From Candidatus Harrisonbacteria bacterium (lineage in GTDB: Bacteria > Patescibacteriota > Minisyncoccia > UBA6257 > UBA11618), in NCBI GenBank assembly GCA_023244835.1, contig JAHFLN010000001.1, forward strand, positions 4,912 to 68,911: DNA of 64,000 nt. The letters run 5' to 3'. Shown piece by piece: positions 1-64,000 of the stretch. Under the pieces are notes generated by a model, which searched no databases, had not been told where the DNA came from, and was given only the letters and a program-made list of their open reading frames with translations. The position numbers and the translations under genes are program-made. Each line of letters begins with the position of its first letter. The first letter of the stretch is position 1.

Positions 1-336
1 CCGGCCGAGGACATCGCCCTTCGGCCGCCGTTCCTATCACCCTGCCTACGCACCCTACCGATTGGATCGAGGTAGAAGACGAGACGATCGCGAAATCCGC
101 CTGACTTTCAGGACTGAATAAGGGTTTCGGATACTCCTTTCCTTCTTCCGTTTCCGCGAATTTCCGGTAGAGTTGCCATTCGAGGCCGGTATCCGCGGCG
201 AAGAGCGCTTGGAGCGATTGGCCGAAATTCGTCGCTTGGCGAATTTGGTAGCGCATGAGGAGGCCGGCGACGGTCGTCGCGCCCAAAACGGTACCTGATA
301 CGATGAGGACGGTGAGAAGCATGACCTGGCCGCGCA
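1..336 (-). CDS. Partial ORF running off window start: hypothetical protein with N-terminal hydrophobic segment
   Basis: ATG at 336 (rc), open frame to position 1; translation MRGQVMLLTVLIVSGTVLGATTVAGLL...; TTGAAA/TATTAA promoter-like upstream; not in ORF track (edge-truncated). Confidence 0.3.
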
Positions 337-402
337 TATCCTCTTAAGAATACGGCAAGCTATTAATATTGGATACCCTCGTCATTTCAATATGACGATG
401 AA

Positions 403-440
403 TAAAAAATCCGCCAGGGAGAGATGAGTCTCCCCGGCGG
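403..440 (-). terminator. Rho-independent terminator downstream of 528..1289 gene
   Basis: Hairpin CCGCCAGGGAGA...TCTCCCCGGCGG followed by T-run on minus strand (A-run 403-409 on plus). Confidence 0.5.
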
Positions 441-527
441 TATTCGGTTTCATGGCGTAATGAGCACCATGGCTCCATAGCGCCCGCATCGGGCTTTTAC
501 GGCGGCTATGAGCGCCGTCAGGGTACG

Positions 528-1289
528 TCACGGAATCCAATCGAATCCCGTTCCGAACCGAAGGTGTCCCAATCGGACGTTTCCTCCGAGAAGCGGTTTC
601 GGCGCACACCAGTTCCGCCAGCCGTTCTGGCGATAGGTGACGCCGGCTCCGACGCCGAGTCCCAAGGCATTCACGCCTCCGCTTGCCAGCGTTTTTCCGC
701 GCGGTTGCTGGTTGTTGCAGCAGCCGGGCTGTCCGTACGGAACGCTCGTTGTCCATCCTTGTGACGGGATTGACGGGCTTTGAAAGCCCTGCGACGGCAG
801 TCCGTTGAATTGCGCGTCCGGGATCGGTTCGGGGGGCGGGTTTTGCGCCCGCACCTCGAGCTGGGTTTGCCGTACGCGCGATTCGCGCGCCCGCACTTCG
901 CGCAGGCGCTCGGCATCTCCCGAGCTGATTTGCGGCGCGCCCTCGAATGCGCATTGGCAGAAACTCCATCCGCATTTCGAGCAGAACTCAAGATTTTTGG
1001 GAATCTTCACTTTGCAGTTTCGATCCGCACAATGATGAAAGTGCCACTCATCGGGCTTCATTCGGCAGCCTTCGCATCGGTGCGAGTGCTTCACCCGTCC
1101 CGTTCCTTCATCGAAGCCGAAGTTGATCTCCGGCTTCCCCTCTTTGATCGGCCGTGCCGTTTCGGGTTGTCCGATGAGGCGCGGCTCGTCCGGAACGCTT
1201 TCCGGATCACCCAGTCGGATGAACGGTTCGTCGGCGAGCGCTGCGCCCACCATCAAAAGAAACGTAAAGGAACACACGAGATGTCGCAT
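528..1289 (-). CDS. Secreted cysteine-rich hypothetical protein (signal peptide, CxxC/CxC clusters, Gln/Pro-rich C-terminus)
   Basis: N-terminal MRHLVCSFTFLLMVGAALA signal-like; AGGAGGAG Shine-Dalgarno 6 nt upstream; terminator downstream; the other ORFs overlapping 382..1349 are judged frame artefacts. Confidence 0.55.
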   Translation of the reverse strand: MRHLVCSFTFLLMVGAALADEPFIRLGDPESVPDEPRLIGQPETARPIKEGKPEINFGFDEGTGRVKHSHRCEGCRMKPDEWHFHHCADRNCKVKIPKNLEFCSKCGWSFCQCAFEGAPQISSGDAERLREVRARESRVRQTQLEVRAQNPPPEPIPDAQFNGLPSQGFQSPSIPSQGWTTSVPYGQPGCCNNQQPRGKTLASGGVNALGLGVGAGVTYRQNGWRNWCAPKPLLGGNVRLGHLRFGTGFDWIP

Positions 1290-1411
1290 CTGGACTCCTC
1301 CTATTCGGTTGACAACGCGTTGGATACGGTCGTATTACGGCCCCTATAGCCCTTTTCCGTCAGGTCGCGTTCTGCGCATAGTATACGCTATACGCTCTAT
1401 TTTGTCAACCT

Positions 1412-1464
1412 CGTTAGAAGCCCGCTTTTTAGCGGCAGTCGCCTAAGGCGTCTTGCTTCTAACG
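1412..1464. repeat. Family-2 palindromic element, short copy: CGTTAGAAGC ... GCTTCTAACG, 33 bp spacer
   Basis: 10 bp perfect inverted repeat 13 nt downstream of map stop; same termini and internal CTAAGGCG as the copy at 24970-25086. Confidence 0.6.
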
Positions 1465-1476
1465 CGGCAAATATTC

Positions 1477-2235
1477 TTATTTCGTAAGTATTATAGGGCC
1501 GTTTTCGGTTATTGCCACCGTATGCTCAAAATGGGCCGCGAATCCCCCTTCTTTCGTCGCGAAGCTCTCGTCGGCCAGCTCTTTCACCGCACCGCTTCCC
1601 AAGGTCACCATCGGTTCTATCGCCAGTACCATGCCCGACTCGAGGCGCGCTCCCAATCCCGGCTTTCCTTCGTTGTAGACAACCGGATCCTCGTGCAGGC
1701 GCCGGCCTATGCCGTGGCCCGTGAGTCCTTTTGCCACATGCATGCCGTGCTTGCGCACGTAGGCATTCACTGCGAATCCAATATCCCCCACCGCATTGCC
1801 CGCTTGGCATTCGTCGATCGCGAGCGTGAGCGCGTCTTCCGTGACCGCCATGAGCCGTTTTGCCTCGTCCGATATTTTTCCGATGCCGACCGTTATCGCC
1901 GTATCCGTATAGAAACCACGATATTTGAGGCCAAGGTCGAGCTTCACGATATCCCCCTCTTTAAGGCGATATGCACCCGGAACGCCGTGCACCACGACGT
2001 CGTTTACCGATGCGCAGATCGATGCCGTATAGGCTTTTTTAGCCCATGCGGGCTTGTATCCTAAAAATGCCGGAACGCCACCCGCCTCTTCCATTAACTT
2101 TTTCGCGAGGAGATCGAGCTCTTTCAGGCGCGCGCCTTCCACCGCCTTTTCCGCGAGCATGTCCGTAACGCGGCGGAGGATCTTTCCGCCTTCTGCCATT
2201 ATCGCGATCTCCTCTTCCGTTTTCAGCTCGATCAT
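1477..2235 (-). CDS. map: Methionine aminopeptidase type I
   Basis: Translation matches the MAP family throughout (…HGIGRRLHEDP…, …GMVLAIEPM…); start taken at internal MIELK abutting the adk stop. Confidence 0.9.
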   Translation of the reverse strand: MIELKTEEEIAIMAEGGKILRRVTDMLAEKAVEGARLKELDLLAKKLMEEAGGVPAFLGYKPAWAKKAYTASICASVNDVVVHGVPGAYRLKEGDIVKLDLGLKYRGFYTDTAITVGIGKISDEAKRLMAVTEDALTLAIDECQAGNAVGDIGFAVNAYVRKHGMHVAKGLTGHGIGRRLHEDPVVYNEGKPGLGARLESGMVLAIEPMVTLGSGAVKELADESFATKEGGFAAHFEHTVAITENGPIILTK

Positions 2236-2810
2236 ACTGATGCCGCGAGCAATTCCTGTACCGAGGCGATTTCCCCCTCCCCTTTCACCTGGATGAGGCG
2301 ACCATCGTAATAGTCGATGACTGGCATGACTTCGGTCGTGAACCATGAGAGGCGGTTTTCGATCGCGTCCGGCGTATCATCCCCGCGCATGCGGGCCGTG
2401 AGCCTCCTGCGCGATTCGTCTTCCGAGATATCGATATGGATCGCCCGCGGAGCCGAGCGGCCGAGATTTGCCATAAGCTCGTCCAAGGATTTCGCCTCGA
2501 AAAGCCGGCGTGGCGCACCATCTAAAATAAGCACCTGCCCCGTGCTTTTCAGGCTTTCCGCGAGCTCGTCGACCAGGAGCGTGAACGCGAGCCAGCTCGG
2601 GAAAGCCGCGCCTTTCCCGAGCATATCTTTTACCCAGGCGCCGATGAGTGTTTTTCGCGCGCCGAGCGCGCGGCCCAAGTCTCCGACCGTAAGGCGTAGG
2701 ACGTCGTATCCCTCCGATTCGAGACGTTTTACGAAAAGTTCCGACTGAGTTCCCTTGCCGCTTCCGGGCCTGCCTATGAATACGAACGTTTTACCCGCGA
2801 GATCATTCAT
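2232..2810 (-). CDS. adk: Adenylate kinase (short form)
   Basis: P-loop GRPGSGKGTQ; position secY-adk-map. Confidence 0.9.
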   Translation of the reverse strand: MNDLAGKTFVFIGRPGSGKGTQSELFVKRLESEGYDVLRLTVGDLGRALGARKTLIGAWVKDMLGKGAAFPSWLAFTLLVDELAESLKSTGQVLILDGAPRRLFEAKSLDELMANLGRSAPRAIHIDISEDESRRRLTARMRGDDTPDAIENRLSWFTTEVMPVIDYYDGRLIQVKGEGEIASVQELLAASV

Positions 2811-2884
2811 GGTGTGAGGATACCATATCGAATTATGAAAAAGGAGTTTCGTACGAATACGAAACTCCTTTTTTCAAATGCGAG

Positions 2885-4159
2885 CTAGAAGCTCGCGTCG
2901 TATTCGCGCACGATGAGCTGGCTGTCGATCTGCTTCATGGTTTCCAAGGCTACGGAGACGACGATCAGGAGTCCGGTGCCGCCGATCGAGAGGCGCTGTA
3001 TGCCCGTGATCATCTGCGTGAGGTTCGGGAGCACTGCCACGAAGCCCAGGAATACCGCGCCGAAGAACGTGATGCGGTTCAGAAGTTTCGAGAGAAAGGC
3101 GGTTGTGGGCTCTCCAGGCCTGATGCCGGGGATGAAGCCGCCTGCCTGCTGGAGGTTCTTTGAGATCTCCTTTGGGTCGAAGGTGACCATGGTGTAGAAA
3201 TAGGTGAAAATAACGACAAGCACGAAGTAGAAGGCGCTGTAGATGCCTTGGTTGTTGAACACGTAGCTCACCCAGTCGTTCACTTTCGCGGACCAGTCGA
3301 GCGAGACGATCGCGATGATCTGCGCGAAGAATTGCGGGAAGAGCATCACGGAGATCGCGAAGATGATAGGCATCACGCCGGCCTGGTTCACGCGGAGCGG
3401 CAGGTAGGTGGCGACGCCGCCGTATATTTTGTTTCCGCGTACGCGCTTCGCGTAAGATACCGGCACTTTGCGCTCCCCCTCGGTAACGAATACCACGGCG
3501 CCGATGATTACGACGCTCAATACGGCGAACGCGAGATAGGTCATGAGCACGGTCGGGTCATAGGTCGCGATCGCCGTCTGCAGTTCCTGGGGTAGGCGGC
3601 TTACGATGCCGGCGAAAATGATCAGGGAGACGCCGTTGCCTATCTTTTGTTTTGTAATCAGGTTTCCGATCCACACGAGCACCATGGAGCCTGCGGTCGC
3701 GATGATTACGTTCGTGACGATCGTATATATACCGAAATCCGTGAAGATTCCCTGGCGGTTCAGGAGGTTTAAGAGGCCATAGGATTGGAGCGCCGCGAGC
3801 GGGATCGTGAGATAGAGCGAGAGGCGGTTGAATTTTGCCCGACCCATGGCGCCCTCTTCGTAATAGAGCACTTTAAGGCTCGGGAAAACCATGGTCAGGA
3901 GCTGCATCACGATCGTTGCCGTGATGTAGGGGCCGACCCCGAGCATCACTATGGAGAGGTTGTTCAACGCGCCGCCCGAGAATACGTTTAGGAAGCCAAG
4001 CAGCTGGTTCGATGAGAACAGCTCGACGAGCCGCGCATGGTCGATGCCCGGGAGCGGGATATTTGCCATCAGGCGGAATATAAGAAGGAGGCCGGCGATG
4101 ACCCCGATCTTTCTCCGGATTTCCGGGATTTTGAATGCCGAAAGGAATCGGTCGAGCAT
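2885..4159 (-). CDS. secY: Preprotein translocase subunit SecY
   Basis: 424 aa polytopic membrane protein, SecY-like sequence, position after rplO. Confidence 0.93.
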   Translation of the reverse strand: MLDRFLSAFKIPEIRRKIGVIAGLLLIFRLMANIPLPGIDHARLVELFSSNQLLGFLNVFSGGALNNLSIVMLGVGPYITATIVMQLLTMVFPSLKVLYYEEGAMGRAKFNRLSLYLTIPLAALQSYGLLNLLNRQGIFTDFGIYTIVTNVIIATAGSMVLVWIGNLITKQKIGNGVSLIIFAGIVSRLPQELQTAIATYDPTVLMTYLAFAVLSVVIIGAVVFVTEGERKVPVSYAKRVRGNKIYGGVATYLPLRVNQAGVMPIIFAISVMLFPQFFAQIIAIVSLDWSAKVNDWVSYVFNNQGIYSAFYFVLVVIFTYFYTMVTFDPKEISKNLQQAGGFIPGIRPGEPTTAFLSKLLNRITFFGAVFLGFVAVLPNLTQMITGIQRLSIGGTGLLIVVSVALETMKQIDSQLIVREYDASF

Positions 4160-4160
4160 G

Positions 4161-4532
4161 CTATTTGACGGTTCCGCCCGCCTTTTCGATCTTCTCGCGG
4201 GCAGTCTTCGAAACCGGGCCGTAGACGGTTACCGCTTTCCTCACTTTTCCCTTGCCGAGGATCTTCACGCCGCGGGGAATTTCCTTCATCGCGTCAAGGT
4301 CACCCACGTTGATGATGGGGAGCTTTTCCCAAATAGGCTTGTTCTGATGGGTGCCGCGGCCGCGCATTTTCGGAAGACGCTGGACCAAGTCGCGAACTGC
4401 GGGGTGGATACGGCGGCCGGCGTGCGCTTTCTGCCCCTTCGTGCCGCGGCCCGAGGTTGTTCCGCGCTTTCCGCCGCGACCGATTCGTGCGCGGGCATTT
4501 TTATTGGATGAGGGTATTTCGTGGAGAAGCAT
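4161..4532 (-). CDS. rplO: 50S ribosomal protein L15
   Basis: Gly/Arg-rich N-terminus GRGGKRGTTSGRGTKGQKAHAG typical of L15; synteny. Confidence 0.9.
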   Translation of the reverse strand: MLLHEIPSSNKNARARIGRGGKRGTTSGRGTKGQKAHAGRRIHPAVRDLVQRLPKMRGRGTHQNKPIWEKLPIINVGDLDAMKEIPRGVKILGKGKVRKAVTVYGPVSKTAREKIEKAGGTVK

Positions 4533-4536
4533 GGTT

Positions 4537-5040
4537 TTATTTCTTCGCTTTCTTAGGTTTCAGCTGGCTCAAGGCCTCGATCGTTGCCAAAGCGTTCGTG
4601 AGCTTGTTGGGCGTGCGGCCGAGCGTTTTTGCCGTGATGTCCTTGATGCCGCATAGCGAGAGGACGACGCGCGCCGCGCCGCCCGCGCGCATGCCGTGGC
4701 CGACCGAAGCAGGTTTCAGGCGGATATGGGCCGCGGAGAACTTCGCCTCGACTTCATGCACTATCGAGCGCTTGTCGAGTTCCACCGTGATGAGGTTCTT
4801 CTTGGCCGCCGCACGGCCCTTTGCGATCGCGGCCGGCACGTCGATGCTTTTCCCTACGCCTACGCCCACGCGGCCCAGGCTGTCGCCAATCACGACCGTC
4901 GCGCGGAAGCGGAACCGCTTGCCGCCCGCCACGACGCGGGTGACGCGGCGCAAGTCGAGGACCTTGTCCTTGAACTCGTCCTGGGGCTGTCGTGCGAAGC
5001 CGCCCTTATTCCCCCCTCCGTATGTGCGCTGTTCTGCCAT
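4537..5040 (-). CDS. rpsE: 30S ribosomal protein S5
   Basis: S5 dsRBD region RVTRVVAGGKRFRFRATVVIGD; directly adjacent to rplO with no L30 gene between. Confidence 0.9.
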   Translation of the reverse strand: MAEQRTYGGGNKGGFARQPQDEFKDKVLDLRRVTRVVAGGKRFRFRATVVIGDSLGRVGVGVGKSIDVPAAIAKGRAAAKKNLITVELDKRSIVHEVEAKFSAAHIRLKPASVGHGMRAGGAARVVLSLCGIKDITAKTLGRTPNKLTNALATIEALSQLKPKKAKK

Positions 5041-5050
5041 ATGTATAGTT

Positions 5051-5386
5051 TTAGAATTCAAGCCCGGCTGCCCGCGCGCCGTCGGCGACCGCCTTCACAT
5101 TGCCGTGGTAGCGGTACGCGCCCCGGTCGAATACGGCCTTCGTGATGCCGGCCTTCTTCGCGGATTCGCCGATTTTCTTTCCGAGTACTTCCGCGCGCGC
5201 GACGCTCTTCTTATCGTGCGCGGAAAACACCGTCTTGCCTGCCGTGTCATCGATCAGCTGAACCGATACGTGCTTGTTGCTGCGGAATACCGTGAGACGC
5301 GGCTTTTCAGCCGTTCCGGTTATGCGGCCCCGCGTGCGGTTCCTGCGCCTCATCCTCTGGTTGTTGATCGCGTTAACTCGTTTCAT
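5051..5386 (-). CDS. rplR: 50S ribosomal protein L18
   Basis: PRLTVFRSNKHVSVQLIDD motif; start chosen at MKRVN. Confidence 0.88.
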   Translation of the reverse strand: MKRVNAINNQRMRRRNRTRGRITGTAEKPRLTVFRSNKHVSVQLIDDTAGKTVFSAHDKKSVARAEVLGKKIGESAKKAGITKAVFDRGAYRYHGNVKAVADGARAAGLEF

Positions 5387-5393
5387 GGTTTCG

Positions 5394-5957
5394 TTATGCC
5401 TTGGCTCCTGCCGCCGCGGCCTTCTTGCCCGCCTTCCTGCGCACGAATTCGCCGACATAGCGGATCCCCTTGCCCTGGTAGGGCTCCGGCTTCTTCAGTT
5501 TTCTGATTTCCGCGGCGACTTTTCCGACCAGTTCCTTGTCGATGCCCGATATGCTCATGATATTTTTCGTCATGACGGCCGCGATTCCTTTCGGAACAGG
5601 AAAATTCACCGGGTGGCTGAATCCGAGCGCGAGGACGATCTTGTCTCCCTCTACCGTCGCGCGGTATCCAATTCCTTCGAATTGAAGCTTTTTCTCGAAT
5701 CCCTGCGTTACGCCCAGGAAGGCGTTTTTGAGAAGTGATGCCATGGTTCCCCAGTTCGCCTGTGCCTGGCGGCCAGGATCGCTTATCGTGACCTGCGCCT
5801 CCTTCTTTCCTTCTGCCTCCTTACTCTCAACCGAGCAATACGGAAGAATGGGGAGAGAGAGCTCTCCTTTCGTTCCCTTCACGTGGGCTATGCCGCCCTT
5901 GATCTCGAGCGTCACGCCGTCGGGTATCCTTACCGGCCGTTTTCCTATCCTGGACAT
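5394..5957 (-). CDS. rplF: 50S ribosomal protein L6
   Basis: MSRIGKRPVRIP N-terminus and two-domain L6 pattern. Confidence 0.9.
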   Translation of the reverse strand: MSRIGKRPVRIPDGVTLEIKGGIAHVKGTKGELSLPILPYCSVESKEAEGKKEAQVTISDPGRQAQANWGTMASLLKNAFLGVTQGFEKKLQFEGIGYRATVEGDKIVLALGFSHPVNFPVPKGIAAVMTKNIMSISGIDKELVGKVAAEIRKLKKPEPYQGKGIRYVGEFVRRKAGKKAAAAGAKA

Positions 5958-6059
5958 AGATATATGCGGTTTGCGAAGTTTTCTCATCATAGCACGGCTT
6001 TTTCCCGCGCGCAATGGGAAAAAAGAACCGGCTTGGCAGACCTGCCTGAGCCGGAACCG

Positions 6060-6545
6060 TTATCGTCCGAAAAATGCCGTGCGTACGAGCTCTAAAGGCT
6101 TCCAACCCGCGAATGCGGGCATCGCTTCCATGTCGGCTAGCAGCTCTTTCACCTCTTCGTCGTCGTGGATCAAGACGGCGTTTCCGAGGCGGTAGAGCGC
6201 GCGCCAATCGTCCATTTCCATGGTTTCGGGAAGCTCGTGGATGGTTCTGCACACATCGCGCCGGAGGTCGTCATACGAAGGTATTTCCACGCGCAGTCCG
6301 ACCTGGCGGCGGATTAGCCATTCGTAGGCGATCGGCAGGATGACCGATGCGTAGGCGAGCGTCCGCGCATCGCGCCTGCAGATCTCCCCCATGGCGAATC
6401 CTACCGAGGCGTATGTCAGTCCGACAAACATGGTTAGCGAGGCCATGATACCCGCCCGTTCGACGCGACACATTGCTCGCGCGCGAATCATCGCATGGCA
6501 CGTTCGGAAGACTGTCATGAAAAAGCCGTACTTTCGGTTGAACAT
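6060..6545 (-). CDS. Hypothetical small protein with one hydrophobic segment, inserted between rpsH and rplF
   Basis: 161 aa ORF; AAGGGGG Shine-Dalgarno 5 nt upstream; own terminator and promoter-like context. Confidence 0.5.
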   Translation of the reverse strand: MFNRKYGFFMTVFRTCHAMIRARAMCRVERAGIMASLTMFVGLTYASVGFAMGEICRRDARTLAYASVILPIAYEWLIRRQVGLRVEIPSYDDLRRDVCRTIHELPETMEMDDWRALYRLGNAVLIHDDEEVKELLADMEAMPAFAGWKPLELVRTAFFGR

Positions 6546-6612
6546 GGCATCCCCCTTTCTCTCTGAAAAGCTTTTTTTATGATGCCATGAAATCTACTCT
6601 ATAGCTATAATG

Positions 6613-6640
6613 AAAAATCCGGCATTGCGCCGGATTTTTC
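6613..6640 (-). terminator. Rho-independent terminator after rpsH
   Basis: AAAAATCCGGCATTGCGCCGGATTTTT hairpin flanked by A/T runs. Confidence 0.6.
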
Positions 6641-6662
6641 TCTTGCAGCGAATTAAGTTGGG

Positions 6663-7046
6663 CTACCAAATTTCGAACAGGAGTTCGCCGCCCATATTCG
6701 CTTTTTTCGCTTCGTGATACGCCATGATTCCTTTCGGGGTCGAGACGACGCCGAGGCCATAGCCTTGCTTTACCGGGCGCAGTTCCTTCGCTCCCGCGTA
6801 GATGCGGCGCGAGGGGACGCTTAAATGGCTTACGCCCTTGATGGCGCCCGATTTCTTTTCGTCGTATTTCAGAATGACCTCGATCACGCGTTTCGGCATT
6901 CTTCCTTTTTTGTTCACGCCCGCCACGTATCCATACTTTGCGAGGAGGTCGAGCACGACCAAGTCCATGTTCGAAAAAGGCACCTTGAGGCTTTCCTTCT
7001 TCGCCGCCTGCGCGTTGCGTATTCTCGTTAAGACGTCTGTGTACAT
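6663..7046 (-). CDS. rpsH: 30S ribosomal protein S8
   Basis: MYTDVLTRIRNAQAA N-terminus, GGELLFEIW C-terminus. Confidence 0.93.
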   Translation of the reverse strand: MYTDVLTRIRNAQAAKKESLKVPFSNMDLVVLDLLAKYGYVAGVNKKGRMPKRVIEVILKYDEKKSGAIKGVSHLSVPSRRIYAGAKELRPVKQGYGLGVVSTPKGIMAYHEAKKANMGGELLFEIW

Positions 7047-7056
7047 ATGATAGGTA

Positions 7057-7242
7057 TTACCACGATGATTTCGTTACGCCCGGAATCTCGCCTTTTCCGG
7101 CCATTTCTCGGAAGCAGATCCTGCACAGTCCGAACTTGCGGATATATCCGCGCTTGCGCCCGCACTTGAAACAGCGGAGCACGGCGCGCGTCGAATATTT
7201 CGGCGTCTTCTTCGATCGGGCTATGACGGATGCTTTTGCCAT
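7057..7242 (-). CDS. rpsZ: 30S ribosomal protein S14 type Z (zinc-binding)
   Basis: 61 aa, CFKCGR...CRIC zinc ribbon. Confidence 0.9.
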
Positions 7243-7245
7243 GGT

Positions 7246-7812
7246 TTATTTAGCGGTTCGTTTCGATTTCGTCCTCGTTTTGGGAGCGGCTGACCTCGCT
7301 GCTGCCATATCCTTCTCTTTCTTGAGCGGCACGCCGAGCGCTTCGTAGAGGGCGATCGAGCGCTCGCGGCCGCGGACCAAGGGCACCATCGTGACTTCGA
7401 GTCCAAAGTCGATCTTCGAGTTTTCAGGCACTATTTCCGGAAATGCGGTGTGTTCCTTGATGCCGATCGTCAAATTGCCGTTGCCGTCGATATTCTTCGG
7501 GTCTATGCCGCGAAAGTCGCGGACGCGGGGAAGGACGATCGCGTTCAGGCGTTCGAGGAAATCCCTCATGCGCTTGCCGCGGAGCGTGGCGTTCATGCCA
7601 ACGATCATTCCCTGCCTCAGTTTGAATCCTGCGATTGAGGCGCGGGCTTTTCTCAGCGCGGGCTGCTGGCCCGTGATCGCTTTGAACTCGGCGATGATTT
7701 CGGGGAGTATCTTCTCCTCGAAGTGCGCGTTCGACGTGGAGAGGCGGCCGATGCCGGTGTTCACCACGATCTTCTGCAATCCGCTTTGAGTTGTCGCTTT
7801 CGTGATCGCCAT
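7246..7812 (-). CDS. rplE: 50S ribosomal protein L5
   Basis: L5 family sequence; synteny between rplX and S14. Confidence 0.92.
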   Translation of the reverse strand: MAITKATTQSGLQKIVVNTGIGRLSTSNAHFEEKILPEIIAEFKAITGQQPALRKARASIAGFKLRQGMIVGMNATLRGKRMRDFLERLNAIVLPRVRDFRGIDPKNIDGNGNLTIGIKEHTAFPEIVPENSKIDFGLEVTMVPLVRGRERSIALYEALGVPLKKEKDMAAARSAAPKTRTKSKRTAK

Positions 7813-7813
7813 A

Positions 7814-8125
7814 TTATTTTATTTCCGCGGAGCATTTTTTGCAGACGCGCGACTTCCCGCCGTCTTTCAGTGTTTTGTAACCGATGCGCGATGTTTTGCC
7901 GCACTTCGGGCAGATGAGCATAACGTTCGCGACGGAGACGAAACGGGGCGCGGTCACGATCTCGCCCTTTTCGCCCTGCTTCCGGGGTTTGCGGTTATGC
8001 TTCAGCATATTCAGTCCTTCCACGAGAACCATGCGGACGGCTTCCTTGGCGCGCAAAACCTTGCCGCTCTTTCCGGCGTCCTTGCCGACCGTCATTTGAA
8101 CCGTATCCCCTTTCTTTATCTTCAT
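7814..8125 (-). CDS. rplX: 50S ribosomal protein L24 with C-terminal CxxC...CxxC zinc-ribbon extension
   Basis: KIKKGDTVQMTVGKDAGKSGKV KOW region; C-terminal CPKCGK...CKKC. Confidence 0.88.
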   Translation of the reverse strand: MKIKKGDTVQMTVGKDAGKSGKVLRAKEAVRMVLVEGLNMLKHNRKPRKQGEKGEIVTAPRFVSVANVMLICPKCGKTSRIGYKTLKDGGKSRVCKKCSAEIK

Positions 8126-8251
8126 GGGAACTTAATGGGAATAGTATATCAGAAGCGGATGCGATTATCAAGGATATTGTCATTTCCTTCTATAATCGGC
8201 ATACTAGCATTCGCACCTTTCCATTACTCCTAATCCAGAAAGGGTTTTGCC

Positions 8252-8596
8252 GTGCATCCGAAACGATCGGTTCCCGCGTGGTACGATATTGCGTTTCGCT
8301 GGTTTTTATCTCTCGTTCTCGTCGCTGACGCTCTCGTCGTGTGCCATGCGTTTTCTCTGGCATTCGCATGCATGGGCATGGCTCCGCACGTGCCTGTTCC
8401 GCACGAGATCCGGAACGCCTTCGATATTTCGTGCATGGGCGCTCTTGGCATACTTATCGCTATCCGGATCGATTGGGGGTCCATGCCCGGACATCCGCCG
8501 ATTTCTGAGGATGCCGATTGGGTTCTCTTAAGGATCTTCTTAATGCTCATTTTCGTCGCCTGGGTCATGATGCGGATTATGGGGCATCCGTCATGA
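8252..8596 (+). CDS. Hypothetical membrane protein (GTG start)
   Basis: AGAAAGGG Shine-Dalgarno; several hydrophobic helices; TATAAT at 8193-8198 upstream. Confidence 0.45.
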   Translation: MHPKRSVPAWYDIAFRWFLSLVLVADALVVCHAFSLAFACMGMAPHVPVPHEIRNAFDISCMGALGILIAIRIDWGSMPGHPPISEDADWVLLRIFLMLIFVAWVMMRIMGHPS

Positions 8597-8626
8597 CTCT
8601 CCGTTGCGATCGATGCTTGTGCTAAA

Positions 8627-8671
8627 TAAAAAAAAGCCTGCTCTATCGAAAGGAATGAGCAGGCTTTTTTC
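8627..8671. terminator. Bidirectional rho-independent terminator
   Basis: A9-GCCTGCTC...GAGCAGGC-T7. Confidence 0.65.
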
Positions 8672-8768
8672 TGGCATCAGACGCATTGCCAATTATTCGA
8701 TGTGACAGTATGATTCCGCGTGAGCACATTCCAATTCCCCCCACCCTCTTTTCCAGAAGGAATTTCCC

Positions 8769-9119
8769 ATGGACCAGGATCCTATGCCTCCCGTGCATAT
8801 TCGCCTCGTCGGCATCGCGGTCGTTCTTGTTTTTGTACCAAGTCTTTGTATGTGGATAACCGGTCTCATCGCCACATGCGCATCGGCCCTGCTTTCGCCG
8901 ATTACTCCGATTTCGCTTGAAGGACGGCGGATATTCGGGATTTCCTCGATCTCCCTTCTTGCGAGTCTGGCACTTCTTCGCCTTATCATCGACCGATATC
9001 CGGGACATGAGATCACGCCGGACAAAGACGCAGGATTTCGCCGTATCTTCGTCCTCGTTTCCGTCATAAGCGCCTTGGCGCTTGTCGTGATGGCCCGGTC
9101 GTGGCGGATATTCAGCTAA
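8769..9119 (+). CDS. Hypothetical membrane protein
   Basis: 116 aa, three to four hydrophobic helices; followed by terminator. Confidence 0.45.
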   Translation: MDQDPMPPVHIRLVGIAVVLVFVPSLCMWITGLIATCASALLSPITPISLEGRRIFGISSISLLASLALLRLIIDRYPGHEITPDKDAGFRRIFVLVSVISALALVVMARSWRIFS

Positions 9120-9151
9120 GTCGATCATGCGGAGAGGTCGTGCGCATCATC

Positions 9152-9183
9152 AAAAAACCCGCGCCAGATTGCGCGGGTTTTTC
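9152..9183. terminator. Rho-independent terminator (A6-CCCGCGC-loop-GCGCGGG-T5)
   Basis: Perfect 7 bp GC stem flanked by A and T runs. Confidence 0.65.
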
Positions 9184-9194
9184 TCTCCTATTTT

Positions 9195-9563
9195 TTATAC
9201 GATCTCTTCCGCGAGGGAGAAGATGCCGTCGAAGCCCATTTCCTTGATTTCGCGCGGGATTGGCCCGAAGATGCGTGTCGCGCGCGGCTGCTTCTTGTCG
9301 TCGATCAAGACGACCGCGTTCTCATCGAAGCGCAGGCGCGTGCCATCGGGGCGGTTTATCGCGTGCGCCGTGCGCACGATGATGCATTTCACGATATCCT
9401 TCTTCTTTACCGCCTTCCGAGGCTCTGCGGTCTGGACGGACGCGATGACCGTCTCTCCGAGGTGTGCGTAGCGCTTGCGGCTCCCGCCGAGCAGCCTGAA
9501 GACACGGACGAATTTCGCGCCCGAGTTATCCGCAACTTTCAGTATCGAACGTTCCTGTACCAT
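9195..9563 (-). CDS. rplN: 50S ribosomal protein L14
   Basis: MVQERSILKVADNSGAK L14 N-terminus. Confidence 0.93.
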   Translation of the reverse strand: MVQERSILKVADNSGAKFVRVFRLLGGSRKRYAHLGETVIASVQTAEPRKAVKKKDIVKCIIVRTAHAINRPDGTRLRFDENAVVLIDDKKQPRATRIFGPIPREIKEMGFDGIFSLAEEIV

Positions 9564-9706
9564 ACCCTGTGTTACAAATTAAGCTTATTACTTATAAATC
9601 TATTGAAACTTGATTATACTCCCGATTTCTTTATTTGCCTAGTGTGTTTGCGATTCTTTAATCCCGCATTTTGCGGGATGGCTGAATTTGTAACACGGGG
9701 CATATG
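9561..9706. repeat. Family-1 palindromic intergenic element (terminal inverted repeats CCCTGTGTTACAAATT / AATTTGTAACACGGGG) between rpsQ and rplN
   Basis: ~18 bp inverted arms 105 bp apart; left arm overlaps the rplN start codon; inner hairpin CCCGCATTTTGCGGG. Confidence 0.7.
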
Positions 9707-9707
9707 C

Positions 9708-9959
9708 TTATTCGGCCTTGCCGACGATTATCCAGCGCTTCTCTTTTGACATCGGGCGCGTGGCGTGGATTACGACCGCGTCTCCCGTCTTATATTCGTT
9801 CTTCTCGTCATGCGCCTTGAATCTGGAGTGGACGGTGTATTGCTTCAGATACTTGGGGTGGCGTTTCGTTTCCGAAACCTCGACGACGCGGGTCTTCATC
9901 ATCTTGTCGGAGACGACGATGCCCTGCCGCTTGCGTACGTTTATCGCTTTCTTTTCCAT
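9708..9959 (-). CDS. rpsQ: 30S ribosomal protein S17
   Basis: 83 aa, S17-like GIVVSDKMMKTRVVEV. Confidence 0.9.
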   Translation of the reverse strand: MEKKAINVRKRQGIVVSDKMMKTRVVEVSETKRHPKYLKQYTVHSRFKAHDEKNEYKTGDAVVIHATRPMSKEKRWIIVGKAE

Positions 9960-9964
9960 GATAT

Positions 9965-10171
9965 TTATTTCTTTGCCGGGGCGAGCGCTTTTCGGGCGGT
10001 GAGTATCCGGGCGATATCTTTCTTCATCGTCCGTATTCCCTTTATATTCTTGACTTTTCCCGACATCAAATCGATCTTAGATTGCCATAATTTTTCGCGA
10101 AATTCAAGGGCGAGCTTTGCGAGCTCCGCATCTGTCTTCCCTTTGAAATTTTCCTTAGCTTGCTTTGCCAT
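9965..10171 (-). CDS. rpmC: 50S ribosomal protein L29
   Basis: 68 aa helical; synteny. Confidence 0.85.
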   Translation of the reverse strand: MAKQAKENFKGKTDAELAKLALEFREKLWQSKIDLMSGKVKNIKGIRTMKKDIARILTARKALAPAKK

Positions 10172-10175
10172 ATGG

Positions 10176-10592
10176 TTATTCGAATTTGGATATCATCTTG
10201 GTCTTTACCGGCAGCTTGTGCCCAGCGAGACGCAAGGCTTCTTTCGCGACTGTGGCCGATACGCCATCCATCTCGAACAGAACTCTGCCTTTCCTGACCG
10301 GGAAGACGTAAAATTCCGGATTTCCCTTACCGCCACCCATCGTAATGTCCGTCGGGCGCGAGGTAACCGGCTTGTCGGGGAATATGCGGATCCAGATCTT
10401 TCCCTCGCGCTTCACGAAGTTCGTGAGCGCCCTCCGTGCCGCTTCGATATGGCGCGATGAAATCCACGCAACGCCTTCGGAGCGCAGTCCATATGAGCCA
10501 TAGGAAAGCGTGAGTCCGCGCGTCTCAACCGTGCGCTTCCTCGACCGTCCTTTTTGCCACTTCCTGTGTTTTACTTTCTTAGGCAGTAACAT
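10176..10592 (-). CDS. rplP: 50S ribosomal protein L16
   Basis: [17 protein letters not shown]16 N-terminus. Confidence 0.93.
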
Positions 10593-10602
10593 GTCGTTTT
10601 TT

Positions 10603-11301
10603 TTAGGCGTTTTCCTTATTAGCCGCGATATCCGTTTCGAATACGTCTCCTTTATAGATCATGACCTTGATGCCGACCGTTCCGTAGGTCGTGAAGGCGG
10701 TATTTTCGCTGTAATCGATGTTCGCCCGCAGGGTCTGGAGCGGCAAGCGTCCCTTCGCGAGCCACTGGCGGCGGGCGATTTCCGCTCCGTCGATGCGGCC
10801 CGAGAATTGGATGCGCGCGCCAAGCACCCCCTTATTCATCATGATCGCCTCCAGCTGCTTTTTCATGGTGCGGCGCGAGGGCATGCGCTTTTCGAGATCG
10901 GCCGCGATATTCTGGCCGACGATTGCCGCTGAAATGTCGAAGCGGCGGAGTTCGTCTATCGTAAGGCTGACTGAGAATGACGGCTTTACCGCTTTTCGCG
11001 CGCGGAAGAGCTTTGTGAGCGCGTCTTCGAGGGCCTTATGGAGCAATTCGATACCTTTGCCTCCCCGGCCGATGATGAAGCCCGGCCGCGCCGCCTTAAT
11101 GACGATGCGGTAGTTGTTGTTCATCGTGCGTTCGATGTCGATGCGGATGATTCCTGCCGCGGCGATTTTATCCTCGATAATCGTGCGCAATAATAAATCC
11201 TCTTCAAGCTGGTTCCTGAAGCTCTTCTTGGCGAACCATCTCGACTTCCACGTTTCGATGATTCCCAAACGCAATGAATCCGGTCTGATCTTGTGTCCCA
11301 T
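10603..11301 (-). CDS. rpsC: 30S ribosomal protein S3
   Basis: [15 protein letters not shown]-terminus with KH domain. Confidence 0.93.
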
Positions 11302-11308
11302 ATATGTA

Positions 11309-11821
11309 TTATCCTGATTTACGCCTAAAAACGCGGCGCATGAATCCGGGGTCTTCCGAGGATTTCTTATCCGGCTTTTCCGCGGGCTTCGCCTTGCCCT
11401 TCGGGGCGCCCGGAACTCTTGCTTTCTTTTCTTTCGATTCCTTTTTCTCGCGCGGGATCATTACGAAGCGAGCGGGCTTCATATCTTTTTCCGATTCCGC
11501 GAGGATGATCGAGATGTGGCTCGTCATTTTGTGGATCGGCGAGGCGCTTCCTTTCGCGCGCGGGAGCGAGCGCTTCATCGTCGGTCCCTGGTCGACGCGG
11601 ATTGCCGCAACGCGGAGCTTTCCCATAACCATCTTCAATTCATTCGCGTTTGCCATCGCTGAGCGGAGCAATTTCAAGATTGCCGGCGCGGCGCGCTTCT
11701 TCATCATCATAAGTTGGGCTTCGGCTTCGGTTGTGGCCAAGCCGCGCACGACGTCGATAACGAGGCGCACCTTACGAGGCGCCATATGGAGATGATTCAA
11801 TTGTGCCTGCGCGTTTTTCAT
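11309..11821 (-). CDS. rplV: 50S ribosomal protein L22 with Lys-rich C-terminal extension
   Basis: PRKVRLVIDVVRG motif; synteny. Confidence 0.88.
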   Translation of the reverse strand: MKNAQAQLNHLHMAPRKVRLVIDVVRGLATTEAEAQLMMMKKRAAPAILKLLRSAMANANELKMVMGKLRVAAIRVDQGPTMKRSLPRAKGSASPIHKMTSHISIILAESEKDMKPARFVMIPREKKESKEKKARVPGAPKGKAKPAEKPDKKSSEDPGFMRRVFRRKSG

Positions 11822-11823
11822 GG

Positions 11824-12138
11824 TTATTTCTTGGCTGCCGGGGCGGCTGCGGGAGCGCCTTTCTCTATATCGCGCTGCATCTTGCCGCCGTGTTTCGTGA
11901 ATTTCCGGGTCGGCGAGAATTCGCCCAGGCGATGGCCGACCATTTCCTCCTTCACGGAAACCGCGGTGAACTGCTTTCCGTTATGAACGCCTATCGTAAT
12001 GCCGACCATTTCCGGCGAGATCTCGGAATCGCGCGACCAGGTCTTAATTCCTTCGGTTGCTCCACTCGCCTTCAATGCGGCCACCTTCTTCAGGAGCTTC
12101 GGGTCGATCCACGGGCCTTTTTTAGAACTTCTGGACAT
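11824..12138 (-). CDS. rpsS: 30S ribosomal protein S19
   Basis: [19 protein letters not shown]; GHRLGEF motif. Confidence 0.93.
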
Positions 12139-12147
12139 ATATATGTA

Positions 12148-12984
12148 TTACCGGACTTTCGGACGGCGGCGGAGAATCAGCGGGTTCGACCACTTCTTCG
12201 GACTGCGTGTCTTTTTGCCGCCGGTTATGTTTCCCCACTTATCCTTCGGGCGGCGCGTGCCGCGCGGCTGGCGCCCTTCACCGCCTCCGTAGGGGTGATC
12301 GCAGGGGTTCATCGCGCTTCCGCGCACCGTGGGCCTTATACCCATCCAGCGGGACCTGCCTGCCTTCCCGAAATTCGTGAGGCTCCAGTCGGGATTCGAA
12401 ACCTGTCCTATCGTCGCGAGTGACGTCCAGAGGATGCGACGCACTTCTTTCGAGGGCATCTTAAGCGTGGTGTAACCGGCATCGTGACCTAATACTTCCG
12501 CCGCGGATCCCGCCGAGCGGATGAGCTTTCCTCCCGCACCGCGCTGCATCTCGATATTATGCACCTGCGAGCCAACCAGTATGTTCTTTAGGGGCATACG
12601 GTTGCCGGGCGCGAGCGCCACGGTTTCAGAGGTGAGTATTACGTCGCCTTTCTTCATGCCTTCCGGCGCCAAGATATAGCGGCGTTCGCCGTCTTTGTAA
12701 ACAACGAGGGCGATGAATGCGGTGCGGTAAGGGTCGTATTCGAGCGTTTCGACGCGACCGGGAATATCGAACTTGTCTTGCTTGAAATCGACCATGCGGT
12801 AGGTTTTTCTATTACCTCCTCCCTGGTGGCGCATGGTTATGATGCCGCGGTGGTTGCGCGCCGCCTTGTTCTTCAAGTGCTTCGTGAGCGGCTTATGCGG
12901 AACGTTTGTCGTGATGCACGAATAATCTATCGTCTTCATCTGACGACGGCTCGCGCTTGTGGGTTTGTAGGTCTTGATCGGCAT
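12148..12984 (-). CDS. rplB: 50S ribosomal protein L2
   Basis: 278 aa, GGGNRKTYR...DHPYGGGEG motifs. Confidence 0.95.
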   Translation of the reverse strand: MPIKTYKPTSASRRQMKTIDYSCITTNVPHKPLTKHLKNKAARNHRGIITMRHQGGGNRKTYRMVDFKQDKFDIPGRVETLEYDPYRTAFIALVVYKDGERRYILAPEGMKKGDVILTSETVALAPGNRMPLKNILVGSQVHNIEMQRGAGGKLIRSAGSAAEVLGHDAGYTTLKMPSKEVRRILWTSLATIGQVSNPDWSLTNFGKAGRSRWMGIRPTVRGSAMNPCDHPYGGGEGRQPRGTRRPKDKWGNITGGKKTRSPKKWSNPLILRRRPKVR

Positions 12985-12995
12985 GGGCGTGTCTC

Positions 12996-13277
12996 TTATT
13001 GCGGCATTATATCGAGTTTTTCGCCTTTCTTCAAGGTAACGATCGCCTTCTTGAAGCCGTGTTTTACGCCCATGATCTTGCCCCTGCGCCTTTCTTTCGG
13101 ACGCACGTTCATGACATGCACGGCGGTTACCGTGACCTTATATTCCTTTTCCACGATCTTTTTTACCTCTGACTTGTTCGCATCGCTTCCCACAAGGAAG
13201 GTGTATTTGCCGTTTGCGGTCGCCAAGCCAGCCTTTTCGGTGATATACGGGCGTTTTACGAGGAATTTATCAGTCAT
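12996..13277 (-). CDS. rplW: 50S ribosomal protein L23
   Basis: 93 aa; synteny between L4 and L2. Confidence 0.85.
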   Translation of the reverse strand: MTDKFLVKRPYITEKAGLATANGKYTFLVGSDANKSEVKKIVEKEYKVTVTAVHVMNVRPKERRRGKIMGVKHGFKKAIVTLKKGEKLDIMPQ

Positions 13278-13286
13278 GGCAGTATT

Positions 13287-13880
13287 TTATGAAATCGCCT
13301 GGACGGCTTTCTGATCGATCAGAACGCTTTTGAATTTAAGCACATCCTCGACGTTTAAGGAGCGGACGTCGAGCGCCTTTATCTTTTGCATGTTTGCCGA
13401 TGCGCGGAAGATATCCTTGTTTCCCATCGCCGGGACAAGGAGAGTGCTCTGTTTTACCCAGCGCAATTCGCGGGTCTTGGGTTCTTTAAGATCCATAGTA
13501 TCGATTACGCGGAGCTCGCCGTCCGCGAGTTTACGGGACAAGGCGACATAGAGCGCCGCTTTAACCATCTTCTTATTAACTTTCTGCGAAAAATCGCGAT
13601 CTTTGCGAGGGCCGAATGTCGCGCCGCCGCCTTTCCAGAGCGGAGAGCGAGTCGAGCCATGTCGTGCGCGGCCGGTTCCTTTTTGCCGCCATGGCTTCTT
13701 GCCGCCGCCCGATACTTCGTCGCGCTGCTTCGTGTGCGCTAGGGGCTGCCTGCGGTTCGCGGCGATTGCGACAACAACCTGGTGGATCAAGTCGGAGTTC
13801 CATGGGCGGCTGAAAATCGCGTCGGATGCCTCGACTTCGCCAACCGTCTCGTTCTTCTTGTTATATACCGCGAGTTTCAT
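13287..13880 (-). CDS. rplD: 50S ribosomal protein L4
   Basis: GGGKKPWRQKGTGRARHGS motif; start chosen at MKLAVYNK to avoid overlap with rplC. Confidence 0.9.
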   Translation of the reverse strand: MKLAVYNKKNETVGEVEASDAIFSRPWNSDLIHQVVVAIAANRRQPLAHTKQRDEVSGGGKKPWRQKGTGRARHGSTRSPLWKGGGATFGPRKDRDFSQKVNKKMVKAALYVALSRKLADGELRVIDTMDLKEPKTRELRWVKQSTLLVPAMGNKDIFRASANMQKIKALDVRSLNVEDVLKFKSVLIDQKAVQAIS

Positions 13881-13884
13881 GATG

Positions 13885-14307
13885 TTATGAGGAAATTTCG
13901 ACAGATCCTTTCCGAGGGCCGGGCACGGCGCCGCGGATGGAAACTTCGCGCGTTTCGGCATTTACCGCGACCACTTTCAAGCCTTTCACGGTTTTCCGGA
14001 TAACGCCCATGTGGCCTGCCATGCGCAAGCCGGGAATGACGCGCTGCGCGGCCGTGTTTCCGATCGAGCCCGGGGCGCGGAAACGGTTCTTTTGACCGTG
14101 GGTTTTCGGGCCGCCGCCGAAATTATGGCGCTTCACCACGCCGGCGAAACCATGGCCCTTCGTGGTGCCGGTTACGGCAACGAGCGAATCTTCGGCGATC
14201 GTTGAAATATCGCCCGCTTCGTCGAGTTTCACGAGGGTTACAGGAATGACAACGTCGCCTTTCCAGACCTGCGTCATTTTCAGTTTCTTTCCGGTTAATC
14301 TAGCCAT
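13885..14307 (-). CDS. rplC: 50S ribosomal protein L3, unusually short (140 aa)
   Basis: KMTQVW...GHGFAGVVKRHNF...GAVPG motifs; lacks ~65 aa internal region relative to E. coli L3. Confidence 0.85.
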   Translation of the reverse strand: MARLTGKKLKMTQVWKGDVVIPVTLVKLDEAGDISTIAEDSLVAVTGTTKGHGFAGVVKRHNFGGGPKTHGQKNRFRAPGSIGNTAAQRVIPGLRMAGHMGVIRKTVKGLKVVAVNAETREVSIRGAVPGPRKGSVEISS

Positions 14308-14455
14308 ATGCGACTATCGTGAAAACAGTTTTTTAATAATAGAGTATCCGACTGCTTTTTGCAAGGAGTATTGCCATATCAAGCGTCCCGTGGCATACTG
14401 GCTCCGCGTCAGGTCTTCGAAAATCTACCATCTCCTAATCAGAAAGGAGGCTCGC

Positions 14456-15157
14456 ATGCCTTCTCAATCGAATCCGTCGCAACGGATTCTCATGGTTCAT
14501 GCCTATGGATTCCGCGATGCCGCGCATCTTGGCGCGCTTACGCTCGCCGTGTGCAGGAAAGTCTTGAAGCATGCCGACGATTATGACCGGATCATCCTTT
14601 TGGGCGGCTGGGACACGAAAGGAAAGCCTGCCCGCCCGACTTCAGCCGAACTCATGGCTATATGGCTTATCGAGCATGGCGTCTCTCCGAACAAGCTCGT
14701 CGGCCAAATCACTGCGGGAGAGCGTTCCCGAAACCGACGGCCTGCGCGCGACACCATCGAAGAAGCAGATTTGGCGGGGATCATTCTCCGGGATCTCTAC
14801 CCTGGCGCGCATTTGCAGGAAATCCGCTTCGATGCCGTAGGCGCTTGGTTCCATGCGCCGCGCATCAAGATAATTTGGTGGAAACGAACCCCGCGTCTCG
14901 GGCGATTCCTGCATGCGTTCTCGTGGCGCATGCTCCTGCCCGACATGTGGTGGCGGATGTTCGAGGAGATTCCCGGCATCTGGCTTACTCGGCGCGATCC
15001 GCTCGGTACGGGAGATTTCTTCCGATGGTTGCGTCGTGGACGAACGCATGAGCATGTCATGAGTGAATATTCCGCGAATACCATCGATGCGTGGTATCCC
15101 GAACGATCCGTTTTCGATCGGCCTGCGGCATGCACGAGCCTGCCCGCATCGGAATGA
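14456..15157 (+). CDS. DUF218 (YdcF/SanA-like) domain protein
   Basis: AAAGGAGG Shine-Dalgarno at 14443-14450; RIILLGG...SAELMAIWLIEHGV...RDTIEEA pattern; the upstream part of track ORF 14162..15157 is antisense to rplC and discarded. Confidence 0.55.
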   Translation: MPSQSNPSQRILMVHAYGFRDAAHLGALTLAVCRKVLKHADDYDRIILLGGWDTKGKPARPTSAELMAIWLIEHGVSPNKLVGQITAGERSRNRRPARDTIEEADLAGIILRDLYPGAHLQEIRFDAVGAWFHAPRIKIIWWKRTPRLGRFLHAFSWRMLLPDMWWRMFEEIPGIWLTRRDPLGTGDFFRWLRRGRTHEHVMSEYSANTIDAWYPERSVFDRPAACTSLPASE

Positions 15158-15323
15158 CCGGCTCAATGCCCTCATTCCAGCTCTTTCGCGTTTTCTCCCT
15201 TTTTTGCCGTCTTGTCCTCATTAGGATCGGACGGCATTTGATTTTATATTCGATATGTGGCATACTAGGCGCAGCTCGAGTAGGCATATCGCCCGCTCAC
15301 CAACTTGAACAAGGAGACCGCCC

Positions 15324-15698
15324 GTGCTTAAGCGATTCGTGATCTTCATGCTTTTGAATGCCGAGGGACTTCCCCGCGGCGGCGGAGGCTGCAAAGACTT
15401 CATGATGACTGATGATGGCAAAAACATTGCTTCGTGGGATAGTCAGGATGAGGCCATTGAGGCCCTTCGAACGCGATTCCCTCTTCGATGCAATGTCGCG
15501 CAAGTGTGCGACACGAATGATAATTCTTTCGTTGAGCTTCTGCTGAAACGTGTTTGGGAGCTTCCCGAGACGCCGAAGTCGCAGCAGCAGCAACGAGGAG
15601 GAGGCGACCAGTCACGCAGCGATCGAGAACGGCCGCAACAGCAGCACTCTTCGAACCCTCCGCCTCCGAAAGGCGATGGCGGCGGCCCTTCGAAGTAA
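15324..15698 (+). CDS. Hypothetical secreted or membrane protein with low-complexity Gln/Gly/Pro C-terminus (GTG start)
   Basis: AAGGAG Shine-Dalgarno; TTGATT-17-CATACT promoter at ~15230-15265. Confidence 0.4.
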   Translation: MLKRFVIFMLLNAEGLPRGGGGCKDFMMTDDGKNIASWDSQDEAIEALRTRFPLRCNVAQVCDTNDNSFVELLLKRVWELPETPKSQQQQRGGGDQSRSDRERPQQQHSSNPPPPKGDGGGPSK

Positions 15699-15730
15699 TT
15701 TTCTTGCGATAGACGCATCCTTCACCCTCC

Positions 15731-15756
15731 CTCGCCCTTTCCGGGCGAGTTTTTTT
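15731..15756 (+). terminator. Rho-independent terminator (CTCGCCC-TTTCC-GGGCGAG-T7)
   Basis: Perfect 7 bp stem plus T7. Confidence 0.65.
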
Positions 15757-15761
15757 GTATG

Positions 15762-15787
15762 AAAAAACCGCCTTTCGGCGGTTCTTT
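15762..15787 (-). terminator. Rho-independent terminator after rpsJ (CCGCC-GAAA-GGCGG plus T-run on minus)
   Basis: Hairpin plus A6 on plus strand. Confidence 0.55.
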
Positions 15788-15789
15788 CA

Positions 15790-16116
15790 TTACATCATCT
15801 TTATCTCAATATCGACGCCCGCGGGCAGGTTGAGCTTGGAAAGCGCTTCAACGATGCCCGGCGTGATATTGAATATATCTATCAGCCGCTTGTGCACGCG
15901 GAGCTCGAATTGCTCGCGCGAGTTCTTATGGACGAAGGTCGAACGGTTCACCGTATACTTGTGAATCTCCGTCGGGAGCGGGATCGGCCCCATCACCTCG
16001 ACGTCATATCGTCTCGCGGTTTCAACGATCTGGCGCGCCGAGCTGTCGATCAGCTTGTGATCGTACGCCTTGATGCGGAGGCGGAGCTTCTCTACTTTCG
16101 GCTTTTCCTTGACCAT
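15790..16116 (-). CDS. rpsJ: 30S ribosomal protein S10
   Basis: [14 protein letters not shown]...GPIPLPT S10 motifs. Confidence 0.93.
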
Positions 16117-16143
16117 AATGACTGAAAGAGCTTGGTTAGCGGA

Positions 16144-17343
16144 CTATTTATTTATCTTCGTCACGACGCCCGCTCCTACGGTCTTGCCGCCTTCGCGGAT
16201 CGCGAAGCGCTGCTTTTCCTCGAGCGCGACCGCCATAATAAGCTTGACGTTGATCTTGATCGTGTCGCCCGGCATGACCATTTCTGTTCCTTCCGGCAGG
16301 ATCACCTCGCCTGTTACGTCCGTCGTTCTCATGTAGAACTGGGGTTTATATCCCTTGAAGAACGGGGTGTGACGGCCGCCTTCCTCCTTGCTCAATACGT
16401 AGACCTCGCACTCGAAGTCGGTGTGCGGCGAGACGGAGCCGGGCTTCGCGAGCACCTGGCCGCGCTCCACGTCCTCCTTCTTCAAGCCGCGGACCAAGAT
16501 GCCGACGTTGTCGCCCGCGCGACCCTCGTCCAAGAGCTTGTTGAACATTTCGATGCCGGTTACGACGGTCTTCTGGCTCGGGCGAAGACCGATGATTTCG
16601 ACTTCCTCGTTGACTTTCACGATACCGCGCTCGATACGGCCGGTTACGACCGTGCCGCGGCCTTCAATTGAGAAAATATCTTCGACGGGCATAAGGAAGG
16701 TCTTGTCGGTCTCGCGGACAGGCTCGGGGATGTACTCGTCGAGCGCTTTCACGAGATCAAGGATCGGCTGGACTGACGGGTCTTCGAGGCTCGAAGATTC
16801 AAGCGCCTTCAAGCCGGATCCGCGAATAACGGGGATCTGGTCTCCCGGGTATTCGTATTTCTTCAGCAATTCGCGGACTTCTGACTCAACGAGGTCGATG
16901 AGCTCCTTGTCGTCGACCATGTCGCACTTGTTCAAAAAGACGATGATCGAGGGAACGCCGATCTGGCGCGCAAGCAGAATGTGCTCGCGGGTCTGAGGCA
17001 TCGGGCCGTCGGTCGCTGAAACCACGAGGACCGCGCCGTCCATCTGGGCGGCTCCCGTGATCATGTTCTTGATGTAGTCTGCGTGACCCGGCGCGTCGAT
17101 GTGCGCGTAGTGCCGTTTCTCGGACTCGTATTCCGAGTGGTGGATAGAAATGGTGATTCCGCGGGCCTTTTCCTCCGGGCTCTTATCGAGCTCGTCGACG
17201 GTCAGCTCTTTGCCGGCCAAGCCCTTCATGTGGAGGACGTGGGTAATAGCGGCCGTGAGCGTGCTCTTGCCGTGGTCGACGTGACCGATCGTTCCGACGT
17301 TTACGTGCGGCTTAGACCGCTCGAATTTTGCCTTTTCTGCCAT
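16144..17343 (-). CDS. tuf: Elongation factor Tu
   Basis: [17 protein letters not shown] and NKCD GTPase motifs; 399 aa. Confidence 0.97.
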
Positions 17344-17438
17344 GTGTGCTGTTTTTTTACCTCTTATTTATATATGTTCTTTTTTCGACGAAAGTAACGA
17401 TAAGCATACCAATCGCCATGGGGACTGTCAATACGATA

Positions 17439-18443
17439 TTAGTACGCTTCCGGAACCCCGTTTTTAATGCGTTTCAGCACTAGATCTCGGACGCTCGTTC
17501 CGTTCCCGTCGAACATACCCGAGCCGTCGATTCCCTCCTTCGTGCAGGCATAGTCGCCCTTACACGCGCCTGCCTTGGCGATGAGGAGTTCCGCCGACTG
17601 TTTCGAAAGCTCGTATATCGCCCCCTTGCCGATTTTGGCCATATCTCCTGGAAATGAATACGCGACTCCTTCTACCAAAGGACGGAGCGCCGGCAATTCG
17701 ACGGCGTAGGAAGAGAATACGGGCTGCGTTATGCCTAAATCCTTCAGTTTTTTCAATCCTTGCGCGAAGAAGAAGGAAATATCGGTCGAGAAAATCGCAT
17801 CGTATTCCGCTCCTTTGAGCTTTAGGAGGCCCGAGGAAATATCTTTTTCCGTGCCCGTGAATATGACTTCTTTCGCGATATGGTCCTCTCCGTACGCTTC
17901 TTTAAAACTATCCGCGAGGGTCTTTGAGAATGCGTTTTGGTAGGAAATAACGGCAACTTTCTCATATTTCAAAGTATCGTGCATCTGTCTCGCTAAGAAC
18001 GCCGCTTCGCTTTCCAGGGCATATTGCATGTCATACATATTCTCCCCGCTTTCCGCATAGAGCTTTTGCGAAGCGGCCGAAGGGACGACGGCGAGGATTT
18101 CAGCTCCCTTCATGAGTGGCGCGACTGCTTCCTGCGGCGAACCGCATGCGGGACCTATAATAAGGTTCACTTTGTCGAAATCGACTAGCTTCTTATACAC
18201 CGTTACGGCTTCTTTCGGATCGCATTTGTCATCTTCGTATATGAATTCGGCATCAGTGCCGCCGAATGACGCTTCTACCCCCTCTTTCATTTCCGCGCCG
18301 TAATCGGCGGCGATGCCCGAGAGCGGCGCGATCACGCCGATTCTGACTTTAATCCCATCCGCTTTTTTCGATGTGCGAAGTAACGCCATGTAACCGCCTA
18401 TCGCAACGACGATGATCGCGAGCCATAACCAGATGCTTTTCAT
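17439..18443 (-). CDS. ABC transporter substrate-binding protein, LivJ/Peripla_BP_6-like, N-terminal TM anchor
   Basis: MKSIWLWLAIIVVAIGGYMAL anchor; paralogous to 18448, 20031, 21170, 30416 and 34224. Confidence 0.8.
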   Translation of the reverse strand: MKSIWLWLAIIVVAIGGYMALLRTSKKADGIKVRIGVIAPLSGIAADYGAEMKEGVEASFGGTDAEFIYEDDKCDPKEAVTVYKKLVDFDKVNLIIGPACGSPQEAVAPLMKGAEILAVVPSAASQKLYAESGENMYDMQYALESEAAFLARQMHDTLKYEKVAVISYQNAFSKTLADSFKEAYGEDHIAKEVIFTGTEKDISSGLLKLKGAEYDAIFSTDISFFFAQGLKKLKDLGITQPVFSSYAVELPALRPLVEGVAYSFPGDMAKIGKGAIYELSKQSAELLIAKAGACKGDYACTKEGIDGSGMFDGNGTSVRDLVLKRIKNGVPEAY

Positions 18444-18447
18444 GGCC

Positions 18448-19521
18448 TTATTTGATTTCTTTTACGACGAACACGCCGTCCCCCCAGGCGGCATAGCCGC
18501 TTCCGTCGAAATTAATCGTGCCCGTCAGCCCTGCATAGTCCTTGACGGCGCGGATGCTGTTCGCGATTTCGTCAGATGTCTTCGCGCCTGCTTTGATCGC
18601 CGCGCCTACTAAAGACATCGCGTCATATGCCGTCTGCGTGCTTGGCGCGACCTCATCAGTCGAGCCGTACGCCTCTTTGAATTTTGCGCTCATCGCATCC
18701 GACATTGTGAAATCAACCATATAGGTTCCTGTGAGGATCGGAATGGTCGTTTCGTTGATCGTTTGTCCGCCCGGGTAGACTATGAGTGCCTTAATGCCTT
18801 GTTCCTTGGCTTTTTTTATGAATGGGATCGCCTGCGGCTGGACGAGATTTACTACGATGCTATCTGGCTTTTGCGCTTTGATTTTTGCGATCACCGTCCT
18901 AAAATCCTTCTCGTCCGGATTCGCTATATGCACGTCGTCCACGATTACTACGCCGTAGCCGGATGCAAGCTTTTTGACGTTTTCCGTAACCTTGTCCATG
19001 AAGGCGTTTGCCGTGGTTATGACAATCGCCTTCTTCATATTCCGATCTTTCGCGAATTTCAATTCCTGCTTCGCCCATCCTTCGTATGAGACGCCGAGCG
19101 AGAATACGTAGGGCTGATAGGACATATCGCTCAGGCCCGAGGGCGAGATCATCGCCACTTTCGCCTCTTTAGCTATCGGCGCGACTGCCTCGAACCATTC
19201 TGTCCATTGCGGTCCTATGATCGCAACTACCTTATCTATGCTTATGAGCTTTTGCGCGGCTGACACGCATTTCGGGATGTCCGACGCGCAGTCTTCCGAG
19301 ATAAGCCTGATATTCAGTCCGTCCGCCCGTAGTTCCTTCACGCGCAATGCGACGGCTTTCTCTTCCCCTACGCCCCACGAGCTTCCGAAGCCCGTCACGT
19401 TTGTTAACTGACCGATAACGATTTCCCTTTCTTCGGATGGGGTAATTTTTTTATCCGATAACGTAAGCCATCCACCCACTATCACCACCAGGACCGCGAG
19501 CCACAGCAAGGGATTTTTCAT
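18448..19521 (-). CDS. ABC transporter substrate-binding protein, LivJ-like paralog
   Basis: MKNPLLWLAVLVVIVGGWLTL anchor; Peripla_BP_6 pattern. Confidence 0.8.
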   Translation of the reverse strand: MKNPLLWLAVLVVIVGGWLTLSDKKITPSEEREIVIGQLTNVTGFGSSWGVGEEKAVALRVKELRADGLNIRLISEDCASDIPKCVSAAQKLISIDKVVAIIGPQWTEWFEAVAPIAKEAKVAMISPSGLSDMSYQPYVFSLGVSYEGWAKQELKFAKDRNMKKAIVITTANAFMDKVTENVKKLASGYGVVIVDDVHIANPDEKDFRTVIAKIKAQKPDSIVVNLVQPQAIPFIKKAKEQGIKALIVYPGGQTINETTIPILTGTYMVDFTMSDAMSAKFKEAYGSTDEVAPSTQTAYDAMSLVGAAIKAGAKTSDEIANSIRAVKDYAGLTGTINFDGSGYAAWGDGVFVVKEIK

Positions 19522-19546
19522 ATCCCCATGCTAGCTTCGGCATGCA

Positions 19547-19578
19547 TAAAAAACAAGCGGGGCGAAGGGCCCCGCTTG
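19547..19578 (-). terminator. Rho-independent terminator after ORF 19613..19948
   Basis: CAAGCGGGGC-GAAG-GGCCCCGCTTG plus T-run on minus. Confidence 0.6.
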
Positions 19579-19612
19579 GTACGGAAATCCATGATTACCG
19601 ATCCTTGCATGG

Positions 19613-19948
19613 TCAGAGATGCAGGGCGAGCGCGACCAGATTATGCTCGCGGCACAGATGCGTATCGCCAATCGCCGGAGCGTTCTTGCATGTCCAGCAC
19701 ATCTCATCATCGGGGGCATCGGGAGCTGATGCGATCAGGCTTTCCGCCTCTCTCACGTCATCAGGGCTAAGGAAGGGAATCGAATAGGTATTCAAGAGCA
19801 TCAACTGCAGGAGCCGCGAAGCCGCCGCATATTGCGCCTCGAGCTGGTCCGCCCGATTGTCATCCCCGAGCCAGAACACTTCTCGATCGCCCGCTCTCCC
19901 GACAACCGTAGGAAAGCCGCTTGCGTTAGGACCTCGTTCACGACTCAT
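19613..19948 (-). CDS. Hypothetical 111 aa protein
   Basis: ORF followed by its own terminator; GC-consistent codon usage. Confidence 0.4.
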   Translation of the reverse strand: MSRERGPNASGFPTVVGRAGDREVFWLGDDNRADQLEAQYAAASRLLQLMLLNTYSIPFLSPDDVREAESLIASAPDAPDDEMCWTCKNAPAIGDTHLCREHNLVALALHL

Positions 19949-20030
19949 ATGTCACCTCGTTTCGGTTTCGATTGGAATACAAGGGATTTCTCCCACTGCC
20001 GGACACGATACCACGAAACCAATGCGTCGC

Positions 20031-21152
20031 CTAGATATCCGTGAGCGCTCCCGCCTTGATGCGACGGACCGAGAATTCCCTCGCCGTATCGCCGTTCACA
20101 TCGATCGTAATCATGCCCGTGATGCCTTGGTATCCTTTCGTCGCATACAATGCATCGCGTACGCACGCCGATTCCGTGCCGCCGCATTTTCCGATCGCGT
20201 CGGCTAATACGTTATAGCCGTCAAACGGCAGGGCCGCATAGATTTCCTGGCTTGGCTTCTTTCCGTATGCCTTCTCGTATGCCGCCATATATTCCACGAA
20301 TGCCGGGGCTGAGGCATCGTACGCGTATTGCGTGATGTAGAACCCCTCCGCATCCGGGTTTACTACAACCTCCTTGAAGCCGAAGTATTCGTTGCCGAGC
20401 ACGGGGATCTTCAAGCCGAAGTCCTTGCCCTGCTTGATGAACGCATTCGCCGTCACGGTTGAATTCATCACTGCGACTATGATTTGCGGCTTCAAGGCCG
20501 CGAGTTTCGCGAGCTCTGTCCGCACGTCGTACTCCTTCGAATTCACGCCTTCCGCGCCCAGGATGGCATTCCCCGCTCTCGCTCCGAAGTCCGCGACGAA
20601 CGCGTCTTTCATGCCCACGGTATAGTCCGCATTCTCGAAAAGGATAGCGACGCTCTTATAACCTGCCTTCGCGAGGAATGCCGACATCGCTTTCGCGGTC
20701 GCGACGGACGATGCGGACGTGCGGAACACGTAGTCGCCCGCATCGGTAATCTTCGGCGAGGTAGAAACCGGCGTGAAGAGAACGGCCTTCGCGGTTTCGG
20801 TGATCGGCGCCATGGAAAGCATCGAACCGCTGCAGACGCCGTTCACCACTATCGAAACCTTATCGACGGCGAGGAGCTTCTGCGCCGCAGAGGCCGCCTG
20901 CTTGGGATCGCATGCGTCGTCTTCATATACCATTTCTACCTTCTTGCCGGCGATTTCCGGCCGCTCTAAGGCGGCGAGCTTCCAGCCGCTCGCAACATCC
21001 TCGCCGGACGATCCCGCAACCGGGCCGGTGAAGGGGCCGACATAGCCGATCTTAATCGTATCTGCTCCTGCGCCGTCCTTATTTCTTTTAAACGCCATAT
21101 AACCCCCGACTGCGACGATGATTATTACGACTATTATCCAGATTTGTTTCAT
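20031..21152 (-). CDS. ABC transporter substrate-binding protein, LivJ-like paralog
   Basis: MKQIWIIVVIIIVAVGGYMAF anchor. Confidence 0.8.
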   Translation of the reverse strand: MKQIWIIVVIIIVAVGGYMAFKRNKDGAGADTIKIGYVGPFTGPVAGSSGEDVASGWKLAALERPEIAGKKVEMVYEDDACDPKQAASAAQKLLAVDKVSIVVNGVCSGSMLSMAPITETAKAVLFTPVSTSPKITDAGDYVFRTSASSVATAKAMSAFLAKAGYKSVAILFENADYTVGMKDAFVADFGARAGNAILGAEGVNSKEYDVRTELAKLAALKPQIIVAVMNSTVTANAFIKQGKDFGLKIPVLGNEYFGFKEVVVNPDAEGFYITQYAYDASAPAFVEYMAAYEKAYGKKPSQEIYAALPFDGYNVLADAIGKCGGTESACVRDALYATKGYQGITGMITIDVNGDTAREFSVRRIKAGALTDI

Positions 21153-21169
21153 ATGATTCTTTCTTCGGC

Positions 21170-22309
21170 TTAATCAACCGGCACCGGCGCGTCGTTCCTG
21201 ATTTGCTTCATCACGAAGCCTAAGTCCGAGTTCCCATTCGCGTCGAGGGAGAACGTGCCCATCAAGCCCGTCCACTTCTTTATGTTTTCGAGGAGCCAAT
21301 CCTTCACTTTCGCGCTGTCGTCACCCTCCGCTCGCAAACCCACGACCATCATCATGATCGCGTCATGCGTTGCCGCGGCATGGAAGGCGATGAGCGGATC
21401 CCTCTCGTATTTCGCCTTATATGCCGCGAGAAAATCCTTCCACGCGGCGCTTTCGCCGTCATATGCGGGATCGGCGAAGTATAAGCCCTCGAACGAGCCG
21501 ACGATTTTCTTCGCGTCGCCGTTCAAGGCAAGCGTGAAGTCTGAAAAAAGCGGCGCATCCAGCTTTTGTTCCTTGACTTGCTTCATGAAATTGCCCGCGG
21601 AGAGCCCCGTCTGCGAGGCGATCAATATCGCATCGGCACCCCGCGCTTTCAGTTTCGCTATGATAGTGCGGAAATCGTTCGTCCCGGGCTGGAACTGCTC
21701 GTCTATCGCTATTGCGCCGCCGCCCGCCATGATCGTTTCCTTGAAGCTCTTCGCAATATCTAACGTATATTCAGTCACTTCGGAAACCGAGGCTACTTTC
21801 TTATAGCCCATCTTTAGCATCGCATTCGCGATGTCCCGGCCCGCCAGTATGTCAGAATTCGCTGTGCGGAAAATGTATTCGCCTGCGGCATCCACATTGC
21901 TTCCACCTGTTACCGGCGTCATCACGATCGCCTTGTTCTCGTTCGCGACAGGAGCCGCGGCGATCGTGCCGTTGCTACACATACCACCCACGATGTAGCG
22001 GATGCCGTCTACCGAGACGAGCTTCGTTATGGCCGCAAGACCGGTCTTACTGTCGCATTTCGAGTCTTCGACCGTGAGCTCGAGCGGGTGGCCGTTCACG
22101 CCTCCTTTGGTATTTATCTCGTCGATCGTGAGGCGGGCCGCATTCACCATATTCTCGCCCGCGACGGCCAGGTCTCCGCTCAATATCGTCGCGATGCCGA
22201 TTTTTATCGGCGCCGCATTCGCATCGAGAGGCGTCGCCTTGTCTTTATTAACTATCAGATATCCTCCCGCCACTATAACGACCGCGGCCCATATCCAGAG
22301 ATTTTTCAT
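21170..22309 (-). CDS. ABC transporter substrate-binding protein, LivJ-like paralog
   Basis: MKNLWIWAAVVIVAGGYLIV anchor. Confidence 0.8.
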   Translation of the reverse strand: MKNLWIWAAVVIVAGGYLIVNKDKATPLDANAAPIKIGIATILSGDLAVAGENMVNAARLTIDEINTKGGVNGHPLELTVEDSKCDSKTGLAAITKLVSVDGIRYIVGGMCSNGTIAAAPVANENKAIVMTPVTGGSNVDAAGEYIFRTANSDILAGRDIANAMLKMGYKKVASVSEVTEYTLDIAKSFKETIMAGGGAIAIDEQFQPGTNDFRTIIAKLKARGADAILIASQTGLSAGNFMKQVKEQKLDAPLFSDFTLALNGDAKKIVGSFEGLYFADPAYDGESAAWKDFLAAYKAKYERDPLIAFHAAATHDAIMMMVVGLRAEGDDSAKVKDWLLENIKKWTGLMGTFSLDANGNSDLGFVMKQIRNDAPVPVD

Positions 22310-22384
22310 ATCGAAATACTACCTGTTAGAGCCTCATAAAATCAATCGATAAAAAATACTCCGTCATTCGACGAGGTATCTTCC

Positions 22385-24490
<2,106 letters not shown>

Positions 24491-24501
24491 TGCGTCGTAT
24501 A

Positions 24502-24969
24502 TTACCAGCCGAAATGAGCGAACGCGCGGTTCGCTTCGGCCATGCGGTGCATGTCGAGCTTCTTCTTAACCGCCGTACCCTCGTTTTTCGACGCCGCGAT
24601 GAATTCCTCGGCCAGCTTTTCAGCCATTGACTTTCCCTTCTTCGCTCCCGCGGTCGCGATCAGCCAGCGGACGGCAAGCATGTACTGGCGTTCGGGGCGC
24701 ACCGGGCGCGGCACCTGGTAGTTCGCGCCTCCCACGCGACGGCTCGACACCTCGACTGCTGGGGAGATGTTCTCCAGCGCCTTCTCGAATACCTCGATCG
24801 GAGCCTGCTTGTGCTTCTTCTCGATCAGGTCAAACGCATCGTAGACGATCTTCTCGGCCACGGCCTTCTTGCCATCCTCCATTATATAGTTGATAAAGCG
24901 ACCGACGGCGATATTACCGTGCTTCAGGTCTCCTGCGTGATCGCGCTTATAATTACGTTTCTTTCTCAT
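24502..24969 (-). CDS. rpsG: 30S ribosomal protein S7
   Basis: 155 aa S7-like sequence; synteny rpsL-rpsG-fusA. Confidence 0.92.
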
Positions 24970-25086
24970 CCCGTTAGAAGCAGGTTATCGCAGATAACCG
25001 CATAGTAGCATTAGATATAGTATTGATTGACTCGATGATGATACTCATTTTTTTCTAATAAGGCAACTTAAGGCGCTTCTAACGGG
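24970..25086. repeat. Family-2 palindromic element, long copy: CCCGTTAGAAGC ... GCTTCTAACGGG, fills rpsL-rpsG spacer
   Basis: 12 bp perfect inverted arms 94 bp apart; inner hairpin GGTTATC-GCAG-GATAACC; embedded TTGCCT-17-TATCAT promoter-like for rpsG. Confidence 0.65.
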
Positions 25087-25087
25087 A

Positions 25088-25513
25088 TTATGCGGCCTCG
25101 GCCTTCTTAGGGGTTTTCGCGCCATATTTAGAGCGCTGCTGCTTCCTATCTTTCACGCCGCTCGTGTCGAGGACTCCGCGGAGGATATGGTAGCGCACGC
25201 CCGGAAGATCCTTAACCTTGCCGCCGCGGATTACGACTACCGAGTGCTCTTGGAGGTTGTGGCCTTCGCCCGGGATGTATGCCGTGACTTCGCTGCCGTT
25301 CGTAAGCCGTATACGGGCAACTTTCCGAAGCGCCGAGTTCGGCTTCTTGGGGGTCGTCGTGAAGACCTTCACGCATACGCCGCGCTTGAAGGGTGACGCC
25401 GAGTTCACCGGCTTGTTCAGGATATTATTGAAATACTTCAAAAGGGCCGGAGACTTTGATTTCGTCTTGAGCGGCTTCCTTCCTTTACGCACCAATTGTC
25501 GCATTGTCGGCAT
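25088..25513 (-). CDS. rpsL: 30S ribosomal protein S12 (with C-terminal Lys-rich extension)
   Basis: [13 protein letters not shown]...[11 protein letters not shown] motifs. Confidence 0.93.
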
Positions 25514-25693
25514 GTGTCGGTCTTATAATCGAATTATCATGATATCAGATGCGCTGGGACATTGTAAAGATGACGGGCCTGATCCTTTCACGGACCCTGC
25601 GATCCATTGACATATTCCAATAAATAATGCATATTAGTGACAGATGGGGCATAGCAATCCCCTCTTTCCTATCTCTTATCAGGAGCTGAAATC

Positions 25694-26305
25694 ATGGCGA
25701 CATTCGCCGAACAGCGAGAAGCGGAGCATCAAAAATTCCTCGAGACATTGCTCCAGGCAGCCCGGACGTATGCCGAAACGGCAGCGCCCGACGAGTATTT
25801 CGATTGGCAGAAGCTCGTAGCCTCTACGATGATTCTCACACCAGAAGTACTTCGCGAGATGATCGGCGAACGCACGATGATCCTGCGAAGCCAGGCCCTT
25901 TCGAAGGCCCTCCAGAACCATTCCGTCGCGGTCATGTGCGTGAAGACGCTCCTCGACTGGCATACTCTCGATCCCGACTGGAGTCCCGAGCGCATGGACA
26001 TGGGTATCGCCCAGGAATTCCTTGCCCGTGTCATCGTCAGCGTCCATCTCTTCAGCAATACGCCGCAAGAGGCGGCGTATCTCGTATGGCGGCTCATTGC
26101 CGCCATGATCATGTCCTATGGCGCGGAAATGACGAATGGCTATCTCGAGCAGATGGTCAGCGGTCAGACGCTCCTCTACGGAAGCTCTGCGATGGATGAC
26201 GTTCCCAGATCGGAATGCCTCCGTCGTGACGAGATGATCGCTACCATGCCCGAGCGCTATGCGATTCCCAAAATCAACGCGCCGCTCACGTGGGCCGCGC
26301 CGTGA
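25694..26305 (+). CDS. Hypothetical protein
   Basis: AGGAG Shine-Dalgarno; TTGACA-17-CATATT promoter at ~25600-25632; terminator after. Confidence 0.5.
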   Translation: MATFAEQREAEHQKFLETLLQAARTYAETAAPDEYFDWQKLVASTMILTPEVLREMIGERTMILRSQALSKALQNHSVAVMCVKTLLDWHTLDPDWSPERMDMGIAQEFLARVIVSVHLFSNTPQEAAYLVWRLIAAMIMSYGAEMTNGYLEQMVSGQTLLYGSSAMDDVPRSECLRRDEMIATMPERYAIPKINAPLTWAAP

Positions 26306-26340
26306 CGGGAGATCGGACGAAGAGAATGTTTGCGATAGTG

Positions 26341-26376
26341 CGCCGCCCCAGGCACCTGCCTAGGGCGGCGTTTTTT
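26341..26376 (+). terminator. Rho-independent terminator
   Basis: CGCCGCCCCAGG...CTAGGGCGGCG plus T6. Confidence 0.6.
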
Positions 26377-27003
26377 ATGCGACGCCCGTAAACGCCATAA
26401 GCGCGCCGTACAGCGCCTCTACAACTTCCCCCACTAATGAGAATCCGAGAAATATGAACGCGAGGATCAGGACCATGCTATTTCGTTCGAGAAAGTCGAT
26501 TATGGGCGAACGATCGGGTAGGAGCGCCGTAAGAATCTTCGAGCCGTCCAAAGGCGGGATCGGAACCATATTAAATACAGCAAGCATAAGATTAATGAGA
26601 ATAACGTAGGTAAACGCTACGCTTATCGCCAACCCTTGTCCCGTAAACGATACGAGGAGAGCGAATACGAACGCGATTATGATATTGCTTACGGGCCCCG
26701 CGAGCGCGATAATGCCCGCGCCCGTTTTCGGATTCTTTAGATTGTACGGATTATACGGCACGGGTTTTGCCCAACCTATGATTATGGGCTGGGCACCGAA
26801 CAGGACCGGGATTGAGAGGAGTAGCGGCAGAATCACCGATCCGAAGGGGTCGATATGCCGCACGGGGTTCAGCGTCAAGCGGCCCATGCGATATGCCGTC
26901 TCGTCGCCCAGCCAATACGCAACCGCGCCGTGCGATATTTCATGCACGATGACCGAGAAGATGAGCACGGCGAGCTCGAAGAGGATGATGATCGGTTCCA
27001 TCC
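26375..27003 (-). CDS. Peptidase M50 / site-2 protease family membrane metalloprotease
   Basis: HEISHG (HExxH) and NMVPIPPLDG motifs; start at internal MEPIIILF. Confidence 0.7.
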
Positions 27004-27134
27004 ATGCACTATATCGACTCCTTGGACACGAGGCAAACCCCTTGCCAGGGCCCACAGCCTCCCGTATCATTATATTTTAGTACGTCTCTGTACGTAATAC
27101 TGTCCGCTTCACCCCTTCAGAAGGAGGCACGACG

Positions 27135-27623
27135 ATGCCCGTATTACACTGGCATACCGCCGCGTGGGATCTGCAAGCTGGCTGGAAGAGTCTCGCGAGA
27201 ACCCTTTCATCCCAGTACCTCGGAATCGAAGTCCGCGGTCAGGAGATGTTCGAGAGCCATGTCAGGTGGGCCGCATCGTTCGCCCCCCACATCCTCTCGG
27301 ATTTCGAATGGCCTGAAGTCGAAGATTCGCACGTCCTCATGCTCGTCAGCATGACGAATGTCGATTCTTTGGAACCCGCCGAGTCCGTCCTCGTGATCGA
27401 GCAGGCCCATTTCATACGGCAGGTGCGATGGGAGCGGGTTCCCGGAACCGCGCTCATCATCCCCAATCGCCCGCTCGAGGACATGAAGGCAATCATTGCG
27501 GGGCAGTCGTTCGGCCGCGTTCAAAAACTGGGAACGCCCGGAACGATGTTCATGGTTTCCGATGATACGGCCGATGCCATGATTAGCGCGGCGCTCGGAC
27601 GCCGAGCTCTCATGCCTGCCTGA
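27135..27623 (+). CDS. Hypothetical protein
   Basis: GAAGGAGG Shine-Dalgarno; terminator downstream. Confidence 0.5.
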   Translation: MPVLHWHTAAWDLQAGWKSLARTLSSQYLGIEVRGQEMFESHVRWAASFAPHILSDFEWPEVEDSHVLMLVSMTNVDSLEPAESVLVIEQAHFIRQVRWERVPGTALIIPNRPLEDMKAIIAGQSFGRVQKLGTPGTMFMVSDDTADAMISAALGRRALMPA

Positions 27624-27662
27624 ACGCGAAAAATCATGCGCGACTATGCGGAACGTCGCATG

Positions 27663-27691
27663 CGCCGGGCTCTCACAGCCCGGCGTTTTTC
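27663..27691 (+). terminator. Rho-independent terminator
   Basis: CGCCGGGCT-CTCAC-AGCCCGGCG plus T5. Confidence 0.65.
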
Positions 27692-27783
27692 ATCCTTGTA
27701 TAATTGACATTTATCAGAAAATAAAGTTTGATAATCGTGTTGTTACCCACCCCCGCATCTTTCACAACTCAAGGAGTCCCGTT

Positions 27784-28869
27784 ATGGGAAGGCTCGAAGT
27801 AATCAAGACCATTCCTGCACAGAAAGCCGTGCGCGCCCCGCGCATCGTGGAGCCTGCTCCGACCGCAGGCTTCGCGAAATTCACTGAATTTCAAGATGCT
27901 ACGGGAGCCGATCTCTCCCTCGACGATGCCCTTGTTCGCGCGGGCTATCTCGAGCATGCCGATGAAACGGCGTTCTTTACCCGCTATCGCGGCACCGTCG
28001 CCAGCCGTTTCTCGAAAATCGGGCTTGGAAAAGCGTTTCCGCCTTCCATCCGGCATCGGCTTAATGCGGCAACTCATCTCCAAGCGATCTTTGTCGATCA
28101 GCCTGAATTCCACGAAGCGCTCATTCTCGCGTGGGGATCCTATGCCGACGCCACTCTCAAGGCGGCCCGGAAAAGCCAGAGAGCGGACATTCTCGAGTCA
28201 TTCGGTTTTCCTTCCGGCTTTTTCGAGATCCATGAGCCGTCGGGCATGCCTATGACCACGATCGCCGTCTGGGGTATGGTGCCGGATAACAAAGGTCTCG
28301 CCTATGCGAAGGCGATGGACTGGCTTGCCGCCTTGGGGACTTTGAATCCTTATAAACGGAGGGATGCCCGCTCATTCGAGATCCGGCCGGGAATCAACAC
28401 CGTGTCGCTTTTTCAGCGGTCGCCGACCATTGCGCATACGGGACGCTGTCTCGCATCGTTCGGCATTCCACTTACGCATAATGAGGCTGACCGCCTCATC
28501 CGGAAAGCAGGATACGTTCCCGGAGGGTTCAAGGATCTCATCCAACATCTCACGCCGGAGATCATTCTCGGAATTCCAAACCCGAACTATCCCGACCTTA
28601 CGGGAAGGAACCAAACACCGGAACGGATCAATGGCATCGTTTCGGGCGCGCCGATCGTCGCGCTCGCATCTGCCGACGAGCACCATGTCCCCTGTTTCTC
28701 GCTTACTTCGACATACGGAGTTACGCTCGATGCGGCTTCCCTGGGAGGAGGCGGATTCCCGCCACACACCCGGTTCATAGCGCTTTCGGGTGCCCGTGAA
28801 ATAAAGACGCGATCTCCGTATGAGACACGAGACGTTCCCGGAACGACTCGCGAAGGCGTCCTGCTCTGA
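27784..28869 (+). CDS. Hypothetical protein (361 aa)
   Basis: TTGACA-17-GATAAT promoter at ~27707-27740; AAGGAG Shine-Dalgarno; track ORF 27646 start rejected because it begins inside the upstream terminator. Confidence 0.5.
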   Translation: MGRLEVIKTIPAQKAVRAPRIVEPAPTAGFAKFTEFQDATGADLSLDDALVRAGYLEHADETAFFTRYRGTVASRFSKIGLGKAFPPSIRHRLNAATHLQAIFVDQPEFHEALILAWGSYADATLKAARKSQRADILESFGFPSGFFEIHEPSGMPMTTIAVWGMVPDNKGLAYAKAMDWLAALGTLNPYKRRDARSFEIRPGINTVSLFQRSPTIAHTGRCLASFGIPLTHNEADRLIRKAGYVPGGFKDLIQHLTPEIILGIPNPNYPDLTGRNQTPERINGIVSGAPIVALASADEHHVPCFSLTSTYGVTLDAASLGGGGFPPHTRFIALSGAREIKTRSPYETRDVPGTTREGVLL

Positions 28870-28896
28870 AACGGACCCGCTGTTTCGAATTCCATG

Positions 28897-28932
28897 CCAC
28901 TGCCAGGCCATCAAGCCAGGCAGTGGTTTTTT
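28897..28932 (+). terminator. Rho-independent terminator
   Basis: CCACTGCC...GGCAGTGG plus T6. Confidence 0.55.
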
Positions 28933-29671
28933 ATTTCTCCCCCAGGAAGATTTTCTCGAGCACGCCGGACGACAGAAGCTCCTCCGGCTTCCCTTGTGCC
29001 GCCACTTTTCCCTTCGCAAGCACATATGCCCGATCGACGATACCTAAGATTGATTTGATATTATGCTCAACAACCACGATTGCCGTCCCGTGACGCTCGT
29101 TGATCTCTTTAATATTTTCGAATACCTCCTTCACAATCTTAGGCGCTAAGCCAAGCGACGGCTCGTCGAGCAAAAGCACTTTGGGGTCAACCATCAACCC
29201 GCGGGCGATCGCGAGCATCTGCTGCTGGCCGCCCGACAGAGTTCCCGATTTCGTTCTCCGTTTTGCCTTCAGCGCCGGAAACGTTTCCATGACTTCGGCC
29301 ATGCGCCGCGCGAGCTCTTTTTTGTCGCCGACTATGAAGCCGCCGATCTCCAAGTTCTCCTCGACAGTCAGATATTTGAACACGCGACGCCCCTGCGGAA
29401 CGAAGGCGATCCCCCGCGCAACAACCTCGTGCGGCACCGGCTTAAACCGCTTCTCGTGCCATAAGACCTCGCCCGAATGGACGGGCGCGATGCCGAAAAT
29501 CGCCTTCAACACCGTAGATTTTCCCGCGCCATTCGGACCCATAAGAGCCACGATCTCGCCTTCATCAATCGCGACCGAGGCGCCGTCCAAGGCATGCACG
29601 CCCCCGTAGTGGACATGCACATCGTCGAGTTTCAGGAGAATTTCCTTTTCATTTCTGATTTCGGATTTCAT
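28931..29671 (-). CDS. livF: Branched-chain amino acid ABC transporter ATP-binding protein
   Basis: Walker A GPNGAGKST; LSGGQQQ signature. Confidence 0.88.
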   Translation of the reverse strand: MKSEIRNEKEILLKLDDVHVHYGGVHALDGASVAIDEGEIVALMGPNGAGKSTVLKAIFGIAPVHSGEVLWHEKRFKPVPHEVVARGIAFVPQGRRVFKYLTVEENLEIGGFIVGDKKELARRMAEVMETFPALKAKRRTKSGTLSGGQQQMLAIARGLMVDPKVLLLDEPSLGLAPKIVKEVFENIKEINERHGTAIVVVEHNIKSILGIVDRAYVLAKGKVAAQGKPEELLSSGVLEKIFLGEK

Positions 29672-29680
29672 AGTTCGAAT

Positions 29681-30412
29681 TTATTCCCCGAGGTACGCCT
29701 CGATTACGTCCCGGCGGGCAAGCACTTCGTCGGGCTTTCCCTTGGCTAAAAGACCGCCCGCATCCATCACGATTACGTGGTCGGAGAGCTCCCTGATCAA
29801 CTCCATATTATGCTCAATTAAAAGCACGGTCTTCCCCGCGGCCTTCAGCTCGCCGATAATCCCGACGATCACCCGCACCATCTCCTTGAAAAGCCCCGCG
29901 AACGGCTCGTCTAAAAGCACGATGTCCACATCCATAGCGAGCACGCGGCCGATCTCCACAAGCTTCCGCTGGCCGTATGACAGATTGTACGCGAGCTCGC
30001 GCCGCTTCTCCCACAGGCCGATCTTCTCGAGAACGGCCTTGACTCTTTCCTCGCGGTCCGCGCTTCCACGCTCGAGGAGCGCGGCAAGGGGGCCGCGCGC
30101 GGTCAATGCGACCATTATATTATCAGCAACCGTCATCTGCTCGAACAGGCGCACGTCCTGGAAGGTGCGCGTGATGCCGAGCCGCGGCAGGCTCTCGGGC
30201 CGTATCGCATGAAACGATTTTCCACCGACAACGACCGCGCCTCCCGTAATCGCGTGCATACCCGTCAAGACATTCACGAGCGTCGTCTTGCCCGAGCCAT
30301 TCGGACCAATGACGCTCGTGAGCTTCCCCTTCGCGAATGATATCGAGAGATCGCTTATGGCGTGGACTCCGCCAAAGCTTTTTTTAAGATTCTTTGTCTC
30401 CAGTATATTCAT
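29681..30412 (-). CDS. livG: Branched-chain amino acid ABC transporter ATP-binding protein
   Basis: Walker A GPNGSGKTT; LSYGQRK signature. Confidence 0.88.
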   Translation of the reverse strand: MNILETKNLKKSFGGVHAISDLSISFAKGKLTSVIGPNGSGKTTLVNVLTGMHAITGGAVVVGGKSFHAIRPESLPRLGITRTFQDVRLFEQMTVADNIMVALTARGPLAALLERGSADREERVKAVLEKIGLWEKRRELAYNLSYGQRKLVEIGRVLAMDVDIVLLDEPFAGLFKEMVRVIVGIIGELKAAGKTVLLIEHNMELIRELSDHVIVMDAGGLLAKGKPDEVLARRDVIEAYLGE

Positions 30413-30415
30413 ATG

Positions 30416-31564
30416 CTATTTAAACGGAATAAATGCGCCATTTCTGACCGTTTTCAATTCGAACTCCCCACCCAAGACCTGATGCTTTTCGTCGAACCCC
30501 AAGTCGCCTATAAACGCTCCTTTAATGCGGACTTTCTCAAGCGCGTTCCGAATCTCCTGCCCGTTCTTCGCTCCTGATCCGATCGCGGCGACAATAATAC
30601 GAACCGCATCATACGCATTCACGGCCGCAGGCCCTTGCGGATCTTCATTGTATTTCGCCCGATACGTTTCCTTGAATGCTTTCTGCTCCTCGTTTGCCAC
30701 CGGGTAGGTATAAATCACACCGTCCATCGCCGACCCGAAACTCTCAAGCACACTTTCGTCCTGGATGTCCGCGGCAGAGAGTATTATCGCCCTGAATCCC
30801 AGCTCCTTCGCCTGTTTCAGGAAACTTGCCTTTGTGTGCGGAGCGAGAAAGGAAATGAATACAGCCTCGATATTCGCCGTCTTCATCTTCGCAATGACAG
30901 TTCTAAAGTCCTGGATACCCGTCGGCATTTCATGTTTCTCCCCTATCTGAATGCCGTGGAAAGGAGAGGCTTCCTCGAAAAGCCGCGTCATCATCGTGCT
31001 GTACGAGTCCTGATCCCACACCATCGCGACCTTCTTCAACTCCACTCGCTCGGCATAGGCCTCGAGCGCCGCTATTTCCTTCCGTTGGGGCGCGTACGTC
31101 GAGAAAATATAGTCGATTGACTGCTTCTGGAACTCTAGCGCTTCCATAGCAGTATCAGGCGACACAGCCGGGGTCATAGAGCCGTTTATGACCGGGCTCG
31201 CTCCCTGGTAGGCATCGCCCCATGTGGGACCGACGATCGCTATGACATGGTCGGCGTTCACAAGCTTCTGCACGGCATTCACCGTCGTCTTATTCTCGCA
31301 CTGCGTGTCCTCGATCATGAAATCGATCTTCTTGCCATTCACGCCGCCCGCAGCATTCGCCTCGTCGACCGCCATCTGCGCCGCCTTCTTCTCGCCCTCG
31401 CCCCACTCGGCGCATACGCCTGATAGGCCGAATGCCCCGCCGAGTCGTACCGTCGACAGGTCGTCCAACTCCGCGACTTTCGCTTCGCGGCGAGACATTA
31501 CTAAGCCAATTCCCACGACAAGCAGCATAACAATGAGCGCGATATAGAGAGAATTCCTTTTCAT
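30416..31564 (-). CDS. ABC transporter substrate-binding protein, LivJ-like, TM-anchored
   Basis: Peripla_BP_6 pattern; inside livFG-SBP-livMH operon. Confidence 0.82.
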   Translation of the reverse strand: MKRNSLYIALIVMLLVVGIGLVMSRREAKVAELDDLSTVRLGGAFGLSGVCAEWGEGEKKAAQMAVDEANAAGGVNGKKIDFMIEDTQCENKTTVNAVQKLVNADHVIAIVGPTWGDAYQGASPVINGSMTPAVSPDTAMEALEFQKQSIDYIFSTYAPQRKEIAALEAYAERVELKKVAMVWDQDSYSTMMTRLFEEASPFHGIQIGEKHEMPTGIQDFRTVIAKMKTANIEAVFISFLAPHTKASFLKQAKELGFRAIILSAADIQDESVLESFGSAMDGVIYTYPVANEEQKAFKETYRAKYNEDPQGPAAVNAYDAVRIIVAAIGSGAKNGQEIRNALEKVRIKGAFIGDLGFDEKHQVLGGEFELKTVRNGAFIPFK

Positions 31565-32427
31565 AGTTTATATTCTCCGAACATGCCCTGCGGCCGATAC
31601 AGCATGAGGAGGACGAGAATCGCCCCGTACGCGACCTGGCGCATCTGCGCGGCGATGTCGGGCGGGAAACCTACGAACCGCAGGATCTCGGGCAAGAGGA
31701 TGAATACGATCGCCCCGAATACCGACCCGTTCACGTTCGCGAGCCCGCCCAAGATCACGAGCGACAATATGAAGATTGACTCATTAAGCGAGAAGGTTGA
31801 GGGATCGATATAGGAGATATATGAGGCGAAAAGCGACCCTGCGACCGCCGCGAGCATCGCGGCGATCATAAAAATAATGCGCTTGTACCGCGCCGTGTCA
31901 TAACCGAAGACCCGCAAGGCATCTTCATCTTCCCGAATTCCTTTAAGCGCCCTGCCAAACGAAGATTTCACGATCCATTGCGAAATAGCGTAGGTCAAAA
32001 GCGCGAAGACTATGGAAAGGATGAGGAATTGCGCGTTCGTGCGTATCGCCGTTCCAAACAACTCCGGCTTCGGAATACCCGGAATCCCCAAAGGGCCGCG
32101 CGTGACGCTCTGAACGTTCAGGAATATGCTGAACACGATTATATTGAAACCGAAAGAGACCAAAGCGTAATAGTCTCCCTTAAACTTCCCTGACACGATG
32201 CCGATGAACCATGCGGCTGCGGCCGCGCATACCATGCCGATCGCGGTTGCTTCGAAAAAGCCGTATCCACGAGACACCGTGAGGATGCCCACCGCATATG
32301 CTCCCACGCCATAGAACGCCGCGTGCGTCACCGATAGGAGCCCTGCGTAACCCACGACCAAATTCAAGCTCATGCCTAATATGGCATAGATCGAAGACAT
32401 GACGGCTAAATGGATAAGGTATTCCAT
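31561..32427 (-). CDS. livM: Branched-chain amino acid ABC transporter permease
   Basis: 288 aa polytopic permease. Confidence 0.85.
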   Translation of the reverse strand: MEYLIHLAVMSSIYAILGMSLNLVVGYAGLLSVTHAAFYGVGAYAVGILTVSRGYGFFEATAIGMVCAAAAAWFIGIVSGKFKGDYYALVSFGFNIIVFSIFLNVQSVTRGPLGIPGIPKPELFGTAIRTNAQFLILSIVFALLTYAISQWIVKSSFGRALKGIREDEDALRVFGYDTARYKRIIFMIAAMLAAVAGSLFASYISYIDPSTFSLNESIFILSLVILGGLANVNGSVFGAIVFILLPEILRFVGFPPDIAAQMRQVAYGAILVLLMLYRPQGMFGEYKL

Positions 32428-32428
32428 A

Positions 32429-33343
32429 TTATTTCTTCACGATCCCTTCCGGCCTTATGAGCAGGAATATGATCAATACGACGAACGCGATCGCGTCTTT
32501 CCATTCGCCGCTTATCTTCCAGATGCCGAAGTTCTCCGCGAACCCGAGCACGAACGCGCCTAAGAAGCCGCCGTAGAGACTCCCCACGCCGCCGATAATC
32601 GAAGCGATAGTTCCTTTTAAGAGCAGGTTCATGCCCATGGTCGGTTCGATGCCCGTATCGAAGCCGATCAGGATTCCCGCGACGCCCGCGATCGCCGAGC
32701 CGATGAAGAACACGCGGCCGATGATCTTGTTCGTGTCGATACCCACCATACGCGCGACTTCCTCATCGTCCTTTATCGCCGATACGGCCTTGCCGAAGAG
32801 GGTATATTTCGCGACGAGTCCCAAGACCGCCATGATCGCGAGGCCGCAAGCGATGATCACGACCTGCGTGTGCGTGATTATCGCGCCATAGACTTCGACT
32901 GAGCCCGACACGCCGCCGGACGATTCAAGCGCTTGGAATTGACTCGTGAAAAGAATCGCGATAACCGCCTGAATCGCCGTGAAAGCGCCGAGCGACGCGA
33001 CCATGAGCACCATATTCGACGCCTTACGCTTGCGAAGCGGCAGATAAACGAACTTGTCCAGCCCATAGCCGATGGAGCCCGCGACCACAGCGCCTATCAC
33101 GCACGTGACGACGACATTTACTGGCAAGGCGAATATCTTAAGGATGGCGAATACCGTATAGGCGCCGCATGCCGCAACCGCCCCGTGAGCGAGGTTAAAA
33201 AACTTGGTCGTGCCGTAAATGAGGTTGAATCCGAGCGCGATCAGGGCGTATATAGCGCCGGCGATCACGCTGTTCGCGATAAGTTGAGGCACGATGTCCA
33301 CATAAGGAAATATATAGGACTCACTCGTTTTCATCAATCGCAT
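32429..33343 (-). CDS. livH: Branched-chain amino acid ABC transporter permease
   Basis: Polytopic permease; start uncertain (MRLMKT at 33343 or MKT at 33334). Confidence 0.8.
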   Translation of the reverse strand: MRLMKTSESYIFPYVDIVPQLIANSVIAGAIYALIALGFNLIYGTTKFFNLAHGAVAACGAYTVFAILKIFALPVNVVVTCVIGAVVAGSIGYGLDKFVYLPLRKRKASNMVLMVASLGAFTAIQAVIAILFTSQFQALESSGGVSGSVEVYGAIITHTQVVIIACGLAIMAVLGLVAKYTLFGKAVSAIKDDEEVARMVGIDTNKIIGRVFFIGSAIAGVAGILIGFDTGIEPTMGMNLLLKGTIASIIGGVGSLYGGFLGAFVLGFAENFGIWKISGEWKDAIAFVVLIIFLLIRPEGIVKK

Positions 33344-33446
33344 AATCTTGACTTTAATCAATATTTTATGCACTATATATTCGGCTATCCGACAACCGAA
33401 TACTGCTTGTAAGTCCCTATTTTTTCGAACGAAAGGAACGGTTCCG

Positions 33447-34136
33447 ATGTCTATCTTACACTCAAATCCCACGAAAAAGAGAGGCAGACGAAAGAAAAAG
33501 GCCCTTGCCCTGAAGGATACGGCGCGACGGAAAAGCGACCTGCCCGCGCGTCGCTATATGGGAGCGTATGTCTCTCGCGCGAAACGCGCAGGGCTTTCCC
33601 ATTCACAAGGGAAACCCCCCAAGATCATCCAGCTAAAACCCTCTGTCGCGAAACGGACGGAAATGACGCCGAGTGTCGCTCCCCCGTTCATTCTCTTCCT
33701 CGCAACGGCGGAGGCTCTGCAGCGATCCGGCATCACCATGACGGGAAAAACATCGAAGCAAAAAAGGAGACTTCTTCTTTTGGCTGAATCCGTTTCTGAT
33801 GGCCGGCACCATGCGAAGATCCTTATGCGCGCCGAGCTTGACGAGTTTCTCTGCGTCATCGCCTTCGACGAGGAAAGCTGGACTCCCGAAAAAGACGACG
33901 TTCTGTTCGACTTCGAACTCAAACTCCGCAGATCGTGTGGCCACTGTGTTCATTTCTACGCCAAAGAGGCTGCTATGAATACCGGCGAGGTCATCGCCCG
34001 GATTATTGCCGAACGCTTCAAGAAATACGTTCTCGGCCGTGCCCGGCTTGCGCTCCGTACCGCGGAAATCAGGAATGAGATCAATAGCCTCGTGGCCGAA
34101 GCTATGCAGTTCACTCTTCCGCTCAGCGATAGCTGA
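33447..34136 (+). CDS. Hypothetical basic protein
   Basis: AAAGGAACGG Shine-Dalgarno; TTGACT promoter-like upstream; terminator downstream. Confidence 0.45.
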   Translation: MSILHSNPTKKRGRRKKKALALKDTARRKSDLPARRYMGAYVSRAKRAGLSHSQGKPPKIIQLKPSVAKRTEMTPSVAPPFILFLATAEALQRSGITMTGKTSKQKRRLLLLAESVSDGRHHAKILMRAELDEFLCVIAFDEESWTPEKDDVLFDFELKLRRSCGHCVHFYAKEAAMNTGEVIARIIAERFKKYVLGRARLALRTAEIRNEINSLVAEAMQFTLPLSDS

Positions 34137-34170
34137 TACGATCGGCATTTCAAAACGCGGGAAAACACAA

Positions 34171-34203
34171 ACGCCCCCGGCAGCTTGCCGGAGGCGTTTT
34201 TTC
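34171..34203. terminator. Rho-independent terminator
   Basis: ACGCCCCCGGCAGCTTGCCGGAGGCGT plus T7. Confidence 0.6.
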
Positions 34204-34223
34204 TTTACCTTTTTATATCCTCC

Positions 34224-35429
34224 TTATTGCGGGGTGCTTGTCGCGGTAGTCGCGGCCATCATTTCCACCTTACCGCCCTTCACCACCTCGCCGCTGTAGC
34301 CGCTCTCGCGGTCGCCGTCCGGCTTGATCGTGATCGAGCCCGATGCGCCCTGCCAATCCTTCACGGTGCGGAACCAGTCCGCGAGCTTCGCGCCGTCGTC
34401 TCCCACGGCCATCAGGCCCTCTTTCGCCATATAAACGCCGTCGTACACGGTCTGGCCGTAGGACTTGAACGGCATATCAACACCGAACTTTGCTTTGTAG
34501 GCCTGATCCAATGCCGCGAACTTCGTATTCGCCGGGTCAACCGCGAATTCGGCCGCGAGCGCACCTTCCAAAATATCCTTGTATTTCTCGACCGTCGCGC
34601 GGTCGCCTACGAACGCCTCGTTCACGAGCATCTTCGGCTTCCACTTCAAGTCGACTAATTGCTTAATGACCCGCTCGCCGGATGCCGGCGTCTGCGCGTT
34701 CAGGAAGAGCGCGTCGGGCTTCGCCGCCTTTAACTTTGTAAGCATCGAGCGGAAATCGGTCGCGCTCGTCGGGAACTCCTCCTTCACCACCGTACCGCCT
34801 AATGCTTCGAACGAAGCGCTGAATGCCTTGAAGATGCCCAAGGGGTAGTCAAGCTGCTCCTGAATCATCGCGACCTTCTTCCAGCCTTTCGCGGCCGCGG
34901 CCTTCGCCAACACCTCGCCCTGCGTCGCGTCACTCGGATAGTCACGCACGAAGAAACGGCTCTTGCCCGTCAAGTCGGGACTGCTCGAGCCGGTCGAGAG
35001 CATGAGTACCTGGCCCGCCTCCGCGACCGGGATCGCCGCGAGCGATTCGCCACTGCAGAACCCGCCGAGAATGAAATGAACCTTGTCGACGTTTACCAGC
35101 TTCTGCGCCGCGCTCGTCGCGTCCTTACCGCTGCACTTACCATCTTCATAAATAACTTCGAGCGGCCGGCCATTTACGCCACCCGCGGCGTTGATTTCTT
35201 CAACCGCGAGCATGACGACGTTCCGCTTCATTTCCCCATATGACGCGCCATCGCCCGACAAGGGAGCGATGAAACCGATCTTAAGCGGCTCGACAGCCAC
35301 CGGAACCGTGCTCGTCGCGACGGTCTCCTCAACCGGCGCTTCAGCAGGCGCGCCGAGCATGGCGTACCCCGCCCATGCGACCACGCCCAACACGACGACC
35401 CATATAATAGCTTTCGCTGTAGTGTTCAT
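34224..35429 (-). CDS. ABC transporter substrate-binding protein, LivJ-like, TM-anchored
   Basis: Peripla_BP_6 pattern. Confidence 0.82.
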   Translation of the reverse strand: MNTTAKAIIWVVVLGVVAWAGYAMLGAPAEAPVEETVATSTVPVAVEPLKIGFIAPLSGDGASYGEMKRNVVMLAVEEINAAGGVNGRPLEVIYEDGKCSGKDATSAAQKLVNVDKVHFILGGFCSGESLAAIPVAEAGQVLMLSTGSSSPDLTGKSRFFVRDYPSDATQGEVLAKAAAAKGWKKVAMIQEQLDYPLGIFKAFSASFEALGGTVVKEEFPTSATDFRSMLTKLKAAKPDALFLNAQTPASGERVIKQLVDLKWKPKMLVNEAFVGDRATVEKYKDILEGALAAEFAVDPANTKFAALDQAYKAKFGVDMPFKSYGQTVYDGVYMAKEGLMAVGDDGAKLADWFRTVKDWQGASGSITIKPDGDRESGYSGEVVKGGKVEMMAATTATSTPQ

Positions 35430-35547
35430 AGTGCCTTCATACTACCCAAGCCATGATGTCCGTCAATATGGACAAAACGCACTATAATCATCGTAATTAC
35501 GCCTGATTGAACGAATCGGCAGGGCACGATATACTGAACCCGCCGAA

Positions 35548-35635
35548 GGAGGGGTCGCATAGCGGCCTAGTGCACCATCTTGGAAAGGTGGCATACCGAA
35601 AGGTATCGAGGGTTCGAATCCCTCCCCCTCCGCCA
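35548..35635 (+). tRNA. tRNA-Ser (anticodon GGA), class II with long variable arm, CCA encoded
   Basis: Acceptor GGAGGGG/CCCCTCC; anticodon stem CCATC/GGTGG; loop TTGGAAA; T-loop GGTTCGAATCC; TTGAAC-17-TATACT promoter upstream. Confidence 0.85.
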
Positions 35636-35656
35636 GATTGGCAACTTTGAACCAAT

Positions 35657-36430
35657 ATGAATACATGGACTAAAAAGAGTATAGAACTGGCGCGTAAACC
35701 GGGATATTTAGATGCCTTGGGCGCTATTTATGTTATGAATATAAATCCTAGTAGACCACTAACGGAAGAAGTTGAGAAAAAAATACGAGAGGCTTTCCAT
35801 AATAGAAAAAATAAAGAGTTAGTTCATCTGTTAATTCAAAACGAAGTCTTTCCGGTCAAGGATTCTTATGTCGGATTTTTAAGACTTAACCCTGCGGCTA
35901 TTGATCAAAATCCGATAACTATCAATAGAATATCAGAAAGGCTTTACTCATTGGGGATTGAAGCACTTCTTAAGGAGGCAACTCGTCCTAAAGAGACAAA
36001 TCGTCAACTCGGACACTCATTCAAAAAATGGTTGCCTCAATTAGGTTATCCCGTACTTAATGTAGAAGAGTTTGCCAATACTCGAGGTGTGGCCATCCTT
36101 GCCGGTGGGGACGCACAACTTGCAAAATACGCTAGAGAGAAGTTGGGCTGTGAATTATCCAAAGGTATTGATTTTGTTTTAAAGAAAGGAAAGAATCATA
36201 TTATTGGTGAAGCTAAATTTCTTACAACTCCTGGAGGAGAGCAAGATCGAGGTTTTGATGACGCATCAAATTTTATTAAAGGAAAATTGCGCCCAAATGT
36301 GAAAAGAATAGCTGTTTTGGATGGCTATATCTGGGTAGAACGAACTGGTGGGCTCCACAATAAGATCGTGATGAACAACCTTGATATTTTTAGTGCTCTA
36401 CTCCTTCCCGAATATATTAAAAAGTTTTAG
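35657..36430 (+). CDS. Putative type II restriction endonuclease, PD-(D/E)xK-like
   Basis: AT-rich gene beginning 22 bp after the tRNA; candidate GIDFV...IIGEAKF catalytic motif; convergent with and overlapping the methyltransferase stop. Confidence 0.5.
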   Translation: MNTWTKKSIELARKPGYLDALGAIYVMNINPSRPLTEEVEKKIREAFHNRKNKELVHLLIQNEVFPVKDSYVGFLRLNPAAIDQNPITINRISERLYSLGIEALLKEATRPKETNRQLGHSFKKWLPQLGYPVLNVEEFANTRGVAILAGGDAQLAKYAREKLGCELSKGIDFVLKKGKNHIIGEAKFLTTPGGEQDRGFDDASNFIKGKLRPNVKRIAVLDGYIWVERTGGLHNKIVMNNLDIFSALLLPEYIKKF

Positions 36431-38187
36431 GTTGCAGAATAAACCTCAAAAGAAGCTTTTAATTTAGCTCCTTCTTTTTCTATAAGACTAATAGCATTTT
36501 TATTGAGGTCTATTCCTATCCAATTTCTTTTTAGTTCTTCAGCGGCTAGTAGAGTAGTACCCGACCCCGCAAAACAATCCAAAACCAAGTCGTCTTGCGT
36601 TGTAGAGCTCTGAATAATTTGTTTCAATAAGTCTCGATTTTTCTGTGTTGGGTAAAGAGAGCTCTCGAAACCAGGATCTTTAAAGTCCCACACGTCCTGA
36701 AGTTTCTTGCCTCGGTTTTCGTCTGCGTAGATTTTTTTTCGAGGATTCCCTGAACTAGACCACTCAATCAATCCTTCTTTATCTAGGCGTGTTAATTCTT
36801 CAGGGTTATATCTCCAATGCCTTCCTTTCGGTGGGAGCATGCCTTTCCATTCTCTGCCCGTAGGACCATTTCGTGTCTCTCCTTTAGCGTGAAGAGGTGT
36901 GGTGGCATACCTACGCCCTTTTTTGTCAATCTTGGGAAATTGTTTTATGATCTCCTCCTCAGTTAAGGCTATACGATGGTCCGTCCAAGACATTGGGTCA
37001 TGTCCATTTGGTTTTGATTTGGAATAAAAATATATTACATCTTTTATGTTCCCGAAAGCTTTCCTATCGAAATTTTTTGGATTACATTTTATTCTGGTAA
37101 TGTCATTTCTAAAATTTTCCTCTCCGAATACTTCGTCCATTAATACTTTTACATAATGTCCTATTTTCTGATCAATATGGAGGTATATGCTACCTGTTTC
37201 GGAAAGTAATTCTCTAAGAAGGATCAGTCTTTTTCTTAAAAACTCAAGGAAATCTGTGTTTGTAAGTTTGTCGCTATAAAAGTTTTCTTCGTTATAACCA
37301 ACAAAATCTTGCCCTGTACCAAAAGGTGGATCGATATAAATTAATTCGATATTGCCCTTTATATTTTTATTTTCATACAAATTCTTAAGAACACTGAGAT
37401 TGTCGCCTGCAATTAATTTATTTACAGACTTTGATCCATATTTCTTAGTAAGTTTAAGTTGAGCCGCTTTGATTTCAAGAACTTCTTCTTCCTTTATTTT
37501 TCCTCGATAAATCAACTCAGCTCCTCCTTTAGGACGACGTGCATGAGGAATCGTATGAAGAATATTTTCTGCTCTCTCCCTCTCGGAATATCTTTCGTTG
37601 GATTTAATAATATCTATAACTACACCTTGGATAGTTAACCGTTCAGGTTCAATAAAAAGAGGTAGCATTGTTTGGTTCGCAGGCTGTAGCCGTATCCTAT
37701 TTTTCTCCCTAAAAAACTTTTTAAGTGTGGCGGACTCCTGATCAATCAAAGCAACAACTTTTTGACCATTGTGTGCTACCGATTGACTCTGAATCAACAC
37801 AATGTCTCCATCGTTGATATTCTCATCAATCATACTATCGCCATACACACGTAGAGCGTAAACATCACTACTTTTAGGCATTTTCGATTTCGGGATAGCG
37901 ATTGTCTCCTTTTCTTGAATTGCTTCAATTGGCTCGCCTGCAGCAATAGTACCCAGGAGAGGAATGCTTACCAGGGGTTCGCCAGAGGAAATACTTATAG
38001 AACGTGCTTTATTTTCAGATTTATCCAAATATCCACTATCTCGTAGTTTGTTTATATGAAAATGTGCAGTAGAAACAGAGGCAAGTTTAAAATGCCTCTG
38101 TATTTCCTCTAAGGAGGGGGCATACCCTTTCTTTTTGGAAGACTCTTTTACGAAATCGAAGACCTCTTTTTGCTTTTTGGTGAGCAT
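36427..38187 (-). CDS. LexA-like repressor (HTH plus S24 peptidase) fused to beta-class amino-DNA methyltransferase (DPPF ... FAGSGTT)
   Basis: N-terminal ~205 aa align to LexA (IAAGEPI cleavage site, LRVYGDSM Ser, DGDIVLI, NGQKVVALID, TLKKF Lys); C-terminal motif IV IDPPF then motif I DCFAGSGTT. Confidence 0.8.
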   Translation of the reverse strand: MLTKKQKEVFDFVKESSKKKGYAPSLEEIQRHFKLASVSTAHFHINKLRDSGYLDKSENKARSISISSGEPLVSIPLLGTIAAGEPIEAIQEKETIAIPKSKMPKSSDVYALRVYGDSMIDENINDGDIVLIQSQSVAHNGQKVVALIDQESATLKKFFREKNRIRLQPANQTMLPLFIEPERLTIQGVVIDIIKSNERYSERERAENILHTIPHARRPKGGAELIYRGKIKEEEVLEIKAAQLKLTKKYGSKSVNKLIAGDNLSVLKNLYENKNIKGNIELIYIDPPFGTGQDFVGYNEENFYSDKLTNTDFLEFLRKRLILLRELLSETGSIYLHIDQKIGHYVKVLMDEVFGEENFRNDITRIKCNPKNFDRKAFGNIKDVIYFYSKSKPNGHDPMSWTDHRIALTEEEIIKQFPKIDKKGRRYATTPLHAKGETRNGPTGREWKGMLPPKGRHWRYNPEELTRLDKEGLIEWSSSGNPRKKIYADENRGKKLQDVWDFKDPGFESSLYPTQKNRDLLKQIIQSSTTQDDLVLDCFAGSGTTLLAAEELKRNWIGIDLNKNAISLIEKEGAKLKASFEVYSAT

Positions 38188-38242
38188 ATTGATATTATAG
38201 AAAATAAATAGAAAGTATACAAATCAAGTTATCCACAAGGTC

Positions 38243-39238
38243 ATGGCAAAGCATCACATCGTTCAAGACAAATATCTCACTCAATGGAGAAAAAGCGGAA
38301 CAGAAAATCAGCTCAATATTTATGTTATTCATGAAAATCAAATTATAGAAAGAGGACCGGGATGGAAGGGTTTTTGGAGAGATGATTTTAATGTGCTTGA
38401 AGATGACGGTGAAAAGTCCTACCTCCCAGAGGAAGTTACGGTAATTATTGATACAAAGGGTATTGAAGCTGTCAGGAAAATAAATACTACAAGCGAAGAA
38501 TTATTATCAGGTATGGATAGGAGTTGCGTAGCTTTTTATACGGCATTGCAGTACACAAGAACTCCGCGACACAGAGAGGAAACAAACAAATTGATCGAAG
38601 CTACTACCCGACATTTTATGAGAAAAGACCTTCCATCACCAGATAAGGTGCATATGTCCAAAGATAAGATACTCGAGTATAACCCACAGAATAAAATGGA
38701 GGAGGATGCTCTGGATGTGATAAGTAAGATGACGCAAGAGGAAATCAACTCACAGATTTTTAAGGCAATACACGATGATACAGTCAGGATCGGCCTTACA
38801 AAGACAGGCCACTCAAAAGGCATTCTGAAAGTAGATCGTCATGCCGAGAAGATATTTGAAATGCAGTGGCTATTCCTAGTAACTCCTGAGGGTACGTCCT
38901 TCATTACCTCGGATAGCCCTTGTTTTACAATATCCACATCGAAACTGAATGGGCTAATATCGCCTCACTCAACGGTATATTTCCCATTAAGACCAGATAT
39001 ATGTCTTTACATAAAACCGAGCATGAAATCAAAAGCAGAATACTATATGAAGTTAGATAAGGGACAGGTTAGGGATATAAATTCACTGATACTCTCAAAC
39101 AGTACCCAATGTGCAGTTGCCAAGGACAAAATACATTTAGAGAAACTGACCAAGAACTTCGATTACAAAAACCACAGAAAGTCACGCGTTATATCTATTA
39201 GCGAATCGGGGCCATACACAATGTTTACCGCAGAATAG
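38243..39238 (+). CDS. DUF4238-like protein
   Basis: N-terminal KHHIVQDKYLTQW matching the DUF4238 HhxPQxYL motif; AT-rich; adjacent to R-M pair. Confidence 0.5.
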   Translation: MAKHHIVQDKYLTQWRKSGTENQLNIYVIHENQIIERGPGWKGFWRDDFNVLEDDGEKSYLPEEVTVIIDTKGIEAVRKINTTSEELLSGMDRSCVAFYTALQYTRTPRHREETNKLIEATTRHFMRKDLPSPDKVHMSKDKILEYNPQNKMEEDALDVISKMTQEEINSQIFKAIHDDTVRIGLTKTGHSKGILKVDRHAEKIFEMQWLFLVTPEGTSFITSDSPCFTISTSKLNGLISPHSTVYFPLRPDICLYIKPSMKSKAEYYMKLDKGQVRDINSLILSNSTQCAVAKDKIHLEKLTKNFDYKNHRKSRVISISESGPYTMFTAE

Positions 39239-39479
39239 TAAATTAACCTGAGTAGCCTGTATATTTTAGGCTAGACAGAATAATCAACTGCATTTTGCCC
39301 TATATCTGACTTTGGCTTCGGTACTTCAAACCATTCAGGGTGGACTTTGTAGATAACCCTTAGTTTCTGTATACTTTTATCAAGATCCTCGAATTTGAGC
39401 CGTACTTTTGGTTCAAAGTTACGGGCATCGTCCCCGCCTAATGCAAAAGAGATGGCCTTGCGCCATCCCCTTTTGCATT

Positions 39480-39600
39480 AGATGTGATGGCTTGGAGAGG
39501 ATTCGAACCGAAGGTCCCCTATTTTCAAGGAGGCTTACAGCCGACTATGAAAATAGCGGCCTCGACCGAAGGAAGAGGCGAATCCCCCCCGCCCTTGCAT
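39480..39600. other. Degenerate tRNA-like remnant(s) at far edge of island
   Basis: Plus strand ATAGCGGCCT..ACCGAAGGAAGAGGCGAATCCCCCCCGCCC resembles tRNA-Ser D-loop, variable arm and 3' end; minus strand carries a GGTTCGAATCC T-loop-like motif. Confidence 0.4.
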
Positions 39601-39614
39601 TACTCCTCTTTAAC

Positions 39615-40079
39615 TTAATCCTTCCCAGACTTCGCGCTTATTCCATCGCGTACGATACCCTCAAGCACTGCCGCCGTACTGGCAGCAATGATAGAGCCGA
39701 AGGCAACGAGAAGTCCTATAGCAACCCCGCCTGCCCGGTCATCGCTCGTGTTCAGCATAATGAATACTTCCCCTACCGCGACGAAGCCAATGATAACAAA
39801 GGCGCACCGCCTAATAGTCCGCATGGCATTTACGACTTGTTGCGAAAACGCCTTACCCTCTCGGATATATCGGAGCGCCGTGAATGCCTGATAGAGCGCC
39901 GTGAAAAACGCGATTGATCCTATATAAGCGAATAGTATGAAAGGATCGGAATACATTTCGAAATTCGTGGCGTTCGCGTTCACGCCCTCGACGCGAGGTT
40001 CCCATACGAGAAACGCAAGCGCGCCAATGCCGATAAGCATGATGACTGCTTGAAGAAATATCGTCGGGCCTTTTTTCAT
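39615..40079 (-). CDS. Hypothetical polytopic membrane protein
   Basis: Four predicted TM helices; start chosen at MKKGPTIF. Confidence 0.5.
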   Translation of the reverse strand: MKKGPTIFLQAVIMLIGIGALAFLVWEPRVEGVNANATNFEMYSDPFILFAYIGSIAFFTALYQAFTALRYIREGKAFSQQVVNAMRTIRRCAFVIIGFVAVGEVFIMLNTSDDRAGGVAIGLLVAFGSIIAASTAAVLEGIVRDGISAKSGKD

Positions 40080-40116
40080 ATATAGTTCTTTATGCATACT
40101 ACATTCATCGTAAGAC

Positions 40117-40563
40117 ATGAAGACTACTTTCACCATCGGGGCGTTCGGGATGATATTCGATGCCGAATGGCGCGTGCTTCTCTGCCATAGGACGGACTAC
40201 GACCTATGGAACCTGCCCGGCGGCACTGTCGAGCACGGCGAATCTCCCTGGGATGCCGTGGTGCGCGAAATCAAAGAAGAAACGGGACTGGATGCCATCG
40301 TCTCGCGACTCGCGGGTATCTACAGTAAACCCGACCAGAATGACGTCGTTTTTTCTTTCGTCTGTACGATAACGGGCGGCGTGATAACGCCGAATAACGA
40401 AGCTGATCGTATAGAATGGTTCGCGCCTGCTTCCTTGCCTCCGAATACCTCACCGAAACAAGTCGAGCGTATTATGGATGCCGTTCGGGATCCGAATGCC
40501 ATGCATATGAAAATCCAAACCGGGAAATCCTCGATCGAACTCATCAGGGACGGCCGGCTTTAG
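40117..40563 (+). CDS. NUDIX hydrolase
   Basis: Nudix box GGTVEHGESPWDAVVREIKEETG. Confidence 0.85.
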   Translation: MKTTFTIGAFGMIFDAEWRVLLCHRTDYDLWNLPGGTVEHGESPWDAVVREIKEETGLDAIVSRLAGIYSKPDQNDVVFSFVCTITGGVITPNNEADRIEWFAPASLPPNTSPKQVERIMDAVRDPNAMHMKIQTGKSSIELIRDGRL

Positions 40564-40642
40564 GACGAACTTGAGCGACAGTCCCCGATTACGCTAGACT
40601 GATACTCGTTTTCCGCATTTCACCATTTCAAAGGAGGCATCC

Positions 40643-40729
40643 GTGAGACGCAGCAGACTTCCCGATCCCACCACTATCTTCGCGATCATCATCGGCATAA
40701 TCCTCGTGATTTTCGCCTGGAACCGGTAA
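40643..40729 (+). CDS. Putative 28 aa single-TM micro-protein (GTG start)
   Basis: AAAGGAGG Shine-Dalgarno 5 nt upstream; translation MRRSRLPDPTTIFAIIIGIILVIFAWNR. Confidence 0.35.
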   Translation: MRRSRLPDPTTIFAIIIGIILVIFAWNR

Positions 40730-40784
40730 TGATCGGGAGCAAGCACGCACCCTGATAACCCAAACCACAGAAAGGACAGATGTA

Positions 40785-41402
40785 ATGCCCAACGCATCAG
40801 GCAACCTCTCCGTCCGCGAAGTTCTCGAACAGGCGTTCGCCTTGCTTCTTGAACATTTCAGCGTAACGGCCGTCGACCTGCCTTGCCGCGCGCAGGCGGA
40901 AATAGCCGACGACTCCTTCGTTCCCCATGAGCCCGCATTCGGCTTTATCGGTTACGATCGCGCGGCGCTCGTATGTCTTGTAGACGGCACCCGATGGGCG
41001 CTTAGCAATGGCCGTAAGTGCGGCCAGTATCCGGGCGATGAATACGATTCGGATATTGCCGCGGTCATCCTTACCGGATTTTCCGAAGATGACACGATAG
41101 AGCCCGCGCACCTCGGCTACGCGCTCGCTTCAAACGATCACTTCTTCCACTCCGCGATCGTCGCGTGTCGCGACGGGGGGTTCGGCGTCGCGAACGATTC
41201 GGTATTCCACCAAGCGACGAGCGCGCTCGTCCTGCCCCGCACTCCCGGCTTCGTCGCGACGCCTGCCATTACCGATACGCGGCGAGTCATTGACCCGGGC
41301 ACGATGCGCGTGCGCGTCGCACAGCCGGCGACCTATCGGCCGGACATCGTCCCATTTCTCGCGGATATGATCACCTTGATTATCAAAGGAGAAATCTCCT
41401 GA
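40785..41402 (+). CDS. Hypothetical protein
   Basis: AAAGGACAG Shine-Dalgarno; hairpin plus T-run downstream. Confidence 0.5.
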   Translation: MPNASGNLSVREVLEQAFALLLEHFSVTAVDLPCRAQAEIADDSFVPHEPAFGFIGYDRAALVCLVDGTRWALSNGRKCGQYPGDEYDSDIAAVILTGFSEDDTIEPAHLGYALASNDHFFHSAIVACRDGGFGVANDSVFHQATSALVLPRTPGFVATPAITDTRRVIDPGTMRVRVAQPATYRPDIVPFLADMITLIIKGEIS

Positions 41403-41453
41403 TATCGCGCGAATCAACACCCCCGCTCCGGCCGACCTTCGGCTGGGGCTTTT

Positions 41454-42677
41454 TTACGCTTTTCCCGCAGGCACGCGGCGCAGGAGCGCCGCTCCGAATA
41501 TGATAAACGCGCTGATCGCGACGATCGCCACGCGATACCGGTCGCTGCCGAGTCCCGAAAGCCCAGACACCATAAGCCCCCACACGACCGGCCCCACGAA
41601 TGACGACGCGCGCTCGGCAAGGCCGAAGTACGCGAACGCGAGGTTGTGCTTATCTTTCGGCGCTATATCTCCCATGGCCGAACGCGATACCGTCCATGTC
41701 GCGCCGAACCAGAATCCCATCATCACCGTCGCGAATACGAACCAGGGAAACGACACGAGAAGTCCCACGAGAGGCAAGAGGAAAACCCATCCGCATAAGA
41801 CGACGAAAAGCGTGCGCCTATGCCCGTACCGGTCGGCGATCATACCTGATACCATGCCGCCTATGCCGCACGTCACGAGAATCGCCAAAAGGAGAACGGT
41901 CTTCACCGTATCCGACACGTGCCATACCTGCTCCAGGAATATAGGGAAGTTGTTGGAAACCGTGAGCACCGCATCATTGAAGAGGAAGTACGCTCCCAGA
42001 AATGCCGCGATTCCCGGGCGGAGGAATATATTCTTAGTTTCCGCGACCACTGTCCGTATTGCCTTGCCGAACGGGACCCGCTCCGTTCCCCGCCCAGGCT
42101 CTTCAAACCATATGAGCGTCGGAAGCGACAGGAGAAAGAAAACGACAGTCGCCGGCAGAAGCGTTTCCGCGCGCGGCGACGCATGGAAGACCGTCCACAC
42201 GCCCTTTGAGAACGGGAGCGCGAGGAGGAGCCCGGCGAACTGGCCCGCATAATTCGCCGCGATCCCGAAACCCGATATGCGGCCGCGCCGCTCGGGCGAG
42301 GCGATGTCATTCATAAGCGGCGTATAGAACGTGAACGAGAGGAGATATATATAGAGCGCGAACGCGAAGCATATGAGCGCTCCCCACGCATTTCCCGCGA
42401 CGGCGAAGAGAGCGCACGCGCCATAGAGCGCTGCCGCTGTAGCCGTCGACCAGCGCAATCCCGTAATGCGCCTGAGCGAGCTGTCGAGGAATACGCCGGT
42501 TATAGGCGCCGTGAGAAGCAGAAGAAACGCGGAAAGCGTGAAGGCGAGATTGAAATGAAAATCGGCGATTCCCTTGTCCACGACCGCCCACTGCGCGAAA
42601 TACAGAAAGAACGTTATCGAAACGATCGAATTAGCGAAGTCGTACGCGACCCATAGCGCGACGTTCCTCCGCGTATG
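41454..42677 (-). CDS. MFS-type transporter
   Basis: ~12 TM polytopic; start at MHTRRN chosen to avoid overlap with htpX. Confidence 0.7.
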   Translation of the reverse strand, partial: HTRRNVALWVAYDFANSIVSITFFLYFAQWAVVDKGIADFHFNLAFTLSAFLLLLTAPITGVFLDSSLRRITGLRWSTATAAALYGACALFAVAGNAWGALICFAFALYIYLLSFTFYTPLMNDIASPERRGRISGFGIAANYAGQFAGLLLALPFSKGVWTVFHASPRAETLLPATVVFFLLSLPTLIWFEEPGRGTERVPFGKAIRTVVAETKNIFLRPGIAAFLGAYFLFNDAVLTVSNNFPIFLEQVWHVSDTVKTVLLLAILVTCGIGGMVSGMIADRYGHRRTLFVVLCGWVFLLPLVGLLVSFPWFVFATVMMGFWFGATWTVSRSAMGDIAPKDKHNLAFAYFGLAERASSFVGPVVWGLMVSGLSGLGSDRYRVAIVAISAFIIFGAALLRRVPAGKA

Positions 42678-42694
42678 CATCGGGAGCGCGGCCA

Positions 42695-43615
42695 TCATCG
42701 CGTGCCGCGCAACGCGGCGATACGTTCCGCGACCGGCGGATGCGTGAGGAAGAGCTTCGCGAACCACGGAATCCCCTTCGCCGACCCATGGCGCGCATCC
42801 GCCTTGAACGGGCTCTCGAACCACAGGTGCGCCGTGCTCGCGCTCGCGGACTGTACCGCATGCGGGTCCGCCGAGATTTTCTCGAGCGCGCTCGCAAGAC
42901 CTTCCGGATAACGCGTAAGGAGCGCCCCCGAAGCATCAGCCAAGAACTCGCGCTTGCGCGAGATGGCGAGCTGGATCAGGGTCGCCGCAAGGGGCAGGAG
43001 AATCACGCCCGCGATCGCGAATATACCCGCTAAGGCATTGCGCTCGCCGCCGCGATCGTCCCGGCTCCTCATACCACCCCATATGAACGAGCGCGTCATC
43101 ATATCCGCGGCGATCGATATACAACCCACAAGTACCACAACAACGGTCGACACAAGCATGTCCCAATTCCCGATATGCGACAGCTCATGCGCGATCACGC
43201 CTTCGAGCTCGGGCTTGCCGAGCCGCGCAAGCAAGCCCGTGGTCACCGCGACCACCGCATGCTCGGGATTCCTACCCGTCGCGAACGCGTTCGGGGCCGG
43301 ATCATCAACGACATATATCTTCGGCACGGGCAATCCGGCCGCGATCGAAAGATTTTCGACGATGGCGTAGAGGCCCGGCGCATCACGACGCCCGATAGGC
43401 CTCGCATTCGCCATCCTCAAAACCAGCTTGTCCGAATACCAATAGCTCCCGACACTCATCAGAACGCTTAGTATGACCGCGATAACGAGGATCGCGGGAT
43501 TTTCAAAGTAGACTCCTAATGCATAGCCGAATCCGATAATGACGGCGAAAAAGACCGTGAGCAGAAACCATGTCTTGCGGATATTCGCATCCCTATGCCG
43601 ATATATGTCCATCAA
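42695..43615 (-). CDS. htpX: Zinc metalloprotease HtpX (M48)
   Basis: HELSHIGNWD HExxH motif; TM N-terminus; lemA partner upstream. Confidence 0.88.
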   Translation of the reverse strand: MMDIYRHRDANIRKTWFLLTVFFAVIIGFGYALGVYFENPAILVIAVILSVLMSVGSYWYSDKLVLRMANARPIGRRDAPGLYAIVENLSIAAGLPVPKIYVVDDPAPNAFATGRNPEHAVVAVTTGLLARLGKPELEGVIAHELSHIGNWDMLVSTVVVVLVGCISIAADMMTRSFIWGGMRSRDDRGGERNALAGIFAIAGVILLPLAATLIQLAISRKREFLADASGALLTRYPEGLASALEKISADPHAVQSASASTAHLWFESPFKADARHGSAKGIPWFAKLFLTHPPVAERIAALRGTR

Positions 43616-43618
43616 AAG

Positions 43619-44239
43619 CTAGAACTTCACCGAAACCGGCGCGCGTTCCGCATCAGAAAGCCCTTCGAAGAATTTCTCCGCACCGAAGCCGAACATTCCC
43701 GCAATGATATTCGTGGGGAAGGAATGCACCGCCGCGTTCAACTCCATCACCATCGCGTTGTAGAAGCGGCGCGCGGCCTGGATCTTGTTCTCGGTATCCG
43801 ACAGCTCGCCCTGGAGGCCCATGAACGTCGTATTCGCCTTCAGGTCAGGATAATTTTCCGCGACCGCGAAAAGCGACTTAAGCGTTCCCGAGAGAGCGTT
43901 CTCGGCGGATGCCCGGTCGATAGGGCTCCCGCCTCCCGCGACGCGCGAGCGCGCCTCGGTTATCTTTTCGAACACGCCGCTCTCGTGCGAGGCATATCCT
44001 TTCACCGTCTCCACGATATTCGGAATCAGGTCAAACCGGCGCTTCAGCTGGACATCGATGTCCGAGAGCGCTTCGTGCACGCGGTTACGCACCCGAACGA
44101 GCCCGTTATACGCGGCGACCACCCATAAGACAGCGACGAGCGCGATAAGCGGGATATTGAGAGACCAGCTGATCGCATCGAATAATCCGCTTATAACGAG
44201 CAGGATTATGACTACCCCTCCTATGAAGTTCCAGATCAT
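43619..44239 (-). CDS. lemA: LemA family protein
   Basis: N-terminal TM plus LemA-like sequence; classic lemA-htpX pair. Confidence 0.8.
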   Translation of the reverse strand: MIWNFIGGVVIILLVISGLFDAISWSLNIPLIALVAVLWVVAAYNGLVRVRNRVHEALSDIDVQLKRRFDLIPNIVETVKGYASHESGVFEKITEARSRVAGGGSPIDRASAENALSGTLKSLFAVAENYPDLKANTTFMGLQGELSDTENKIQAARRFYNAMVMELNAAVHSFPTNIIAGMFGFGAEKFFEGLSDAERAPVSVKF

Positions 44240-44271
44240 ATGATTTCAGTGTAGCACTTCCCCCTTCCGCG

Positions 44272-45954
<1,683 letters not shown>

Positions 45955-45966
45955 TCAGGGCGGATA

Positions 45967-46263
45967 TTACGACTCAAGGATCGCGAGGATATCCGCCTCG
46001 TCGGCAACCAAATACTTCTTGCCGTCAAGCTCGACCTCGTCCGGCCCGTATTTCTTGAAAAGCACGAGGTCTCCCACCTTCACGGACATCGGATTCAGCT
46101 CCCCTCGGTCATTCCGCTTGCCCGCGCCGACCGCGAGCACGCGCCCCTTTACCGGCCGTTCTTTTTCCGCTGTATCCGGCAGGACGATGCCTGATTTCGT
46201 CATGCGGTCTTCTTCCATGGCATCGAGAAACACGCGATCAGCAATGGGTTTTATGGTCATCAT
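45967..46263 (-). CDS. groS: Co-chaperonin GroES (as the C-terminal 98 aa of a 328 aa ORF)
   Basis: MMTIKPIADRVFLD...GKRNDRGELNPMSVKVGDLVLF typical GroES; no stop separates it from the upstream nucleotidyltransferase-fold region. Confidence 0.85.
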   Translation of the reverse strand: MMTIKPIADRVFLDAMEEDRMTKSGIVLPDTAEKERPVKGRVLAVGAGKRNDRGELNPMSVKVGDLVLFKKYGPDEVELDGKKYLVADEADILAILES

Positions 46264-46953
46264 AGTACCTAGGAGTATATCCTGTTTTTTCCCATGGTCA
46301 AGAGCGCGAACGCTTTCTCCCGGCGCTTTTTTCGGACGGAAGCACAGCTCGACGCGGCTTTCCGAAACGCTGATGCGCGATTCGCTTGACGCGCCGAATC
46401 GAATGCTCTGCGCCGCGATCCGGCGCTCCTGAATACGCCTCATGAGCGCTTCGCCCCAGGCGCCGAATGCGAAATCGAAGAGCGTCTCCGCGCACGCGAC
46501 AAGCGGGATCTTCTCCTTCCTATAGCGATATCTCACATTCGCGAATATCCCCTCGCGCATCGCCCCTGATGCCGTAAGGAATTCCCCAATCGCCTCCCGC
46601 GTTCCCACGACGGGCACGAGCGACGCGGCGAGGGCCCGTGCATACGCGTCCTCCGGCGCGTCGAGGCGGGCATCCGTCGCTATAAAATGATTCAGGCAAA
46701 AGCCTCTGCCGCGCGCGGCGATATGCGTACGGAGTCCGAGCAAACGGAAAATCCCCAAACAGAAAAAACGCGCCGTATACATACGGCCCGGCCGCGTTCC
46801 GACGATCACATCCCAGTCGGAATTCCTATGGGCATCGCCTGTCGCGAGCGATCCCGACACGAGCACTAAGTCGACGAAGGGGATCCACTCGAAGATCCAG
46901 ACCTTCCCGAGCAGGCCGTGCCATGCGTGGTCGAAAATTCCTTTTTGGTCCAT
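46264..46953 (-). CDS. Nucleotidyltransferase-fold domain ORF continuous in-frame with groES
   Basis: Pol-beta-type motif LVSGSLATGDAHRNSDWDVIV (G[GS]-x9-13-DxD); ATG at 46953 three nt after the rmuC stop. Confidence 0.5.
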
Positions 46954-46959
46954 CAGGGG

Positions 46960-48036
46960 TTATGACTCCCCATCCTGCTCCTCCGCTCGCGGCTTTTCAA
47001 GCAGCGTTGCCTTTATTCCGCTCGATTCCCCCGTCACCTTCAACACATCCTTATCGATCTTTCCGAGCTCTTTGTATGCGGTATTGTACGCGTTCACCGC
47101 AGTGCCAAGATGCGTTCCGATTTTTTCAAAGTAACCCTGATATGCCCCCAGATGCCTGTCGAGATCCTGCACGCGCCGAATGATTATCTCGATCTCCTTG
47201 TGAAGATGCTCGCGGCGTATACCCTGGATAACCGTCTGCAAGTATGCGAGAAACGAGGTTGGTGAGACGATCACCACCTTCTTGTCCTTCATCGCGTACT
47301 CTATGAGATCCTGAGCGCTCGCCGTACCCACGCGGTTTACCAAGAGGTCATAATAGATCGCCTCGGCCGGAATAAACATGAACGCGAAATCCATCGTATC
47401 CTCCTCCGGCCGGACATATTTCGCCGTCTCGTCGATGCGATTCTTCAGGTCGGTCCTGAACGCTTTCTCGAGCCGCGCGCGTTCCTCGCCGTCCTTTGCC
47501 TCGACCAGGCGGTTGTAATTCTCCAAGCTGAATTTCGAGTCGATAGGGATCACCTTCTCCTGATAGAAGACTGCCGCATCAACGATATCCCCGTTCTTGA
47601 ACGCGTATTGCATCTGATATTGGCCGGGCGGAAAGACATTTTTTAGGAGGGTTTCCAAGAGGTATTCGCCGAGTATCCCCCGCTGCTTCGGATTTTTTAA
47701 AATATCCTCGAGTCCCCTGATCTGCTCCATACCGAGCGCGACCTGCTTGTTCGTCGCATCGAGCTTCACGAGCTTTTCGGCAACTTCCTTCATCATGTTC
47801 GCGCTCGAAGCAAACTGGCCGTGCGAAAGGCGATTCGATTCCATAAGCTTTTCGTCGAGCGACTTCCGCAAGCTTTCATTCGCCCGCGCCAATTCGGCCA
47901 TCTGGGCCTGAAGCATCAAGAAGCCCTGCTCGGATGCCCGATCTTCCGGAACATCGAGCTTCTTCCTTATGAGTATGAATAACCCCGTGAAGCCTACAAT
48001 GACAATGACGGCGAGGACCCATGTGCCGGATATCAT
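46960..48036 (-). CDS. rmuC: DNA recombination protein RmuC
   Basis: N-terminal TM, coiled-coil, RmuC-like C-terminal domain. Confidence 0.8.
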   Translation of the reverse strand: MISGTWVLAVIVIVGFTGLFILIRKKLDVPEDRASEQGFLMLQAQMAELARANESLRKSLDEKLMESNRLSHGQFASSANMMKEVAEKLVKLDATNKQVALGMEQIRGLEDILKNPKQRGILGEYLLETLLKNVFPPGQYQMQYAFKNGDIVDAAVFYQEKVIPIDSKFSLENYNRLVEAKDGEERARLEKAFRTDLKNRIDETAKYVRPEEDTMDFAFMFIPAEAIYYDLLVNRVGTASAQDLIEYAMKDKKVVIVSPTSFLAYLQTVIQGIRREHLHKEIEIIIRRVQDLDRHLGAYQGYFEKIGTHLGTAVNAYNTAYKELGKIDKDVLKVTGESSGIKATLLEKPRAEEQDGES

Positions 48037-48107
48037 CCGTTCAGGATATGCCAGCCGGGCAAAAAAAAATAGACGGAGCCGTTCCGTCAGTAACCTATAA
48101 AAAAATA

Positions 48108-48282
48108 AACGGTTGTCGACCCATCATACCCCTCCCATGCGCTCGTGATCTTGGGCGGGCTCACGAAGGAAATAGCCGTAGCCTGCAAACAGATCGCATG
48201 TCCAGGACTTCAACGCATCGCCAAGACGATACTCTTTCATGGACGACGTGTGACCGTGCAGTGATGGGCCGACAAACCGTTT
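48108..48282 (-). ncRNA. Candidate structured RNA 1: 20 bp terminal helix enclosing ~130 nt, intrinsic terminator at 48061-48088
   Basis: AAACGGTTGTCGACCCATCA (48108-48127) pairs with TGATGGGCCGACAAACCGTTT (48262-48282); TTGACG-17-TAAATT promoter-like at ~48285-48315 on minus. Confidence 0.35.
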
Positions 48283-48345
48283 AACCTTATTAATTTACAT
48301 TAATGACTCCATCGCGTCAATATCCGTCCGCACTGGGCAAAAAAA

Positions 48346-48511
48346 ATAGATAGCCGGTTCCTCGTATTTCCATCATGCGGCCTTTCGGAACATCGCTCCT
48401 GGAAATAGCCGAGAGGGCCTATGATCCGTATCCATGGCGTCTATGCCTCGCTGGCAACGTTAGCGAGACTCTTCCACGAGGGATCATAGCGAGGAACCGG
48501 TCGCTATCTAG
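48346..48511 (-). ncRNA. Candidate structured RNA 2 or complex terminator: 19 bp terminal helix plus T8
   Basis: ATAGATAGCCGGTTCCTCG pairs with CGAGGAACCGGTCGCTATCTAG; internal nested helices; A8 on plus strand = T8 on minus. Confidence 0.35.
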
Positions 48512-48543
48512 TACTTACACGGTAGTCTGAAAACTGCTTTGTG

Positions 48544-49272
48544 TCAATGACAGCTCGGATCGGCGGGGTTGATTTCGCAGAGTTGTGACTTCACGACCGT
48601 GACGGTCTTCGGAATCTCCACTGACTGGCCCCCCGCATTACCGCACTTCAGAGTATAGGTCGTCGTGCGCGGCGGCGTTACCGTTACTCCGCCGGAAGAA
48701 GGATCGGCGAGCTTGCCGACCGTCGGCAGTATGCGACACTCGTCGGCATCCTCGCATTGCCAGGTGAGGCGCGATGTCTTCTGAGGCGATATGAGAACTT
48801 TCGGCCCCGCATTAAAGGAACAAGCGATGTCGAAAAGATGCGGCGGTTCGACAGGCACGATGCACTTCGCGAGAGAAACCTTATATGTCGGCCCGTTGAA
48901 ATGAAGCCACCCTACCACGTCAGATCCCCATGCATATCCCGAAAGACTGCATCCCAAAGCTTCCGTTCCCACGACTTTAGGTCCGTATGTCGCCCCCTTC
49001 AGCTTCACGATTCCGTCCCAGTCCCCGGAATTCGCGGAAATGACATTCGAGCAATCACCGCCCTCGGTTGCCGAGCAGACCCGGGCAGTATCCCCCGCAA
49101 GCTTGATCCACCCCACATTCTCCGACCATGCATATCCTCCGAACGCTCCCGTTTCCTCGTCTATCGTTGCCTGGTACCCGGGACCCGCAAAGCCGACCCA
49201 GCCGATATTTTCCGACCACGCATGGCCGGAGAGCGAGACGAGCGCGAAGAGCGGAACGAACAGAAATCCCAT
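48544..49272 (-). CDS. Secreted protein with three internal YAWSENIGW-type repeats and Cys-rich C-terminal region
   Basis: Signal peptide MGFLFVPLFALVSLSGHA; repeats GHAWSENIGWVGFAGP, GGYAWSENVGWIKLAG, SGYAWGSDVVGWLHFNG. Confidence 0.6.
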   Translation of the reverse strand: MGFLFVPLFALVSLSGHAWSENIGWVGFAGPGYQATIDEETGAFGGYAWSENVGWIKLAGDTARVCSATEGGDCSNVISANSGDWDGIVKLKGATYGPKVVGTEALGCSLSGYAWGSDVVGWLHFNGPTYKVSLAKCIVPVEPPHLFDIACSFNAGPKVLISPQKTSRLTWQCEDADECRILPTVGKLADPSSGGVTVTPPRTTTYTLKCGNAGGQSVEIPKTVTVVKSQLCEINPADPSCH

Positions 49273-49278
49273 AGGGAA

Positions 49279-49800
49279 TTAGCAGAATAATCCTCCAAAG
49301 CAGACTATGGTTTTCAACACATTTCCGGCAGTTCCCAAAAAGGTATCGCCCCCATCTCCTGCCGCATTCTGCTTGGTATAGAGCGCCTGCGAACACGGGG
49401 CGGGCGCAGTCGCGCCGCATGATTTCGGCTTCGAACTGATTTGGAGCGAGACAACTTTTATGCCTGTAAGTTGGCCGCCTGAACATTGAAGACCCACGGT
49501 CATCGCGAGGCCGGCCGCGCTCGAGCCGTCGCTCTTACAATCGCACTTCCAGCCAGTCCATGTGCATGACGATCCGGCTTCGAGCCATGACGCGCGCGTT
49601 TCCCCGCCAAGGGTTATGCTCGTAGCCTTCAGGTTATTTACCGTCAAATCGCCCGCCTTCACCTGCCTTCCCGATCCTACCGTGATCGGTGAGGGCGCAT
49701 TGTTCAAGGGCGGAAGCGCCGTCGGTTCGGTGAATGCTAACGCAACGGATGCGATGGCTGACATAGCTGCGATCCCCCCGATAAACAAAGATTTCTTCAT
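49279..49800 (-). CDS. Secreted Cys-rich hypothetical protein, paralog A
   Basis: Signal peptide ...ALA|FTEP; shared block with the next gene (SCxWxGWKCDCKSD, KSCGAxAPAPC, C-terminal CFGGLFC). Confidence 0.6.
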   Translation of the reverse strand: MKKSLFIGGIAAMSAIASVALAFTEPTALPPLNNAPSPITVGSGRQVKAGDLTVNNLKATSITLGGETRASWLEAGSSCTWTGWKCDCKSDGSSAAGLAMTVGLQCSGGQLTGIKVVSLQISSKPKSCGATAPAPCSQALYTKQNAAGDGGDTFLGTAGNVLKTIVCFGGLFC

Positions 49801-49849
49801 AGTAGTATCATACCCCGGAACCGAACCTCCGCTCTTGTGGATAAGTCCC

Positions 49850-50740
49850 TCAGCACCAGAAGCAGAGCGCCTTTACCACTTTCGTGGCCGCTTTTACCAC
49901 GGTCGTCGCAGCCGATGTCACGGCAGTCACCGCCGCTTTTACTACCGTCGTACCGACCGCAACCGCGGCCTTAACCGCCGCAACGCCCGTTCCTACCACA
50001 AGCTCGATCGGATTAGTCTTCGGATCAAGGGCGAGTTTCGACACGTCCGAGGCAAGTCCCTTTACGGCATCCACTACCCCGCCCCCGATCGATTTCACCG
50101 TCTCGAATGTCGTTTTCACGCCTTGAACGACGATATCCGTCGCAGCGCTTACTACCGCAACCGTCGTCTTCACCGCAAACGCGCCAACGGCAACCGCGGC
50201 TTTAACAGGAGCGAGTGCTATATCCGCCGCAACCTTTGCCCCACCCGAAAGCCCGGCTGTCGCAGACTCGAGGAATGTCCCGCTATCCTGATTGTTCCGC
50301 GTGTATATCCCTTGCGTGCACGGAGCGGGAGCTTTCGCGCCGCACGATTTCGTCTTTGAGCTCACAGCCAGTCCGAACAGGCCCGCATCCTCCACGCGGC
50401 CGCCCGCGCATTTCACGCCGAAGGTGATCGCAAGGCTCACAAAACTCGAGCTGTCGCTCTTGCAGTCGCATCTCCACCCCTCCCATGAGCACGACTGGCC
50501 CGCGGGAAGCCATGAGGCGCGCGTTTCTCCTCCTAAACCGATGCCGTTTAACGCTTTTATATTTTCTAATGTGAGGTCGCCCGCTTTCGTTTGCGGAACA
50601 GAACTCACATTCAGAAGCTTAGGCGAAGAAAAGCCAGCAGGAGAAGCGATGGGTTCCGTGAATGCGAGCGCCGTTCCGGCCGACGCGCATAGGGCGAGAA
50701 CCGCGCCGCATACGATATGCGCCCGATTGATACTTTTCAT
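49850..50740 (-). CDS. Secreted Cys-rich hypothetical protein, paralog B, with C-terminal Ala/Val/Lys/Thr-rich 11-mer repeat region
   Basis: Same N-terminal block as paralog A, then ~120 aa of VKAAVAVGTTV-like repeats, ends CFWC; DNA-level repeats 49860-50240. Confidence 0.6.
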   Translation of the reverse strand: MKSINRAHIVCGAVLALCASAGTALAFTEPIASPAGFSSPKLLNVSSVPQTKAGDLTLENIKALNGIGLGGETRASWLPAGQSCSWEGWRCDCKSDSSSFVSLAITFGVKCAGGRVEDAGLFGLAVSSKTKSCGAKAPAPCTQGIYTRNNQDSGTFLESATAGLSGGAKVAADIALAPVKAAVAVGAFAVKTTVAVVSAATDIVVQGVKTTFETVKSIGGGVVDAVKGLASDVSKLALDPKTNPIELVVGTGVAAVKAAVAVGTTVVKAAVTAVTSAATTVVKAATKVVKALCFWC

Positions 50741-50741
50741 C

Positions 50742-51689
50742 TCAACGAGGAGGCGGCTGGCCGCCCTGCGGAGGAGGCATTGATGGCGGCGTACATCCTC
50801 CTGGAGGCATCGTGGGCATCGGGCCGCCTGGCTGCATTATAGGACATGGAGGTAACGAAGGGGCCGATGCTTGCACGGTAACCGATGTGGCGCCCAGTGC
50901 CTGACCCTTCGTCCGCAAGGCGGGCACCCTGAGCATTTCCGACCATGAAATGACATCCAGGATATCCCCATCCCTCGTCGTATAACCGTATTTCCCGTTA
51001 ATCCCGATACATACCTCGACTTCGCGACCGGTTGTGTCGGTGCCGACATAGCGATATGCCGCAGTCAGGCGATCCTTAATGGACTGTTTCGAACAGATTC
51101 CGTCGGTATCGCCTCCGAGTGATATCTTATATCTCGTCTCATTGCACTGCGCGGCCGTAAGCGCTGTCCCGTATGCGTCATATGCCCCCCACTTACAAAA
51201 CGGCTCAAGCGGCCCCTTGCCGCACTCTTCCTGGGTTTTTATGCCCGCGCAATTAACGCTTTGCGCTATCTGCGCGAGACTTGGAGGCCTCGGCGCCTCG
51301 ACGACCGGCTGAGGAGTCGGTTCCGGAACAGGCTCAGGAACTATGACGGCGGCCTGAGCCGATGATCTTCTACTCCTCCATCGCGATGTTCTCACTGCTG
51401 GAGTTCCTAATATGGCATCGACAGCTTGGGCGGCATATATTCCGTCCCCATTACCCTCGTCACCATAGAGCGCAAGCTCGACCTCCGTGCATAATTCGGC
51501 ATCCAAGACCTCGCCCTTCGCGCACGCGACATCGAGCACCCTCGTCATCATGCTATATCCCGAAACATATCCCGCCCGATAGCTTTGGGCGTCAATGAAT
51601 CCATATATCAGTATCGCCGCGGCGATCACGATCACCGCGATACTTGCTATCCGCACATTCTTTCCCATATTTTTCATCATACCCCACAA
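50742..51689 (-). CDS. Membrane-anchored hypothetical protein with Pro-rich linker and Pro/Gly-rich C-terminus
   Basis: N-terminal TM; PEPVPEPTPQPVVEAPRPP linker; Cys-containing extracellular domain. Confidence 0.5.
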   Translation of the reverse strand: MWGMMKNMGKNVRIASIAVIVIAAAILIYGFIDAQSYRAGYVSGYSMMTRVLDVACAKGEVLDAELCTEVELALYGDEGNGDGIYAAQAVDAILGTPAVRTSRWRSRRSSAQAAVIVPEPVPEPTPQPVVEAPRPPSLAQIAQSVNCAGIKTQEECGKGPLEPFCKWGAYDAYGTALTAAQCNETRYKISLGGDTDGICSKQSIKDRLTAAYRYVGTDTTGREVEVCIGINGKYGYTTRDGDILDVISWSEMLRVPALRTKGQALGATSVTVQASAPSLPPCPIMQPGGPMPTMPPGGCTPPSMPPPQGGQPPPR

Positions 51690-51714
51690 CAGGACTTCGT
51701 CCCTTGTGGAAAAC

Positions 51715-52347
51715 TTATTTCTGGATCGTCACCGGGAACGTATATGATTTCTTCCCCGTCGCCGTTCCCGTTATCTCCACCAATATTGAATAATCGCCGA
51801 GCTCTTTCCAGAAATGCTCGATTGACTTGCTCTCCCCCTTCTTCACCGAACCAGAAATCGCTTGCTTGTCCCCCCAATTCACCGAATATAAGAGATCCTC
51901 GACGTCCGCTCCTATAAGAAGCGAGAGATTTTGCTGGACGGGACGGACGATAGATACGCTCGATTGCTCGCCTAGAGTCCCAATCGGCACCCCTAAAACC
52001 TGTCCAAGCTCCTTCCTCGCGACCTCGATGCCCGCTTTCGTCATCTCGTTAGCGAAACCCGTTACGGCCTCCTTCGGCTTCTCAATAAGGAGTTCCATAC
52101 CTGATTTCACGAGCGATGCGCCCGCATCTTTCGCCGTCTGCGCATGACCCGGCGTCTGATCGAATAACTTCCCGATGCCTATGGAAAGCGATTCGCCGCT
52201 TATCGCGCGCGTCGCCTTCCCGATATCGAAGCCGGAATTCCAGAAATACCATATGCCGCCCGCGACGGCGACAAGAAGCACGAGATAGAGAATTCCGCCT
52301 CCTCCTTTCTTACCTCTCGACCGGCGCGGATATTCGTCGTCGTTCAT
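51715..52347 (-). CDS. Membrane-anchored hypothetical protein
   Basis: N-terminal basic region plus TM helix; first gene of the cluster. Confidence 0.5.
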   Translation of the reverse strand: MNDDEYPRRSRGKKGGGGILYLVLLVAVAGGIWYFWNSGFDIGKATRAISGESLSIGIGKLFDQTPGHAQTAKDAGASLVKSGMELLIEKPKEAVTGFANEMTKAGIEVARKELGQVLGVPIGTLGEQSSVSIVRPVQQNLSLLIGADVEDLLYSVNWGDKQAISGSVKKGESKSIEHFWKELGDYSILVEITGTATGKKSYTFPVTIQK

Positions 52348-52367
52348 GTCTAGAGTATACTACCTTC

Positions 52368-53480
52368 TTATTTGAAAATCTCCGGCCGATACCTATTGCT
52401 CGGGTTCCAATTGAGCCACCCCGCGGATAGGCCCGCGTCATGGATTGCCCGTATCTGCGCGCGTACCATCTCAGGCGTATAGTCCGCGCCCATATTGAAA
52501 TCCTGAATCCACGGCCTAATATTCGTGAATGGCTGATTTGCGGCCATAAATATCTCCTTCCCCTTCGCGAGCGTACCCGCCATCACCTCATAAGGATGCG
52601 CCGCCGGATTATCGAAGCCGAAATTGCCCGCGTCGAAATGCGACGGGTAAATCATCGGACAAATCGCATCAAATACTGCCGCGAGAGCCGGCGCCGACTG
52701 ACCGATACCGAGATCCGCCTTTCGCATAAAGGTGTAGCCGAAAATATCGGCGGTTAAGCGGATATCCGGATAGTCCCTCTTGATCTCATTTTTCAGATAA
52801 TTCGCGGCCTCTACGATAACATCGCTTTTTTCCCTACCAGCCCCTTCCCGCCAGAATGGATAAACCGCGGTCGTCACTCCTTCGGAGGGAAACCTAAAAT
52901 AATCGAAATTAATTTCACCGAAACCCGCGTCAACCGCTTCCTTCGCGATGCCCGCAACATGCGCCCACGCCTCCTTATTACTCGGATCGAGCCAATGCCG
53001 CCCTCCATTATCGCGCCATAAGCCGCCGCCAGCGCCGTGTACGGCCCAACTCGGCTTCTCTGCCGCTATATTATTATTCTGAAACACCACAAGCCGCGCG
53101 ATGGGGAAGATGCGCAGGAACCGCAAGCGGCGGATCGCCGCACGCAGACGATCATCGATTAAAACGCGCCCGGAATCGTCTTGGATATCCACAACGACCG
53201 CATTCGGCGCCATGTCACCCGAAGCGTCTTTTATAAGACTCACGATGCCGTCCATCTTTCCGCTCCGCAGGATCGAGGCGGTAATATACAGCGCTCGAAC
53301 TTCTGCCGGATATTCGAGAGGAGTAAGCGGCGGGAGAACGATCTGATCCGGAGCTACTACCGCTACCGCTTGAGCCTCCTGCCCCATAGACGCCGGAACG
53401 GGACGGGTGGTTATGAACGCCGCGCCCGATGCTGAAACAATCATAAGCGCCGATGCGAGCACTTTCGCCTTACCGGGCAT
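52368..53480 (-). CDS. Putative glycoside-hydrolase-like TIM-barrel protein (DUF4015-like), signal-anchored
   Basis: ...INFDYFRFPSEG... pattern; start chosen at MPGKAKVLASALMIV. Confidence 0.45.
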   Translation of the reverse strand: MPGKAKVLASALMIVSASGAAFITTRPVPASMGQEAQAVAVVAPDQIVLPPLTPLEYPAEVRALYITASILRSGKMDGIVSLIKDASGDMAPNAVVVDIQDDSGRVLIDDRLRAAIRRLRFLRIFPIARLVVFQNNNIAAEKPSWAVHGAGGGLWRDNGGRHWLDPSNKEAWAHVAGIAKEAVDAGFGEINFDYFRFPSEGVTTAVYPFWREGAGREKSDVIVEAANYLKNEIKRDYPDIRLTADIFGYTFMRKADLGIGQSAPALAAVFDAICPMIYPSHFDAGNFGFDNPAAHPYEVMAGTLAKGKEIFMAANQPFTNIRPWIQDFNMGADYTPEMVRAQIRAIHDAGLSAGWLNWNPSNRYRPEIFK

Positions 53481-54327
53481 ACGGGAAAATAACGATGAAC
53501 CACGCGGCGGCCGACAGGAGCACCGCGAGGACCTTCTCGGGAAGATTCGCAACGAGGCTTTTCCGAAGCTCTATCTTCTTCGGATCGTATTTATCCCGCA
53601 TGAATTCTCCGATCGCCTGCTTAAGCTCCTCAGCCGATGCCATAACCGCAAGACGCCCGTCACGGGCGACCGAAATCGTTCCCTTTTCCTCCGATACGAT
53701 GACGGCGAGCACGTCGGACACTTCGGCGATACCCAAGCCCGCGCTATGGCGCGTGCCGTACGATTCGATCTGCCCGAAATCCTGCGACAACGGAAGGTGC
53801 ACGCCGAATTTAGCAATAAGCCCGCCCGCGATTACAAGAGCTCCATCATGCCCCGGCGAGCTCGCGTCGAATATACTTTCAAGGAGAGGCTCTGAGATCT
53901 TCCCCTCGAGTGAAAATCCGCCGCTTAAGTGGCGGCCGATCGCTTCACGGCCCGTGAATACCACGATCATGCCGATTTTCTCCTTACTGAAACGCTCCGC
54001 AACCCGCACTACGCACTCAACAATACCCGTTCCCGGCCGTTTCTTCATCGAGGCTCCTCCCGCGCCTATCCATATGGCGATCATCTCGAAATATCTCCGC
54101 AGTTCCGCCTGGAATATAATCACAAGGCCGAGCAGAAATACGCTGAAAAAAAGATTCAACGCCGCGGCGGACAGACGTAAGCCAAATGTGTTTGCGGCGG
54201 CATAGACTACGGATACGACGATAATCCCGTACACGACGAAGAGCGACCGCGTCTGCTTCAGGAGCATGATAAGCCCGTACGTGAGGAACGAAGAAAGCCC
54301 GATATCGAGAATATCTATCAATCTCAT
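53470..54327 (-). CDS. cdaA: Diadenylate cyclase CdaA (c-di-AMP synthase)
   Basis: N-terminal TM helices; DAC domain motifs DGALVI, GTRHSAGLGIAE, AVIVSEE. Confidence 0.85.
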   Translation of the reverse strand: MRLIDILDIGLSSFLTYGLIMLLKQTRSLFVVYGIIVVSVVYAAANTFGLRLSAAALNLFFSVFLLGLVIIFQAELRRYFEMIAIWIGAGGASMKKRPGTGIVECVVRVAERFSKEKIGMIVVFTGREAIGRHLSGGFSLEGKISEPLLESIFDASSPGHDGALVIAGGLIAKFGVHLPLSQDFGQIESYGTRHSAGLGIAEVSDVLAVIVSEEKGTISVARDGRLAVMASAEELKQAIGEFMRDKYDPKKIELRKSLVANLPEKVLAVLLSAAAWFIVIFPYAR

Positions 54328-54335
54328 ATGAGCAG

Positions 54336-54430
54336 TATACCCCGTGTTACAAATCCGACCATATATGACCCGTCATATTAGCTCGTCCATAGCGTTTCTA
54401 CACCACGTCGGATTTGTAACACGGGGTATA
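54336..54430. repeat. Family-1 palindromic element: perfect 24 bp inverted repeat TATACCCCGTGTTACAAATCCGAC / GTCGGATTTGTAACACGGGGTATA
   Basis: Arms 54336-54359 and 54407-54430; 47 bp spacer; begins 9 nt from cdaA start codon. Confidence 0.8.
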
Positions 54431-54440
54431 CCTCGTCGTG

Positions 54441-54489
54441 AAAAAAATACAGCCGCTCTACCCGATACCGGGAGCGGCTGTATTTTTTA
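54441..54489. terminator. Bidirectional rho-independent terminator
   Basis: A7-ATACAGCCGCTC...GAGCGGCTGTAT-T6. Confidence 0.7.
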
Positions 54490-54505
54490 AAACCGACAGT
54501 TCGCG

Positions 54506-55168
54506 CTACAGCGCGATCAGAATATCCTTCTTTCCTCCCGCAACCACATCGATCGGCATCATTTTTATAGATTCATTCGGAATGCCGGTGTCGTTCGAAA
54601 GCGTACGCACCTTTACCTCGTCGTACGCGATAGCCGCGAGCGATACGGTGAAGATATTCGTCACGGAACCTGCCTGAACGGGCTTATAACCGTCATAGAC
54701 CTGTATCCATCCGCCGTTCGCGTCGGCTACGCGATACGGATTATGCACGAAGATTTCGCGCACCGTTACCGCCGTAGGCGACGATACCGAGAACGACACC
54801 TCGCCCTTCCCTACCGCGGCCGGAACGGCTGTTCCCTGCGCAGGAGCTTCGGGCATCGAAGGAGAGACCGCTTCTTCCGCCGGACCCGCGCCCGCAGGCG
54901 GCATGGTGTCTAGAACATCGGCCCCGGTCGATGTCGCTTCCTCCGCCGCCTCGGTCGATGTCGAGACTGCTTCTTCCGCCGCCGGCATGCCAGCAGTCGA
55001 TGACGACATGAGAAGCTTAACCCCTACGACTACGATTACGAGCACCAGTATGACTATGGCGAGATTAGTGCCTGCCTGACCCTTATCCTCTTCAGGAGCC
55101 TTATGCTCCCCATAGTATGACGCGCCATTACCCACCCGATTTCCCTGCTCCGATCCTATTGGTTCCAT
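54506..55168 (-). CDS. Membrane-anchored hypothetical protein with Ala/Glu/Pro-rich linker
   Basis: TM helix then low-complexity linker and C-terminal beta-rich domain. Confidence 0.5.
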   Translation of the reverse strand: MEPIGSEQGNRVGNGASYYGEHKAPEEDKGQAGTNLAIVILVLVIVVVGVKLLMSSSTAGMPAAEEAVSTSTEAAEEATSTGADVLDTMPPAGAGPAEEAVSPSMPEAPAQGTAVPAAVGKGEVSFSVSSPTAVTVREIFVHNPYRVADANGGWIQVYDGYKPVQAGSVTNIFTVSLAAIAYDEVKVRTLSNDTGIPNESIKMMPIDVVAGGKKDILIAL

Positions 55169-55209
55169 ATGCGCCTCATGGTAGGGCGAAGCATACCGAA
55201 CGTCAACAC

Positions 55210-56325
55210 CTATAATCCGGAAAGCGTGATGCCTGATCCCTCCAGCATCTTTTTCAGCGGATAGGTGGAAATTATCGTCGCGCGAACCGACCCGTCTTCC
55301 TTCGCGCTCACGACGCCGATCACCCTACCCTTCCAGAATATGGGCGATCCCGACCTTCCGCCGATCGTTTCCATATCCGCCAAAATACCGATGGGCTCAT
55401 CCTTGAAAAGCGCGTCACCCCCGACATACTTCCGCACCGCGCCGACACTTCCTTGCAAATAAAACGAATTTCCATATGCCGGTGTTCCGCTCGGGAAGCC
55501 GAACGTGAGCAGTTCCCCGCCCGGCGCGGGAAAGGCTACCTCCTCGATCCTGCTCGCCGGAAACGAGCTAGGCATCGAGCGGCCGAAGAACTCCCTCGCA
55601 TCGTCCGTTACATCGATGATCTTCAATATCGCCATATCGAGAAAGTCTCCTTCGCCCGCGCTCATACCCGGCTTTCCGGCCGAATTCGGCACGAACGCTA
55701 CCGTCGCGCGGTACGGCAAGGCGTTTACGAGCGTGAATGGATTCAAGGCCCTGATTTCCTGCGGCGTCGGCGCATGCGCATCCAGATCGGGCCCGCCCAC
55801 GATACATGACTTAAGCGAATAACCCGAAGCCCCCTGCCTGCCCCCGGTACGTCGATACGCGTACTCCATATCGACCACGTGCCGCGCGGTCAGCACGTAT
55901 CCGCGCGAGTCCACGATCGCGCCGGAACCGAATGCCGTGATCGTCCCGCCTGTCGCCGCATTCTCGAACGAACACTTCACGACGACGATAGACGACATCA
56001 CGATCGGCGTTTCGGGAAGTGTCTTCTCCGATGACTCCTTCGGCAGGGAAACGGGGGGTTGCTTCGGCGCGGGGAGAGGGAGCACGGGCATAGGAGCAAC
56101 GGACTTCGAAGGCTCGCGCGCCGCCTTCTTCGCCGACTCCGACTGCGTAGCCGGCGCAGGAAGCGCGGCGGGTTCCATCCTATCGGACGCGAGCGGCTTC
56201 GTAGGCGCTTCTGCTTTTCCATTATCCCCATCGGGAAGCATGACGACCGTTTTCGCCCTCATACCATACGTGCCGAAACCAATGACTACCGCGACGATCA
56301 GCGCGAATATGATACGGAACGTCAT
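55210..56325 (-). CDS. Membrane-anchored trypsin-like (S1) serine protease
   Basis: TARHVV (His) and GRSGSPIF (Ser) motifs; N-terminal TM. Confidence 0.7.
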   Translation of the reverse strand: MTFRIIFALIVAVVIGFGTYGMRAKTVVMLPDGDNGKAEAPTKPLASDRMEPAALPAPATQSESAKKAAREPSKSVAPMPVLPLPAPKQPPVSLPKESSEKTLPETPIVMSSIVVVKCSFENAATGGTITAFGSGAIVDSRGYVLTARHVVDMEYAYRRTGGRQGASGYSLKSCIVGGPDLDAHAPTPQEIRALNPFTLVNALPYRATVAFVPNSAGKPGMSAGEGDFLDMAILKIIDVTDDAREFFGRSMPSSFPASRIEEVAFPAPGGELLTFGFPSGTPAYGNSFYLQGSVGAVRKYVGGDALFKDEPIGILADMETIGGRSGSPIFWKGRVIGVVSAKEDGSVRATIISTYPLKKMLEGSGITLSGL

Positions 56326-57914
56326 TTCCTCCTGATATGCGCCTCCGCGTATGCGGCGCTGCCGCCGACCTTCTTTCCCGGATTAAATATGCCGTGCGGA
56401 TCGAAGATGCGCTTCACTTCTCCGAAAAGCGCGCACACTTTTTCTCCGTACATCCGCTCCAAATACGGCGTTCGCATGAGCCCGTCATTATGCTCGGCCG
56501 TAATCGATCCCCCGTATTTCACGACCAAGGCGTACACCTTTTCCCCCAGCTCCTTGATAACCTCCCGCGATCGGGCACTTCCGAGATCCATGAGCGGAAT
56601 GATATGAAAATTGCCGTTGCCCATATGCCCTGCGACGGTATAGGTCATATCGGCCTCGTACGGCTTCATAAGCGCCTCGAGTTCGGGCAGGAATTGCGGA
56701 AGCTTCTTAGGCGATACAATCACGTCGTCTATGAAGGGCGCCGTCTGTCTGCCGTGAATCTTCGTGCGGAGCAAGCTAAAACTTTCACGACGCACCGCCC
56801 AATACTTCTCCGCATCGCGGGCCGTCCTCGTGACCCGCATCGCGCCCACGAGCCCCGCAAGCGACTTCCGTGCCGCCTCGGCCTTCGTGAGCGTCTCACG
56901 CTCCGAATCTCCCGTGAACTCCGCGAGGAGCACGAGCTTCGGCAGGCCGCCGTTCCGAACGATCATCATGACCTCCGGGATGAATTGCCAGGCGAAGCGG
57001 AAGAACATATAGCGCATGCCGAGCATGAGCGTATGGTCGTCATATGACTCGAAGCTTTCAGGCCGATGCTCAAGCACCTTGGGAATAAGCGTGGCAAGCG
57101 TCGAGGCGTCATTCAAAAATATCACGAGCAGGCGCGAATGCTTTTTAGGACGAATAGTTCGAAACCGTATCTCTGTCACCAACCCGAGCGTCCCCTGCGA
57201 ACCCGTTATGAGCCGCGTCATGTCGAATGTCGTGCCGTCATACACGTCCCAGAGCGCGTATCCCGCCGAATTCTTGCTGACCGCGGGCTTCGCCGCGCGC
57301 AGGACATCGGCATTCTTCGTGACAAGATCGTAGACGGAACGATAGAGGTCGCCCTCGAACGTCCCAAGACGCATCTTTTCCCGCAGGCCGCGTTGATCGA
57401 GCTTGCCGAACGAGTACTGATTGCCGTCTGCGCATACAACGTCGAGCTTCGACACGTAATCCGCCGTTTTCCCGTATGATAAGGTCTTTTCCCCGCCAGA
57501 ATTGTTCGCGACCATGCCGCCGATTGCGCACAACCCCTTCGACGCCGGATAGCTCGGCATGAGAAAGTCTTTCGCCGCAAGCTCCCGCTCGAGATCGCGG
57601 TAATACGTTCCCGGTTCCGCGACTGCAAACCCGTATCCGACCTCGCGGATATGGTTCATATAGCGCGTGAAATCAACCACGACCGATTCGGACAATGGGC
57701 CACCCGTCATGTCCGTGCCCGCCGCACGGGCTGTTAAGGACACGCCGAGGCTCCGATTCTCAGAAACGAACGCGACGAGCGCCTTCACATCATCCTCATC
57801 GCGCGGAAAGACGACGGCCTGCGGCACCACCTTAAAGAGGCTCGCGTCGCGACTCGCCGTCTCCCGCGAGGCATGATCTTCCGCGATATCTCCCTTGAAT
57901 CCCGGGATCACCAT
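56322..57914 (-). CDS. FAD-linked oxidase (GlcD / D-lactate dehydrogenase family)
   Basis: FAD_binding_4-like N-terminus; 530 aa. Confidence 0.75.
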   Translation of the reverse strand: MVIPGFKGDIAEDHASRETASRDASLFKVVPQAVVFPRDEDDVKALVAFVSENRSLGVSLTARAAGTDMTGGPLSESVVVDFTRYMNHIREVGYGFAVAEPGTYYRDLERELAAKDFLMPSYPASKGLCAIGGMVANNSGGEKTLSYGKTADYVSKLDVVCADGNQYSFGKLDQRGLREKMRLGTFEGDLYRSVYDLVTKNADVLRAAKPAVSKNSAGYALWDVYDGTTFDMTRLITGSQGTLGLVTEIRFRTIRPKKHSRLLVIFLNDASTLATLIPKVLEHRPESFESYDDHTLMLGMRYMFFRFAWQFIPEVMMIVRNGGLPKLVLLAEFTGDSERETLTKAEAARKSLAGLVGAMRVTRTARDAEKYWAVRRESFSLLRTKIHGRQTAPFIDDVIVSPKKLPQFLPELEALMKPYEADMTYTVAGHMGNGNFHIIPLMDLGSARSREVIKELGEKVYALVVKYGGSITAEHNDGLMRTPYLERMYGEKVCALFGEVKRIFDPHGIFNPGKKVGGSAAYAEAHIRRK

Positions 57915-57918
57915 GCCT

Positions 57919-58725
57919 CTATGGTATCACGAATTTCCCCCGCCTTTCCCGTACCAGTCCCTCCTTCAGAAGATTCGCCATAGTGCGCCGTATCCGCCCT
58001 TCGGCCATGCCCGTTTCCCCCATAACTTCCGCGATCGCGCGCGGCCCGGAAGCAACAAGCAGTTTCACGATCGCGCCGCGGGCCTGCCTATCCGACCCCT
58101 CGAATTTCGCCTGCGTGACGTGGTGGGCGCTCCTGCGAGAAGGATTCGCCTCTGCCCCCTTCAAATACGCGCCGTAATCCATGAGCGCCCAGTACCACTC
58201 GCGCGGACGAACGCGGTCAAGCGCGCGCTCCACAAACGGCATAATCTGCCCGTCCCTCACCCCGCTCCGACCCGGAAAAAAATGATGCAGGAATACGCTC
58301 CGCACGTTCGTCTCGATGAATGCGACCGGCGCATTGAATGCGAACGCGGCGATCGAGCGCGCGGTCGCCTGGCCTATACCCGGCAACCGTTCGAGAAATT
58401 CCGGATCCTCCGGAAGCTTCCCGCGATGCTTCCGCGCAACCTCCTCCGCGATCCGCTTCAGATACAACGCACGCCGGTTATATCCCATACCCTGCCAAGC
58501 GGCGAGCACGTCCTTCAAGGAAGCGGACGCGAGCGAGGCGAAGTCCGGAAATGCCGCGATGAATTCGGGATATTTCTTCTCCACGCGGCTAACCTGCGTC
58601 TGTTGAAGCATGATCTCCGAAACGACGATACGATACGGATCGTGCATGACGCGCCACGCCATTCCGTGCCGTCCGCGTTTCCGATAATGGTCCCATATTT
58701 TTTTCCTGAATTGCCCGATGGTCAC
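57919..58725 (-). CDS. mutY: HhH-GPD DNA glycosylase, MutY-like (truncated form with C-terminal winged-helix-like tail)
   Basis: WRVMHDPYRIVVSEIMLQQTQVSRV and LPGIGQATARSI HhH-GPD motifs. Confidence 0.65.
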   Translation of the reverse strand: MTIGQFRKKIWDHYRKRGRHGMAWRVMHDPYRIVVSEIMLQQTQVSRVEKKYPEFIAAFPDFASLASASLKDVLAAWQGMGYNRRALYLKRIAEEVARKHRGKLPEDPEFLERLPGIGQATARSIAAFAFNAPVAFIETNVRSVFLHHFFPGRSGVRDGQIMPFVERALDRVRPREWYWALMDYGAYLKGAEANPSRRSAHHVTQAKFEGSDRQARGAIVKLLVASGPRAIAEVMGETGMAEGRIRRTMANLLKEGLVRERRGKFVIP

Positions 58726-58793
58726 TCTTCAGGCATATCAGGTAAATCCCCCGGCGTGAAGGCTTCCGCGCGCCATTTCGACCGACATAGAAA

Positions 58794-58836
58794 CAAAAAA
58801 AACGGCTCCGTCCAGCATCCTGCCGAACGAAGCCGT
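58794..58836 (-). terminator. Rho-independent terminator after 58853..59398
   Basis: ACGGCTCCG...CGAAGCCGT hairpin plus T8 on minus. Confidence 0.6.
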
Positions 58837-58852
58837 ATCGTGCCGCCCTCCC

Positions 58853-59398
58853 TCACGCAGCATCGTATATTTTCAAACGATGATACGTATGCTTCTTGCC
58901 CGGAACCCCCTTCTTCAAGGCGATCCGGGATTCCCCATTAAACCCCGCATTCATCCGATACAGCTCGACAACAAGCGCTGCATCGATTTTTTTCAGGCAT
59001 GGCACGAACCATTCGCTACCGCCATCCGCCATAAGCGGGATCGCCGGAAAATCGATACGCATCCACTCGGGAATGCGCCCGACATCCACTTTGCCCGGAT
59101 TGTCTGCCATCCATAGCGCATGTTTCAGGCTCAAGTAGCCTCCCGCTATCGGCGCAAGGCGATACCGGTACGCCCGTCCGCCGATAGAGCTTTCTTCGGG
59201 ATACAGCATACTTCCCCAGATAGCATCCACCTCGCACAGAAGCGCGTCCCTGAATGCGCCGACCGACCGCATGCCAGGAAACCTCTCTTTAATCTCAGCT
59301 TCGGACATCTCGCGGAGCGCGGGAATATGCGCGCTGAAATAGTCTCCGCTCGCCCTCGCCTCCAAACGCGATCTTCGTATAGGCTCATGAACCATCAT
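58853..59398 (-). CDS. Hypothetical protein
   Basis: 181 aa ORF with terminator downstream. Confidence 0.45.
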   Translation of the reverse strand: MMVHEPIRRSRLEARASGDYFSAHIPALREMSEAEIKERFPGMRSVGAFRDALLCEVDAIWGSMLYPEESSIGGRAYRYRLAPIAGGYLSLKHALWMADNPGKVDVGRIPEWMRIDFPAIPLMADGGSEWFVPCLKKIDAALVVELYRMNAGFNGESRIALKKGVPGKKHTYHRLKIYDAA

Positions 59399-59682
59399 GG
59401 CCTTTTCTCCTTATGCAAGCCGATCGCTTCTCTACACATAACGAAATGCGCAGAGACGCGATAAAAATCAAGACACTGGAATTATAATGGATTTATTTGA
59501 CAAAAAAGTCAAATTCCATTCCAATCATCCAAGAACCACGCCACGATATCGTTTAATATCCCGAAATGCGAATCATCTTTTTTTCGAAGATATATCGCGA
59601 TGCCATAGAAAAGATACCCCAGCCAGATCGGCAGAGTCGCCCAAAAAAAGATTGCCCGGGGCGAAATCAGCTTTCCCATTCC

Positions 59683-59901
59683 TTACGACGTGGCGCAGGA
59701 GCACTTGCTCTTCGCCTCGCTACATCCGCAGCAGCGTTCCTCGCGCGGCATACCGCAGCATTCTTCCGCCGAAGCCTCTGCCTCGCTTCCACAGCCCGCG
59801 CATTTATATCCGTGCGCCTCGCCGCATTTCTCGCACATTTTCATGTCTTCTTGTTCCATATATCCAGTATCGCAACCAAGCCCCCCGCTGTCAATTATCA
59901 A
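59683..59901 (-). CDS. Small cysteine-rich protein (metallothionein-like; ~16 Cys in <60 aa)
   Basis: MKMCEKCGEAHGYKCAGCGSEAEASAEECCGMPREERCCGCSEAKSKCSCATS; start among MII/MEQ/MKM uncertain; overlaps truB stop. Confidence 0.4.
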   Translation of the reverse strand: MIIDSGGLGCDTGYMEQEDMKMCEKCGEAHGYKCAGCGSEAEASAEECCGMPREERCCGCSEAKSKCSCATS

Positions 59902-60548
59902 CCGATGCGAATCGCGTCCTCCGCCCGGTACTGTCCGACGCGCGTGCGTTCAAGACCGGCGAGATAGCCTCCCACGCCCAAAACGACACCTATATCCCGC
60001 GCGAGCGCACGAATATAGGCCCCCGGGCCGGTCACGACCCGCACACAGACCTCAGGCCATGCATATGAAACGACTTCGATTTCCTTTATGAGAATCGGAC
60101 GCGCCTTCATTTTAAGCTCCTCTCCCGCGCGCGCTCGCGTATATGCCGCCTTTCCGCCAATTTTCAAAGCGCTGTATATCGGCGGTACCTGCATAATCTC
60201 GCCCACGAACTCCTTGCATGCGCGCTCGACATCCTCTCGCGTCGGAACCCTTGGAACCTCGCGCGTCGACTTTTCCCCCTCTTCATCATCCGTCGCGCTT
60301 GTCATACCGAGCCGCACCACGGCGACATACTCCTTCTCATGCGCTACGACCTCGGCCAATGTACGCGTCGCCGCTCGGCCGATGCCCACGACGAGCACGC
60401 CTCTCGCGAGCGGGTCGAGCGTGCCCGCATGACCCACCCTGCGCTCGCCCGTCGCACGACGAATCAGGCCCACGACATCGTGCGATGTCATGCCGATGGG
60501 CTTGTATACAGCGACTATTCCCTCTTTAGGATAGGTTCTACTATTCAC
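59898..60548 (-). CDS. truB: tRNA pseudouridine(55) synthase
   Basis: GIVAVYKPIGMTSHDVV...GHAGTLDPLARGVLVV motifs. Confidence 0.9.
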   Translation of the reverse strand: MNSRTYPKEGIVAVYKPIGMTSHDVVGLIRRATGERRVGHAGTLDPLARGVLVVGIGRAATRTLAEVVAHEKEYVAVVRLGMTSATDDEEGEKSTREVPRVPTREDVERACKEFVGEIMQVPPIYSALKIGGKAAYTRARAGEELKMKARPILIKEIEVVSYAWPEVCVRVVTGPGAYIRALARDIGVVLGVGGYLAGLERTRVGQYRAEDAIRIG

Positions 60549-60897
60549 GGAGCATTTTCTTCAGCTCCGCGCCACCGCGCTTCTTCGCATCCACGCTTTT
60601 TTCCTTATGCCGTTCAAGCTCGGTGCGCATATCCTCCTGCGCCTTATCCATCGCCTCAAGCAGGGTTTTTCCTACGGCTTCAGCCCGCAACTCCTTTCCC
60701 GGAACATGAATCATGATCTCCACGCGGAATACGTCGCCTGTGCGGTGGTGGCGCGTGGTGCGCGCGGCCTCTACATGCGCCGAGAGCGCCTCGCCGAAAT
60801 GGCCGGCAACCTTGTCGAGCGCTGCCATCTTCTTCCCGACATACTCTTCGACGGATGCCGTTAACTCGACGTCCGTAGCCTTCATAACGTATTTCAT
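60541..60897 (-). CDS. hpf: Ribosome hibernation promoting factor (HPF/RaiA)
   Basis: 118 aa; YfiA fold sequence. Confidence 0.8.
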   Translation of the reverse strand: MKYVMKATDVELTASVEEYVGKKMAALDKVAGHFGEALSAHVEAARTTRHHRTGDVFRVEIMIHVPGKELRAEAVGKTLLEAMDKAQEDMRTELERHKEKSVDAKKRGGAELKKMLRE

Positions 60898-60901
60898 ACC
60901 T

Positions 60902-61537
60902 TCATGATATGCCTGCGAGGATGGGAGTCAAAGGACACTTCCCGTGGGCGTGCGGCCGGGCCACGCACCACCTCCTCCCATACTCTATCAACCGATACGT
61001 AAACGAGAACCACTCCCCCTTCGGAATGAGACGCATAAGATCGCGCTCGATACGTACGGGATCAGAATGCTCCGTAAGGCCGAGCACCTTCGCGAGCCGC
61101 TTCACGTGCGTATCGACCGCGATGCCTTCCACTACGCCGTATGCGTTCCCGAGCACGACGTTCGCGGTCTTTCTCGCCACGCCGGGAATCGAAAGCATCT
61201 CCTCCATCGTTTTCGGCAACTCGCCGTGGAACCTGTCCTTCACCATCTTCGCCGCCGCGAGAATGTTCTTCGTCTTATTCCTAAAAAATCCCGTTGAATG
61301 AATATCCCGCTCGAACTCCGCGGGATCGGCCGCGCAATAGTCCTCGAGCCGCGGGTATTTCCGGAAGAGCGCGGGCGTGACCTCGTTGACCTTCTTATCG
61401 GTGCATTGGGCGGATAACTGGACGGCGACCATGAGCTCCCAGTTATCGGAATACGAAAGCGCGATATGCGCATTAGGAAAAAGATTTTTCAGAGTACCGA
61501 GTATCGCCTTCACGCGCACGTCCATGTCCGTATCCAT
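60902..61537 (-). CDS. nth: Endonuclease III family HhH-GPD glycosylase
   Basis: LSAQCTDKKVN...IPGVARKTANVVLGNAYG motifs. Confidence 0.8.
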   Translation of the reverse strand: MDTDMDVRVKAILGTLKNLFPNAHIALSYSDNWELMVAVQLSAQCTDKKVNEVTPALFRKYPRLEDYCAADPAEFERDIHSTGFFRNKTKNILAAAKMVKDRFHGELPKTMEEMLSIPGVARKTANVVLGNAYGVVEGIAVDTHVKRLAKVLGLTEHSDPVRIERDLMRLIPKGEWFSFTYRLIEYGRRWCVARPHAHGKCPLTPILAGIS

Positions 61538-61560
61538 ACGCTGAGCGTATCATACTGCGA

Positions 61561-61594
61561 CAAAACCCCCGCGCCTCGCATGAGGCGCGGGGGC
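61561..61594 (-). terminator. Strong GC hairpin after doxX (12 bp stem), weak T-run
   Basis: CCCCCGCGCCTC-GCATG-GAGGCGCGGGGG. Confidence 0.45.
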
Positions 61595-61620
61595 ATGTCC
61601 CGCATCAGCGCGCGAATCTC

Positions 61621-62022
61621 TTACTTATTCCCCGCAAGCTTATGAACCGTGAATCCTCCCGGACCCGCGAACGCCACGCCGAGCGACACAAGAAGCAGGG
61701 TTAGGGTGTACTCATAACCCCCACCCCCCATGAACCCCTTCGCTCCCGTCACGTACCAGATCGCTCCGGCCATAACGATCGCGAGCAGGATGCCTGCCCA
61801 TTTCGTCCATACCCCAAGAATCATAGCGATGCCTCCGAGGAGCTCGACCCATGACACGAGATACGCGACGAACGTCGCGAGGCCGAGTGACGCGAAAAAG
61901 CTCACCGTGCCGTCCATCATTTGGATCTTGCTCCAGCCATGGGAAACGAACACGAGTCCCAATGCCACGCGGATTAGGAACATGCCCGTGTCCGCGCACA
62001 TCACCTTGTCTTTTGACATCAT
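61621..62022 (-). CDS. DoxX family membrane protein
   Basis: DoxX-like four-helix hydrophobic pattern. Confidence 0.75.
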   Translation of the reverse strand: MMSKDKVMCADTGMFLIRVALGLVFVSHGWSKIQMMDGTVSFFASLGLATFVAYLVSWVELLGGIAMILGVWTKWAGILLAIVMAGAIWYVTGAKGFMGGGGYEYTLTLLLVSLGVAFAGPGGFTVHKLAGNK

Positions 62023-62141
62023 TGTTTTCCGTACGCCTTATCCGACGACCTTTATATATATCCATAGTATCACGACGATATCTCCTTTTCGCAACGCCCC
62101 CGATGCTTGACGCGCGACCGATAATCTCCGTATGCTCCGAT

Positions 62142-62278
62142 CATGCCCCGTGTTATAAATCCGATCTTTCCCGCGGGGAAAATAAAAAACCACGAAATCC
62201 ATATATGATAATCAGAACGATGCATATCAATGACCCCTATCAACCCGATAATCAATCGGATTTGTAACACGGGGCATG
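62142..62278. repeat. Family-1 palindromic element: CATGCCCCGTGTTATAAATCCGAT / ATCGGATTTGTAACACGGGGCATG (23/24 match)
   Basis: Arms 62142-62165 and 62255-62278, 89 bp spacer; right-arm terminal ATG is the dcd start codon. Confidence 0.8.
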
Positions 62279-62944
62279 TTACTCTCAGCACCCGCGATAC
62301 TGCGCCATATAAAGAAAGGAACGATCACGGTCGACCCGTACGACGCGAAGAATCTCGGCAACGCGAGCTTCGACGTGACACTCGGCGAACATTACTACCG
62401 CGAACATGCTCCGCAGAACGGAAACGCCGTCTTCAACCTCTATAATGAGGCGGATACCTACCGCGTATGGGGAAAGAAGCATGAGACCGCCCAGCCGTTC
62501 GGTAGAAATGACACGCCCGGCATCGGAGCGAAAGACCTGGTAATTTGGCTCGCTCCCGGCGAAACGATCCTCGCCCACACTCGGGAATTCATCGGCGGCA
62601 CGGAAACGGTGGACGCGATGCTTAAAGCGCGCTCCTCGACTGCGCGTAATTTTATAAGCGTATGCAAGTGCGCCGGCTGGGGCGACGTCGGCTATGTGAA
62701 CCGCTGGACGATGCAGATAACGAACCACAGCAGGCACTATCATATCCCGCTCGTCGTGGGCCGTCGCATCGCCCAGATCGTCTTCTTTGAAGTCGAACCG
62801 CTCGTTGAGAAGGATAACGCGGGCGCCTACGGCAAGAAGAAAGACGGTAAATATCAAGCTTCTGCCAACCTGAAGACCATTAAAAAGAACTGGAAACCGG
62901 CAGACATGCTGCCGAAGATGTGGAAGGATCGGGACGTGAAGTAA
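62276..62944 (+). CDS. dcd: dCTP deaminase family protein
   Basis: N-terminus ILSAPAILRHIKKGTITVDPYD...SFDVTLG and GRRIAQIVF dUTPase-fold motifs. Confidence 0.8.
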   Translation: MLLSAPAILRHIKKGTITVDPYDAKNLGNASFDVTLGEHYYREHAPQNGNAVFNLYNEADTYRVWGKKHETAQPFGRNDTPGIGAKDLVIWLAPGETILAHTREFIGGTETVDAMLKARSSTARNFISVCKCAGWGDVGYVNRWTMQITNHSRHYHIPLVVGRRIAQIVFFEVEPLVEKDNAGAYGKKKDGKYQASANLKTIKKNWKPADMLPKMWKDRDVK

Positions 62945-63303
62945 ATCCGAAATTCGAATATCGAAATTCGAAAACGGATCACTTCTCCGCCTTACGAACT
63001 ATCGAGCCAAAAATCATCATAAGCTCGGCGCATTCCCCAATCAGCTCGGCGCAGCGTCCCTCATCCCCTTCTAATAATCGCAACCAATATATGCTCTCTT
63101 TCGCCTCTTTGCGGCAAATCCTTATCCGCATCAAAAAATCTTTTTCGCCCAAGGCCTCGTTCGCCTCGATATAATTCGCGCCGACCGAAGCCGACGATCG
63201 TATAAGCTGTTTCGAATATTCCTTACAGCGAATGCCAATGTCCTGTCCTCTAAATCGTATACGGCCATCCGTCTATCTTTTTTTTCGGATTTCGGATTTC
63301 GAG
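62943..63303. repeat. Non-coding segment bounded by inverted terminal repeats built from tandem CGAAATYCGAA units
   Basis: Left AAATCCGAAATTCGAATATCGAAATTCGAAAACGG; right (rc) CTCGAAATCCGAAATCCGAAAAAAAA; lies between convergent genes. Confidence 0.5.
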
Positions 63304-63749
63304 CTTCTCGCTAAGGGGAGCGGGTGCAAGTGCGCGGCGAGCGATAAGGCGAGCGCGATGATAACAAGGTTTTTGATTATATACTGCCCCTCAAACGTTG
63401 GTACGAGTACGCTCTGCCACGTAAGCTCGGGCAGGACGACAAGCGGCAGAAACGCCGCGACCATGTGCAGCGCGAGCAGTGCCACCGCAAGCCTCTCCAT
63501 GCCCGATACGAGGAATGCCGCCCCGATCACCATCTCGTAGATGCCGAAAAATATCCGGAACGGGGCAAATGGGACGAACGGCAGCGCCTTCGCGAGGAGC
63601 GCCGCGACGAGCGGATCGGCAGGGCTCAGATCCATCACCTTCAAGAGGCCAAACCAGAAAAAAACTATGAATAACGCCACGCGCGCAACGGGAACGGCGA
63701 TCTCGCGCACTCCGTGAATCATCACACGGTCGAATCGGGGGAAGTCCAT
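63273..63749 (-). CDS. Hypothetical polytopic membrane protein
   Basis: 158 aa, four hydrophobic helices. Confidence 0.5.
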   Translation of the reverse strand: MDFPRFDRVMIHGVREIAVPVARVALFIVFFWFGLLKVMDLSPADPLVAALLAKALPFVPFAPFRIFFGIYEMVIGAAFLVSGMERLAVALLALHMVAAFLPLVVLPELTWQSVLVPTFEGQYIIKNLVIIALALSLAAHLHPLPLARSSKSEIRKKR

Positions 63750-63874
63750 ATATCAATACTATCATATTGACAAAACCACTTCGATGCCCCATGCTGTAGT
63801 CACGTAGATACCACCGTTGCAATGCAAATTGCCCTGGGTCTCGGAACGTCGTTTACAAATCAAACAAGACCACA

Positions 63875-64000
63875 TGGCATTTGAACGCAGCAATGGCGGC
63901 ATGGGAGGCGGAAGCTTCCAGCGCCAGATGTTCAACGGAGACTGGAAGTGCTCGAAGTGCAACGGTCCGATCACGGAACTCCCGTTCCAGCCGGATCCTG
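63875..64000 (+). CDS. Partial ORF at window end (MAFERSNGGMGGGSFQRQMFNGDWKCSKCNGP...)
   Basis: ATG at 63875 continuing past window end; CxxC motif; no clear Shine-Dalgarno. Confidence 0.25.

Follow-up and report, generated by a model that had tools for sequence, protein, structure and literature searches.

Correia elements duplicate a TA dinucleotide at their target. Members of the IS1380 family and of the piggyBac superfamily duplicate 4 bp and have termini that start with CC.

A relationship between IS1380 and piggyBac is stated in PMC5718144. According to PMC2649163 and PMC3184786, Correia elements are co-transcribed, form long hairpins and modify how adjacent genes are expressed, by way of end promoters or of RNase III binding and cleavage; long mRNA stem-loops with such effects are described there for ERIC and similar MITEs as well. 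The small palindromes of the ERIC/IRU and RUP/BOX/SPRITE families and the Rickettsia palindromic elements are described in PMC3184786 as transcribed with their neighbours and as at times joined to an ORF at its 5’ or 3’ end, or placed within one in frame; for none of these three groups did we find a description of a start codon regenerated through target duplication. Neisseria REP2 and Borrelia IR repeats lie immediately upstream of genes (PMC3184786). Our literature search returned no report of MITEs, or of leaderless or Shine-Dalgarno usage, in Patescibacteria.

Here, we analyse a 64,000-nucleotide stretch of Patescibacteria DNA (hereafter, the window) in which a 137-nt palindrome runs into the start codon of dcd, and we show that this palindrome is a non-autonomous DNA transposon (MITE) together with its 4-bp target-site duplication. 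Like the Correia elements of Neisseria (CREE/NEMIS), it belongs to the MITEs of ~100-155 bp that have terminal repeats of more than 20 bp and lie beside genes. However, Correia elements have a conserved core and an IHF site and combine terminal repeat and core with a TA duplication, whereas the copies described here have unrelated interiors, no conserved core and a 4-bp YATR duplication. They show no sequence similarity to Correia elements, reside in a Patescibacteria host, and any RNase III or promoter effect is here only predicted. The ERIC/IRU, RUP/BOX/SPRITE and Rickettsia elements likewise have other sequences, other hosts and conserved cores, with one possible likeness: a copy from a metagenome (see below) may extend the 5’ end of a gene as ORF-fused palindromic elements do. 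The likeness to REP2 and Borrelia IR is one of position. REP2 itself carries a promoter, an RBS and an ATG and has no terminal inverted repeats, in contrast to the element here, which has terminal repeats, target duplications, orthologous empty sites and an ATG that belongs to the host. With IS1380 and piggyBac it shares the 4-bp duplication and the CC termini, but its target is YATR and not TTAA, and the link is a lead only because no transposase or full-length element with these repeats was found. The element is thus outside Correia, ERIC and similar families, from which it differs in duplication, core, sequence and host, and constitutes a new family of MITEs, hosted by a Patescibacteria species.

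A MITE inserted in the CATG that holds the dcd start codon

The features at dcd are as follows.

62107..62136, + strand: promoter-like TTGACG-18-TATGCT, putative ancestral dcd promoter, conserved in relatives
62142..62145, + strand: distal target-site duplication of copy C, CATG; single CATG in the empty site of the sister genome
62143..62208, + strand: hypothetical 21-codon uORF opening at the distal ATG copy, translation MPRVINPIFPAGKIKNHEIHI*
62146..62274, + strand: MITE copy C, 129 nt; left repeat ~62146-62166, right repeat ~62254-62274; interior unlike that of the other copies
62275..62278, + strand: proximal target-site duplication of copy C, CATG, holding the dcd start codon 62276-62278
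62276..62944, + strand: dcd, dCTP deaminase family, PF22769, 222 aa

A preliminary description of this DNA had noted two arms matching at 23 of 24 positions, and had placed the dcd ATG within the terminal CATG of the right arm. Both observations stand. The left arm (62142-62165, CATGCCCCGTGTTATAAATCCGAT) and its near-complement (62255-62278) pair at 23 of the 24 positions, a pairing that was matched in none of 100 dinucleotide shuffles of the window, and the right arm ends in the ATG (62276-62278) that opens a 222-aa ORF. Residue 1 of the encoded Dcd aligns to residue 1 of solved dCTP deaminases, including the Methanocaldococcus enzyme, and 17 homologues share its N-terminal MLLS without variation, so that the start codon is correctly placed.

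The palindrome consists of a 129-base element proper, running from CCCCGTGTTAYAAATCCGA to TCGGATTTGTAACACGGGG, and a 4-bp target-site duplication, CATG, at each end. What existed before the insertion is seen in a sister genome (contigs L022 and L024, ENA ERZ27280317) that we reached via CdaA, and in which CdaA, Dcd and S3 are 91, 95 and 97% identical to the proteins of the window. The sister has the same divergent DoxX/dcd arrangement, and its site is cleanly empty (TATGCTCCGATCATGTTACTC). The sequence before its dcd is ...TTGACGCGCGggtgccgATCTCCGTATGCTCCGATCATGTTACTCTCAGC..., to which the window is identical except for 133 extra bases after CATG. The alignment of dcd upstream regions that had been proposed as a check thus finds the element absent from L022 and also from two more distant relatives (L019 and L021), where the gene order is tmk-thyX-dcd. 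As a separate observation on this locus (61621-62944), DoxX is divergent from dcd in both window and sister and tmk/thyX are not nearby, unlike in L019 and L021.

Together, these comparisons show that copy C was inserted in the CATG holding the dcd start codon, that a staggered cut doubled this CATG, and that one CATG was kept beside the old promoter while the other was kept on the dcd coding sequence. On the evidence of this alignment, the start codon is shown to be host DNA regenerated by duplication and not element sequence, since L022, which is without the element, has an identical CATG/ATG in place. The earlier proposal that the element supplies the start codon of dcd is hence to be abandoned.

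A family of three copies with 4-bp YATR target duplications

The palindrome had been assigned to a repeated family (“Family-1”), and this was confirmed: the window contains 3 copies (9565-9700, 54340-54426 and 62146-62274) that have ~20-nt terminal repeats in common and element lengths of 87-136 nt. The other two copies and their associated features are listed here.

9565..9700, - strand: MITE copy A (136 nt) in the gap that separates rpsQ (9708-9959) from rplN (9195-9563)
9561-9564 and 9701-9704: target-site duplication of copy A, CATA (minus strand: TATG), with the rplN ATG (9563-9561) inside the proximal copy
9613..9641, - strand: promoter-like TAGGCA-17-TATAAT in copy A, facing rplN; 10/12 matches, 0.5 such sites expected by chance
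54340..54426, - strand: MITE copy B, 87 nt, upstream of the diadenylate cyclase gene cdaA, ending 8 nt before the cdaA ATG (54327)
54336-54339 and 54427-54430: target-site duplication of copy B, TATA

The copies are short, with interiors of 94 nt (A), 45 nt (B) and 87 nt (C) that have no coding capacity and no transposase ORF. When a fourth copy, from metagenome contig L081, is included, CCCYGTGTTAYAAAT is present in 8/8 arms and CCCCGTGTTACAAATCCGA is exact in five of the eight, with a sixth arm 1 base off; CCCYGTGTTAYAAAT is followed by TCCGAY in copies B and C and by TTMAGC in copy A. If the element is taken to run from CCCC to GGGG, the flanks are CATA/CATA (A), TATA/TATA (B) and CATG/CATG (C). 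CATA is not its own reverse complement, so that the duplication at copy A is a true direct repeat and not an extension of the inverted repeat. A model with a 2-bp “AT” duplication was also considered and was rejected, the non-palindromic CATA/CATA of copy A fitting a 4-bp duplication only. The target motif is YATR, and the apparent 24-25-nt arms are a ~20-nt repeat plus a mostly palindromic duplication. The flanks of the L081 copy, AATA/TATT, are inverted and not direct, which counts against the MITE reading.

Empty orthologous sites are found for copy A as they are for copy C. The rpsQ-rplN spacer measures 144 nt in the window but 11 nt in the sister (L024), and in L087 and L088, two relatives with 86-88% identity in S3, it is 7 nt; these two read ...TAAGAAACATATGGTAC and ...TAAGAAATATATGGTAC at the junction, and TATG is present there at the insertion site. 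The rplN ATG, like that of dcd, is host sequence copied within the duplication. The distal AUG of copy A lies 4 nt past the rpsQ stop and opens a 29-codon ORF. Copy B lies downstream of a hairpin followed by a T-run (~54441-54489). Its TATA duplication (54336-54339/54427-54432) falls within a -10-like TATACT box, with 6 nt between this box and the cdaA ATG. The box is regenerated beside cdaA by the duplication, but the element arm now stands in place of whatever occupied the -35 position.

All 3 copies are unchanged in same-species contigs assembled independently from other samples, and the elements are thus fixed in the species. Arm-like sequence was not found in ~150 kb of DNA from relatives.

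Near-identical arms around unrelated interiors

Among the 4 copies, no interior similarity was detected in either orientation (z ≤ 2.1), and blastn-short returned nothing. Bacterial MITE families usually have common internal sequence, and the unrelated interiors are unusual for such a family, a point which counts against the MITE reading. An apparent match of the copy C interior to 28923-28948 was discarded, being just a T-run beside a terminator. The six arms of copies B, C and L081 differ by 1 change in 114 nt, and the inner arm positions vary between copies yet are complementary within each copy. Old insertions could have randomised the interiors, since third-codon (synonymous) positions are only 59-70% identical between sister and window, but the arms should then have drifted too. 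By analogy with some eukaryotic MITE families, the copies may be recent and derived from different source elements alike only at their ends. Alternatively, the arms may be under selection.

Further members and a parent element were sought in public collections. A two-arm pattern scan of GTDB species genomes (596 Gb) gave 15 matches, all due to chance and none with the CCCC extension. In JGI metagenomes the two-arm pattern gave 54 matches, of which one is a true member (L081) and the others were dismissed as chance or as artefacts of long palindromic contigs. In some of these contigs (L036, L044 and L065, and also L039, L053, L074 and L076) the pattern was matched through long inverted repeats; in the first three, complementarity extends outward into the flanks, suggesting a fold-back artefact of assembly rather than an element. 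A 17-mer scan of viral contigs gave 0 matches, blastn against plasmid and phage collections nothing relevant, and Rfam no match at the gathering threshold nor at E up to 1. Solo or distant arms were absent from the window and from ~540 kb of retrieved loci, and no transposase domain was present among the 18 ORFs scanned. An autonomous or parent IS with these terminal repeats was not found in public two-arm scans, which, with a gap of ≤111 nt, are blind to a full-length IS.

The L081 member has identical arms; the contig that carries it is 39 kb long, has 43% GC and holds unrelated genes. It is 124 nt long and lies between the stop of a secreted-repeat protein gene and the start region of a paralogue. 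An ORF (L081 5739-7022) begins within the interior of this copy and continues across the proximal arm in the frame of the secreted-repeat protein, with a signal-peptide-like N-terminus (MMHAKRDMIRKIVPIIGFVTRGILVLAFFGVVPHAHA followed by FSW). Here the element may have been acquired as an extension of the coding sequence at its 5’ end.

Start codons as YATR targets in a genome poor in Shine-Dalgarno motifs

We surveyed start codons and Shine-Dalgarno motifs using the gene calls of the contig, and counted YATR sites in two annotated stretches. Most genes, ribosomal protein genes included, have no Shine-Dalgarno motif, and gene upstream regions are short and A/T-rich, in many cases with 6-17 nt between a -10-like box and the ATG (as upstream of dcd, cdaA, nth, the gene at 63273-63749, adk and rplX). 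These upstream regions suggest widespread short-leader or leaderless expression in the genome. The preliminary description had pointed to GGGG (62271-62274) as a Shine-Dalgarno-like sequence for dcd. We rejected this role, as only 1 base separates it from the ATG and the genome is SD-poor, and the GGGG is probably irrelevant.

Of the non-coding YATR sites, 53/119 (45%) are at a start codon, either overlapping it or no more than 9 nt away. The targets hit were the CATG of the dcd start, the TATG of the rplN start and a TATA shortly before cdaA; 3/3 insertions are start-proximal, for which p is ~0.09 under random choice of YATR; for this reason, special targeting of start codons is not needed. 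That idea was set aside also because each ATG preceded by a pyrimidine is a YATR target, and one that is preserved by the duplication.

Predicted consequences for dcd expression

TTGACG-18-TATGCT at 62107-62136 is the sole sigma-70-like site in 61900-62400. It had been described with a 17-nt spacer; the site and its hexamers hold up but the spacer is 18 nt. Both hexamers are kept in the sister and in L019, which is 82% identical, while the spacer diverges. This promoter-like box upstream of dcd is probably real. In the empty site of L022, 6 nt separate the end of the -10 box, TATGCT, from the dcd ATG, and because of this distance dcd was, we infer, ancestrally leaderless, i.e. leaderless before the insertion; in L019 the -10 box is 10 nt from the dcd ATG.

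From the unchanged promoter, dcd transcription would now start at or near A62143, in the distal ATG copy (62143-62145), which is the predicted 5’ end of the dcd transcript. The whole of copy C would thereby become a 133-nt dcd leader, in line with the earlier suggestion that the element lies in the 5’UTR. Folding predictions agree with the accompanying suggestion that the dcd initiation region lies within a hairpin stem: the RNA of 62130-62300 has a predicted fold of -55.4 kcal/mol (z = -6.4), and RNA starting at 62143 one of -55.4 kcal/mol (z = -4.7) in which the A and U of the dcd AUG are paired. The predicted leader stem is 23 bp without interruption, and the 5’-terminal AUG would pair with the dcd AUG region (CAU 62275-62277).

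If this stem forms, its most likely net effect is to lower dcd translation and make it dependent on opening of the stem. Ribosomes loading on the 5’-terminal AUG and translating the uORF through the distal arm are one candidate for opening it, and RNase III cutting the long stem is another; at rplN, the opener could be the ribosomes that terminate rpsQ translation 4 nt before the distal arm. The uORF is out of frame with dcd because the two ATGs are 133 nt apart.

Alternative explanations

We put the probability of the best overall explanation, a MITE insertion at the dcd CATG with the hairpin-leader consequences proposed above, at about 80%. A minority reading, which we regard as doubtful, accepts the MITE but keeps the hairpin out of the dcd mRNA: a Correia-like promoter inside or at the end of the element would drive dcd, and the distal arm would not be transcribed. 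CREE elements are reported to make promoters at their ends (PMC2649163), copy A has TAGGCA-17-TATAAT facing rplN, and every copy is AT-rich just inside its proximal arm, copy C having GATAAT at 62247-62252. This GATAAT, however, is without a recognisable -35 box, the scan gives no promoter-like site in copy B, copy C or the L081 copy, and the conserved promoter upstream has been left intact, with a mere 6 nt between it and the element. Counting against our main explanation, rplN is an essential gene that tolerates a sequestered start codon, which suggests that the stem may be bypassed, for instance by way of the promoter-like site within copy A.

Two further readings dispense with a passive insertion or with transposition altogether. 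In one, the arms are a dedicated cis-regulatory RNA or operator that co-regulates dcd, rplN and cdaA, i.e. a domesticated or purpose-built switch. Arms that are near-invariant (1 change in 114 nt) around unrelated interiors, with synonymous sites in the sister only 59-70% identical, would fit such a switch, as would the fixation of all copies across samples and the inner positions that differ between copies while remaining complementary within each. But this within-copy match is also expected of transposon sub-families, and the element is missing from all orthologous sites in the sister and more distant relatives, including, as a conserved RNA leader should not be, the region before dcd in L019, L021 and L022. 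Rfam gives no match, target-site duplications are present, dcd, rplN and cdaA have no common function, and a YATR target is by itself enough to account for insertion near start codons (p ~0.09). We therefore judge this reading unlikely. Least probable of all, and to our minds scarcely credible, is an inverton, in which inverted repeats surround a promoter that is flipped by a recombinase. The 20-25-bp inverted repeats around a short segment and the promoter-like site in copy A have the right form, but orientation is identical in every independent assembly, copies B and C are without a promoter-like site, and no recombinase was present among the ORFs scanned. The single orientation, the 4-bp duplications and the empty sites, the last two of which indicate transposition, make this reading unlikely.

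Other features of the window

Elsewhere in the window, a 586-aa ORF (36427-38187, - strand) has LexA DNA-binding, Peptidase S24 and N6/N4 DNA methylase domains and is adjoined by a gene for a Tsp45I-type restriction enzyme (35657-36430). From its domains, 35657-38187 looks like a restriction-modification system whose methylase has a LexA-like self-cleaving repressor module. The S10/spc ribosomal cluster is broken by small opposite-strand ORFs of unknown function in the rplN-rplX and rpsJ-rplC gaps (window 8252-9119 and ~14492-15698), and the sister has the same interruptions (L024 12043-12753).

Discussion

Taken by itself, the dcd case is a tidy but fairly ordinary example of mobile DNA in a candidate-phyla-radiation bacterium. 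What is of note in the family is that start codons are regenerated by duplication at genes that are tightly coupled or, by our reading of the empty site, ancestrally leaderless, and that unrelated interiors stand between near-identical ends. For annotation, the locus carries a warning: a start codon embedded in a repeat need not be “supplied” by the repeat. The terminal repeats are also candidate ends for a candidate-phyla-radiation transposon tool, if a transposase is found.

There is an improbable extension of these findings, namely that selection keeps the terminal repeats intact because the inserted hairpins now act as gates for translation, co-opted by a genome without Shine-Dalgarno pairing. 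If so, the AUG copy that is 5’-terminal (leaderless) or adjacent to a stop would feed ribosomes into a short uORF, their passage through the distal arm would briefly unmask the true AUG, and the output of dcd and rplN would be coupled to ribosome supply or to RNase III activity.

For MITE insertion itself, the three copies document that transposons have recently been active in a small Patescibacteria genome, even within a ribosomal protein operon, and they illustrate how a 4-bp duplication allows an element to land exactly on a start codon with the gene not destroyed. Sister and window form a natural before/after pair, i.e. a dcd that would be leaderless and a dcd predicted to lie behind a 133-nt structured leader with a uORF, which offers a possible system for work on initiation that is leaderless or independent of SD.
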